Source of the DNA: a virus
Taxonomy: Duplodnaviria > Caudoviricetes
IMG/VR virus record: IMGVR_UViG_3300033406_000399
Coordinates: 1 to 41,245 of that record
Reading direction: 5' to 3' (one strand)
Length of the DNA stretch: 41,245 bases
The stretch's first letter is position 1, and the number at the start of each line of letters is the position of its first letter. The translations under genes were made by a program, and so were the position numbers. Under the pieces are notes generated by a model, which worked only from the letters and a program-made list of their open reading frames with translations, was not told the DNA's origin and made no database searches. Shown here in pieces: positions 1 to 41,245 of the stretch.

Positions 1-162
1 ATGCTTAAAACAAGAAGCGGAGTTACTATTTTAGGGTCGGCAGATGATCCTAGATTGGCAGCAGAATTTAAAAAAATGCTTGGAGCTGCTAAGAAAGAGA
101 AATTGGATCGTCAACAGGATTCTTATAAACAGCGTTTACTTTCTCGCCAGGAATCCTACTAA
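1..162 (+). CDS. possible 53-aa hypothetical protein (MLKTRSGVTILG...)
   Basis: Open frame read manually from ATG at 1 to TAA at 160-162; upstream RBS is outside the window; overlaps the convergent gene by 74 nt. Confidence 0.35.
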   Translation: MLKTRSGVTILGSADDPRLAAEFKKMLGAAKKEKLDRQQDSYKQRLLSRQESY

Positions 163-349
163 AATATTGTGGATCTAGCGGAACCATATAAGCGGGCTTT
201 TCCGTACCGTCAGTTTGCTGTTGCCACTCAAAGACAAGATGAGGAATTTCATCAATATAAATAGTGTCAACAATAGCAACTAAACTTTTCCCCGCCCGTT
301 TAACAATGCATTGAGTTTTTAACACTTCATATTCAGTTTCATTATCCAT
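89..349 (-). CDS. hypothetical accessory protein (86 aa)
   Basis: ORF with AAGGAG RBS; last gene of the leftward operon. Confidence 0.75.
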   Translation of the reverse strand: MDNETEYEVLKTQCIVKRAGKSLVAIVDTIYIDEIPHLVFEWQQQTDGTEKPAYMVPLDPQYFSRIPGEKVNAVYKNPVDDPISLS

Positions 350-376
350 TTTTATTTCTCCTTTATCTCCTATTAT

Positions 377-691
377 TTACTGGTTTCTTTGAGTAAGTTT
401 CCCGTACTCGCAATAAGCTCTATTGTAGAGGTTTACGAAATTGCCTAAAAGTCCTCCTAGTAGCCACACTAAAGTCATTACCCACAAGAAACCAGTATAC
501 CAAGGCGTTAAAAAATAAGATAATGCTAAAGCTATTATAAGCGTTATGGGGTTAATAAAAATCAAAAGTTCGCCACCGGCAATTAGCAATATACCTGCAA
601 TTATCATTAAATAGTCAATACCGCTTATATATCCAACGAGAAATAGAATAGCCCCAATTGTATTACTAATAAGTGAGAATAAAAAATACAC
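377..691 (-). CDS. multi-pass membrane protein
   Basis: GGAGGG RBS before GTG; about 4 hydrophobic segments. Confidence 0.8.
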   Translation of the reverse strand: MYFLFSLISNTIGAILFLVGYISGIDYLMIIAGILLIAGGELLIFINPITLIIALALSYFLTPWYTGFLWVMTLVWLLGGLLGNFVNLYNRAYCEYGKLTQRNQ

Positions 692-714
692 AGTACCCTC
701 CTAAACGTATTTAT

Positions 715-948
715 CTATGGTCTGCACACTTTGCATGGTTCATAGCCTTTTTTTATAGCCTCTTCACGAGTAGAAAAAGTAATTTTATTTCCTGCTGAAA
801 TTTTATGCGCCCATTGACAGTCTGGCCTATGGAACTTAGCAGAAGTTGAACTGGCGACATACGCAGCCTGTGATGACTGGGTTGGCGTGGTTGTCCCACA
901 CCCTGTTAATAATAAGGTAGTAAGAAGTATAAGTGCCAATCGTTTCAT
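715..948 (-). CDS. lipoprotein with Ada-type metal-binding domain
   Basis: Lipobox LLTGC; FHRPDC...A..KGYEPCKVCRP Ada Zn-binding pattern; GGAGG RBS. Confidence 0.85.
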   Translation of the reverse strand: MKRLALILLTTLLLTGCGTTTPTQSSQAAYVASSTSAKFHRPDCQWAHKISAGNKITFSTREEAIKKGYEPCKVCRP

Positions 949-959
949 AATATTCCTCC

Positions 960-1217
960 CTATGGCATACTTGTTACATCAACATCTAATGGCGTATTAG
1001 TTATTTCTACAGATATAGGCTCATTTAATTGAGCGTGAGCAAGAGGCACTTTTAATGATAATTGTTTCTTTAGTTCTGGCTGTTTGGCGTTTACGAAATC
1101 CCCATAAGTCGGAGGTTTATTGATAAAAGTGCCAATAATTTGAACAAATAAAATGCCAGCTAATAAAATGCAGACTGTTAAGCGAAAACTGTTATCGCTC
1201 ACCGAAATCAACTCCAT
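960..1217 (-). CDS. single-pass membrane protein
   Basis: One N-terminal hydrophobic helix; overlaps the end of the upstream gene. Confidence 0.7.
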   Translation of the reverse strand: MELISVSDNSFRLTVCILLAGILFVQIIGTFINKPPTYGDFVNAKQPELKKQLSLKVPLAHAQLNEPISVEITNTPLDVDVTSMP

Positions 1218-1668
1218 TATTATCTTGTTGTGATGATTTCCTTAAATCTAGATAACTTTTAATTCCTGCGCCGACCCCAAATATTATAGAAATGCCGAGC
1301 GAAGAAAACTCTAATTGATGTATCTTCTCGTTAACATTATTTATCAGAGTTGTTAGTTCTTGTTTTGATGGATTATGGCCGTTGGGATATTCAACAGAAT
1401 AATTATCGCCAAAATCGTCTGGTATAGGTATATCTAGTTTGAGCAAAGTAAGTTCTGCTTCTTTTTGTTTAATTTGCATTTGCTTATCTGCTAGTTCATA
1501 ATTGGCTATTTCTTCATCGGTAGGTGGATATAAATTTAGTTTATCAGAATAAGCTGCTTCTAAACGGGTAATATCCTCATGATAATAGCTCCAAGCAAAA
1601 GGAAAAGTAACTATTAGACATACGATAAAAAATAAAATCCCGTGTGCAAATGCAATTTTCTTTGTCAT
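1192..1668 (-). CDS. membrane protein, two TM helices flanking a soluble loop
   Basis: Start moved to MTKKIAF (GGAGGAGG RBS); N- and C-terminal hydrophobic helices. Confidence 0.8.
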   Translation of the reverse strand: MTKKIAFAHGILFFIVCLIVTFPFAWSYYHEDITRLEAAYSDKLNLYPPTDEEIANYELADKQMQIKQKEAELTLLKLDIPIPDDFGDNYSVEYPNGHNPSKQELTTLINNVNEKIHQLEFSSLGISIIFGVGAGIKSYLDLRKSSQQDNNGVDFGER

Positions 1669-1806
1669 AAAACCCTCCTCCAAACATAAAGACACGGCTT
1701 GTCCAATTTGCCGTGTCTATTTATTTTGACTTGCTAGTCAAAATCATACCTCCTTTAAATGTTGATTTTGTATACTATTGCAATCACATTTAAGGTTAGG
1801 TGTTGT

Positions 1807-2007
1807 ATTATTATTTATCATATTTATTGCAGTGATTGGAGAAAGAAAAAAGGGTGGACACAAGAAGAGTTAGCTATAAGAGCGGAGATAGGCCCGTCAA
1901 CAATCGGCGAAATAGAGACATACCATAAAAGACCTAAGTTTGATGAGGTTGTCAAAATCGCCAATGCCTTGGGCATAACCGTAGAACAATTACAACAGAA
2001 ACCTTAA
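1807..2007 (+). CDS. XRE-family HTH regulator, start codon uncertain (possibly ATT)
   Basis: WRKKKGWTQEELA...IGEIE...P....KIANALG HTH_3 pattern; AGGTG at 1798-1802 precedes in-frame ATT codons. Confidence 0.75.
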   Translation: MIIYHIYCSDWRKKKGWTQEELAIRAEIGPSTIGEIETYHKRPKFDEVVKIANALGITVEQLQQKP

Positions 2008-2064
2008 ATATGGTTTAAGTGACAAAAAATGTCACTATTTGACGAGAAGATTCTGTAAATTTTT

Positions 2065-2092
2065 GCAGGAATTTGGAATTTTCCACACGAAT
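2065..2092 (+). promoter_or_regulatory. sigmaH-like promoter
   Basis: GCAGGAATTT ... CGAAT resembles the Bacillus sigmaH consensus (AGGA...GAAT). Confidence 0.45.
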
Positions 2093-2098
2093 TAACTG

Positions 2099-2155
2099 AC
2101 TCCCTATACCCAAATTTAGGCTACTTCAAAGGGTTGGCATATGGGTATAGGGAGT
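2099..2155. repeat. 14-bp perfect inverted repeat with 29-nt loop
   Basis: ACTCCCTATACCCA (2099-2112) / TGGGTATAGGGAGT (2142-2155). Confidence 0.9.
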
Positions 2156-2275
2156 GATGCTATCTATATAAATTTAGTCGAATTACTATTCGTAGCTTTG
2201 CATATTCTTTTAGACTTTGCACTAATATTTCTTCCAATTTTTACATTGATTCAAAGGAATTTTGGCGGTCAATGA
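2141..2275 (+). CDS. 44-aa hydrophobic peptide, type I toxin-like candidate
   Basis: Manual translation MGIGSDAIYINLVELLFVALHILLDFALIFLPIFTLIQRNFGGQ; start region lies in the hairpin stem. Confidence 0.4.
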   Translation: MGIGSDAIYINLVELLFVALHILLDFALIFLPIFTLIQRNFGGQ

Positions 2276-2287
2276 TGAAGTAGTTAC

Positions 2288-2301
2288 CAAACATATGTTC
2301 G
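2288..2301. promoter_or_regulatory. LexA/SOS box
   Basis: CAAACATATGTTCG differs by one base from the Firmicute consensus CGAAC-N4-GTTCG. Confidence 0.6.
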
Positions 2302-2332
2302 ATAATTCGTTGTGCAGACGGAGGTATACATC

Positions 2333-2431
2333 GTGGGTGATTCGAAGAATACTGATACTCTTGAATTGTTGGGAAGATTATTATTAGATCAAATTATTAC
2401 GAAGAAGAAAGCTTTGAAAGCGAATCAATAA
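2333..2431 (+). CDS. 32-aa peptide downstream of the SOS box
   Basis: GGAGG RBS then GTG; MGDSKNTDTLELLGRLLLDQIITKKKALKANQ. Confidence 0.45.
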   Translation: MGDSKNTDTLELLGRLLLDQIITKKKALKANQ

Positions 2432-2816
2432 TTAATCCTAGAGCTTTCCGGTGTTCAGCCGGAAGGCTTTTTAATTTGCCGAGGAGTTCAACTAATTCTT
2501 TTTCTTGTTCATCGGCTGACATTTTTAATAAATCTTGATAGGCTTCTTTTTCTTCTTCGTTCATTTCCATAGTTTTATATTTTTCCATAATCTGAGGTAG
2601 CAAATTAGCTGCCTCAGATTTATTATCGTCAAACTCAGACATCGAAACGCCAAGAGCTTGCGCTATTTTTTGAAGAGTAGCAGTTGTTGGAGATGGATTT
2701 TTGCCAGATTCTATTTGGCTAATTCTTCCTTGACCAACTCCCGCTTCCTTAGCAAGCCGATATTGTGACAAGCCCCTTTTTTCTCTTAGTTCAATAATCT
2801 TCTTGCCAATATTCAT
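2397..2816 (-). CDS. CI/ImmR-like XRE repressor without S24 peptidase domain
   Basis: HTH_3 N-terminus, helical C-terminus; divergent from the cro-like gene; start at MNIGKK after GAGGTG. Confidence 0.9.
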   Translation of the reverse strand: MNIGKKIIELREKRGLSQYRLAKEAGVGQGRISQIESGKNPSPTTATLQKIAQALGVSMSEFDDNKSEAANLLPQIMEKYKTMEMNEEEKEAYQDLLKMSADEQEKELVELLGKLKSLPAEHRKALGLIIDSLSKLSSS

Positions 2817-2837
2817 GTTACACCTCATATACATTCT

Positions 2838-2919
2838 CGTATGTATTATACATTGCAAAAATAAATTTTAAAATACTTACGAATTGGTATTGACATACAT
2901 ACGAAGACGTAAGTATAAT
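2838..2919. promoter_or_regulatory. genetic switch: rightward sigmaA promoter with operator repeats
   Basis: TTGACA 2890-2895, 18 nt, TATAAT 2914-2919; half-site ATACWTACG or its complement at 2838, 2873, 2895, 2908; near-palindrome ATACATACG-N4-CGTAAGTAT at 2895-2916. Confidence 0.85.
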
Positions 2920-2941
2920 ATAAGTGAAAGGGGGGCAGTCA

Positions 2942-3154
2942 ATGAAACTACAAGAGCTATTAAAGAAGCTTATGATAAAACAAAATGTTTCACAATATCG
3001 TCTTGGAAAAAATTCTGGCGTTTCTCAAGCCCAAATATCGCGGATTTTGCAAGGGCAACAACCGACAGTACCGACACTTGAAAAAATAGCATCAGGGCTT
3101 GGTGTTAGTGTATCCGAATTGATCGGCGAGAAACCACAGCGAAAAACTGGATGA
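2942..3154 (+). CDS. Cro-like XRE regulator
   Basis: 70-aa HTH; first gene after the rightward promoter. Confidence 0.9.
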   Translation: MKLQELLKKLMIKQNVSQYRLGKNSGVSQAQISRILQGQQPTVPTLEKIASGLGVSVSELIGEKPQRKTG

Positions 3155-3209
3155 AGGGGGCGTGATCAGGACAAGGCGTTATTACATATGATCTATTGAG
3201 GTGGTGGCA

Positions 3210-3347
3210 ATGGTAGAGCTAGTTGATTGCCCAGTAACCGCAGCGGGGCAGGAACTATTTGACAGAGCGCTTGCCGAGGTATTTCGGCGGCGACTGATCA
3301 AAGCAGCGGAACAAGCAAAGGAAAAATCTAATGACCAAGCCGGTTAA
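3210..3347 (+). CDS. 45-aa hypothetical protein
   Basis: GAGGTGG RBS; MVELVDCPVTAAGQELFDRALAEVFRRRLIKAAEQ... (read manually). Confidence 0.6.
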   Translation: MVELVDCPVTAAGQELFDRALAEVFRRRLIKAAEQAKEKSNDQAG

Positions 3348-3376
3348 TTCCGGCGCGAGAAGGGAGTAGACAAGCT

Positions 3377-3487
3377 TTGTTGAGATTTTTAAGAAGATTA
3401 TTTGGTAAGCAAAAGCCCTTGCAAATTGTTCGGGTAACACCAGAACGGGCATGGGCGCGATACTGGGCGCGTGGTGGTCAGTGGTAA
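3377..3487 (+). CDS. 36-aa basic amphipathic peptide
   Basis: AAGGGAG RBS, TTG start; MLRFLRRLFGKQKPLQIVRVTPERAWARYWARGGQW. Confidence 0.5.
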   Translation: MLRFLRRLFGKQKPLQIVRVTPERAWARYWARGGQW

Positions 3488-3548
3488 AAGAGAAGCCCAC
3501 CCCTGGGAAGGAGGTAGGCCGTAAAGTGGGGAGGGTGTTAACCTCACG
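3486..3548 (-). ncRNA. candidate antisense sRNA with C-rich anti-SD loop
   Basis: Minus-strand TCGACT-18-TACAAT promoter with TG extension (3583..3554); hairpin with CACCCUCCCCA loop; then GC/GU stem and U-rich tail. Confidence 0.55.
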
Positions 3549-3582
3549 ATTAGATTGTAGCAGAGATTAGAGGTGAAAGTCG

Positions 3583-4041
3583 ATGTATCAAGATTGCCGA
3601 AAAAGTGCCGGAATATCACTTTTAACAGCCGAAGCACTTCTAAATATGGGCAGAAAGCGAATTGTCCGGATTGAATATGGCGAAGAAGAAGTGCCGCCGG
3701 ACAAAGTTGTATTGATGGATGACCTTTATCAGGCACAAAGCCGGCTGATGATGTGGCATTGTGGTAACGGTTGCAGCGTAGGGAAGTGTCTTGGTTATCA
3801 GTATTATGAAATATCTCCAAGTTTGGCAGGGGTAAAAATACTTAACTCAGCCGAGAACATCATAAAAAAGCGGCATGATCTCTTAACCATCTTGGATGAC
3901 GGTAAGATCACGCCGGACGAATTGCCCCGCTTGGAGGACTTATGCGAGGATTATAAAACTATCAGGGCTGCATCACTAGCCCTGGAGGTAGAAAAAGAAA
4001 AACACCGTTTGAGCGGTGCGGAAAAAGAATCTCACGACTAA
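3583..4041 (+). CDS. HTH-containing phage regulatory protein (CII-like position)
   Basis: N-terminal degenerate HTH, C..C.VG, C-terminal DDGKITPDE motif. Confidence 0.75.
   Translation: MYQDCRKSAGISLLTAEALLNMGRKRIVRIEYGEEEVPPDKVVLMDDLYQAQSRLMMWHCGNGCSVGKCLGYQYYEISPSLAGVKILNSAENIIKKRHDLLTILDDGKITPDELPRLEDLCEDYKTIRAASLALEVEKEKHRLSGAEKESHD
3992..4039 (-). ncRNA. candidate OOP-like antisense RNA
   Basis: Minus-strand TTGTCA-18-TATAAT with TG extension (4075..4046); CACCG/CGGTG stem followed by a U tract. Confidence 0.55.
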
Positions 4042-4068
4042 GTTGATTATACCATATGAAAGGGTGAA

Positions 4069-4368
4069 TTGACAATGTTAGAAAAAGCGGTTAGACCTTG
4101 GGCAACAAGGTTAGCTGATGCAGGTACAGAGGAGTTAGTAGCCGAGTTAAAACGGCGTGGAGATATAAATGAGCTGCTTAAAGCGGTGGATCGGTATGAC
4201 ATAGCAGAGCATTTGGCGGCTGATTATGATGTGCAAGAGGTAGTAACCAGGTTTGATAATGACAATTGGTCAGTGTGTGTAGAGGGCCAGAAACCAATAT
4301 TCGGCAGCGGAAAAGCTCAGGTATTGATTGTGTTACCGCAGTACGATAAGGCGAAGGTGGCTGTGTGA
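4069..4368 (+). CDS. hypothetical phage protein
   Basis: ORF with AAGGGTG RBS. Confidence 0.75.
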   Translation: MTMLEKAVRPWATRLADAGTEELVAELKRRGDINELLKAVDRYDIAEHLAADYDVQEVVTRFDNDNWSVCVEGQKPIFGSGKAQVLIVLPQYDKAKVAV

Positions 4369-4658
4369 TGGATATGAATGTTGTATACGACAATTACAAC
4401 AAGGAATGTCGTATTGCTCGATACAACTGCCAACCGAAGCCGAAAGTCATCTGGGGCAAGCCTGAGTCAAAGTTTGAAGCAGTACCATTTACGCCTTCTG
4501 ATGATAATACTTTAGCTCTAAGAATGTATTGGAAGGTTTGCAAAAGGGAACACGTTAACGGCTTTGGCTATTACGAATATAATACTGGCAAACATGATAT
4601 TTCAGAAGCCAGTAAAGATGTGATAAACGGCCTAATCAAAAAGTTGGGGGGCTACTGA
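4365..4658 (+). CDS. hypothetical phage protein
   Basis: Coupled ORF in the early operon. Confidence 0.7.
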   Translation: MMDMNVVYDNYNKECRIARYNCQPKPKVIWGKPESKFEAVPFTPSDDNTLALRMYWKVCKREHVNGFGYYEYNTGKHDISEASKDVINGLIKKLGGY

Positions 4659-5555
4659 ATGTTCAAAAAAGCCGAGCGACGCAAAATAAAATTACGGTTG
4701 GCCTTATGTGGGCCTTCCGGTTCTGGTAAGACCTATAGCGCGTTAAAAATAGCAAATGGTATTGGCGGCAAGATTGCCTTACTTGACACCGAAAACGGTA
4801 GTGGTTCGCTTTACAGTCACCTTTGCGATTATGATACAGCCGAAATAGCTCCACCGTTCACCGTTGAAAAATACATAGCGACAATCAAAGAAGCAGAGGC
4901 GGCAGGTTATGATGTACTGATAATTGACAGCTTGACACATGCTTGGGCTGGGCAGGGCGGTCTGTTGGAGGAAGTTGATAAGCGGCAAACTGGCAAGGCT
5001 AATTCTTTTGCCGCTTGGCGCGATGTAACGCCGATGCACAACAGATTAGTTGATACCATCCTGCAATCAAAGATGCACATTATCGTGACAATGCGGTCAA
5101 AGACAGCTTATGAGATTGAAACTGACGAACGTGGTAAAAAAGTACCAATAAAAAAAGGAATGGCTCCGATCCAGCGGGACGGACTAGAATATGAATTCAC
5201 GGTAGTCTTAGACCTGGACAATAAAAAACACGTTGCAGAGGCGGGAAAAGATCGTACAGGGCTATTTGACAGCAAGGTGTTTGTGCCAGATGAAAGTACC
5301 GGACAGCAGATTATGGAGTGGCTAGAGTCTGGAGCAGAGCCGCCAAAGCCGCGCATCACCGATATACAACGACGTAAGGTTTTTGCAATGAGTAAAGAGG
5401 CCGGAATTAAGCCGGACGAAATGAAAGACCATATCCATACTTCCTACAATGTGGAAAGCAGTAACGATATAACAGCCGATCAAGCGCAAGAGTTAATTGA
5501 ATGGCTTGATAAGCGGATTGTTGAACGGCAAGAACAACAAGAAGCAGCACAGTAA
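4659..5555 (+). CDS. Sak4/AAA_24-type P-loop ATPase (phage recombination protein)
   Basis: Walker A GPSGSGKT, LDTENGS, IIDSLTHAW, QRDGLEYEF. Confidence 0.85.
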   Translation: MFKKAERRKIKLRLALCGPSGSGKTYSALKIANGIGGKIALLDTENGSGSLYSHLCDYDTAEIAPPFTVEKYIATIKEAEAAGYDVLIIDSLTHAWAGQGGLLEEVDKRQTGKANSFAAWRDVTPMHNRLVDTILQSKMHIIVTMRSKTAYEIETDERGKKVPIKKGMAPIQRDGLEYEFTVVLDLDNKKHVAEAGKDRTGLFDSKVFVPDESTGQQIMEWLESGAEPPKPRITDIQRRKVFAMSKEAGIKPDEMKDHIHTSYNVESSNDITADQAQELIEWLDKRIVERQEQQEAAQ

Positions 5556-5653
5556 ATAAGGGGGCTTAATCGCCCCCAATACCCTTATACAAGTGGGACA
5601 AGCCTCACAAGAATATGATACCCAATACCTAAGAAGTTATGCGGGGAGGCGTA

Positions 5654-5863
5654 ATGATGGGGTGTGCTGATTATTTAAAAGGCTTTGCATATGCCAAAAC
5701 TTATCACCGGAGTGTACTTAATAAATCATCAGACGAAGATATAGCGTTTTTGATAAAGGATTTTAAGAGTCAGTATAGACAGCGTAGGGATTTTCAAGCG
5801 TTAGGTATGGCGGGTTATTATTGGCGGTTCCTGACCGAGAGACGAAAGCATGGAGCGGTGTAA
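5654..5863 (+). CDS. hypothetical protein
   Basis: GGGGAGG RBS before ATG. Confidence 0.7.
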   Translation: MMGCADYLKGFAYAKTYHRSVLNKSSDEDIAFLIKDFKSQYRQRRDFQALGMAGYYWRFLTERRKHGAV

Positions 5864-6056
5864 GATGTGTGGAAGGCCCATACACAAAGATGAATCAATC
5901 AGATGCAAACATGGGCCTGTGTGCAATAGAAAGTACATAGCAATGGGATCGCCGGTACAGACAGAGTTTGAGTTTAGAGAAAGCCGGTTGTTCAAGCCGG
6001 GAATGAGCTTGATGGAGCAACATAGGAAAGTTTGTGAAGTGATTCGGGGGCGGTGA
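5850..6056 (+). CDS. DUF6011-like zinc-finger protein
   Basis: CKMCGRPI...S....GPVC motif. Confidence 0.75.
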   Translation: MERCKMCGRPIHKDESIRCKHGPVCNRKYIAMGSPVQTEFEFRESRLFKPGMSLMEQHRKVCEVIRGR

Positions 6057-6065
6057 CGTTAAAAA

Positions 6066-6758
6066 ATGAAATGGTTTAGGATGTATGGAGAATTTGCTAA
6101 TGACCCAAAGGTACAGACGATGCCTGAGAATATGCAAAGGCGGCTAGTAATGTTGTTCTGTATGCAATGTAATGATGATCTTGATAGTGCAACGGATGAC
6201 GAGATTCTTTGCGTATTGCGGATAAGCAAGGCTGAATTAAAAAAGACTAAGCAGCTTTTTATAGATAAGGGTTTTATTAACGAACGTTGGCAATTGGTCA
6301 ATTGGGGAAAACGGCAATTTGAATCGGACAATTCAACAGAACGTAGTAAACGTTGCAGAGAGAAAAAAAGAAACGTTGATGCAACGTTGCAAGCACAACA
6401 AGAAAACGTTTCTGCAACGCCCCCAGATACAGATACAGATACAGATACAGAAACAGATACAGATACAGAATTATCATCCTATAATCCTTCTTCGGATGAT
6501 GCCGCCGCCGAGGTATATAAAACTTTCCAGAATGAGATTGGGGTAATATCCCCTTTGACTAAAGAGTATCTAGATGATGCTATTAGCGAGTACCCACCAA
6601 ATTGGATTGTGATGGCGATTAGTGAGGCTGTAACTCATAACGCCAGAAATTTTAAATATATCGACACTGTATTAAAAAGCTGGAAGGCTAATGGCTTTAG
6701 AGCAAAGCCAACTAGGGCCGCACCTGAAGCATATGGGGGAGGTTTACCACTAGCATGA
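6066..6758 (+). CDS. replication initiator (replisome organiser with DnaD domain)
   Basis: MKWFRMY..F.NDPKV N-terminus, NW.KRQ..SD, DT linker, C-terminal YI..VL.SW DnaD motif. Confidence 0.9.
   Translation: MKWFRMYGEFANDPKVQTMPENMQRRLVMLFCMQCNDDLDSATDDEILCVLRISKAELKKTKQLFIDKGFINERWQLVNWGKRQFESDNSTERSKRCREKKRNVDATLQAQQENVSATPPDTDTDTDTETDTDTELSSYNPSSDDAAAEVYKTFQNEIGVISPLTKEYLDDAISEYPPNWIVMAISEAVTHNARNFKYIDTVLKSWKANGFRAKPTRAAPEAYGGGLPLA
6348..6469. repeat. probable origin: iteron-like repeats plus (CAGATA)n microsatellite
   Basis: AAACGTTNNTGCAACG at 6371 and 6404, AAACGTTGCA at 6348; about 7.5 CAGATA units at 6424-6469. Confidence 0.65.
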
Positions 6759-8137
6759 TGGACTTAGATATTGAGCGTCAGGTATTAGCTTGCATGATTG
6801 CTGATAAAAGCTGCCTGGAATCTGGCATATACGATGTTAACCCTGACCATTTTACACAAGACTTTTGCCACGATATATTTTATGGCATCAAAAAAATGTA
6901 CGAGGAAAAGAAGACTGTAAATCCTGTAACGGTAGCGACTGAGTTAAAAGATATAGTCAAGCACAATGGGACTTCGTGGCTACTCTTGAAAGATGGGTTT
7001 TACAGTACGGCGAGTTTCCAGTATTACATAGATCGGCTGCAAAAACTCTTTATTTCCAGGCAAATAGTAATGGTAGCACAGGAGGCTATTCATCGTCTGG
7101 AAGATCAAGAAGATCCGGGCGAGGTTGCCAAGAGTTTCGAGGAGCTCACTTACAAAGTTTCAACCGGTAAAGCTGATGAAATCGTTACGCCCAAGCAATT
7201 AGCAGAGCGGATACTTAACACAGTATCGGAGCGGATGGACAAAAGGTCTAACGGGGGTATAAGTACAAGCTATGTCAGGCTTAACTACGCTTTAAACGGC
7301 GGCTATTTACCGGGGCAGCTAATCATATTTGCGGCACAGACCGGTAAAGGGAAAACGGCATTCGCTATGAACCAGATGCGCGATATTGCGATAACGCAAA
7401 AAATCCCAAGCCTGTATGTTAATACAGAAATGGGCGCGGAGCAAATGGACATAAGAAATGCAGCGATATTGAGCGTGGGGGAATCGTTCACACACACTGA
7501 CCTAGCGGCCGGCAAATTGAGCAACGAACAATTTAACCGGTTGGCGGCATTGCTGGATAAGATGCATACATCAGGATTCTACACGGTAACAGTGCCGGAC
7601 TTGACTATAAATACTTTGATTAGCACAGCGCGGCGGTTTAAAGCCCAGACCGGAATGAAATTTATGATTGTGGACTATGTAGGCCGGATGGATACAGCAG
7701 ATGCAAAGCTTACTGAGTGGCAAGTATATAAGACAATTGCCAAGAAGCTGAAAACCTTGGCACAACAGCTTGAAATAACAATCATAATGCTGGCTCAGGT
7801 TAACGATGATGAGAAGCTTGAAGGGGCCAGAGGGATGAAAAATGAGTGTGACTTATTCGGGTTACTTCGAGAAATGACCTTCGAGGAAATGCAAGAGTGC
7901 CAAAGCCGGTTCAACTATTATCTAGTTTTGGACAAAAACCGTGACGGTGGCAGGGGAAAAGTACCACTTAAATTTATCGGCGAAAGGATGACTTTTAAGG
8001 GGGAAACAGCGGATGAAGTGGCTAGAAGCAAACAAAAATCGGGAACAGATATTGAGGCTACAGCAAGAACGGGAACGGTGGTTAACATTGGCTATTCAGG
8101 GACGCACAAGCGTAAGCGTATGCCGTACGATGATTGA
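6755..8137 (+). CDS. dnaB: DnaB-like replicative helicase
   Basis: AAQTGKGKT Walker A, IVDYV, LAQ.N, KNRDG motifs; DnaB N-domain. Confidence 0.93.
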   Translation: MMDLDIERQVLACMIADKSCLESGIYDVNPDHFTQDFCHDIFYGIKKMYEEKKTVNPVTVATELKDIVKHNGTSWLLLKDGFYSTASFQYYIDRLQKLFISRQIVMVAQEAIHRLEDQEDPGEVAKSFEELTYKVSTGKADEIVTPKQLAERILNTVSERMDKRSNGGISTSYVRLNYALNGGYLPGQLIIFAAQTGKGKTAFAMNQMRDIAITQKIPSLYVNTEMGAEQMDIRNAAILSVGESFTHTDLAAGKLSNEQFNRLAALLDKMHTSGFYTVTVPDLTINTLISTARRFKAQTGMKFMIVDYVGRMDTADAKLTEWQVYKTIAKKLKTLAQQLEITIIMLAQVNDDEKLEGARGMKNECDLFGLLREMTFEEMQECQSRFNYYLVLDKNRDGGRGKVPLKFIGERMTFKGETADEVARSKQKSGTDIEATARTGTVVNIGYSGTHKRKRMPYDD

Positions 8138-8204
8138 TAATATTAACCGGGCGATTGAGACACTGGCAAGGGAGGGCGCGCATGATAACACTGATATTGC
8201 CTGA
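8013..8204 (+). CDS. 63-aa hypothetical protein overlapping the helicase tail
   Basis: AAGGGGG RBS upstream; helical sequence; overlaps the start of the next gene. Confidence 0.55.
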   Translation: MKWLEANKNREQILRLQQERERWLTLAIQGRTSVSVCRTMIDNINRAIETLAREGAHDNTDIA

Positions 8205-8532
8205 TGTACCGCCTAGCCTTAACCGGTGGGCCAGGAAACACTGGCGAAGTCAAAGCGAAATAAAAAAGCGGTGGGAACAAGAAGTATGGGCGGCGGCTGT
8301 CAATGCAAGAGTTAAGGGGTTAAACCTACTCAAAGCAAAAGTACATATCGTTTATGAGTTTAAGACAAATGCGCGCCGAGATAAAGACAATTATACTCCG
8401 AAATTTATAATGGACGGTCTGGTTAAATCGGGGGTAATCGTTGACGACAATGATTCAAACATTGACTTGTCTTGGGAATTGGCTGTGGCTGGCAGCAATG
8501 CGACGAGGATTATGATCGAGGCGGTGAGCTAA
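8182..8532 (+). CDS. RusA-like Holliday junction resolvase
   Basis: PPSLN...RRDKDNY..K.IMDGL...GVIVDDN; start at MITLILP after GGAGG. Confidence 0.8.
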   Translation: MITLILPDVPPSLNRWARKHWRSQSEIKKRWEQEVWAAAVNARVKGLNLLKAKVHIVYEFKTNARRDKDNYTPKFIMDGLVKSGVIVDDNDSNIDLSWELAVAGSNATRIMIEAVS

Positions 8533-8771
8533 TGGACGGTACAGCGGCAACGGCTAAACATTATCAGGCAGCAGAAGTACAGCCGATTGAGATTATGCAG
8601 ATGCACATGACGAAAGAGGAGTTTTGCGGATTTTGCAAAGGCAACATTATCAAATATGTGCTGAGATGTGGTAAGAAAGATGATCCAACGCAGGAGATTG
8701 CAAAAGCGAAGCAATATGCGGAGTGGCTATTTATAGCGCAGACAGGCGGGAAAATTGATCCGTGGGGGTGA
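8532..8771 (+). CDS. DUF3310 / T7 gp1.7-like protein
   Basis: HY......PIE......GFC.GNIIKY..R.GKK......KA..Y motif. Confidence 0.85.
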   Translation: MDGTAATAKHYQAAEVQPIEIMQMHMTKEEFCGFCKGNIIKYVLRCGKKDDPTQEIAKAKQYAEWLFIAQTGGKIDPWG

Positions 8772-8776
8772 GTAGA

Positions 8777-8844
8777 CAAAAAAAGAACAAGGCCACTGGC
8801 TATGGCCTTGCAAGGAGATAAATAAGGAGATTATTTGGGCTGTT
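8777..8844 (-). ncRNA. candidate sigmaG-type sRNA with tandem AUCUCCUU anti-SD motifs
   Basis: Minus-strand GTATA-18-CATAATA (8880..8851); 8-bp stem CAAGGCCA/TGGCCTTG (8788-8810) then U7. Confidence 0.55.
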
Positions 8845-8898
8845 CAGTAATATTATGCCCGGTAAATGCTGGGTTTATACATAGGGGAGGGGTTAGCG

Positions 8899-9084
8899 GT
8901 GATAGATTACGTAATTTTTAAAAAAGATATGTATTGTGATGATGCACTGCATTTTAAGGCAGGTAAAAAATATGAAATTATTGGCGAGGCTGAAGGTAAG
9001 TATGCTGTTTCTTATGGACGAAAAAATGAAATGGAGTGCTGCTTAGTACCTAAAGATTATGATGGTGTAGAAGTTTTTGATTAA
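8899..9084 (+). CDS. small hypothetical protein
   Basis: GGGGAGGGG RBS before GTG. Confidence 0.7.
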   Translation: MIDYVIFKKDMYCDDALHFKAGKKYEIIGEAEGKYAVSYGRKNEMECCLVPKDYDGVEVFD

Positions 9085-9100
9085 GCGCGGAGGGGTTAGC

Positions 9101-9292
9101 GTGAGATATACCAAGCAACAACTTAGAAACGCGATGTACTTACTATTAGATGATGCCTTACCTAAAATTGAGTGCGAAAAAGTCGAAAGAGAAGGCAATT
9201 GGCGTTGTCATAGATGCGATAATTGCATGTTTGAGCAGTATGTGAAGCGAGCAAAGGCAGGAGAACTGCCAATAGTGGAGCGGAGGGGTTAG
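9101..9292 (+). CDS. small Cys-rich protein
   Basis: GGAGGGG RBS; CHRCDNC. Confidence 0.7.
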   Translation: MRYTKQQLRNAMYLLLDDALPKIECEKVEREGNWRCHRCDNCMFEQYVKRAKAGELPIVERRG

Positions 9293-9293
9293 T

Positions 9294-9869
9294 GTGAGAG
9301 AGATTGAGAAAGTGATCAGAGAAAAATGGTTTAAAGATCATATAGCTACATTAACTCAGCATGGAGATTTACAAGTACTGGATTGGGGAAGGCCAGATAG
9401 TATTACACTTTATTGCCGTTATGTTTTTGATGGATCGAAGATGTACATATCTGGTGATATAGGAGAAGCGGTATTTAATTTAACATGGAAGGCTGGAGTT
9501 CATACCTTTGATGATGTTAATATTGGATATTTCAAAAGTAAAATGAGCGCATTCTGCGACGAAAAGATAGACTTTGATTCGGATGAAGCGGTAAAGGGCT
9601 TGCGTGAGTGGCTAAAACGATTAAGAAAAGATCAAATCGATTATGACCACGACCAAATGAAAGACTTATTTGATTTAGCTAGGGGGTGCGAAAATAGGCA
9701 ACAGTGGGGTTGGAGGTTACAAGATCACAGGTATTACTTTATAGAAGAACTTGACCGTGACTATTGGGAATGGATTTACTCGGTTGGAGACGTGATTCCA
9801 GCAAGGGTATACGCTTATTTGATCGGCTTAAAAATGGCATCGGAGCAACTTAGGGAGGCAGTAGCATGA
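9294..9869 (+). CDS. conserved-looking phage protein (191 aa)
   Basis: Long ORF with RBS; ISGDIGEAVF...YF.SK motif. Confidence 0.8.
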   Translation: MREIEKVIREKWFKDHIATLTQHGDLQVLDWGRPDSITLYCRYVFDGSKMYISGDIGEAVFNLTWKAGVHTFDDVNIGYFKSKMSAFCDEKIDFDSDEAVKGLREWLKRLRKDQIDYDHDQMKDLFDLARGCENRQQWGWRLQDHRYYFIEELDRDYWEWIYSVGDVIPARVYAYLIGLKMASEQLREAVA

Positions 9870-10024
9870 GAGAGATTAGCACAAAGGATAAATTGCGGCT
9901 CGGTCAGGCGATATGGGACGTATTTGGAGATAACGGTAATTGCCCACTATTTGATGATTGCCCTGATTGCCCGTTAGACAAAGTTTGCCAGATGGCAATA
10001 GATATTGAAGGTGATAGCAAATGA
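9866..10024 (+). CDS. 52-aa Cys-rich protein
   Basis: GGGAGG RBS, ATGA overlaps at both ends; CPLFDDCPDCPLDKVC. Confidence 0.7.
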   Translation: MREISTKDKLRLGQAIWDVFGDNGNCPLFDDCPDCPLDKVCQMAIDIEGDSK

Positions 10025-10416
10025 GAGAGATAAAGTTCAGGGGATTAAGCATAGATGATCACAGATGGCATTATGGGGATATTGCACATCATGATGGGAA
10101 AGTGTCGTATATTGGACAACATCCGGCAGATGGTTCGATGGTCTGCATTGATTTACAGCCTGAAACTGTGGACCAGTATACCGGGCTGAGAGATAAAAAC
10201 GGCGTTGAGATTTACGAGGGCGATATTGTTACTATGGGCGATGGGAAAGTTCCAACATTGGTTTTCTGGGATGAAAATGATATTACTTTTAAATTCAAAA
10301 ACCTTAAACGGAACGAAGTCCATGATATTAGCAAATATTCATTACGGTTTTTAGGGGAAGTAGTCGGCAATATATACGATAATCCAGAGCTATTAGAAGG
10401 TGATAGCAATGGATGA
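10021..10416 (+). CDS. YopX-family protein
   Basis: MREIKFRG...QYTGLRDKNGVEIYEGDIV...EVVGNIYDNPELLE. Confidence 0.92.
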   Translation: MREIKFRGLSIDDHRWHYGDIAHHDGKVSYIGQHPADGSMVCIDLQPETVDQYTGLRDKNGVEIYEGDIVTMGDGKVPTLVFWDENDITFKFKNLKRNEVHDISKYSLRFLGEVVGNIYDNPELLEGDSNG

Positions 10417-10498
10417 CTGCAAGGCGGCGTGTGTAGCTGATGGGGAATTGTGCCAGTGGTTTTATGTGTGTAGCAAAGGGGGCGCGGACAATGGCTAA
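10409..10498 (+). CDS. 29-aa Cys-rich micro-protein
   Basis: AAGGTGA RBS; MDDCKAACVADGELCQWFYVCSKGGADNG; fills the gap with overlaps on both sides. Confidence 0.5.
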   Translation: MDDCKAACVADGELCQWFYVCSKGGADNG

Positions 10499-10790
10499 GA
10501 TAACGGCTGATGAGGCCAGAACAAAGTTGATGAATCATAACCCGCGAGTGATATATAACGCTCACGCACAAGAAGACCAGATTATTAATTCTATATGGGA
10601 TTTTGATGCAAAAGATATAGCAGACCTAATACGCGCACAGGATGATGCTCTTAATAAAGCAACAAAAATAATGGGCAGAGAGTGTCCAGCAGATTGTGGA
10701 TTAAAACAATGTGGTTGTGCAACATCTGGAACATCTGCGACAAAAAAAGTAAGACAATGCTGGATCGATTATTGGTTAGAGGGGCGGTAA
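10491..10790 (+). CDS. hypothetical protein
   Basis: Start moved to MAKITADE after AAGGGGG. Confidence 0.7.
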   Translation: MAKITADEARTKLMNHNPRVIYNAHAQEDQIINSIWDFDAKDIADLIRAQDDALNKATKIMGRECPADCGLKQCGCATSGTSATKKVRQCWIDYWLEGR

Positions 10791-10793
10791 GTA

Positions 10794-11018
10794 ATGGCTT
10801 TTACTGGATTAGTCAATATTGTAAAACGGAAAAAGCTTTTGCATTGCGGATTTAAAGTTAGACTGGGCGGCGATGTTAAAATCGCAAGCGTTTGCAATAA
10901 TACATGGAATCTAGCAGATGAGGTTTATGAGGATATTTCATCGTCGGTTACTTGCAAGCGTTGTAAAAAGATACTGGAAAAAGCAGACGAGGATGGTTGC
11001 GTAAGAAAGGGGCGGTAG
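10794..11018 (+). CDS. small zinc-finger-like protein
   Basis: H...C...VTCKRC. Confidence 0.7.
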   Translation: MAFTGLVNIVKRKKLLHCGFKVRLGGDVKIASVCNNTWNLADEVYEDISSSVTCKRCKKILEKADEDGCVRKGR

Positions 11019-11020
11019 CG

Positions 11021-11465
11021 ATGGGCAAACGTACACATATATGGGAATACGAAAACAAGGCAGGAGCTGTCGCCGTTAAATGTGCAAAAATGCGGAGTTG
11101 ATCCTATACTTGGGTATCAACTTTTAGGGGATGAAGTTACAGCATTACGCCAGCAGTTACGGCAGGAACAGGCAGATTGCGCGGCTCTGCGTTGGGTTAT
11201 GAGTGTTTATTTTAAATGGCATGTACCTGCGTTTGTTGTAAAGTCGGCTACTTACCGAAAGGTTATGGAAGTTCTTGAATCAACAACAGCCGGAGCCGAC
11301 CTTCTTGCCAAGATTGAGCAGTTAGAGCGTGAGAATAAGGCGTTGCGGTGCTGCGGGAATTGCCAGCATTGTAAATGGGTATATGGGAAAGCAAGATGTA
11401 ATGAAAATTGCGATGTTGACCGTTCGGGGTGGCAACTAGCTGAAAGGCTGGTGAGTAAATGCTGA
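11021..11465 (+). pseudogene. frameshifted phage gene (one extra A at 11086-11090)
   Basis: ATG 11021 with RBS stops at 11101; deleting one A joins it to ORF 11082-11465 and creates KCAKCG. Confidence 0.6.
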
Positions 11466-11614
11466 TTGGTTACGGTAAAAACCATGAATTGATAAAAGCA
11501 ATGCTTAAAAATGAGGAATCGAAGGATACGGATATTTGCCTCATGTGCGGGCAAGAGATACCTAAATCTAAACCAGTAATATTCACACTAAAAAGGCTGG
11601 TGAGCAAGGGTTGA
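11459..11614 (+). CDS. 51-aa hypothetical protein
   Basis: Manual ORF with CLMCG; coupled to neighbours. Confidence 0.6.
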   Translation: MLIGYGKNHELIKAMLKNEESKDTDICLMCGQEIPKSKPVIFTLKRLVSKG

Positions 11615-11784
11615 AAGTTAAATTTATACCTACACACGAATCGAAGAGCCAAAAATTGTTACGTTTACTGCGTGAAAATGATATATCCCCGGTTGAGGCT
11701 TTGGGCTTACTAGAAGAGCCGATGGCCCAACCCAAAAGATATGAAATAGTGGAAACGTGGCGAAGGGCTGGTGAGCAAGGGTGA
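11611..11784 (+). CDS. 57-aa hypothetical protein
   Basis: TTG start overlapping the upstream TGA; manual ORF. Confidence 0.6.
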   Translation: MKVKFIPTHESKSQKLLRLLRENDISPVEALGLLEEPMAQPKRYEIVETWRRAGEQG

Positions 11785-12187
11785 ATAGTGAATCGTTTGA
11801 ACTTTTTGAAGCTATTAAATTGATAAAAAAGATTTATCAGAGTTACGGGCAGAAAAAGCCAGAGCCGATAATGCAGAGGCTGAACTAGATACTGCGCAAA
11901 AAATTGGACAGTTAAACATTGAAAATGAGGAAGAAATAGACATTTTGAAGGCGAAGGTAAAAGTGCTGGTTGGGGCATTGGAAGAAGTTGAAAGGCGATT
12001 AGCAAAGGCATACGAAACCATGAATTTATTTGCTAGTGGTGAAACTATGAAAACATATCGCAGGATAGAACCTACAGACATATTAATCGAAGTATATCAA
12101 GGACTTGCGCCGCTTGTCCAAAGTGTTAGCGAAGCCCTAGCCAAAGCGAAGGAGGCCGATCAAAATGAGCAGAGAGAAGACCGTTGA
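11781..12187 (+). CDS. coiled-coil protein needing a -1 shift at A_AAA_AAG (programmed or mutational)
   Basis: 0-frame from GTG 11781 stops at 11888; -1 frame open from 11819 to 12187. Confidence 0.55.
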
Positions 12188-12497
12188 TGAAGTCAGAGAG
12201 CAATTTTTAGAGTATGTTGTTGCATTAATTAATTACTGGGATAAAAGCGTTGAAGGCACAGCTAGATACAAATTAGAAGGATTAGCGCATTCTTTACTGT
12301 CTACTTTGGATGGTTGCTCTAGTGGTTTACCGAGATTTATTGTTGCTCCTTACCCACATCCTGACGACAAACAATTTTGTATAGAGATTGGCGATGACTA
12401 TTATGCTGAAAACAATAGCAAAATTAAATGCGATATTGCCGGTGGATTGCATGAACAGCTTTGCCGCTATCTTAAAGCAAAGGAGTCCAAGCCGTGA
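12165..12497 (+). CDS. hypothetical phage protein
   Basis: AAGGAGG RBS. Confidence 0.8.
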   Translation: MSREKTVDEVREQFLEYVVALINYWDKSVEGTARYKLEGLAHSLLSTLDGCSSGLPRFIVAPYPHPDDKQFCIEIGDDYYAENNSKIKCDIAGGLHEQLCRYLKAKESKP

Positions 12498-12940
12498 GTA
12501 GGGATGATATTTTGGCAATGAAGCCAGGTAATGAGTTAAATGCGCTTGTGGCCGAGAAGATTATGGGATGGGAATGGCATGATAGAGAGTGGTCAGGTGG
12601 ACCTAAATTCAGCCCGATGTTATGCAGACCTAATTCATGCATTGGACCACAAGCGATACCAGATTACAGCACAGATATTGCGACGGCATGGGAAGTAGTT
12701 CAGGTAATGCCACAACCTTTTATGATTCAAAAATCATATGAAAAAGAATTTTACGAAGAAGAATACGACAAGAACGGGACAATTGGTTTTGAGATTAATT
12801 GGTGTGATAAAGGATACTGCGGTATAGATTATTGCATGGCACAAGAATGTGTTAATAAAAAAATATGGTGCAAAACCGCGCCGGAGGCAATATGCAAGGC
12901 TGCGCTATTGGCTGTAATGGGGGACAAGGTTATTGACTAA
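12494..12940 (+). CDS. phage ABA-sandwich (BC1872-like) protein
   Basis: ELNALVAEKIMGW...YSTDIATAWEVV...APEAICKAALLA. Confidence 0.85.
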   Translation: MSRDDILAMKPGNELNALVAEKIMGWEWHDREWSGGPKFSPMLCRPNSCIGPQAIPDYSTDIATAWEVVQVMPQPFMIQKSYEKEFYEEEYDKNGTIGFEINWCDKGYCGIDYCMAQECVNKKIWCKTAPEAICKAALLAVMGDKVID

Positions 12941-13025
12941 CACACTATACTATCTGCTATGCACTCCGGTAGGTTGGCTGGTGCTGATCGGAGCCGGGGT
13001 GCTGGCGGTAGTAGCAATAAAATAG
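12933..13025 (+). CDS. 30-aa hydrophobic peptide
   Basis: TTG start; MTNTLYYLLCTPVGWLVLIGAGVLAVVAIK; hairpin follows at 13031-13051. Confidence 0.45.
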   Translation: MTNTLYYLLCTPVGWLVLIGAGVLAVVAIK

Positions 13026-13074
13026 ATAAGGGGCGGCTGAATAAGCTGCCCTACACGTGTGGGGAGGGGCAAAT

Positions 13075-13422
13075 ATGAAAAGCTGTATAGCAAGTGATAG
13101 TTACGAAGGGGTATTTGTGTACTATCAGGATGAGATAGAACGCGATGAAGCGTTAGAATATGCAAAAGATGAAATCAAAGATTGGGAGGAAAAGGGCAAG
13201 AGGCTGGAGAGTGTTAGCCTTAGTTTAGATAATGAGGATGTTGTAATTACAGCAAGAGAATGGTCACATATACGGCGTATAAGGCGCATCACCGGCTACT
13301 TGAGCGAGGTAACAAATTTCAACGATGCCAAACGCGCTGAGCTGAGCGACCGGACAAACAATGATAATCAAGAGTACAATTATCCGAGTGACAGAGAAAG
13401 ATATTTAAATAAAATGCTTTGA
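13075..13422 (+). CDS. small protein with NrdD-like C-terminal glycyl-radical motif
   Basis: RIRRITGYLS....FNDAKRAELSDR. Confidence 0.75.
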   Translation: MKSCIASDSYEGVFVYYQDEIERDEALEYAKDEIKDWEEKGKRLESVSLSLDNEDVVITAREWSHIRRIRRITGYLSEVTNFNDAKRAELSDRTNNDNQEYNYPSDRERYLNKML

Positions 13423-13442
13423 TTTTGTGGGGAGGGGTTAGG

Positions 13443-13925
13443 ATGGGAGCAGCATTAAAAATAAACTACCAGGACGAGAACAAACAGGCGGCAAAGTGGC
13501 TTTTGGAGTACCCCGAACGTAGACAGGCTTATTTAGAGAGAATGAACAGTATTCAATTCCTGGGGGCAGTGGTATGCGATGGTATGCCACATGGTACAGA
13601 TACAGGCAGACCGGCAGAAAAGAAGGGCATAAGGTTAGCTGATTTAGACTATGACAAACGATGGATTATAGCTATTGAGATGGCAGAGCAGACATTAAGC
13701 CGGAGAAAGCGAGCCTTTTTAGACATACGGCGCATGGCTGAATTAGTGAAAACATCTACAGGTGGTAGGCCGGGGTGGATAGATTACACGATGTCCCGGT
13801 ATTCGGATTGGCATGAGAGGGAATATGGCTATTGCAATATACCAACTAGACAGACCTTTTATAAATGGTGGGATGAGATGGTTAATATTGTGGTAAGGAT
13901 AGCAATTCGACAGAGTTGTTTATAA
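13443..13925 (+). CDS. late transcription regulator (RinA/ArpU-like position)
   Basis: Last early gene; DGMPHG..TG.PAEKK...LA pattern; followed by a promoter. Confidence 0.7.
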   Translation: MGAALKINYQDENKQAAKWLLEYPERRQAYLERMNSIQFLGAVVCDGMPHGTDTGRPAEKKGIRLADLDYDKRWIIAIEMAEQTLSRRKRAFLDIRRMAELVKTSTGGRPGWIDYTMSRYSDWHEREYGYCNIPTRQTFYKWWDEMVNIVVRIAIRQSCL

Positions 13926-13936
13926 AAATACTTTTG

Positions 13937-13971
13937 TAATTTACCAAAGTCCTAATTTACCGTGGTACTAT
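13937..13971 (+). promoter_or_regulatory. late promoter with upstream direct repeats
   Basis: TAATTTACC at 13937 and 13953; extended -10 TGGTACTAT at 13963-13971; no good -35. Confidence 0.55.
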
Positions 13972-14123
13972 GATAGTGTGCAGAAGCACAAATAATAGAC
14001 CTTGGACCAGGTCTAGTTCTTGCAAAGCGGCCATGTTGTATTCTTAGGCCGCTAATTTTTAAAGTAGAGCCTGACAGCTTATGTTGTTGGGCTTTTATAA
14101 TGCCTAAAAATAGGGGTGATTAT

Positions 14124-14297
14124 ATGCCGACTGTAAAATGCGATAAACGGGATTGCGAGAGACAAGGGACGGATGTGTGCATGGCACCGAGGATTGCACT
14201 TACAAAGGGGAAATGTGATATGTACCAACCTGATCGGCAGACCGCGCTTAATCATGAGCCGGTGCGCAGTGGCAAGAGGGGCAGGGTGCTAAGATGA
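14124..14297 (+). CDS. small Cys-rich protein
   Basis: AGGGGTGA RBS; four Cys. Confidence 0.65.
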   Translation: MPTVKCDKRDCERQGTDVCMAPRIALTKGKCDMYQPDRQTALNHEPVRSGKRGRVLR

Positions 14298-14404
14298 GGC
14301 TGTTATGCTGGTTGGGCTGGCACAAGTGGCTAACATATTTCGGGATGAGATTCTGCGACAGGTGCGGTAAAAAGCAATATAAGCGATATGGTATATGGTC
14401 ATGA
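14294..14404 (+). CDS. DUF1660-like 36-aa protein
   Basis: MRLLCWLGWHKW...CDRCG; ATGA overlaps on both sides. Confidence 0.65.
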   Translation: MRLLCWLGWHKWLTYFGMRFCDRCGKKQYKRYGIWS

Positions 14405-14643
14405 TACCAAAGCCACGCAGGGTAGTGGATAAAAAGCTAATACAGCGTATACATGAGATCGGCTGCTGCGAATATTGCGGGAGCCGTTTTAATTTGCAGG
14501 TGCATCATATCAAGAGCCGGGGCAGCGGAGGCCATGATGTGCCGGAGAATCTTATATTGTTGTGCTATGTGTGCCATAACAAGGTACACGCTGGCAATAT
14601 AGGCCGGGATAAGTTGAGAGAGATTGTGAGGGATAGACAATGA
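14401..14643 (+). CDS. HNH endonuclease near the terminase genes
   Basis: CEYCG...HHIKSRGSGG.D..ENLILLC..CH..VH. Confidence 0.9.
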   Translation: MIPKPRRVVDKKLIQRIHEIGCCEYCGSRFNLQVHHIKSRGSGGHDVPENLILLCYVCHNKVHAGNIGRDKLREIVRDRQ

Positions 14644-14846
14644 AATGGCTTAAAGATTTTATTTGGTTTGTGATAGCGTCGTATGGATTTATGGTTGGAC
14701 ATAGGGGGATTAATTTTTGGGTTACTCTTGTCCCCAAAGGTATATGGTTTTGCAAACAGCAGCACGCATGGAGGAAACTTACACCTAAACAACGCGAAGC
14801 ATGGTATTTGTCGGGCGAGGGAAGGACAATTGACATTGTATGCTAA
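14640..14846 (+). CDS. hypothetical protein
   Basis: Coupled ORF. Confidence 0.6.
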   Translation: MKWLKDFIWFVIASYGFMVGHRGINFWVTLVPKGIWFCKQQHAWRKLTPKQREAWYLSGEGRTIDIVC

Positions 14847-15046
14847 CAGCGACTGAGAGAGCCGAACGCGACCCGGCAGCATTACAGCGGGCATTATTAG
14901 AGATTGAACAAGCGATAGCAGAGCTTGGGCCACAGTTGATTGACGCAAAGATGCGAGCGACTGAGTGTGATTTTGCATTAAAGATACTCAAAGAACGCAA
15001 GAGTGCGTTACAGAGTACATTAAAGAGTTTAGGCAACTGTATTTAA
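14840..15046 (+). CDS. coiled-coil hypothetical protein
   Basis: Coupled ORF, helical. Confidence 0.7.
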   Translation: MLTATERAERDPAALQRALLEIEQAIAELGPQLIDAKMRATECDFALKILKERKSALQSTLKSLGNCI

Positions 15047-15059
15047 AGGTGGTGATAAT

Positions 15060-15497
15060 ATGGCCCGTCATAATTGGGATGAAATAAGAAAAGAGTATAT
15101 AGAAGGAATGGAACAAGATGGGCAGCTAGTTTATCCGACACAAAAGTCAATTGCTGATAAATACGGGATAGCCCCAGAAACCGTTAATCGCAAGGCTAAA
15201 GCTGAACAGTGGGAAGTTCAAAGAGAAATATTCGTCAATAAAACATCAATAAAGCGTCAAGAGAAAAAGGCAGAATTGATCTCTGACGAAGGTAGCCAGT
15301 TTGATCTTGATTGTTTTAATGCTGCCAAGGCTGGGATAGAGAAGATACAGCATGGAATAGGCAATTGCTTCTTGGTTGAAGACCTAAACAAATTGTCTTC
15401 GGCGCTAAAAAACTTTCAAACTGTGGGTAAGGCCAGCCTTGGTGATAAGACAACAGGCGACAACACTATCATAATAAGTTGGGATAATGATGCCTAA
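15060..15497 (+). CDS. terS: terminase small subunit
   Basis: W..IR.EY HTH N-terminus, C-terminal I.I.W strand, directly upstream of terL. Confidence 0.8.
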   Translation: MARHNWDEIRKEYIEGMEQDGQLVYPTQKSIADKYGIAPETVNRKAKAEQWEVQREIFVNKTSIKRQEKKAELISDEGSQFDLDCFNAAKAGIEKIQHGIGNCFLVEDLNKLSSALKNFQTVGKASLGDKTTGDNTIIISWDNDA

Positions 15498-16842
15498 AAT
15501 TACTATTCCATATAAACCTAGAACGATTTGGCGCGACAAAATACATCCGGCATTAGAGCAGTACCGTTGGGCCGTTATAGTTGCGCATAGACGGTTTGGT
15601 AAAACCGTTGGTAGTGTTAACCATCTTATCCGCAGGGCAACACAAAATAAACTCCTGTCGCCACAGTACGCTTATATAGCACCATTCCAAAAACAAGCGC
15701 GAATGATTGCATGGAATTATCTTAAATACTATACAAACGTCATACCGGGAACTAAAGCCAATGAAACCAATTTATATATAGAATTCCCGACTATGCATAA
15801 AAACGCGCCAGGAGCGCGCATATACATTGTGGGTGCAGATAATCCTGACGTTCTTCGCGGTACTTATTGGGATGGCGTAATAATAGACGAATACGCACAG
15901 ATAAAGCCCGAACTATGGGGCGAAGTTATCCGGCCTGCCTTGGCTGATAGAACAGGGTGGGCTGTTTTTATTGGTACACCTAAAGGCCAAAACCAGTTTT
16001 ACGAGATATATCAGAGGGCTTGTGCATCAAATGAATGGTATGTCTGCATGTATCGTGCTGATGAATCAGGCGTAATACCTGACGATGAGCTAGAGAGCAT
16101 GAAGCGAGATATGACTCCAACAGAGGTTAGACAGGAGTTATATTGTGACTTCACGGCATCGGCGTTTAATGTGCTGATTACTATTGATGTAGCTACTGAG
16201 GCGGCTAAAAGAATATATACCGAAGCTGATGTGATGACCGCCGAAAAGGTGTTAGGTGTTGATGTGGCTAGGTTTGGCGATGATAGAAGCGTTATTTTTA
16301 GGCGGCGAGGTTTACAGGCGTTTAATCCTAAGATATATGACAACATTGACAATATGCAGTTAGCGGCGTGTGTAGCGGCTGAAATACAGGATTTTGATCC
16401 TGATGCTGTATTTATTGATTCAGGGCGAGGCGAAGGCGTTATTGATAGGCTGCGACAATTAGGGTTTAAAGATGTAATGGAAGTGCCATTTGGCGGCGCG
16501 GCGTTGAAGAAGGAACGATATGCAAACAAACGGACTGAGATGTGGGATTCTGTACGCGAATGGCTAGAGAAGCGAGGCGGGGCAATACCTAATATACCAG
16601 AGTTAAAGACTGACCTTGTTACGCCTGAGTATAGCTTTGATACTGCGAACAGGATGAAGCTAGAACCCAAAGAGAAGATCAAGGAACGGCTTGGCAAGTC
16701 TACAGACTTAGGCGATGCATTAGCTTTGACCTTTGCTTATCCTGTAGTCCCTAAGACTCTACGACAAGCCAAGGCAGATAAAAACGGTATGTACTTTGCA
16801 AATAATGGTGAGCGGTATAATCCGCTGGCAAGGAGGCGATAA
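15487..16842 (+). CDS. terL: terminase large subunit
   Basis: HRRFGKT, IIDEYA, IGTPKG, GVDVARFGDD, D.GDALALTFA. Confidence 0.96.
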   Translation: MMPKITIPYKPRTIWRDKIHPALEQYRWAVIVAHRRFGKTVGSVNHLIRRATQNKLLSPQYAYIAPFQKQARMIAWNYLKYYTNVIPGTKANETNLYIEFPTMHKNAPGARIYIVGADNPDVLRGTYWDGVIIDEYAQIKPELWGEVIRPALADRTGWAVFIGTPKGQNQFYEIYQRACASNEWYVCMYRADESGVIPDDELESMKRDMTPTEVRQELYCDFTASAFNVLITIDVATEAAKRIYTEADVMTAEKVLGVDVARFGDDRSVIFRRRGLQAFNPKIYDNIDNMQLAACVAAEIQDFDPDAVFIDSGRGEGVIDRLRQLGFKDVMEVPFGGAALKKERYANKRTEMWDSVREWLEKRGGAIPNIPELKTDLVTPEYSFDTANRMKLEPKEKIKERLGKSTDLGDALALTFAYPVVPKTLRQAKADKNGMYFANNGERYNPLARRR

Positions 16843-16843
16843 T

Positions 16844-17056
16844 ATGTGTTTTTCAACAAGTGTATCAAGTGATTCAAGCGACTACTCAGCCGCGCCAACA
16901 TCTGTATCAACCGGCGATTCCGAAACGCTCCAAGAGGAACAGGAGAAGCAGCGCAAGAAGCTGCGCGAGGCAAATGGTTATGCGAAGAATATTGTTGCCG
17001 GCACAAGTAGCCTGTCGTCGTCAAACGTAAGTAAGAAAAGTTTGTTAGGCGAGTGA
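16844..17056 (+). CDS. small pre-portal virion-associated protein
   Basis: AAGGAGG RBS; MCF... start and KKSLLGE end typical of this slot in BPP-1/T7-like phages. Confidence 0.75.
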   Translation: MCFSTSVSSDSSDYSAAPTSVSTGDSETLQEEQEKQRKKLREANGYAKNIVAGTSSLSSSNVSKKSLLGE

Positions 17057-17063
17057 TGCGACT

Positions 17064-18782
17064 ATGAAATGGGGAGGGAAAAAACCACTACCATTGACGC
17101 GGGACGAGTTAAATAAAATACACAAGGCTATGTTTGACGTACAGTCAAGTGGACAATGGCTGGAAAAGTGGAAGGATATTCGCGACTATATTAATCCATA
17201 CATCGGCTTCTTTGATGAGGATATGCCGAACAATGGTGAGCGCCGCGATGATCTGATGATTAACACGTTGCCATTACAGGCCAATAATATACAGGCTTCT
17301 GGGATGCAAGACGGGATTACATCACCGTCTAGGCCGTGGTATAGGTTGGCAATAGTTGACCCAACATTGCAGGATAATGACGAGGTAAAACGATGGTGCG
17401 ATGATGTAACCAATATACTGCTTGATTTATTCGCTCGTTCTAACTTCTACGATTCATCGATTGAGTTTTATAAGGAACTTGGCGCTCCAGGAACAGCGGC
17501 GATGCTGATTGAGGAAGACCCTGACCATGGTATATGGTGCCGGACGTTTACAATTGGTGAGTATGCAGTTGGGACAGATCATCGTAACAGAGTTAACCGA
17601 TTCGCCAGGAACGTGCAGATGAATGTCGCGGAAATGGTATCAGCATTTGGCCTTGATAATTGCCCTAATACAGTACAGGTGCTGTGGAAAAACAAGAGCG
17701 TCGAGAAGTACCAGAAGATCAAGCACTTGGTTATACCTAATCCTAACTATATTGAAGGCAAGATGATCAAGTGGGTTAAGAAGTATATTTCCCTGTATTG
17801 GTGCAACTCTGATAAAGACGATGATTACCTGGAAATAGGCGGGTATGATGACTTTCCATTTGCCGTTAGTCGCTGGTCTGTCAAGGGCGCTGATATATAC
17901 GGACGCGGACCAGGATGGTATGCGCTAGGCGATGCGAAGGCACTACAGGCGATGGAAGAGGATATTCATACCGGAATTAAGAAACAGGTTGAGCCGCCAA
18001 CGATTGCCCCGGTTGATATTTTAAGCGCTGGCGGGGTGAATACATTACCTAATGGTGTGACTTACTATAGTCGTGATGTAGGTGCTAATCCTGTTCAATC
18101 GCTGTATCAGGTTAACCTAGCAATACAAGAGGTTGAGGCTAAAAAACAGTCGATAGAAGCTGAGATAAACAAACATTTCTATGTGGACCTGTTTTCAATG
18201 CTGGAAAATGAAATGGCTGACCGGAGCCAGATAACGGCCCGTGAAATTATCGAGCGTGTGCAGGAAAAAATGAGCCGTATTGGCCCAGTGTTTAACAGAC
18301 TACAGCATGAGTTTTTACAGCCGGTTATTGATCGGGTGTTTAACATTGCGATGCGTAACAACCTATTGCCGCCGCCGCCCGATGTGCTTCAAGGGGTTAA
18401 CTTAAAGATTGAATATGTATCGGTTATGGCACAAGCTCAGAAGATGCAGGGTATCACAGCGCTGCAACAGTTTACAGAGTATGCGGGAGAATTATCGCAG
18501 CTTAGTCAAGGCTCGGTACTGGACAAGATTGACTTTGATAAATTAGTAGATAAGAGCGCCGACATGCTTGGTATTTCGCCGTCAATCATTAAGTCGGATG
18601 AGCAAGTGGCTAAGACAAGGCAACAGAGAGCGCAACAAGAACAGGCGGCTCAGGCGATGGCTGCCGTACAGCAAACGGCTAATATAGCACAGACAGCAGC
18701 ACAAACGCCGTTGGGCAATGGTTCTGCTCTTGATGCTCTTATACCTGGCGCGGGCGGTTACCAAGGCGCAGGAGGTAACTAA
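17064..18782 (+). CDS. portal / head-tail connector (T7 gp8/BPP-1-like)
   Basis: RPWYRL, YGRGPG..AL.D.K.LQ, TAREI.ER..EK...GPV..RL..E, IEYVS..AQAQK. Confidence 0.93.
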   Translation: MKWGGKKPLPLTRDELNKIHKAMFDVQSSGQWLEKWKDIRDYINPYIGFFDEDMPNNGERRDDLMINTLPLQANNIQASGMQDGITSPSRPWYRLAIVDPTLQDNDEVKRWCDDVTNILLDLFARSNFYDSSIEFYKELGAPGTAAMLIEEDPDHGIWCRTFTIGEYAVGTDHRNRVNRFARNVQMNVAEMVSAFGLDNCPNTVQVLWKNKSVEKYQKIKHLVIPNPNYIEGKMIKWVKKYISLYWCNSDKDDDYLEIGGYDDFPFAVSRWSVKGADIYGRGPGWYALGDAKALQAMEEDIHTGIKKQVEPPTIAPVDILSAGGVNTLPNGVTYYSRDVGANPVQSLYQVNLAIQEVEAKKQSIEAEINKHFYVDLFSMLENEMADRSQITAREIIERVQEKMSRIGPVFNRLQHEFLQPVIDRVFNIAMRNNLLPPPPDVLQGVNLKIEYVSVMAQAQKMQGITALQQFTEYAGELSQLSQGSVLDKIDFDKLVDKSADMLGISPSIIKSDEQVAKTRQQRAQQEQAAQAMAAVQQTANIAQTAAQTPLGNGSALDALIPGAGGYQGAGGN

Positions 18783-19120
18783 TGAGTGATGACATACTAA
18801 AACAGCAAGTAGCCACACAGTTAGATGTGCAAAACTTATATGACCTTCGCGCCTTGATGGATACACAACAGGGCCGCAGGTTTTTTCAATGGCTATTACT
18901 CAAGTGCGGTCGCAACAATACATCGTTTACTAGAGATAGCCGGACATACTTCAACGAGGGTATGCGTAACGTGGCATTGCTCCTAGAAAGCAGTATGAAG
19001 GCCATAGGGCTTGAAGGCGTTGACCTGCTGCATCAATCAGAGCGTGAGTACATTGAACTGTCAGAAGCAATCAAGCGGCAGATATTAGACCAAGGTGGTG
19101 ATGGACATGGCAAAGTGTAA
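18782..19120 (+). CDS. Bbp19-like protein
   Basis: DL..LM.T..GRRF..WLL..CG....SF....TYFNEG.RNV.L. Confidence 0.8.
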   Translation: MSDDILKQQVATQLDVQNLYDLRALMDTQQGRRFFQWLLLKCGRNNTSFTRDSRTYFNEGMRNVALLLESSMKAIGLEGVDLLHQSEREYIELSEAIKRQILDQGGDGHGKV

Positions 19121-19139
19121 AGGCGGCAAAAAGAAATAG
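19107..19139 (+). CDS. 10-aa micro-ORF MAKCKGGKKK
   Basis: AAGGTGGTGA RBS at good spacing. Confidence 0.35.
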   Translation: MAKCKGGKKK

Positions 19140-19152
19140 GGAGGATACAAAC

Positions 19153-19197
19153 AAGAAGGATTGCAGGATAATTACCTGCCACCTTCTTTTTTATTTT
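19153..19197 (+). terminator. intrinsic terminator
   Basis: AAGAAGG..GCAGG/CCTGC..CCTTCTT stem followed by T tract. Confidence 0.6.
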
Positions 19198-19218
19198 ATC
19201 AATAAAGGAGAAAGTGGC

Positions 19219-19731
19219 ATGGAAATATGGAAAGACGTTGAAGACTATGAAGGTATTTACCAAGTAAGCAACCTTGGAAATGTTAGATCTTTAAATTATA
19301 GAAGAAAGGGATTGATTAGCAATGTAAAACAAGGAATAGACCATTATGGATATCCTAAAATTCGTTTGTATAAAAATGGAGTAAGGCTAGAATATAAAGT
19401 TCATAGATTGGTTGCCAAAGCGTTTTTGGATAACAGCATGGGATTACCGGAAGTAAATCATAAGGACTACAACAGAAAAAATAATAATATTAGCAATCTC
19501 GAATGGGTTTCTAAACTAGACAATATTATACATCAATCAAAAAGAGGATTGTTCGGTCGGCAGGCAACAACCAGACGAATAATAGCTATTCCTATTAATG
19601 GTGGAGAAACGCTATTATTCAACAGCGTTAAAGAGGCATCACAAGGGATTGGAGTTGCACAATGTTGTATATCTTATTGCTTATCTGGTAAACAAAAATT
19701 CACAAGGGGATACATAGTGAAAGGAGCGTGA
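19219..19731 (+). CDS. free-standing NUMOD4-HNH homing endonuclease
   Basis: EIWKDV..YEG.YQVSN.G.VRS; VHRLVA.AF; NHKD.N..NN..SNLEW; NUMOD1-like C-terminus. Confidence 0.92.
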   Translation: MEIWKDVEDYEGIYQVSNLGNVRSLNYRRKGLISNVKQGIDHYGYPKIRLYKNGVRLEYKVHRLVAKAFLDNSMGLPEVNHKDYNRKNNNISNLEWVSKLDNIIHQSKRGLFGRQATTRRIIAIPINGGETLLFNSVKEASQGIGVAQCCISYCLSGKQKFTRGYIVKGA

Positions 19732-19792
19732 TCCAATCTGAGCCGGGCCAATACCCCGGTTATTTTTATGCTTATTTTAGGGAGTGATTAAC

Positions 19793-20455
19793 ATGATTTT
19801 TACTGCTTTACAAGATAACACTGATAGGCAGTTTGATCTACAACTATTCGCAGATGGTGAACCGGCACCTGACACTGGATTTGCTGCTGGCGATACCGGA
19901 GATGCTGGCGCACAGAGCGATACATCAGCGGCAGAAGGTGATTTGTTAACCGGTAATAGTGGTGAGGGCGAGCAAAAGAGTGAAGACGGTGAGCAAAAGG
20001 GCGATAAGCCAACTGCGCCGGAGAAATACGAAGATTTTACTATGCCAGAAGGTATGACATGGGATGCCGAAAAATCTGCTGAATTCTTGGATGTTGCAAA
20101 AGAACTGGGCTTATCACAGGAACAAGCGCAAAAACTTGTAAATGTTGGTGCAAAGCTTATCGGCGGCAGCCAGGAATCAATTCAGCAGCAAGCGGCAGAA
20201 CAAAGTAAGGCATGGCGTGAGGAAAGCCTTGCTAAGTACCAGAAAGCTGATATTGAGCTGGCTAATAAGACACTAGGCCAGTTTGCTACACCTGAGTTTA
20301 AAGAGCTATTGGAGGCTACAGGGCTGGCAAATAGTCCTGCGATGATCGGGATATTCAAGGAAATCGGCGAGGCAATAAGTGAGGGTAAGTTTATAGAGGG
20401 CAATCAGGCAACACAAAAAGAGTTGTCGCTTGCTGAAAGATTATTTGGTAAATAA
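19793..20455 (+). CDS. capsid scaffolding protein
   Basis: Acidic; APEKYEDF, AKELGLSQEQAQKL, GL..SP.M; upstream of the capsid gene. Confidence 0.85.
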   Translation: MIFTALQDNTDRQFDLQLFADGEPAPDTGFAAGDTGDAGAQSDTSAAEGDLLTGNSGEGEQKSEDGEQKGDKPTAPEKYEDFTMPEGMTWDAEKSAEFLDVAKELGLSQEQAQKLVNVGAKLIGGSQESIQQQAAEQSKAWREESLAKYQKADIELANKTLGQFATPEFKELLEATGLANSPAMIGIFKEIGEAISEGKFIEGNQATQKELSLAERLFGK

Positions 20456-20468
20456 GGAGATGATTTAA

Positions 20469-21500
20469 ATGGCTGAACTAACTAATACATGGCCTACACT
20501 GTTCAACATCAGTAAAGACTTAGATTCTAGTGGCAAACTAGCCGCTGTTGGCGAAGTATTGACCGAAACGAATGAAATACTTGACGACATTCCGTGGGTT
20601 GCAGGTAATTCCACAGGTGGTCATAAGATTAGCTTGCGCGAAAACATTCCGGCGCCAACGTGGAGACAATTTAACCAAGGTGTATATCCTAGCGTGTCAA
20701 CTACTGGTCAAATCATGGAAGTGTGCGGCACAATGAGTAACTATTCCGAAGTTGACAAGGCCTTGGCAGACCTCAATGGGAATACCGCTGATTATAAATT
20801 AAAACAGGCCAAGCCTATTATGGAAGGGTTTAACCAGTCAATGGCGTCGACTCTTATTAGCGGCGACTATGATGCTGATAATGCCAAGTTTAACGGCCTT
20901 GCTGCTAGATATTACGGATTAACGTCTAGCACTGGTGGAACTACTTATAAAAACGTTATTGGTGCTGGCGGTTCTACCAAAGCTAATGGGATAACGTCAA
21001 TCTATCTTGTTGGATGGTCTCCTAATACTGTATATGGCATCTATCCGAAAGGTTCAACCGCTGGGCTTCATATGAATGACCTGGGCGAAGTTACCTTGTT
21101 CCCAACTGCTGGCGGTCAAATGCAAGGGTATAGAACATACTTCCAATGGGATTGCGGTATGGCTGTAGAGGATTGGCGGTATGTGGTTCGCATCGCTAAT
21201 ATTGATGTTACGGCCCTGCTGACTGCTGGCGATTCAACTGATACATCAGCAAATGTCATGAAATATATGAGTATGGCTCTTGATATTCCACCGACTACTG
21301 GTAACGTACGGTGGGCTTTTTATTGTCACCCTAAAGTACGATCAATGCTCAGAGTTCAACTAATGAGCAAATCTAATGCTTGGTTGTCGCTTGAAACTTT
21401 CACCAATGGGCAAGGAATTCCACGGCCTACTCTGTCATTCATGGGAGTGCCTATTCGTCGTGTAGATGAAATGACTCTAACTGAATCTGTAATATCGTAA
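20469..21500 (+). CDS. major capsid protein (BPP-1 Bbp17-like)
   Basis: E.L.ETNEILDDIPW, WR.FNQGV, SEVDK.LA, FNGLA.RY, DWRYVVRIANID, F.GVPIRRVD. Confidence 0.92.
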   Translation: MAELTNTWPTLFNISKDLDSSGKLAAVGEVLTETNEILDDIPWVAGNSTGGHKISLRENIPAPTWRQFNQGVYPSVSTTGQIMEVCGTMSNYSEVDKALADLNGNTADYKLKQAKPIMEGFNQSMASTLISGDYDADNAKFNGLAARYYGLTSSTGGTTYKNVIGAGGSTKANGITSIYLVGWSPNTVYGIYPKGSTAGLHMNDLGEVTLFPTAGGQMQGYRTYFQWDCGMAVEDWRYVVRIANIDVTALLTAGDSTDTSANVMKYMSMALDIPPTTGNVRWAFYCHPKVRSMLRVQLMSKSNAWLSLETFTNGQGIPRPTLSFMGVPIRRVDEMTLTESVIS

Positions 21501-21513
21501 GGAGGGATTATAC

Positions 21514-21906
21514 ATGGCTTTAATTGATTATTTGACTAGATTTTCAGATGACCAGGCCGTAACAACTAGTGCGGCCTCTACTAACTATATTAATGGGCTT
21601 GCCGCCGGCACTGGTATCAATGACCAGATTTTTCTAATAGCCGGTGTTGGCACTGCCTTTGCTGGTGGTACATCACTAGAAATTAGCTGGCAGACTTCAA
21701 CGTCTAGCGATTTCAGCACATATGCAACATTGTTTACTTCTGGCACTATTTTATTAGCTGATTTGACAGCTAATACTGTGCTGGTTCAAGTTCCTATTCC
21801 AATTGGTACTTTGCAGTATAACCGACTGTATTACACTGTTGACGGGACAATGACCGCAGGAACAGTAAACGCATTCTTACAGTGCGGCGTAGTTGTAGGA
21901 GTTTAA
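21514..21906 (+). CDS. capsid cement protein (Bbp16-like)
   Basis: FSD.QAVT..AASTN...RL.YTV.G.MTAG.V.AFL. Confidence 0.85.
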   Translation: MALIDYLTRFSDDQAVTTSAASTNYINGLAAGTGINDQIFLIAGVGTAFAGGTSLEISWQTSTSSDFSTYATLFTSGTILLADLTANTVLVQVPIPIGTLQYNRLYYTVDGTMTAGTVNAFLQCGVVVGV

Positions 21907-21910
21907 TGTT

Positions 21911-21940
21911 GGGGACGGTTAATCCGTCCCTTTCTTATTT
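21911..21940 (+). terminator. intrinsic terminator
   Basis: GGGACGG/CCGTCCC stem followed by T-rich tail. Confidence 0.7.
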
Positions 21941-21953
21941 GGGGAGGTAAGTT

Positions 21954-22565
21954 ATGGCCTCAGTAGTTGAAATATGTAATTTGGCCTTGGCTAAGATTGG
22001 TCAAGGCACTATTAATACATTGAGCGAAGCAAGCCCACAGGCAGAAGCTTGCAGTCTTGTATACGAACCTACAAGGGACGCATTGCTACGGCAATACCCT
22101 TGGAACTTTGCAACTAAGTCGGCATTTTTGGGGCAGGTGTCAGTTACAATCCCAGAAGCTGATGTGTGGTTATATATTTATCAGTATCCAACTAATGCCC
22201 TGCATGTTCGCAAGGTATTCAACAAAGGCAATATTGCCCCAGAGATACCGAATGACTACGAAATCATCAGTACAGGCAATTCAAAATATGTCTGCTGTAA
22301 TATAGACCAAGCTATTGCGCGGTACACGCTGCGCGTTACCGACACCACTGTATTTGATCCGCTTTTTGTCCAAGCGCTGGCTTGCAAAATTGCTACTGAA
22401 CTAGCAATGCAAAAAGGCGACACAAACCGGATTAAGGTTACTATGTCGTCGTTCAACGAGGCGCATCAGGCCGCTATGCTTGCCGGGGCAATTGAGGGAG
22501 CAGAGCAGAGGCCACAAAGCCAGAAATCTAAATCAGCGCGATCATATATAAACGCAAGGCGGTGA
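21954..22565 (+). CDS. tail adaptor (tubular protein A-like)
   Basis: ICNLAL..IG...I..L.E, RD.LL...PWNFA, FDPLF..ALA..IA, YINARR. Confidence 0.88.
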   Translation: MASVVEICNLALAKIGQGTINTLSEASPQAEACSLVYEPTRDALLRQYPWNFATKSAFLGQVSVTIPEADVWLYIYQYPTNALHVRKVFNKGNIAPEIPNDYEIISTGNSKYVCCNIDQAIARYTLRVTDTTVFDPLFVQALACKIATELAMQKGDTNRIKVTMSSFNEAHQAAMLAGAIEGAEQRPQSQKSKSARSYINARR

Positions 22566-22569
22566 GTAG

Positions 22570-25344
22570 ATGTTATATATAATGCAAAACAGTTTTACAG
22601 GCGGTGAGTTCGCGCCAAGCATGGATTCGCGCCAGGACGTACAAAAGTACGGTACTGGCTGTAAAACGATGAAAAACTTCTACGTTAAGCCGCAGGGTTC
22701 AGCAGTAAATAGGCCGGGAACCGTCTTTGTAGCCGAAACTAAGGACAGCGGAGAGGCATACTTAATACCGTTTTCATTTAACGAGTCGATTGCATACATG
22801 CTAGAATTTGGCGACTATTATGTCCGGTTTTACAGGGATAGCGGTCAGTTAGTGCTTTCATCTGCTGATGCATGGGCAGCGTCAACAGCTTATGCTGTAA
22901 ATGACTATGTTGAAGTTAATAGCCTAATATATCGATGCACTACGGCCCACACGTCAACCAGCGATGACGAGCCGGGAACAGGGACTAATTGGGCTACTTA
23001 CTGGGTACAGAGCGCAATATATCAAATAACGTCACCTTATCCAATCGCTGATGTACCTGACTTAAAATTTACTCAGTCTGCCGATGTAATGTATTTGGCC
23101 CACGCTGATTATGCACCAAGGACTCTTACAAGGTCAGGTGATACTAGATGGGCAATAGCCTTATTTGCCTTCACGTTAGGGCCATTTGCGCCAATGAATC
23201 TTACTGATACTACGATAACACCAAGCGGCACATTGACGGTTGATGGTGAGATTACGCTTAGTGCCTCTGATGATGTATTTACATCTAATCATGTTGGGGC
23301 TTTGTTTAGGCTTGACCAGGACATTGAAGCACAATGTTTGAGTGGCAAATTTACAAGTTCGGGAGTGTGTTCCAGTAACAAAACCGATACTCTGTCGTCA
23401 TCCCACACCCACAGTTCTTATACGATTACATATACAATGACTGTTTCCGGAACATACAGCGGTGGCACAGTAACGCTATATTATTCAACTGATAATAGTA
23501 GCTTCTCATCAGTTTTATCTGAGACAGCAAACGGAGAGTTTGAGTATTCAGTAGCTACGACAAGAGGATATGCTTATGCGACAATATCTGATTTAGAATC
23601 TGGATCATGTTCAGTCACACTAAAACAGTCATATTACGGTGGCACAAGTTCAGTGTCCGTATCTAGCGGCGCCAACGGTGGCGTAACAGGCATGGGTACA
23701 TGGATGTTAACCACTCATGGCACATGGACAGGCGTATTGTACCTTGAAAAGTCAGAGGATGGCGGGGAGAGCTGGAAGAAACTAAGACAATACTCGTGTG
23801 CCACAGATAACATTGCTGATTCTGGTACAGAAGATGACGAAATTGTTATGCTGCGGGTGAGGATGTATTCGTGGGACTCAACAGATAGCGATGACGTTTG
23901 CCGCTTTGACTTGCAATTCGAACCATATACATCTTATGGCATATGCGAGATAACAGCCGTTACCAGCACGACAGAAGCAACCGCAACAGTTAAACAGCAG
24001 TTTGGTAGTACAGACGCTACAGAATACTGGTATCAAGGGGCATGGAGCGAAGAAAGAGGCTGGCCTAGTGCGGTTGTGTTTTATCAGAATAGGCTAGTGT
24101 TTGGCGCGACAGAATCCGAACCTCAAACGCTGTGGACTTCGAATAGCGGCGACTATACCAACTTTGGAGTATCGGCAACGGTGGAAGATGATGACGCTAT
24201 TACTACTCCGTTAGTAAATGACAAGGTAAATGCAATAAAGTCACTAAAGGCCCTGTCTAAAATTATCGGCCTAACCGCTGGCGGGTATTGGGTTATTGGC
24301 GCGGGTGATTCTACAGCATTTACCCCATCTTCACAAAATGCCAGTGCTGAAGGCTACTTTGGTGCATCAAGTCTAGAGCCGGTAATTATCGGCAACCGGA
24401 TATTATTTACAAGCTGCAAAGGCGCTATTGTTCGGGATATGGGTTATGACTATTCGGCTGAGTCATATATTGCAGTTGATTTGACGCTGTATGCCGAGCA
24501 TTTGTTTAAGAACCGGACGATAAAGCAATGGGCCTACGCACAAGAGCCGGACGGTATTGTCTGGTGCATTGGTAGCGATGGGACATTACTTGGCTTAACT
24601 TATCTCAAAGAGCAGCAGGTTTGCGGCTGGCACCGACATGAAACAGATGGCACATATGAGAGTGTTGCTGTTATTCCTGGTGATGACCGGGACCAAGTGT
24701 GGTTTATTGTTAACCGCACTATCAACGGTGAAACAAAGCGCTATGTTGAAGTAATGGCGGCGCGGGTAACCGATGCGGCTACATCAACAAACAGCGATGG
24801 CGAAGAGGTTGTGGTTTATGATCCTGCTGATCAATATTTCGTTGACTGTGGGCTTAGTTATTCTAGCGACACGGCGGTAAGTACGATCAGCGGCCTGGAT
24901 CACCTTGAAGGCAAAACAGTATCTATCTTAGCGGATGGCAATGTGCATCCACAGAAAACTGTAACTGACGGAGCTATTACTCTTGATTACTCAGCTAGTG
25001 TAGTGCATGTCGGGCTACCTTATACCTGTGACCTAGAGACTCTTAATATTGAGTTTCAAGCCCAAGATGGGACAATACAGACACGGTATAAGACCATTAC
25101 AAAGGCTACAATCCGCTTTGAGAATTCACGCGGGGCTTTTGTTGGTACTAGCTTTTCTAAGCTATATGAGCTAAAAATGCGCTCTACAGAGGCGTATGGT
25201 GTACCGATTGCCCTTTATACTGGCGATAAAGAGATACAGTTTAACTCAGCACCAAGTGTAAAGGGTAGGATATGTATTCGTATGAGCGATCCGTTACCGA
25301 TCGCAGTAGCTGCTATTGTAACAGAGGTGACGCTCGATGGTTAA
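22570..25344 (+). CDS. tail nozzle (tubular protein B-like) with inserted domains
   Basis: Q.SFTGGE..P, RPGT.FV, Q..D.MYL.H, GWP..V.FYQ.RL.F, W.RH.T.G, GL.HLEG.TV..LADG. Confidence 0.9.
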   Translation: MLYIMQNSFTGGEFAPSMDSRQDVQKYGTGCKTMKNFYVKPQGSAVNRPGTVFVAETKDSGEAYLIPFSFNESIAYMLEFGDYYVRFYRDSGQLVLSSADAWAASTAYAVNDYVEVNSLIYRCTTAHTSTSDDEPGTGTNWATYWVQSAIYQITSPYPIADVPDLKFTQSADVMYLAHADYAPRTLTRSGDTRWAIALFAFTLGPFAPMNLTDTTITPSGTLTVDGEITLSASDDVFTSNHVGALFRLDQDIEAQCLSGKFTSSGVCSSNKTDTLSSSHTHSSYTITYTMTVSGTYSGGTVTLYYSTDNSSFSSVLSETANGEFEYSVATTRGYAYATISDLESGSCSVTLKQSYYGGTSSVSVSSGANGGVTGMGTWMLTTHGTWTGVLYLEKSEDGGESWKKLRQYSCATDNIADSGTEDDEIVMLRVRMYSWDSTDSDDVCRFDLQFEPYTSYGICEITAVTSTTEATATVKQQFGSTDATEYWYQGAWSEERGWPSAVVFYQNRLVFGATESEPQTLWTSNSGDYTNFGVSATVEDDDAITTPLVNDKVNAIKSLKALSKIIGLTAGGYWVIGAGDSTAFTPSSQNASAEGYFGASSLEPVIIGNRILFTSCKGAIVRDMGYDYSAESYIAVDLTLYAEHLFKNRTIKQWAYAQEPDGIVWCIGSDGTLLGLTYLKEQQVCGWHRHETDGTYESVAVIPGDDRDQVWFIVNRTINGETKRYVEVMAARVTDAATSTNSDGEEVVVYDPADQYFVDCGLSYSSDTAVSTISGLDHLEGKTVSILADGNVHPQKTVTDGAITLDYSASVVHVGLPYTCDLETLNIEFQAQDGTIQTRYKTITKATIRFENSRGAFVGTSFSKLYELKMRSTEAYGVPIALYTGDKEIQFNSAPSVKGRICIRMSDPLPIAVAAIVTEVTLDG

Positions 25345-25771
25345 TGTCAGACAAGCAAACTTAGATGATGTTGACTATATAGGCGCGAGAATGCGTGGCG
25401 AAGACGTAGAAGAGTGTTTGGCTATTGCAAATATGAATGGTCAAGACGCTCTTTTTATGTCTTATGCGTCTTCCTGTGAAAGCTGGGTTGCAGAAGTAAA
25501 CGGCGAGATCGTCTGTATATATGGCGTGGTTAAACCTAATTCATTATGGATGCTGTTTGTTTGCGGTATTGATCAATTACCAATGTCATTTTTTCGTGAA
25601 AGCCGGATTCAATTAACTAGCCTGTTGGACAGATACGGCGTACTTGGCAACTATACGGCGGCTAACAATACCTTTATTTTAAAGTGGCTTACATGGCTTG
25701 GTTTTAGTATTGGCCCAGAGGAAGTATATAACGGCGTATCAATACGGAGATTCAGAAAGGAGGCGGCGTAA
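25337..25771 (+). CDS. T7 gp13-like (GNAT-fold) virion assembly protein
   Basis: MR.ED..E...N....KWL.WLGF; position after the nozzle. Confidence 0.75.
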   Translation: MVNVRQANLDDVDYIGARMRGEDVEECLAIANMNGQDALFMSYASSCESWVAEVNGEIVCIYGVVKPNSLWMLFVCGIDQLPMSFFRESRIQLTSLLDRYGVLGNYTAANNTFILKWLTWLGFSIGPEEVYNGVSIRRFRKEAA

Positions 25772-26317
25772 ATGTGTGTAGCTGCGGCAACGATAGCCTC
25801 ATCATTAGTTAGTGCAGTTGCTGGAGTACAGTCGGCGAAATCTCAATCATCGGCGTATGCCCAACAGGCTAAAATAGCTGAAAATAATGCGGCAAGGGCA
25901 GAGAGCCAAGCCGCCAATGTTGCAAGGTCGGGTGCGGATCAGGAACAGCAGATTAGAAAACAAGGCAATGCAATGATGGGCAAACAGACTGCAATGTACG
26001 GCGCTTCTAATATTGATACAAATTCCGGCAGCGCACAGGATGTAATACAGTCTACCGACTATGAAAATCTAATGGACGCGCTAACTGTTCGCCACAATAC
26101 TGCCAATTCCGTATACGGACTGGAAACAGAGGCACAGAGCGACCGTAGTCAAGCGTCAGCGTATCGAACAGCAGCGTCAAATGCTACTAAGGCCGGATGG
26201 CTGAACGCTGGAACAAGTCTACTCACTGGGGCTACTACATTGGCTAGTGAATACAACAAATATCAATCAACAGGCGGAACGGGATCACTGTGGGGCAAAT
26301 GGACATATAAGAAATGA
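25772..26317 (+). CDS. small ejection protein (gp14-like)
   Basis: MC start, Ala/Ser/Gly rich, G.Q.A.YGA...D...GSA. Confidence 0.8.
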   Translation: MCVAAATIASSLVSAVAGVQSAKSQSSAYAQQAKIAENNAARAESQAANVARSGADQEQQIRKQGNAMMGKQTAMYGASNIDTNSGSAQDVIQSTDYENLMDALTVRHNTANSVYGLETEAQSDRSQASAYRTAASNATKAGWLNAGTSLLTGATTLASEYNKYQSTGGTGSLWGKWTYKK

Positions 26318-26327
26318 GGTGATTTAA

Positions 26328-27899
26328 TTGCCTGTAGTACCACGTTATCAACGACAAGTTAATTTACAAACTCCAACAATCCGCGAGCCAGCCATGGATG
26401 TAAAGCAGCTTAATATAGGTGCTGTTAATGATGCAGCACAGGGCTTTGCAAAGGCAGCTATGGGGCTTGGACAAGAACTGAATAATGAACGGGTTGAGCA
26501 GCAACACCAAGATAATTTGAGCTTTGTACAAGGATTGACTTACGGCTTTTTAAAGGATGCAAATGGGCTACAGAATCAAATTGCTAATTTAAAAGGTCAG
26601 GACGCAGTTACTACTGTTAAAAATGATCCTAATGCGCCGCCAGGATTGGAAAGCACGATTATTTCTCCTGGTGCTGGATGGCAAGCAGAAGATGGAGTTA
26701 AAAAACTTGCGGCTGATACTCTAAATAAGTGTACTAATGATGATCAAAAGAGAATGCTTTCAAGTGTTCTCTTAAATCATGTAGCTACAATTACTAATTT
26801 TGGCGCTGACCATGAATCAAAACAAAAAGAGGTAATGTGGCAGAACAATAATAGTTTGGCAACAGATGAAGCAACTAATGCAGCATATATGAGTTTTAAT
26901 TTGTTAGATAAGAATAAACCGGACTGGCAGTCTGCTAACCAAAACGTAATTAATTGTTTAGGATTAGTTGATTTAAAAAGCCAACATGATGGAATCACCG
27001 GAGATGCAGCCGCCTACAATAAATCGGTTTACATGCAAAAAGCATTAGGCCAGTACATTACTGATACGATTAAAACCGACCCAGAAAGGGCGGTTATGGT
27101 TTATAACCAGTACAAGGATAAACTTTCGCCTGAAATGCAAATGGGGATAGAATCAAAAATGCACCCTTCTATCGTAGCCTATAACGCACAGAAAATATCT
27201 GATGATCTAATTACTCGATTTGGCCGTGATGAAATGGGGGCATTGGCTACATTGAATCAAGAGCATAAAGATGATCCTGATTTACCGCAATACAGAAAAA
27301 TCTACGCTTCAAATATGACAACTTACCGTGTTGCATATAACCAACAAAGGGAAGATTTAAGAAACAGTGTAGCAGAAAAAATGCTGCTATGCGGTGATGA
27401 TACTAGTCAAATGTATAGTGTTTTACATACTTCTGGATTATCAAAGGTTGATCAAGATACATTAGAAACAAAATATATAAAACCAAAGATTAAAACTCAA
27501 AATAAAATTGCAAGTGGAAAAGCAAATTATACTCCAGAACAAAAATTTTGGATCGGGTATGGGAAAAATGGTGGACATATAAACAATGCGCGGCTATGCC
27601 AAGAATATTACACCAGAATACAAGATGGAGAAGATATTTCTGATGCTGAACAAAAAAAATATGACAAAGCTGCGTACTATGAAAATGGATATAACGCATT
27701 TTTAGGAAATAAAGGCTACGAAATACAAGATAAAAACGAGCAAGCACAAGAACAACCGCAGTTAACCGAGGGACAAAAACTTTGGTACAAAACCTATTAT
27801 ACTGCCTATCAAAAGTTTGTTGACAATGGTATGACACCAGAAAAGGCCCGGCAAAAGGCTGAGCAATGTACGAATGATTTATCGAATGAGAGGTACTAA
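26328..27899 (+). CDS. middle ejection protein (gp15-like)
   Basis: MP.VP.Y..QV start, helical, positional. Confidence 0.7.
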   Translation: MPVVPRYQRQVNLQTPTIREPAMDVKQLNIGAVNDAAQGFAKAAMGLGQELNNERVEQQHQDNLSFVQGLTYGFLKDANGLQNQIANLKGQDAVTTVKNDPNAPPGLESTIISPGAGWQAEDGVKKLAADTLNKCTNDDQKRMLSSVLLNHVATITNFGADHESKQKEVMWQNNNSLATDEATNAAYMSFNLLDKNKPDWQSANQNVINCLGLVDLKSQHDGITGDAAAYNKSVYMQKALGQYITDTIKTDPERAVMVYNQYKDKLSPEMQMGIESKMHPSIVAYNAQKISDDLITRFGRDEMGALATLNQEHKDDPDLPQYRKIYASNMTTYRVAYNQQREDLRNSVAEKMLLCGDDTSQMYSVLHTSGLSKVDQDTLETKYIKPKIKTQNKIASGKANYTPEQKFWIGYGKNGGHINNARLCQEYYTRIQDGEDISDAEQKKYDKAAYYENGYNAFLGNKGYEIQDKNEQAQEQPQLTEGQKLWYKTYYTAYQKFVDNGMTPEKARQKAEQCTNDLSNERY

Positions 27900-27902
27900 A
27901 GT

Positions 27903-30900
27903 ATGGGAGCATGGGACTATATAACTGGTGCGTTTGATAGTGCTGAAAATGTCGTAAAAAAGGGTCTTGATTATTTATCTAGTGGTTATTCTCAGAAGGC
28001 ATTTGAAGATACCAATTATGCTAATCATGTTATGGGCTATAGAGAGGCTACTCCGGAGCAGGAACAGGCATTAACGGAAGTGCAAACAGGCGAAAATCCT
28101 GATGCTAATTATTATTATGCACCACCTGAAACAATTGACGAAAAAATTGATAGGTGGATGAAAAATGACCAGGATTCATTTGTAAACAATGTAAAAGAAG
28201 CTGCAAGTCATACTATGAGTTATTTGGAGCAAAACCCATATGCGGCAATTACCGGGGAAAGAGTTCCGTCAAACCCGCAAACAGCAGTTAATACATTAAA
28301 GATAGTGCATGACTTTGCTGTGGGTGCGAGACAAAGTTATGGCGAATTGCAAAGAACTACAGACGATCTGGATAAAGTTGCATATCATGATGATGAGACA
28401 GGGACATATATACCTAAAACCGGATATACACAAAATGACGTAGACTTTGCCGTTAAACAGCGTAATCAGGCGCTTAAAACATTTCGTTATGAAACTATTT
28501 ATCGGGTAATTCCTCCGGCTGGAATATTCGAGAACGCAATGGATTCTTACTCATCAGGAGGACTAGGCAAAGTTGGGCGCGACTTAACATACGGTCCATT
28601 GGTTGATATAATGTCTGATCCTGATTTTCAGCAAAAATTTAATGAAAACCCCGAAGCAATGAACGCTAATGTTCTAATGGCAGGATCACAGCTAATTCCT
28701 TTGGCTGGAGTATTAGGCGGCACATTTAGCAAAGGAAAAAGATATTTTTCAATGAAAACAGCCAAAGAAGTAGGCAAAGAAACCGCTGAAAAAGAAGTAA
28801 CCCCAGGAGCTATGAGTAGTGAAGCACCTGCTGCTACTGCCACTGCTTCTATGTCAGACGCAGATATTTCGGCAAGTATTGATAGGTGGCAACGTGACCA
28901 TGATAATCCTACTCAGAATAATACATCTGCTCAACCGGGCACAGTCGATGCAGATATTCAAGACGCGTCTGCACAATACGGCGTATCACCTGCTTTAATA
29001 AGGTCTGTTATAAAGGCCGAATCTAGTTTTAACCCGGATGCAAAGTCACCTGTAGGTGCTATTGGATATATGCAGTTAATGCCGGAAACAGCGGAGGGGC
29101 TTGGTGTTGATCCGCATAACCCAAGGCAAAACATTATGGGTGGAACTAAATACCTTCGTCAGCTTTTAGATGAGTTTGACGGTGATACTGAGAAAGCGCT
29201 CGCAGCATATAACGCTGGACCAGAAGCAGTAAAAAAATATGGTGGGATACCGCCGTATAAGGAAACGCAAGCTTATGTAAGCAAGATAATGGATGACCTA
29301 AAAAATGAATCCGAAGAACGGCCTAGAATGGCAGAAAATGGCGAAGCTAATGTAAACGTATCTAACGAAGAAGAAACAGGCTCACGAGCCGCTACAGAAG
29401 ATCAGGAGTCAATTGAGTATAATAAGCCACTAACGAGTGAAGAGAAAGCGGTGGGAAAAACTCTAGGCGAAGAAAAAGCGGCAGAAATTCAAGAAGAAGG
29501 AATAAGTGAAGGGAAAACGCCAGAAAAATTTGCATTGTACGATGAAGAAAAGGATGCTGCAATAGAAAAAGAATTAAACGAAGCGATTCAAAGCGGCAAA
29601 CATCTTACCAATGATGATATAAAGGCCATTGTAAATAAGCATTATACTTCGGATATCCCTGATAATGTACAGGCCGCACTAGGAACGCCTTCGACTAAAA
29701 ATGGAACAGGTAGTGCTAAGCCAGTAACACGTGCAGAGATTAATAAGACTGTTAATGACTTGGTTACTTCCAGAACTGGCAGAATCGGCTTTGCCGGGGC
29801 AAAAGGAATATTTAAGGTTGATAAAGATGTTATCCGGTCAAGAAACTTCGGCGACTTCGATACGCAAGCACACGAGGTTGGGCATTATTTGGATAAGCAA
29901 TTAAAAATATCCGGTCATGATAGTGAATTAATTTCTGCCGCTGATAATATTTGGGGAGGCAATAAGATTTATGATAAATATACACCGGAACAGCGTAGAG
30001 CCGAAGGAATTGCCGAATTTACTCGCCAGTATCTAACCGATCCGGCGAAAGCAAAACAAAACTTCCCTGGATATTACAACGATTTTGTTGATAAGCTTGG
30101 CCAAAACAAAGATTTAGCTGTAAAAGTTCAAGATATTGGCGATAAAATGCAAAGGTGGTTTAACCAATCACCAGAAGCCAGAGGACGCGGCGGTGTGTCA
30201 TTCGGCAATGATACAGGGATATTCGATACAATAAAAGATAAGGCTACAAACGCTGCATATAAAGCATATGAGGCGTTTTTTGATGACAAGGTGGATCTGG
30301 CGCGGCAGTCGGCAGCTATCGAAAAACAAATAGGCCAAGAATTAAAGTATGAAAAAAATCCATATAAAAAGGCGCGGATGGTTCAAACGTCCGCGCTTGC
30401 GAGGGCCGAAATGCTAGTTTGGGATGATAACCCAACTTTAGTACGAGACACTCTTAATAAGATATATAATAATAAACTTCGTTATGATGTCACGATGAAA
30501 GAAATATTCAATGGTCTTGACAAAAAAAATCTAGATGGAAAATATCCTGGTTACCTGCAAAACGGTAACTTTAAAAATTGGCATGAAGCACTCAGCACTT
30601 TATTGACAGCCAAAAAGCAATTAGAAAATTATAAGGTTAAAACTTTAGATGTAAGAGCAGAGTATCAAAAAGCCTACAATATAGCAAGACAAGAATTATT
30701 CAATGCTAAAGCCAATCTTGATAATGTTAGAAAGAACAAACATAATAGTTATACTCAACATCGTTTTGCTGTGCTTAAAGCAGAAGAAATTGTTGATGAA
30801 GCAACGACCAAATTTAAGCAAGCTGAGGATGCGTTGAAAAAAGCCAATAGTACAGAGTACAAAGGGCCAATGTCAAATGCTGATGCAGAAACTATTGTTA

Positions 30901-32843
30901 AAAACGCTCCAAAAGAGTTAGATGATTTAACCGAAAAAGTATACCAATACAGCGACAACCTATTAAGTATAGCTCAGGAGTGCGGCCTAATTAGTCAAAA
31001 GACAGTTGACGCATTGCACCAAAAATATAAGAACTATGTTCCAATGAGCAGAGAGTTTTCTGACGAGGCTGCAATGGAAAATACCTTTGCTACAGGTAAG
31101 AAGATTGGCAATGTATCTAATCCGCTGAAAAAGTTGACGGATGAGGGATCAACGCGAAATGTTATTGACCCGCTTGAAAACCTTATTAAAAATACTTACA
31201 CATTATTAAGCGCAGCAGAACGAAATAAGGTAGCACAAACCTTTGTTGCTTTGAGTAAGGAAAGTGGATTAGGTGAATTTGCCGAAGCTGTTTCTGGTGG
31301 TTCTGGCGATGCTAAATCCAGTATATTTACAGTAATGGTAGACGGTAAAAAGCAGGCTTTTCAAACTACTCCAGAGTTTTACCGAGCGATAATGAGCATG
31401 AATCAAGCATCAGCAAATATGTTAATTAGTATCTTTAAGCCATTTGCACAAGCGTTAAGAGTTGGGGCTACGATTTCGCCTGACTTTGTAGTTAGAAATC
31501 TTATTCGCGACACGTTAACGGCTGGTATTTACTCCGAAACAGGTTTTAAACCAGTTCTTGATACTGCAAAAGGCGTTTTATCACTTGTTAAAGATAAAGA
31601 ATTAGCTTATGAATTTAAAGCTTCTGGCGCTCCACTATCGGCCTTTGTTGGTCTTGATCGCAAAGGTGTAAATAGAATGATTGATGAAGCGGTTAACGGC
31701 AAGAACTGGGAGAACCCATTAACATATATAAGGGCGGGATATGATGGACTTAGGGAAGTATCTGAGGCGGCAGAATCAGGAACAAGGATAAGAGAATTCG
31801 AACGTGCCAGACAGCAAGGGAAGAGTATTGATGAGGCTGGACTACTTGCTAAGAATGTAACGCTTGATTTTAGCCGCGCTGGAACACTTACGCGGCAGAT
31901 TAATCAGGTAATACCTTTTTTCAATGCGGCATTACAGGGTGGAGATAGGTTTATAAGGGGAATGATTAATAACCCTAAACGAGCAATACCACTTGCATTG
32001 ATGTATATAACATTGCCAAGTATTGTTACATGGCTTATGAATCATGACAAGGATTGGTATAAAGAACTATCTGACGATATAAAGAACGGATGTTGGCTGC
32101 TTGAACACAATGGGACAATTATTCGTGTTCCGAAACCGTTCGAACCGGGAATATTCTTTGGTTCTGCTGTAGAAAGGGCATTAGATAAAGCATACGGTGA
32201 AGACCCAAAAGCAGTGGAGAAATGGGTATCATATGCAGCACAAGGTTTTGCACCTAATGTTATTCCTACACTTGTAGGTCCAATAATTGAGTGGATGACT
32301 AATTACAGTTTCTTTACTGGTAAATCTGTAGTGGGCAAGAAAGAACAACGTTTACCTGATGAATACCAATTCAATGACTATACTTCAGAAGCAGCTAAGA
32401 AATTAGGAAGAGCAACTGGATTATCTCCTGAAAAAATTGATAATACGATAAATGGTTATTTAGGCAGTGCAGGTAAATTCTTTGTTGGGTTAGGTGATAC
32501 GTTCATAGGCGACAAAAAAGAAATGCCCGCGAAAAACTGGAACGAGATTCCAGGAGTTCGTGGGCTTACTTATACATCGTTTAAAAATTCTAACTCTGTT
32601 AATGAGTTTTACGAAAAACTTGATGAAATGGAAAAGAACCATGCTGCTACGGGTAAAAAAGGTATAGTACCAGCAGACTTAAAGAAATTCCGTACTGCTG
32701 AACAGACTATAAAGGATTTGCATAAAGAAAATAGAGGTATTACAAGCAACGTCAATTTATCGGCAGAGCAAAAACGGCAAAAGATTGATACTAACAACGC
32801 TAAAATATTACAACTAGCTAAGAAGGCACTGGGGAAAAATTAA
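27903..32843 (+). CDS. large ejection/polyvalent protein with SLT transglycosylase, HExxH motif and LPD38-like C-terminus
   Basis: AESSFNP.A.S..GA.G.MQLMP.TA, ALAAYNAGP; AHEVGH; DFSRAG..IPFFNA..QG; PKPFE.G; N.SFF.G. Confidence 0.9.
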   Translation: MGAWDYITGAFDSAENVVKKGLDYLSSGYSQKAFEDTNYANHVMGYREATPEQEQALTEVQTGENPDANYYYAPPETIDEKIDRWMKNDQDSFVNNVKEAASHTMSYLEQNPYAAITGERVPSNPQTAVNTLKIVHDFAVGARQSYGELQRTTDDLDKVAYHDDETGTYIPKTGYTQNDVDFAVKQRNQALKTFRYETIYRVIPPAGIFENAMDSYSSGGLGKVGRDLTYGPLVDIMSDPDFQQKFNENPEAMNANVLMAGSQLIPLAGVLGGTFSKGKRYFSMKTAKEVGKETAEKEVTPGAMSSEAPAATATASMSDADISASIDRWQRDHDNPTQNNTSAQPGTVDADIQDASAQYGVSPALIRSVIKAESSFNPDAKSPVGAIGYMQLMPETAEGLGVDPHNPRQNIMGGTKYLRQLLDEFDGDTEKALAAYNAGPEAVKKYGGIPPYKETQAYVSKIMDDLKNESEERPRMAENGEANVNVSNEEETGSRAATEDQESIEYNKPLTSEEKAVGKTLGEEKAAEIQEEGISEGKTPEKFALYDEEKDAAIEKELNEAIQSGKHLTNDDIKAIVNKHYTSDIPDNVQAALGTPSTKNGTGSAKPVTRAEINKTVNDLVTSRTGRIGFAGAKGIFKVDKDVIRSRNFGDFDTQAHEVGHYLDKQLKISGHDSELISAADNIWGGNKIYDKYTPEQRRAEGIAEFTRQYLTDPAKAKQNFPGYYNDFVDKLGQNKDLAVKVQDIGDKMQRWFNQSPEARGRGGVSFGNDTGIFDTIKDKATNAAYKAYEAFFDDKVDLARQSAAIEKQIGQELKYEKNPYKKARMVQTSALARAEMLVWDDNPTLVRDTLNKIYNNKLRYDVTMKEIFNGLDKKNLDGKYPGYLQNGNFKNWHEALSTLLTAKKQLENYKVKTLDVRAEYQKAYNIARQELFNAKANLDNVRKNKHNSYTQHRFAVLKAEEIVDEATTKFKQAEDALKKANSTEYKGPMSNADAETIVKNAPKELDDLTEKVYQYSDNLLSIAQECGLISQKTVDALHQKYKNYVPMSREFSDEAAMENTFATGKKIGNVSNPLKKLTDEGSTRNVIDPLENLIKNTYTLLSAAERNKVAQTFVALSKESGLGEFAEAVSGGSGDAKSSIFTVMVDGKKQAFQTTPEFYRAIMSMNQASANMLISIFKPFAQALRVGATISPDFVVRNLIRDTLTAGIYSETGFKPVLDTAKGVLSLVKDKELAYEFKASGAPLSAFVGLDRKGVNRMIDEAVNGKNWENPLTYIRAGYDGLREVSEAAESGTRIREFERARQQGKSIDEAGLLAKNVTLDFSRAGTLTRQINQVIPFFNAALQGGDRFIRGMINNPKRAIPLALMYITLPSIVTWLMNHDKDWYKELSDDIKNGCWLLEHNGTIIRVPKPFEPGIFFGSAVERALDKAYGEDPKAVEKWVSYAAQGFAPNVIPTLVGPIIEWMTNYSFFTGKSVVGKKEQRLPDEYQFNDYTSEAAKKLGRATGLSPEKIDNTINGYLGSAGKFFVGLGDTFIGDKKEMPAKNWNEIPGVRGLTYTSFKNSNSVNEFYEKLDEMEKNHAATGKKGIVPADLKKFRTAEQTIKDLHKENRGITSNVNLSAEQKRQKIDTNNAKILQLAKKALGKN

Positions 32844-33043
32844 TCTAGCATACCATGACTTCCGTGACCGCCCAATAAACCGCCGACTATTATCAATATG
32901 AGAATCGCGAAAAATACTAATACATTTAAAGTTCCGTGCTTATGAAATGCATCTTCAAAACCTGTTACAATAGCGCCGATTAATCCAACCGCCATAAATA
33001 TGCCAAGTATGTAACAAATAAACGTCCATACAGTTTCAAGCAT
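32840..33043 (-). CDS. small two-TM antisense protein, superinfection-exclusion candidate
   Basis: AAGGGG RBS before MLETVWTF; two hydrophobic helices. Confidence 0.7.
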   Translation of the reverse strand: MLETVWTFICYILGIFMAVGLIGAIVTGFEDAFHKHGTLNVLVFFAILILIIVGGLLGGHGSHGMLD

Positions 33044-33058
33044 ATAACTTCCCCTTTC

Positions 33059-33090
33059 AAGGAGTGGCACTCGCTACTCCTTTTTATTTT
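33059..33090 (+). terminator. intrinsic terminator
   Basis: AAGGAGTGGC/GCTACTCCTT stem followed by T tract. Confidence 0.7.
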
Positions 33091-33118
33091 ATCCAAAAAA
33101 GTTAAGGAGATGTATAAA

Positions 33119-33289
33119 ATGGGAAATAAGGCAGAAAAAATTGACAAGCTATTAGATGATTTAATTGATTTGAATACTAACTTAGTTGAGCAATTGAAAG
33201 GTCAACATATTAACTATATTACTCCTGATATGGTACGTGAAATTAGAGAAAATACCCAGGCTATTTACCAGATAGTTTTTAACCGTTAA
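33119..33289 (+). CDS. 56-aa hypothetical protein
   Basis: AAGGAG RBS; MGNKAEKIDKLLDDLIDLN... (read manually). Confidence 0.65.
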   Translation: MGNKAEKIDKLLDDLIDLNTNLVEQLKGQHINYITPDMVREIRENTQAIYQIVFNR

Positions 33290-33468
33290 TCGCTATTAGT
33301 AATTAATTTATAAATTAATTTGTAAGCTCTAGCCGTTTCGTTGATTATACATTGATTAATTTGCTCGCATGATGATTTGTTAACTCTTAGATTGTAATCG
33401 TCAAAACTTAAATGCCCTTTTTCTATAAGCGAAACAAGTATATCCTTTGCAATTTCCTTATCATCCAT
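33286..33468 (-). CDS. 60-aa hypothetical moron protein
   Basis: AAGGATGA RBS; upstream CAGGGTTT...GTCGAA sigmaH-like promoter (33529..33505). Confidence 0.7.
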   Translation of the reverse strand: MDDKEIAKDILVSLIEKGHLSFDDYNLRVNKSSCEQINQCIINETARAYKLIYKLITNSD

Positions 33469-33557
33469 TAAATCATCCTTTCCAGCCTGGGCGCATATTC
33501 AATTTTCGACATTTGGAAGAAAAACCCTGTAATTTTTATCCAAAAAGGAGGGATTAC

Positions 33558-35888
33558 ATGACAGTATCAAACACCGTGACAAAAAATACTTATACCTGTA
33601 ACAGCGCTACATATGTATTTGCATATACCTTTGATATTACAGAGTCCAGCGATATTCATCTTTACCAGACGTATGATGGTACAACAACCGAGATAACAAG
33701 TGGCTTCACGGTTGACACTACAAATAAGGAAGTCACATACTCAGCAGCGGCAAGCCTTGACAGTAACTATACTATAACGCTGGCAAGAGAAATTGGCCTA
33801 ACGCAAAGTATCAGTCTTCAGAATCAAGGTGAATACTTTGCTAAAACGCACGAAGGCGAATTTGATAAGCTGACAATGATTAACCAACAACAGCAGGAGA
33901 CATTAGACAGGAGCTTAAAGGCTCCTGTTTCTGTTGATACGTCAACCGTTGATATGACACTTCCTACGCCAACGGCGGGGAAGACGATCAAATGGAACTC
34001 TACTGCTACAGGTTGGGAATTAGCGAGTGACCCTGATGTTGCAGCAACGGCAGCGGCTACAAGCGAATCTAACGCCGCGACAAGTGAATCTAATGCAGAA
34101 AAATATGCGGCAAATGCCAAGAACAGTGAAGAGAATGCGGCAACGTATGAAGAAGAAGCAAAAGCTCATGCAGAGGCATCGGCGGCGGCTGATGTATCCG
34201 GGCTAACTAACTACACTGGGACAGCGAAACTTGCAGATATAAAAGCAAAAGGGCCACTGGTTGATATTCGGGCTTTTGGTTGTGTTGGGGATGGGACAAC
34301 AGATGATACTGAGGATTTTTTATTAGCGGCAAGTTATGTGTTGGAGAATAGTTTGGGGCTGCTTATTCCAGCAGGGCATACATTTTTATTATCTTCTGCA
34401 CTTACTGCGGATTATATAAATGGATTAGTAATCGTCGGTCAAGGGCCAACTTCAATACTATACTTTAGTGGTGATATTAACTGCTTTGATATGACGAATG
34501 TTGTAAACGCAGATGTTTCTAATTTAAAAATACAAGTTGATACCACTAATACATCAAGTATTTTTTATCTTTATGGCACTACAACAAGTATAATAAAAAA
34601 TAAGTTTAGAGATATAATCGTTGATACTACAACCTCAGCAATAGGAAACTACACAGGGTTTTATCTATATAGCTCATCCAAGGGCGTTTGGAATAACAGT
34701 TTTAATAATTTACAGATAAGAAACTCACTTTACGGTGTTAAATGCGAAATTGCAGCCTCGTCTTCGGCTTGGATAACTGCAAACGAGTTTAATAATATCA
34801 ATATTATTGGAATTGGAGATAGTGGGATAGGTTTTTATATAACAAGAGCCAGCACTACTAAAGGCCAAATTTCTAATATAGCAGTAAATAATCTGCTTAT
34901 ACAAGATACAAACTCTAGCGATACTGGGACGCGCTACGGAATCTATTTGGCTGGATGGGGACATTCATTTACAAATGTTAATATGCATGATGATAGCTCT
35001 ACAGGTACATTTAAACAGGTTGGCGGTAGCGCGAGCGGGACTACAATACAATTTGCTTCTGCTGAAGGAGATTGTACTTTTCAAGATTTAACGGCTGCAA
35101 ACATCAGCGGAATGGCAATACAAAATCAGAACGTTGATAATGTTCCGCAATTTTTAGCATTTATCCAATCGCCTCAAAATCAAATACTAAATCCTCAATT
35201 TAAATATGGTACGGATAAATGGGATACAAAAGATTGCACAGATACAGTGACAAGTGATACAACATCACCGGCTGGCAACATGGTAGCTTTGTCTAAAAGC
35301 GTTACAACAAGAGGCCATTTCTATCAAACTGCTATTAATCCATATTACTTACGCGGTATGACTGTGACTTTCTTTGCCGAAGTTGCTACAAGTACAGATA
35401 ATTCTTTATTGCTGTATGTAAGTGATTACACTACATCTTCTACTACTGAAAATAATGCCGAAGTAAGCGGTTATCTTACTGGTGATGGGGTAAGGCGAAT
35501 AGTCTCAAGAACTTTTACTGTTTCAAGCACAGCTACAAAAGTAATTTTTGGCATAGCTTTAGACGGAGATACAGACGCTACAGCAGATGTATATTGGGCT
35601 AGTGTAGTTATAGGCTGTGCAGCACCATTACAACCTATTGGCGAACCGAATTTTAAAGACCGTTCAAAAGGTACGATTACTGTAACAGCTACTTCAACAT
35701 CAGTTACATTTTCGCATGGTTGCGCTGTTACCCCGACTGCCGCAGATTTTCATATTGTGCCAACTTCTTCGCTAGGTAGTGCCTCTTATTATTATATAAG
35801 TTCCGTTACGTCAAGTAGTGCGACATTAGCTCTTGACGCGGCTCCTGCTTCAGTCGTGACCTTTGAATATAAATGCCATGTAAATTAA
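33558..35888 (+). CDS. tailspike/tail fibre with predicted beta-helix
   Basis: T7-fibre-like N-terminus (HE.EFDKLTM..QQ), AATSE.NA linker, FGCVGDG.TDDT, Asn/Ile-rich repeats, C-terminal beta-sandwiches; start at MTVSNT after AAGGAGG. Confidence 0.88.
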   Translation: MTVSNTVTKNTYTCNSATYVFAYTFDITESSDIHLYQTYDGTTTEITSGFTVDTTNKEVTYSAAASLDSNYTITLAREIGLTQSISLQNQGEYFAKTHEGEFDKLTMINQQQQETLDRSLKAPVSVDTSTVDMTLPTPTAGKTIKWNSTATGWELASDPDVAATAAATSESNAATSESNAEKYAANAKNSEENAATYEEEAKAHAEASAAADVSGLTNYTGTAKLADIKAKGPLVDIRAFGCVGDGTTDDTEDFLLAASYVLENSLGLLIPAGHTFLLSSALTADYINGLVIVGQGPTSILYFSGDINCFDMTNVVNADVSNLKIQVDTTNTSSIFYLYGTTTSIIKNKFRDIIVDTTTSAIGNYTGFYLYSSSKGVWNNSFNNLQIRNSLYGVKCEIAASSSAWITANEFNNINIIGIGDSGIGFYITRASTTKGQISNIAVNNLLIQDTNSSDTGTRYGIYLAGWGHSFTNVNMHDDSSTGTFKQVGGSASGTTIQFASAEGDCTFQDLTAANISGMAIQNQNVDNVPQFLAFIQSPQNQILNPQFKYGTDKWDTKDCTDTVTSDTTSPAGNMVALSKSVTTRGHFYQTAINPYYLRGMTVTFFAEVATSTDNSLLLYVSDYTTSSTTENNAEVSGYLTGDGVRRIVSRTFTVSSTATKVIFGIALDGDTDATADVYWASVVIGCAAPLQPIGEPNFKDRSKGTITVTATSTSVTFSHGCAVTPTAADFHIVPTSSLGSASYYYISSVTSSSATLALDAAPASVVTFEYKCHVN

Positions 35889-35902
35889 AGGAGGGTGAGT
35901 TT

Positions 35903-36205
35903 ATGGGATTACAAAAAACGTTAACGCTGGATTCTGGTTTATCAGCTACAGATGCCTATATAAAAATAAGTGATTATGTAGGCAATAAGTCGAGTGTTAC
36001 TTATGATGTTAAGGCGTGGGTATCAAAAACGGCTGCTGATACTACGACAACGCCATGTATTTGGCAACAGTTTTTCACGACTAGCTATGATCTGACTAGC
36101 ACAACAAATATATTAAAGTTTGGCTATGCGTATATTAAAACTACCGATGATTTAAGCGATGCAACAGATGTGTTAGATACGACGACTACAACGACAACGA
36201 GTTAA
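35903..36205 (+). CDS. tail fibre-associated small protein
   Basis: AAGGAGG RBS; AY.KI...Y.YIKT.......DV pattern. Confidence 0.7.
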   Translation: MGLQKTLTLDSGLSATDAYIKISDYVGNKSSVTYDVKAWVSKTAADTTTTPCIWQQFFTTSYDLTSTTNILKFGYAYIKTTDDLSDATDVLDTTTTTTTS

Positions 36206-36233
36206 GACACGGGGAAGATAAGGAGCTAAAAGT

Positions 36234-36503
36234 ATGGAACAAAGCGAATTTTTCTCTTTATTAGACTCTCTTTATGCCTTTGATGAGGGAGCAACAGATA
36301 GCGGAATAAATGATAAGATTACTAAAAATAAAATAAGGCAATATCTAGCGCAGATGCTTGAAATGGATTTAGTATTACTTATCACTTCGTTTGTACGAGA
36401 ATACTATCTATCTGATTCAGCAATAAATAGCGGATACTCAATTATTGATGTTTTAGCCTTTTTAGAGTGGCTAGATAGAGAAATGAATATATGTATTAAT
36501 TGA
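36234..36503 (+). CDS. 89-aa acidic hypothetical (moron-like) protein
   Basis: AAGGAG RBS; AT-rich; own terminator at 36502-36520. Confidence 0.75.
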   Translation: MEQSEFFSLLDSLYAFDEGATDSGINDKITKNKIRQYLAQMLEMDLVLLITSFVREYYLSDSAINSGYSIIDVLAFLEWLDREMNICIN

Positions 36504-36539
36504 GCCACTAGGCTCTTTTTAGTTTGGGAGGGTGATAAT

Positions 36540-36830
36540 ACGCGAACTACACTATTAATATTGTTGCTTATGCTCATCATGCCAATTTGTTACGCAAATA
36601 CTGTCCACCAAATTGAAGACAGTATGCCACTCGACAAATGGGCACATCTTGGCGCGGGCTATATTATCAGCGATCAATTACATAGGTACACAAAATTTAC
36701 ACCGTTGGAGCGCACTCTGGCGGTGTTTTGTGTTGCGTATGCAAAAGAAAGGTGGGCAGATAGTAAGTTTGACCGCGGCGATATTGCTGCAACGGTCGGC
36801 GGGGCGGCGTTGTATGAGGTTAATTTCTAG
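36540..36830 (+). CDS. YfiM/VanZ-like exported or membrane protein (probable ACG start)
   Basis: DKWAH...AKE..D...D..D..AT..G motif; GGAGG precedes an in-frame ACG. Confidence 0.65.
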   Translation, partial: TRTTLLILLLMLIMPICYANTVHQIEDSMPLDKWAHLGAGYIISDQLHRYTKFTPLERTLAVFCVAYAKERWADSKFDRGDIAATVGGAALYEVNF

Positions 36831-36845
36831 TGGGGAGGGTGAGGG

Positions 36846-37127
36846 ATGGGTGAAAACCAAATTCAAGTACCGATGGACGCATTTTTAGAGATTATAAAAG
36901 GGCAGGCCAGGATAGAGGCAAAGTTAGATGCTCATATCGGTACAGAGTCTACCATTGATGCAAGAGTTTTGGCGTTAGAAACTGATAATAACAAGTCAAA
37001 AGGTGGAGTGAAGATGCTTACCTGGTTGATACCTGTTTTATCCGGTTCGGCAGCAATAGTCGGAACGGCGATAACCTATACTGTTACAGTTGGAAAATAT
37101 ATTGAACAGTTTCAACATCTAAAATAA
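36846..37127 (+). CDS. holin-like protein (coiled coil plus C-terminal TM)
   Basis: ARIEAKLD...RV.ALE then hydrophobic helix; in the lysis cassette. Confidence 0.65.
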   Translation: MGENQIQVPMDAFLEIIKGQARIEAKLDAHIGTESTIDARVLALETDNNKSKGGVKMLTWLIPVLSGSAAIVGTAITYTVTVGKYIEQFQHLK

Positions 37128-37139
37128 TGAGGTGAGCGC

Positions 37140-37325
37140 ATGAACATTATTGATAATCACAGATTACTGCCAACAGCCTTCGCTATCTTGTATGTCGTGG
37201 CGTGGCTGGCGAATCAGTTAGGATATACGCAGCTAGACCTGGAAAAGTTGTGGGCGCTGGGTGTATATGTACTTGGCAAGTATGGGGCTGATTCGCTCTG
37301 GAACACGCCGAAAGGGAGTATGTAA
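37140..37325 (+). CDS. putative holin
   Basis: Two short TM segments, KY..DS.WN.PKG; directly upstream of the endolysin. Confidence 0.7.
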   Translation: MNIIDNHRLLPTAFAILYVVAWLANQLGYTQLDLEKLWALGVYVLGKYGADSLWNTPKGSM

Positions 37326-37326
37326 A

Positions 37327-37884
37327 ATGCGAGTAGTATGTGACCCTGGTCATGCTGGGCGTACTGTTGACCCCGGCGCGATAAATCAAAATTCTGGTTT
37401 GCAGGAGGCTGACATTGCCCTGGTGGTTAGCAGACTGGTTAAACAATACTTAGAAGCGGCTGGCTGTGAAGTTAAACTGACCCGTGACGCGTGGGAAGAT
37501 CCCAAAACTGATGAATTAAGTTATCGAACATCTGTAGCCAACGAGTGGGGCACAGATGTTTTTGTTTCACTGCACTGTAATTCAGCAATCAGCGAAGAGG
37601 CAAAGGGCTTTGAGGTATGGACTTCGCCAGGGCAAACCGATGGCGACAATTTAGCTGGCTACATTTATAGCCAAATTCGTAACACCTTTCCTGATCGGCA
37701 AGGGCGCGGATTAAGAGAGGCTAATTTTTATGTATTAACTCATACTAACGCCCCGGCCTGTCTGGTGGAAATGGCGTTTATCAGTAATGACGAAGAGGCA
37801 CAGCTATTGTCTACGCCATCATGGCAGGAACAAATGGCGAGGGCAATTGCTAGGGGCGTGACCGATTATGCAAGCAGAGTTTAA
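37327..37884 (+). CDS. N-acetylmuramoyl-L-alanine amidase (Amidase_3) endolysin
   Basis: DPGHAG..DPGA, E, FVSLHCN, LVEMAFISN; catalytic domain only. Confidence 0.95.
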   Translation: MRVVCDPGHAGRTVDPGAINQNSGLQEADIALVVSRLVKQYLEAAGCEVKLTRDAWEDPKTDELSYRTSVANEWGTDVFVSLHCNSAISEEAKGFEVWTSPGQTDGDNLAGYIYSQIRNTFPDRQGRGLREANFYVLTHTNAPACLVEMAFISNDEEAQLLSTPSWQEQMARAIARGVTDYASRV

Positions 37885-37960
37885 TAAGCAAAGTATTTGG
37901 CCACTGTTATCAAAACAGATGGCTATTTATTTTAATAAAATTAAAGGAGTGTGTTCATTT

Positions 37961-38500
37961 ATGTCTGATGAAACCACAGTAACGACAACCGAGGAAACCA
38001 CTGCCACGGAGGCAACCGATACCACAGAAGCGACTGAAACTGCTACTGAAACTACTGCAACCGATACAACTACAACGGAGGAAACGACTGATACTACTAC
38101 CGATGCTGATACTACAACGGAAACTGAATCAACAGATGATTCAACTGATACTTCTACCGATTCAACTACCGATAGTTCTACTGATTCAACCGAAACCACG
38201 ACCACAACCGATACTACAACCGAGGAGGAATCTACTGTGTCTGATATTACTGATACCGCTACCGAGGCCGCAGAAGCCGCCGTTATTACGAGTATAGTAA
38301 CCACTACTACATCTACTACCACGGATATTGCTGATAGTATTACAGCAAAAGTAAAGGAGCTTACTGCTGAAATCTCTACTACAAAGAGTCTTTGGGTTAA
38401 GACTCGTAATTCTATTGAAATAGCGGCTATGACTGGTGCATTGGCTGGCCTTGTCGCCGGGTTAAAGGAAGGTTTAGAAGATTTAAAAGACAAGATTTAA
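37961..38500 (+). CDS. Thr/Glu/Asp low-complexity protein with hydrophobic C-terminal helix
   Basis: AAGGAG RBS before MSDETT; terminator follows. Confidence 0.75.
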   Translation: MSDETTVTTTEETTATEATDTTEATETATETTATDTTTTEETTDTTTDADTTTETESTDDSTDTSTDSTTDSSTDSTETTTTTDTTTEEESTVSDITDTATEAAEAAVITSIVTTTTSTTTDIADSITAKVKELTAEISTTKSLWVKTRNSIEIAAMTGALAGLVAGLKEGLEDLKDKI

Positions 38501-38506
38501 GGTGCT

Positions 38507-38533
38507 GGCCCGGTCTTTGATCGGGCCTTTTTT
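38507..38533 (+). terminator. intrinsic terminator
   Basis: GGCCCGGTC/GATCGGGCC stem followed by T6. Confidence 0.85.
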
Positions 38534-38560
38534 CTATATATGGGGAGGTGCATATATATA

Positions 38561-39022
38561 ATGAAGGTAAATGTTTTATTCTCATATCCAGAAACGGTAT
38601 TTGGTCGCATAATCGATGCCGTTGAAGGCCCAGGAGCAGACCCAAGCCACGCCGCTATATTTATGCTTGATGGAATTTTAGAGGCATTAGACAACGGTTT
38701 TGTTAAGTCACCACTTACCGCCTATGATGGTCACAAGACGACTATTATCACTGTCGATGTGCCTGACATAGACGATGCAGAACTAGAAGCAAAGCGGCTT
38801 TTGAATACACCTTATGGCTGGATTGATTGTATAAATGGTGGATTGCGTGAAATTACAGGCCAGCAGATTCCCGGCGATGGTGAGGTAACAGTAAACTGTT
38901 CTGAGGCTGTGGCGCGGATACTGAGGGCTGGGGGCTTAGATGTATTGCCGGGGGTATATGCTGACGGGATTACTCCTGCGGCATTGTTAGATGCTTTACA
39001 GCCGTTGGCGGTGGCAGCATGA
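38561..39022 (+). CDS. permuted papain-like NlpC/P60 (YiiX/YaeF-type) enzyme
   Basis: SHAAI precedes PY and NCSE; ITP..L at the end. Confidence 0.8.
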   Translation: MKVNVLFSYPETVFGRIIDAVEGPGADPSHAAIFMLDGILEALDNGFVKSPLTAYDGHKTTIITVDVPDIDDAELEAKRLLNTPYGWIDCINGGLREITGQQIPGDGEVTVNCSEAVARILRAGGLDVLPGVYADGITPAALLDALQPLAVAA

Positions 39023-39161
39023 AGATTTCAATTCCTGACTTCAAATTTACGATAAAAATACCTTGGCTGTCGAAGTGGTTGTTTGACAGAAAAGTTAAAG
39101 GGAAATAGCATCGCAGAATAGAATATCGTAATTTAACATTATATTTCTGCGGCGGTGGGCT

Positions 39162-39362
39162 ATGCTAAAAAATAAACTAAAAAGTTTTCGACATAAATAT
39201 GAAATGAATCAACTAGAATTTGCTGCTTTTCTTGGCGTTAACAAATCGCTGTACAACAGGTGGGAACGGCAACAGGGGCAACCAAATAGTGTGTCGATGA
39301 TTAAATTAGCTAAAAAACTAGGGTGTAAAATAGATGACCTCTTCGAAGAAGTTCCGGATTAA
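39162..39362 (+). CDS. XRE-family HTH regulator
   Basis: KNKLK..R....MNQ.EFA..LGV....Y.RWE....QP....IKLAKKL. Confidence 0.9.
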   Translation: MLKNKLKSFRHKYEMNQLEFAAFLGVNKSLYNRWERQQGQPNSVSMIKLAKKLGCKIDDLFEEVPD

Positions 39363-39377
39363 TCTCCGGGACTTTTT
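39349..39377 (+). terminator. intrinsic terminator
   Basis: AGTTCCGGA/TCCGGGACT stem followed by T tract. Confidence 0.7.
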
Positions 39378-39382
39378 ATTTA

Positions 39383-39435
39383 TATAAATATACGCAAGAC
39401 AGGCAATTTATGCCGTATATGTGCGTATATTTATA
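39383..39435. repeat. 14-bp perfect inverted repeat upstream of the FtsK-like gene
   Basis: TATAAATATACGCA (39383-39396) / TGCGTATATTTATA (39422-39435). Confidence 0.9.
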
Positions 39436-39460
39436 AAAACTGGAAGGAGGTGTACATACG

Positions 39461-40672
39461 TTGAATATACTAACCGAAATAAAAAACGATATACGGGCCG
39501 TTATTATGCCTATGCTTGGCAGGGATATTCCCCTTGCTGTAATTGAAACTATAGAAGCGTTGTGGGCCGAAGAAAAACGGCCACAGATACATGCGAAGAA
39601 AAGAACGTCAACCGGATATACGTTTACTATTGCGCTGCCGCCAGGAATTAGCTTTAAGGACTTTTACAGTAAATTAGATTATTTTAAGGATTCTGCTGGC
39701 GGCAATAAGGTTAATACTTCAATTGTGCAAGCTGGCAAAATGGCTGTTTTGCAGATAAGCACTAATCTATTAGGCAATTATTTTGAGTATCCCCGTGACT
39801 ATCCGCTAAAAGGCATTTTGCCGGTGCCGATCGGCTACAGTACAAACGGGTTACAGGTAATCGACATTGCTACTTTGCCACATCTGCTAGTTGGTGGCAC
39901 AACCGGCGCGGGGAAAAGTAATGCTATACATGTGATAGTCAATTCACTACTGAGATTGCCAGAGCCACCACTAATAATTTTGATTGATTTAAAAATGTCG
40001 GAATACAACTACTTAGAAAATCAGGTATTGCTCGTCACCGACATTGATACGGCGTGTCAAGCATTGGCGAGACTTGTCCAGGAAATGCGGCAACGACAAC
40101 TACTATTAAAAAAATCTCGTTGCGTTGATATAAAAAAATATAATCGGCACAGCAAAATGCAGTACATAGTTCTGGTGATTGACGAACTGGCCGAATTAAA
40201 GGATAAAGATGCCCAGGAAGATTTAGAAACATTGCTCCGCTTGTGCCGAGCGTCAGGCATTTGCATTGTTGCAGCTACTCAGCGTCCATCATCAAAAATA
40301 TTCCTGTCTAAGTCTTTCGGTGATGCAAAGGCGAACTTTTCCGGGCGGCTATGCTATCAGACAATATCAGATGTTGACAGCCGGATTATCCTAGATTCGG
40401 GCGAAGGTGCAACATTGCCAGCTATTCCAGGCCGCGCATATTTGCGGATCGGCAGAGAGATTACCGAAATACAAACGCCATATTTGGACCCGGAGGAGGT
40501 GCAATATGTCGATAAATTTCCGGCGGCAGGGTTACCAACGGAACTCCCGACTAATCGAGACGTTGAAGGAATGGGGAGTGCTGGACACTCAGCAAATACA
40601 GGTGCTAATATTTCCATCGTCGCGAGTCACCCAGCGAAGGCTGAGGGCTTTGACAGAAAGCGGACGGATTAA
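39461..40672 (+). CDS. FtsK/SpoIIIE-family ATPase
   Basis: PHLLVGGTTGAGKS, LIDLK, VLVIDELAEL, RASGI..VAATQRP, SRIILD..GA..L...GRA. Confidence 0.92.
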   Translation: MNILTEIKNDIRAVIMPMLGRDIPLAVIETIEALWAEEKRPQIHAKKRTSTGYTFTIALPPGISFKDFYSKLDYFKDSAGGNKVNTSIVQAGKMAVLQISTNLLGNYFEYPRDYPLKGILPVPIGYSTNGLQVIDIATLPHLLVGGTTGAGKSNAIHVIVNSLLRLPEPPLIILIDLKMSEYNYLENQVLLVTDIDTACQALARLVQEMRQRQLLLKKSRCVDIKKYNRHSKMQYIVLVIDELAELKDKDAQEDLETLLRLCRASGICIVAATQRPSSKIFLSKSFGDAKANFSGRLCYQTISDVDSRIILDSGEGATLPAIPGRAYLRIGREITEIQTPYLDPEEVQYVDKFPAAGLPTELPTNRDVEGMGSAGHSANTGANISIVASHPAKAEGFDRKRTD

Positions 40673-40964
40673 ACGAAGCACTCAGACCTTGCCATATTTC
40701 TACTACATTGAGCCAGTAGCTAATCCCCTGCGGCGTATAGCAATAAACTGGGCTAGACTATGGCTTTTGAAACAATCAAAAAGCTGGGAGCGTATAACAA
40801 TTGATTATCAAACTAGCACTTGTACGGTCGCTAATACTATCACCGGCGTGGAAAGACAAATTTATATAGTCGAGAGAGGTTTTAAATTACCGGGTGATAA
40901 TGTGCTGGTTATTAGCGATGACGCGGTAAATAATTGGCGGGAGGCAGTATTATGCGAAAAATAG
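40506..40964 (+). CDS. replication-relaxation (Replic_Relax)-like winged-helix protein
   Basis: GGAGGAGG RBS; R...I..L...GVLDT.QI..L.F....R..QRRL..L...G.IKR...PY.YY; adjacent to FtsK. Confidence 0.65.
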   Translation: MSINFRRQGYQRNSRLIETLKEWGVLDTQQIQVLIFPSSRVTQRRLRALTESGRIKRSTQTLPYFYYIEPVANPLRRIAINWARLWLLKQSKSWERITIDYQTSTCTVANTITGVERQIYIVERGFKLPGDNVLVISDDAVNNWREAVLCEK

Positions 40965-41245
40965 TAGGACTGTTCGCTTGGTGTATTCCATCCGTCAGTC
41001 ATGCCGCCGGTTTACAGGATTTAATTACCGGGGCAAGCCCTGACGCAAAATACTATGTCTATGGTGTGCTTGCTATATTTGCGGTGTGCATTGTTGGCAA
41101 GGCTGGCGGGTTGATCTTATCAGGTTTTGGTGATGGCCGTGGTGGACGGTTAATGAGCAATGGTAGTTACTTGGCAGCAATCGGGATATTTATGTCTTTG
41201 GCACTTATGCTGTTTAAACAGTTTTGCACGATGGTCGTTGGATAG
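40952..41245 (+). CDS. signal peptide plus two-TM membrane protein
   Basis: GGGAGG RBS; VSHA|A cleavage-like site; two hydrophobic helices. Confidence 0.75.
   Translation: MRKIVGLFAWCIPSVSHAAGLQDLITGASPDAKYYVYGVLAIFAVCIVGKAGGLILSGFGDGRGGRLMSNGSYLAAIGIFMSLALMLFKQFCTMVVG

Follow-up and report, generated by a model that had tools for sequence, protein, structure and literature searches.

The stretch of DNA analysed here (the window, 41,245 nt) is a podovirus-like prophage at G000:C68, with a serine recombinase just to its left and host genes on both sides. In the early operon a small cassette (8777..8880, minus strand) occupies the space from the stop of one early gene (8771) to the RBS of its successor (8885-8898), and is opposed to the operon. 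The upstream gene (8532..8771, plus strand) belongs to a nucleotide-kinase-like PHROG and has its stop about 7 nt beyond the terminator of the cassette and the end of the predicted RNA. The RBS GGGGAGGGGTTAGCG and the 61-aa phage gene downstream (8885..9084, plus strand) stand back to back with the -35 element, so that the RBS lies outside the RNA, past the -35. An RBS block, GGAGGGGTTAG(C/T)G, is repeated before small early genes at window positions 8886, 9089 and 9282 and flanks the cassette in most phages; it may be a recombination joint for module swapping. At the right prophage end (39162-40672) an HTH gene and a gene with an FtsK/SpoIIIE domain follow the lysis genes. A HipA-like kinase gene and the serine recombinase were seen at the left prophage end (L105:10352-12744), and the left prophage end adjoins the host yabG-sipL spore-coat genes.

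On the minus strand the -35 element GTATA, of forespore sigmaF/sigmaG type (8876..8880), is followed after an 18-nt spacer by CATAATA (8857-8851). The -10 region GGGCATAATA (8851..8860) can be read as sigmaG-type CATAATA at N18 and also as sigmaF-type GGnnAnAnTA at N15, the same bases then being GTATA-N15-GGGCATAATA; the consensus letters of sigmaF and sigmaG were used for this reading. The combined sigmaF/sigmaG pattern occurs once in the window (mean 0.0 in 200 shuffles) and three times in the genome. From the promoter spacing and from two family models (R1 and R2), an sRNA of about 67 nt is predicted at 8778..8845. It holds two copies of an anti-SD-like motif, AUCUCCUU (8824..8831 and 8812..8819), and a stretch complementary to the capsid start region at 17 of 18 positions (8819..8836). 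It ends in an intrinsic terminator (8778..8811) whose stem CAAGGYC...GRCCUUG and U run are conserved in the family. The stem-loop (8811-8787) has 10 pairs with the T run after it, and folds at -15.9 kcal/mol (z -2.3); the 5' half of the predicted RNA is unstructured in the minimum-energy fold, its CU-rich stretch being unpaired. The promoter, both motifs and the terminator described in the initial annotation are thus present letter for letter, and its short, pyrimidine-rich, terminated RNA is supported. Its statement that there is no ORF holds on the sense strand in any useful sense: the ORF list has none of at least 50 aa over the RNA region. A 28-codon TTG frame is readable on the plus strand and, by eye, is not kept in the sister copies C20 and C117. 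An Rfam search, which had been proposed at the same time, gave no match up to E 10 on 8650-9000 and no relevant match for the window, the element or the homolog loci (none on the unit in 19 such loci), so this is a family without an Rfam entry.

The host genome (G000, 4.5 Mb) has sigG, spoVT, spoIIR, gpr, spoIVB, SASP, hfq and lpxA over cut-offs, and the spore-forming host that had been supposed is borne out by the sporulation genes among these. We infer a diderm spore-former of Negativicutes type; this lineage is taken from lpxA and the sporulation genes because the assembly yielded no 16S gene. Since the phage is integrated as a prophage, entrapment of a free phage genome, which had been mentioned as background, is not needed for it to enter the spore.

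The -35 element is GTATA, ACATA, GCATA or GAATA in 46 of 46 parsed family units, and the family promoter, GTATA-N15-GGnnATAATA, is forespore sigmaF/sigmaG-like; GG stands before the -10 in 41 of the 46, and the first -10 base is variable. A matrix was built solely from the 46 units and used to score the sequence upstream of each of 4,360 predicted host genes. It was found to place four of 12 GerA germination-receptor genes in its top 40 of 4,360 (expected 0.11, p 3e-6) and 11 of 18 forespore-type genes (the 12 GerA genes and six others) in its top 10%, as against one of 10 controls. The genes sigG, gpr and spoVT ranked 97, 117 and 242. It failed to pick out spoIIR (rank 2,732) or the SASP gene (2,590), the latter with a plain GTATT-N17-CATGCTA upstream, and gave one false positive, the sigmaE-type spoIVA (147). 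The sequence and this enrichment fit the proposed forespore-sigma-type promoter. A sigmaA reading was poor, as T occupies the first -10 position in just 20 of the 46 units, 45 have at most three of the six TTGACA letters and one has a TG extension; a perfect TATAAT in 19 of the 46 counts against the forespore assignment. The available portion of PMC7438776 indicates that the sigmaF and sigmaG consensus sequences of C. difficile overlap, and the two were for this reason left unseparated. With transcription and sigma dependence predicted in this way, the cassette is probably an expressed forespore sRNA.

The RNA had been taken as specific to the phage. We have found, however, that seven of its 11 copies in G000 are chromosomal, with housekeeping or sporulation genes around them (a 1.4-kb stretch at C113 holds three of the seven), and that four are in three prophages (C68, C20 and two in C60). 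The copies nearest to that in the window are the chromosomal C117 and C113, followed by the C20 prophage copy. One chromosomal copy, at C41, has no family promoter and follows a 38-codon ORF (L490:275-391, plus strand) without a Pfam match, so that the family CU motif and terminator stand in the 3' UTR of that ORF; this may hint at the origin of the cassette. Full units were recovered by the terminator pattern in 12 of 36 viral loci and by a stricter pattern in 31 metagenome loci, with the same contigs partly repeated. Further pattern scans gave one true unit in 88 loci, one new unit in 63 and none in seven, and a loose pattern on genome contigs gave no unit in 120 loci. After removal of duplicates 46 units were parsed, with 41 distinct middles; four matches were unparsable. 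Promoter boxes and terminator stem are constant and the middle is variable, mostly 21-52 nt, with subtypes common to phages and chromosomes. Four, four and three different variants are clustered in L108, L116 and L139. Among the carriers there are four capsid families unrelated to one another, of which one goes with a tail sheath and another with a Dit tail. As a small number of metagenome assemblies supplied most of the phage records, these are not independent samples. The cassette occupies the same kind of site in temperate phages of podo, sipho and myo type.

Model R2 matched 24 of 151 class genomes. Four weak class matches (G006, G051, G054 and G117) were dropped, their best locus being a different element upstream of rpoB. 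Near-restriction to sigG genomes was observed: sigG is present in 18 of the 20 genomes with a solid match (E<1e-3) as against 53 of the 151 class genomes overall, an association that is inflated by kin genomes, and the two solid matches in genomes without a detected sigG are in assemblies that are 83% and 84% complete. By the same model no match was obtained in the sigG-less families with many genomes (21, 21, 13, 10 and 9) or in many sigG-positive genomes. None of 150 other phylum genomes matched, and the cultured-phage and plasmid collections gave no match.

It is conceivable that the cassette is a neutral hitch-hiker, a promoter-terminator remnant of little function copied by recombination between RBS repeats. 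The chromosomal copies are non-syntenic, some lying near tRNA or resolvase genes, and the flanking RBS motif is repeated in the window, as would be expected of such a remnant. The spacing and both promoter boxes are nevertheless kept while spacer and middle diverge, and a longer chromosomal form of about 100 nt, with an added inner hairpin, has double-sided changes in 8 of 23 predicted pairs (nine related sequences), mostly in that hairpin. Together with the near-restriction to sigG genomes, these points make the hitch-hiker the least probable of the explanations considered. In the terminator stem no double-sided change was seen, and its constancy could reflect recent copying rather than selection.

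Pairing of the open C/U-rich half with SD regions was taken as the leading explanation. An anti-SD-like 5-mer is present in 39 of 40 distinct middles, as against 16.8 in shuffles (maximum 26 in 1,000 shuffles), with a motif list that was chosen after seeing the sequences. The CU-rich motif varies between copies, and mean pairing with a canonical SD oligo is slightly stronger than in shuffles (-9.0 vs -7.9 kcal/mol). No conserved mRNA target was found, the top duplex partners being different from copy to copy, with a bias towards G-rich start regions, and no host target is common to different subtypes. An aside in the initial annotation that host mRNAs might be targeted can be counted as supported. 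Comparison of own-phage with foreign start regions over 21 pairs showed no enrichment (permutation p 0.15). Targeting of holin genes was dropped, since the duplexes with G-rich start regions are rich in G:U and do not recur in the units' own phages. On the sequence evidence, action by RBS pairing is favoured slightly over the alternatives taken together. Two units of one subtype (L133:7397 and L390:2978) are predicted to pair over the start codon of rinA (host ranks 10 and 6). The rinA start region of another phage genome, G067, is not matched by the unit of that genome. A RinA-family late activator gene was noted at L133:4370-5002 (minus strand). One unit of the C60 prophage (C60a; L102:99-202, plus strand) shares 17 exact bases with the recT gene of its own prophage (L102, about 8317-8333), on the coding strand and in the same sense as the mRNA, and this is its best match genome-wide. 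A reading of the middles as guides for DNA was rejected, because apart from the recT case no unit of four complete phages rose above background in its own genome.

It was also considered that the RNAs might act as protein decoys, the protein being Hfq, a nuclease or some other RNA-binding protein, which would be bound through the terminator stem and the C/U stretch with no pairing to mRNA. The stem is conserved in its letters, beyond what pairing alone would ask for, and such decoys would fit with the lack of a common mRNA target; furthermore, CsfG, a sporulation-specific sRNA of Bacillus subtilis, co-purifies with Hfq (available portion of PMC3574147). Distinct middle subtypes are, however, kept across phages, and different pairing partners fit this better than one protein site, so that decoys seem improbable.

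The most specific candidate target is in the window itself. The major head protein gene (phrog_212; 20469..21500, plus strand) is preceded by a ribosome-binding region (20449..20466, plus strand) that overlaps the stop of the scaffold/protease gene. The 17 of 18 match between 8819-8836 and this RBS, as originally described, was confirmed; the mismatch is A.G and leaves no wobble pair, and the region is the sole other site with at most one mismatch in the 4.5-Mb genome. It was asked how probable it is that the window copy serves mainly to shut off the capsid RBS of its phage in the forespore and thereby keeps that phage latent within the spore. No other of 4,327 start regions gave as good an ungapped match as the capsid (17, next best 14), and none of the 40 other real middles scored above 13 against the 64 window genes. 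In shuffles keeping both SD cores, a score of at least 17 against these genes was reached in 30 of 20,000 and 38 of 20,000 cases (0.15-0.19%), and the score was reached against all genes in 12 of 300. By the shuffled controls that had been called for, the match is thus better than chance at about 0.2%; over some 20 phage-unit pairs chance amounts to a few percent, and the match is suggestive. The pairing of the two other units with the RinA late activator start region points in the same direction.

Several results nonetheless stand against silencing of the capsid gene. Ordered by duplex energy, the capsid (-28.3 kcal/mol) comes 10th of 4,327, and 30th of 250 when rescored with accessibility; in a phage of 64 genes, at least one gene would reach rank 10 or better with p 0.14. 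For the units of other phages the rank of the own capsid is 966-3,736, none of five unit-capsid pairs from four phage types matching, with the capsid start regions of G066 and G063 not scored individually, and the p of 0.15 for own-phage targeting adds to this. The related capsid of G062/G069 (78% identical) has an RBS that matches the window RNA at 16 of 18 positions, yet the cassette of those phages matches it over 6 nt only. The matching stretch could be assembled from motifs already present in the chromosomal sisters C113 and C117, and, as the site overlaps the upstream stop codon, translating ribosomes would cross it. The complementarity was expected by the initial annotation to be conserved in relatives and was lacking in all five of the other pairs; capsid silencing is therefore not supported as the purpose of the family. 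A capsid-only locus search for further relatives found nothing, and terminase and portal alignments gave three more fragments, all lacking the early region. That the capsid is a real target of the window copy is thus doubtful, as is silencing as the main job of this copy, although it is possibly a one-off target. A second, 11-nt identity to the cassette template, AGATTATTTGG, lies just upstream of the capsid RBS (20438-20448) and was attributed to an internal repeat in the capsid upstream region.

The backward placement of the cassette between a stop and an RBS in early operons suggested a further explanation, in which the backward promoter and its RNA, by a perfect duplex of about 67 bp or by polymerase collision, would act as a cis-antisense brake like lambda OOP and cut off the downstream early genes including the late activator. 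Units stand back to back with an opposite-strand RBS and ORF in 25 of 42 phage cases as against 1 of 28 chromosomal ones, and a convergent ORF ends within 60 nt in 25 of 42 as against 11 of 28. No phage unit was seen in the sense direction of its operon, and a RinA-family gene lies downstream in the same operon in G067 and L133. The cassette must, however, lie backwards in any case, as the operon would be cut by its terminator in the sense direction. In addition, one copy would be enough for a brake, yet three to four variants that differ from one another are found in clusters; no such mRNA lies opposite the chromosomal copies, and cis pairing would not need a C/U motif bias. We thus regard a brake as unlikely, if less so than the protein decoys, and pairing in trans with SD regions remains the preferred reading.

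CsfG (Rfam ylbH, RF00516) is under forespore sigmaF/sigmaG control, which sequence and matrix enrichment would also fit for the predicted RNA. It is known from B. subtilis as a sporulation-specific sRNA with conserved CU-rich stretches, and as of a 2014 review the forespore sRNAs of this type had no known target (available portions of PMC4152353 and PMC3574147). The family resembles CsfG in being CU-rich and in its predicted type of promoter (PMC4152353, PMC3574147 and bioRxiv 10.1101/2025.03.21.644579, each as far as available), and a single-stranded CU-rich stretch is found here too, given the 5-mer counts above. CsfG is, however, about 136 nt long and single-copy between ylbG and ylbH (rsmD), whereas members of the present family are mostly 55-75 nt, or about 100 nt in the long form, and are multi-copy, non-syntenic and phage-borne. 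The RF00516 model, which covers the CsfG locus and for which B. subtilis passes the cut-off, had no match at E<=1 in G000; no ylbH-type neighbour is among the annotated flanking genes, and the 11 copies are at unrelated sites. The LhrC sibling sRNAs of Listeria monocytogenes repress by pairing near the RBS and bind Hfq (available portion of PMC13350326), and several homologous copies under one promoter type are likewise seen in the cassette family. Unlike it, LhrC is stress-regulated and chromosomal, with no sporulation sigma and no phage cassettes, and the cassette had no Rfam match.

Lambda OOP and P22 Sar are short phage RNAs with their own promoter and terminator that are antisense inside an early operon, and the cassette resembles them in lying opposite an early mRNA with a promoter and terminator of its own. 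They are phage-specific, depend on the housekeeping sigma and have a single defined mRNA site on which they act in cis. The cassette family, by contrast, occurs on host chromosomes as well and varies in its middles, and the window RNA covers neither the RBS nor the coding end of any particular gene. An antitoxin of a type I toxin-antitoxin system was rejected, because the ORFs on the other strand are not the same from copy to copy, and most chromosomal copies lack one. Phage behaviour has been coupled to host sporulation in other ways: Spo0A represses phi29 lytic genes during spore entrapment, and sporulation-like sigma factors are carried by phages (available portions of PMC9429907 and PMC12991052). 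Those links, as given in the same portions, are protein factors acting at transcription in lytic Bacillus phages, whereas the cassette would provide an RNA read by a forespore sigma in integrated temperate phages. The literature searched, with subscription papers and bioRxiv supplements outside its scope, gave no description of such a family, and the available portion of PMC8583004 contains nothing on this sRNA family.

Taken together, we favour, with a probability of roughly 0.55, a self-contained cassette of a multi-copy family, carried both by host chromosomes and by many temperate phages, whose RNA would lower forespore translation by pairing with SD regions. Polymerase with the forespore sigmaF or sigmaG would transcribe the RNA of about 67 nt, the open C/U-rich half of which would pair with the SD regions of several mRNAs, block ribosome loading and so lower translation in the developing spore. 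The base pairing might be assisted by Hfq, as hfq is present in the host and in 38 of 40 order genomes, G000 included. Phages would pick up the cassette as an exchangeable accessory module tuning host forespore translation. In the window phage capsid synthesis might additionally be held back, which we consider doubtful, and the perfect duplex that the RNA would form with the early mRNA spacer opposite could be a second effect. A bolder version, somewhat less probable still than capsid silencing by the window copy, is that temperate phages of spore-forming Negativicutes carry a retargetable silencer kit. This would have a fixed forespore promoter and terminator, a swappable guide-like middle and stacked variants, each for a different start region, tuned to the capsid RBS here and to the RinA late activator in another phage, so that the RNA shuts lytic development in the forespore. 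The cassette is a forespore-type sibling sRNA turned mobile and phage-borne, and its recurrence suggests that control over translation in the developing spore is of benefit to phages; the behaviour of prophages inside the forespore is poorly understood. The more than 40 natural variants, alike in scaffold and different in the middle, are ready material for target finding, and the capsid RBS offers one precise and cheap test case.

Other candidates of forespore type were noticed in the course of the analysis. A separate sRNA candidate with promoter and terminator lies at L489:304-432 (G000:C70, about 58870-59030, plus strand). It would be a 129-nt RNA with a long hairpin (z -3.6) and a single-stranded UUUCUCCUCUCCCAUA; its layout is CsfG-like and it has no Rfam match. 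In seven genomes of another family (L481, L482 and L484-L488) the UUUCUCCUCUCCCAUA motif forms a short element that hardly varies and is convergent with recG. Finally, a forespore-type promoter followed by two hairpins is conserved upstream of rpoB in five genomes, after rplL where this gene could be seen (L432-L435, and G000:C54 at about 4220-4340, L491), and is possibly a sporulation-linked leader or sRNA.

Follow-up and report, generated by a model that had tools for sequence, protein, structure and literature searches.

The right end of a prophage from an apparent spore-former of the Negativicutes carries a conserved module in which an FtsK/SpoIIIE-family ATPase is paired with a relative of the MobC-type relaxases. 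This relaxase-like protein has lost the nuclease motif of its relatives and is under purifying selection. The pump genes (FtsK, relaxase-like, and membrane protein) seem to have a promoter of their own that resembles promoters of the host's mother-cell genes, and in the host's class, the module was found only in genomes with the sporulation gene spoIVA. We tentatively propose that the module encodes a pump that works in the mother cell and delivers double-stranded, non-integrated phage DNA to the forespore without nicking it; as a whole, we place this proposal slightly on the doubtful side of an even balance.

A conserved module at the right end of a prophage

The stretch of DNA that we analyzed (the window) covers positions 1 to 41,245 of IMG/VR record IMGVR_UViG_3300033406_000399 and is G000:C68:173077-214321 in a host genome of 4.5 Mb. 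It encodes a podovirus-like phage with terminase, head, short-tail, internal virion, replication, and lysis genes, including the phage's own initiator/loader and DnaB helicase. We scanned 35 ORFs from the window with PHROGs, and the named matches were to replication, regulation, head, tail, lysis, and FtsK families. None of these 35 ORFs matched a mating-pore or conjugation family, so there is no sign among them that the module is part of a larger ICE.

Exact direct repeats of at least 13 bp did not reveal an att site. Instead, we derived an 8-bp core from a PG-binding/ykuD-like host gene that is split by the prophage at this core. This puts attL at 171216 and attR at 214709 in the genome, for a prophage of 43,493 bp. 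The attR core (4710-4717 of locus L001) is past the right end of the window, and a large serine recombinase is outside the window on the left. Because attL and attR were placed from the split gene, we can say that all four genes of the module are within the prophage and that attR is about 390 bp away. Whether the module is inside the prophage was a point that a previous sequence-only reading of this DNA had raised for checking.

The host carries spoIVA, spoIID, spoIIIA, spoIIID, gpr, SASP, and spoIIAA. Since the closest named match of the FtsK protein is from a Negativicutes bacterium (58%), we infer that the host is a spore-forming member of the Negativicutes.

The sequence-only reading had grouped a helix-turn-helix (HTH) regulator, FtsK, a relaxase-like protein, and a small membrane protein into a single module. 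All four ORFs are present on the plus strand (Table 1) and the gene set is conserved, but a terminator-like hairpin parts the HTH gene from the other three genes, which we call the pump operon. By itself the hairpin is weak evidence, as our search found 2 such sites where 1.9 were expected. A T-tract follows the HTH gene in most modules.

Table 1. Genes and predicted signals of the module (feature, position in the window, strand, remarks)
P1, sigma-H-like promoter AGG(G)A-N17/18-GAAT	39097..39127	+	upstream of the HTH gene
Sigma-70-like site	39083-39111		overlaps P1
XRE/HTH_3 regulator, 66 aa	39162..39362	+	HTH_3, E 9e-10
Terminator-like hairpin	39346..39377	+	between the HTH gene and the pump operon
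P2, predicted promoter region	39395..39433	+	SpoIIID-like box 39395-39404; sigma-E-type -35 39403-39410; -10 39424-39433
FtsK/SpoIIIE-family ATPase, 403 aa	39461..40672	+	PF01580, 75 bits, above the cut-off
Replic_Relax (MobC-type) homolog, 152 aa	40506..40964	+	likeliest start ATG 40506
Small membrane protein, 97 aa	40952..41245	+	signal-like N-terminus and TM hairpin

We counted a locus as a relative if it encoded an FtsK of the module type (score above 200) followed by a relaxase-like gene. This left out weaker FtsK matches without the relaxase (L115 and L117-L167), two contigs that end at or near FtsK (L021 and L083), L051 (score 191, used as an outgroup only), L087 (labeled as Ca. Omnitrophica, with no ORF called), and the weak matches L088-L091. 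We found 52 loci, or 44 modules after dereplication at 90%. An adjacent two-TM ORF is present in 37/44 modules, and 29/44 have an XRE-HTH gene within 4.5 kb upstream. Some modules have additional genes: a TM-M23 fusion (9/44, with both catalytic motifs in 8 of these) or an actin-like (partition) ATPase (5/44). Given 52 loci with FtsK and the relaxase-like gene, and a two-TM ORF in 37 of 44 modules, the gene set is a conserved unit and not a chance association. Both the gene order and the promoters are retained across unrelated phages.

A relaxase relative without a nuclease motif

The relaxase-like gene does overlap the FtsK gene, as the sequence-only reading stated, but its likeness to Replic_Relax is partial: only positions 3-66 of the 191 positions of PF13814 match, with a score below the cut-off, and the nuclease residues are lost. 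A full-length relative (P0028) exceeds the PF13814 cut-off. Full-length relatives have about 210-235 amino acids and retain the pattern H..(R)PD..ExD. In the protein from the window, the PD and E positions are deleted, and the PD-(D/E)xK-type motif (H..PD..ExD) is absent.

The nuclease motif is intact in 31/44 modules and lost in 12/44; in the remaining module (L116), the protein is truncated. In a quick tree of the FtsK proteins, with L116 left out, a single branch (SH-aLRT 95) separates the 12 motif-less modules from the others. Because they group in this way, a single old loss would be the simplest reading, and repeated independent losses are unsupported.

Across six close copies of the relaxase-like gene, considering the part outside of the FtsK overlap, the median pN was 0.27, as compared to a saturated pS of 0.80. 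For all three pump genes, pN ranged from 0.16-0.27 versus a saturated pS of about 0.8. By this measure, the nuclease-dead protein is under purifying selection and is not decaying. Its AF2 model has a pLDDT of 94, with a winged-helix fold at residues 1-70 (VIA Z 8-10); the C-terminal part was barely covered in the fold comparison. In RefSeq, the relaxase is labeled as "replication initiation protein." The missing nuclease motif argues against nicking and against the transfer of single-stranded DNA, and it says that nicking is probably dispensable in the nuclease-dead branch.

The ATPase and the small membrane protein

Across 41 aligned relatives of the FtsK protein, the invariant residues include G146, G151, and K152 of Walker A, D241 and E242 of Walker B, Q274, and G324/R325. 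The RecA-fold motor is thus present with its Walker A/B and Q motifs, and residues past about 350 form a variable tail, which overlaps the relaxase-like gene. We saw no hydrophobic segment by inspection of the sequence, and no gamma-domain family from Pfam matched, which bears out the previous description of an intact-motif ATPase with neither a TM anchor nor a gamma domain. The closest chains in PDB are 6o1w-6o1z, described as "DNA translocase coupling protein" (E 5e-55), and then FtsK (2e-45). We take the FtsK-like coupling protein in 6o1w-6o1z to be TcpA from pCW3. The ATPase is predicted to be a translocase, or pump, for double-stranded DNA.

The sequence-only reading considered the 97-aa protein to be a two-TM protein with a signal peptide, similar to SpoIIIAC and, in topology, to VirB2 pilins. 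The model does contain a helical hairpin, but the signal-like leader is missing in several relatives. The likeness to SpoIIIAC is weak and yet detectable: a profile built from 16 members aligns to the host's SpoIIIAC/AD with a probability of 56% (hhalign, E 1e-4, 51 columns), and the copy from L014 matches a host-built HMM (E 1e-4). Among the weak matches to Pfam, PF06686 is the commonest (3/16 members, E ≥ 0.11), and TIGR02848 matches 1/16 members. These weak matches are suggestive of a SpoIIIAC/AD-like protein. On the other hand, none of the 16 members matched the VirB2/TrbC pilin family (PF04956) at E ≤ 1, and the likeness to pilins is unsupported. With Foldseek, the relaxase-like model had no match at E ≤ 0.001, and the model of the membrane protein (pTM 0.41) matched generic hairpins alone.

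A predicted sigma-E-type promoter for the pump operon

Using an unseeded, two-block Gibbs search of 26 post-HTH regions, we identified a motif, P2, with the pattern GGACAnGCA(A/T)(A/T)TT-N13/14-(C)ATAnnTA. It scored 450, as compared to 312-336 in 5 mononucleotide-shuffled sets, although this contrast is overstated because fewer restarts were used for the shuffled sets and because the sequences are kin. With a matrix that excluded 7 loci (including both copies from the window's own genome), the site in the window ranked 1st in the 4.5-Mb genome and the site of a second module ranked 2nd. Beneath these two sites, the genome-wide scan showed no clean enrichment of sporulation genes.

We built a second matrix from 22 module sites and scored the 200 nt upstream of host genes in 5 genomes, relative to 400 background regions. 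For sigma-E genes, the mean percentiles were 98 (spoIIIAA), 99 (spoIIID), 96 (spoIVA), and 49 (spoIID), versus 48 (gpr), 52 (SASP), and 58 (spoIIAA) for sigma-F, -G, or -H genes; the orthologs from the 5 genomes share kinship and are not independent. The sigma factors are assigned to these genes as in B. subtilis and C. difficile. P2 resembles the promoters of 3/4 host sigma-E genes, with spoIID as the exception. The 5 genomes yielded neither spoVG nor dpaA as controls, and the comparison is without a sigma-K gene. Sigma-E and sigma-K have a common -10 element and different -35 elements, according to the text of PMC3789822.

The 5' block of P2 matches the SpoIIID consensus with at most one mismatch in 12 of the 26 sites that we aligned (chance expectation of 0.7% per site). 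In B. subtilis this consensus is WWRRACARNY. The SpoIIID box of C. difficile, given as KRTAACARK in the text of PMC5025042, has an ACAR core in common with the B. subtilis consensus.

Ahead of the HTH gene, 16/26 modules have a pattern (P1) for which the search was seeded with the sigma-H consensus. With the P1 matrix, the sole host gene to score was spoIIAA, at the 98th percentile. spoIIAA is described as a sigma-H gene in the text of PMC7438776.

P2 did not score in four modules from Bacillus or Geobacillus phages (11-55 of 60 shuffles scored as high). Among held-out clostridial modules, just 4/15 reached at least 10 bits with the P2 matrix, and another 3 were of insufficient length; in clostridial modules, the promoter may sit further upstream. 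Overall, we predict that P2 is a conserved sigma-E-type promoter with a SpoIIID-like box that belongs to the pump operon itself, and the pump operon is quite probably expressed in the mother cell.

Distribution of the module

We found the module's FtsK in 6 of 401 genomes from the host's class, one of which is G000. Each of the 6 belongs to the 64 spoIVA-positive genomes, whereas the 337 spoIVA-negative genomes yielded no match; the class genomes share kinship, so the counts are not independent. This agrees with a restriction to spore-formers, which the sequence-only reading had raised. A broad profile for the relaxase matched 5/301 class genomes, all within the same 6 FtsK-positive genomes. 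At the phylum level, 13/401 genomes match, and the 7 strong matches besides the host's own are all spoIVA-positive, but this says little because 325/401 of these genomes are spoIVA-positive. Three weak phylum-level matches that we examined are in other gene contexts, and one match (G582) is not among the spoIVA-positive rows listed. The 14 strong named matches of FtsK have Bacillota labels, except for one from Ca. Omnitrophica. The Bacillus-type relaxase is found in 26 phage records: 23 are from the Bacillus group, and 3 are labeled with non-sporulating hosts (Staphylococcus or Stenotrophomonas). The B. subtilis phages phi18-2 and 268TH007 are among the carriers of the operon.

Relation to known systems

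By its gene content and sequence, the module is a member of the phage "DNA translocation operon" (FtsK with a MobC-type Replic_Relax protein) that was named by Pathria et al. in 2012 (PMC3357382). The members given in the text of that paper are 0305phi8-36 (orf200/201/203/207), SPO1, GBSV1, and Gamma/Wbeta. The same text relates the relaxase family to MobC of CloDF13, reports that plaque growth was unaffected by the deletion of a related operon, and proposes a role in biofilms; "sporulat" does not occur in its main text. The operon of Pathria et al. and ours both have a TM-less FtsK/coupling ATPase that adjoins a MobC-type relaxase with an N-terminal HTH, and both have separate membrane proteins and are within a phage genome, beside an integrase or att site. 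In contrast, the module in the window has a nuclease-dead relaxase, a spore-former of the Negativicutes type as its host, and a predicted sigma-E-type promoter with a SpoIIID-like box.

The same four kinds of genes follow the lysis module in the B. pumilus phages Novomoskovsk and Bolokhovo (TrbC/VirB2, Replic_Relax, FtsK, and RHH; text of PMC9658697). This cluster is grouped with the FtsK genes of BtCS33, phiCM3, and Pony. The clusters from Bacillus phages have been interpreted in print as systems for plasmid replication/segregation or for DNA injection. The B. pumilus cluster has TrbC/VirB2, whereas our module has no VirB2 match. Also, in four Bacillus-type phages, the TM gene lies on the upstream side, the HTH gene (annotated in 2/4) is divergent, and P2 did not score.

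The ATPase and the relaxase scaffold, with its N-terminal winged HTH, are homologous to the MOB_C pairs (MobC-MobB of CloDF13, and the coupling protein of 6o1w-6o1z). Unlike those pairs, the clade of the window lacks the catalytic residues, a mating pore (among the ORFs scanned), and a plasmid match. The motor motifs are shared with SpoIIIE/FtsK and with TraB from Streptomyces, and the functions of anchor, motor, and winged-helix DNA reader may be shared as well. In FtsK/SpoIIIE, an N-terminal TM domain and a C-terminal gamma winged helix are on one chain; both are absent from the phage FtsK. Instead, the phage system is split over three genes, and its winged helix comes from a relaxase.

A link between phage FtsK proteins and sporulation was already guessed in print (texts of PMC3359378 and PMC4113786). 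In the literature within reach of our search, which most subscription papers, figures, and supplements were beyond, neither the sigma-E/SpoIIID promoter nor the nuclease-dead branch is reported. What is new here is the nuclease-dead branch, the sigma-E-type promoter with its SpoIIID-like box, and the spoIVA-linked distribution in the host's class.

A possible DNA pump into the forespore, and the alternatives

We propose that P1 would drive the HTH gene at the entry into sporulation, and that P2 would drive the FtsK, relaxase-like, and TM genes in the mother cell once the polar septum has formed. Together, the three products would function as a SpoIIIE that is split among them. Anchoring in the membrane would fall to the TM hairpin, possibly docked at the SpoIIIA complex through its likeness to SpoIIIAC, and the winged helix would be a substitute DNA-recognition domain that binds phage DNA without nicking it. 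The ATPase would export DNA from the cell in which it is synthesized. SpoIIIE reportedly does this as well: Sharp and Pogliano are said to have found that it exports DNA out of the cell that makes it. A phage genome that is infecting the mother cell, or was excised in it, could thereby escape the cell's lysis as a spore-entrapped genome. Because a lysogen's forespore receives the prophage anyway as part of the chromosome, as described for SPbeta in the text of PMC4191935, any gain from the pump would be restricted to non-integrated (infecting or excised) copies.

Because the catalytic residues are lost and the promoter is like those of the host's mother-cell genes, we think that the pump may well push phage DNA from the doomed mother cell into the spore. 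If the timing in the mother cell is correct, then we lean somewhat towards delivery to the forespore. The M23 fusions and the partition ATPases of some modules also count in favor of the spore pump, as does the intact plaque growth after the deletion of a related operon (text of PMC3357382). Several observations speak against the spore pump: in structure, a coupling protein and not FtsK is closest, 31/44 relatives have the nuclease motif, spoIID is at the 49th percentile, the copies from Bacillus phages are without P2, the match to SpoIIIAC has a probability of just 56%, and non-sporulating hosts are given for 3/26 phage records that have the Bacillus-type relaxase. A more specific scenario is that sigma-E and SpoIIID control a split SpoIIIE in which a SpoIIIAC mimic docks on or beside SpoIIIA-SpoIIQ, a former relaxase loads the DNA, and pumping occurs after the septum forms. 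We consider this detailed version to be possible but doubtful. If true, it would explain at the molecular level how viruses become entrapped, it would mean that a conjugation module was turned into a developmental DNA pump, and it would bear on the persistence of phages and their dispersal together with spores. The operon is widespread in phages and has been known since at least 2012, and the promoter would name the cell, the time, and two host regulators. The scenario would also bear on how the genomes of lytic or non-integrated phages enter spores ("virospores" in the text of PMC12991052).

The sequence-only reading had proposed the transfer of phage DNA either into the spore or between cells. 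The predicted sigma-E-type promoter favors the spore, while transfer between cells is weakened for the window's clade because its relaxase lacks the nuclease motif. Still, the mother cell might export excised phage DNA to neighboring cells without virions, either as double-stranded DNA, as with TraB, or, for relatives with an intact nuclease, by MOB_C mobilization via the pore of a co-resident conjugation system. In favor of this, the best structural match is to a coupling protein, the family is kin to MobC of CloDF13 (text of PMC3357382), most modules have the intact motif, some encode M23 peptidases with both catalytic motifs, and streptococcal IMEs are listed with these families in part of the literature. 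But the clade of the window is conserved despite its missing nicking residues, the window ORFs that we scanned include no mating-pore families, and a family member with the intact motif had no match among 72,556 plasmids. Also, no module turned up in the non-sporulating relatives from the class, where conjugation would not be expected to be missing. Overall, we consider export to neighbors to be unlikely. It is slightly less likely still that the module manipulates sporulation instead of moving phage DNA, with the SpoIIIAC-like protein and the ATPase jamming or remodeling the SpoIIIA-SpoIIQ channel, or competing with SpoIIIE, so as to delay spores until lysis ends. This would fit with the match of P2 to host promoters, the spoIVA-linked distribution, the likeness to SpoIIIAC, and the presence of other sporulation genes in phages (text of PMC10294663). 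However, a dominant-negative protein would not need Walker and Q motifs that are invariant in 41 divergent copies, nor a conserved DNA-binding winged helix, and a resident prophage would seem to gain little from blocking its host's spores.

Plasmid-like maintenance was proposed for the B. pumilus phages (text of PMC9658697), and the module might replicate or partition the phage genome as a circle, either in pseudolysogeny or once it has been excised in the mother cell. The actin-like ATPases and the RefSeq name of the relaxase could be explained in this way. We find it improbable, as the phage has its own initiator/loader and helicase, a nuclease-dead protein would be unable to start rolling-circle replication, and ordinary partition does not need a membrane-anchored pump under a mother-cell-type promoter. 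Finally, the truncated, motif-less relaxase, and the stops or frameshifts in some copies (L017 among them), raise the question of whether the module is a decaying remnant of a mobilizable element that has no function now. The low pN relative to pS in all three pump genes largely refutes this, and the promoters and the gene order are kept across unrelated phages, so we consider a remnant to be very improbable.

The insertion site

The prophage is reminiscent of skin and SPbeta, which also combine a large serine recombinase, insertion into a putative mother-cell gene, and sigma-E/SpoIIID-type control of genes of the element; no DNA pump is reported for these elements in the texts of PMC4191935 and PMC5025042. 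Unlike the targets of skin and SPbeta, the ykuD-like gene could not be restored: relative to 4 relatives, it has an additional 59-nt deletion, because of which excision would leave it broken. We therefore rejected the idea that the purpose of the element is to restore a host gene by excision. Just right of the end of the window (4435-4638 of L001), there is a 67-aa ORF, which we considered as a potential recombination directionality factor and set aside because it also adjoins tyrosine integrases. This ORF is present in 5/44 modules.

A second copy of the module in the host genome

Another prophage-like region of the host genome bears the same module (on contig C20). Both of the promoters, the sigma-H-like P1 and the sigma-E-type P2, are present there too, and the FtsK encoded by this second module shares 48% identity with the one from the window. 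The phrog_1128 ORF that precedes the window's module has a near-identical counterpart in the C20 prophage, and an acidic, Thr-rich ORF is also common to the two prophages.

Features of the window, its flanks, and related loci
Feature	Location	Details
Second module	G000:C20:169125-171500 (L025)	HTH, small RHH-like ORF, FtsK, degenerate relaxase, two TM ORFs
160-aa ORF	window 38540-39022	phrog_1128 (E 1e-6); directly 5' of module
Acidic Thr-rich ORF	window 37868-38500	3' of endolysin
67-aa ORF	L001 4435-4638	no family; between TM gene and attR, just past window end
Split host gene	L001 4700-5260 (minus) and L002 13110-13224	PG-binding protein; C-terminal domain presumably L,D-transpeptidase (ykuD-like)
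Putative HipA-like kinase ORF	L002 12310-13152	opposite strand; overlaps 3' half of split gene
Ku-like genes, as judged from sequence	L013 4022-4834; L017 3970-4776	a short way 5' of modules
Module-bearing element	G052:C1, about 2.58 Mb (L027)	actin-like ORF, RHH-like ORF, serine-recombinase-like gene
Small ORF	window 13057-13422	RRITGYL motif
Virion-like protein	window 27903-32843	1646 aa; SLT and LPD38 domains

The insertion site

The prophage interrupts a host ykuD-like gene between the His and Cys motifs, and the 5' half of this gene also has a 59-nt deletion. Upstream of the gene is a sigma-K-like promoter, AC...CATATAAT.

Variation among the modules

The 67-aa ORF was found in 5 of the 44 dereplicated modules, all from the branch that lacks the relaxase nuclease motif. 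In some modules, all of them from the intact-nuclease branch, the second TM protein also contains an M23 peptidase that has catalytic motifs (L057, L078, L079, L096, L097, L101, L103, L104, and L108). The architecture of these fusions resembles that of SpoIIQ.

The L027 element immediately adjoins putative sigG and spoIIR genes (labeled by eye).

Within the window, the RRITGYL motif of the small ORF resembles the C-terminus of anaerobic ribonucleotide reductase; this ORF had no PHROG match at 1e-8.
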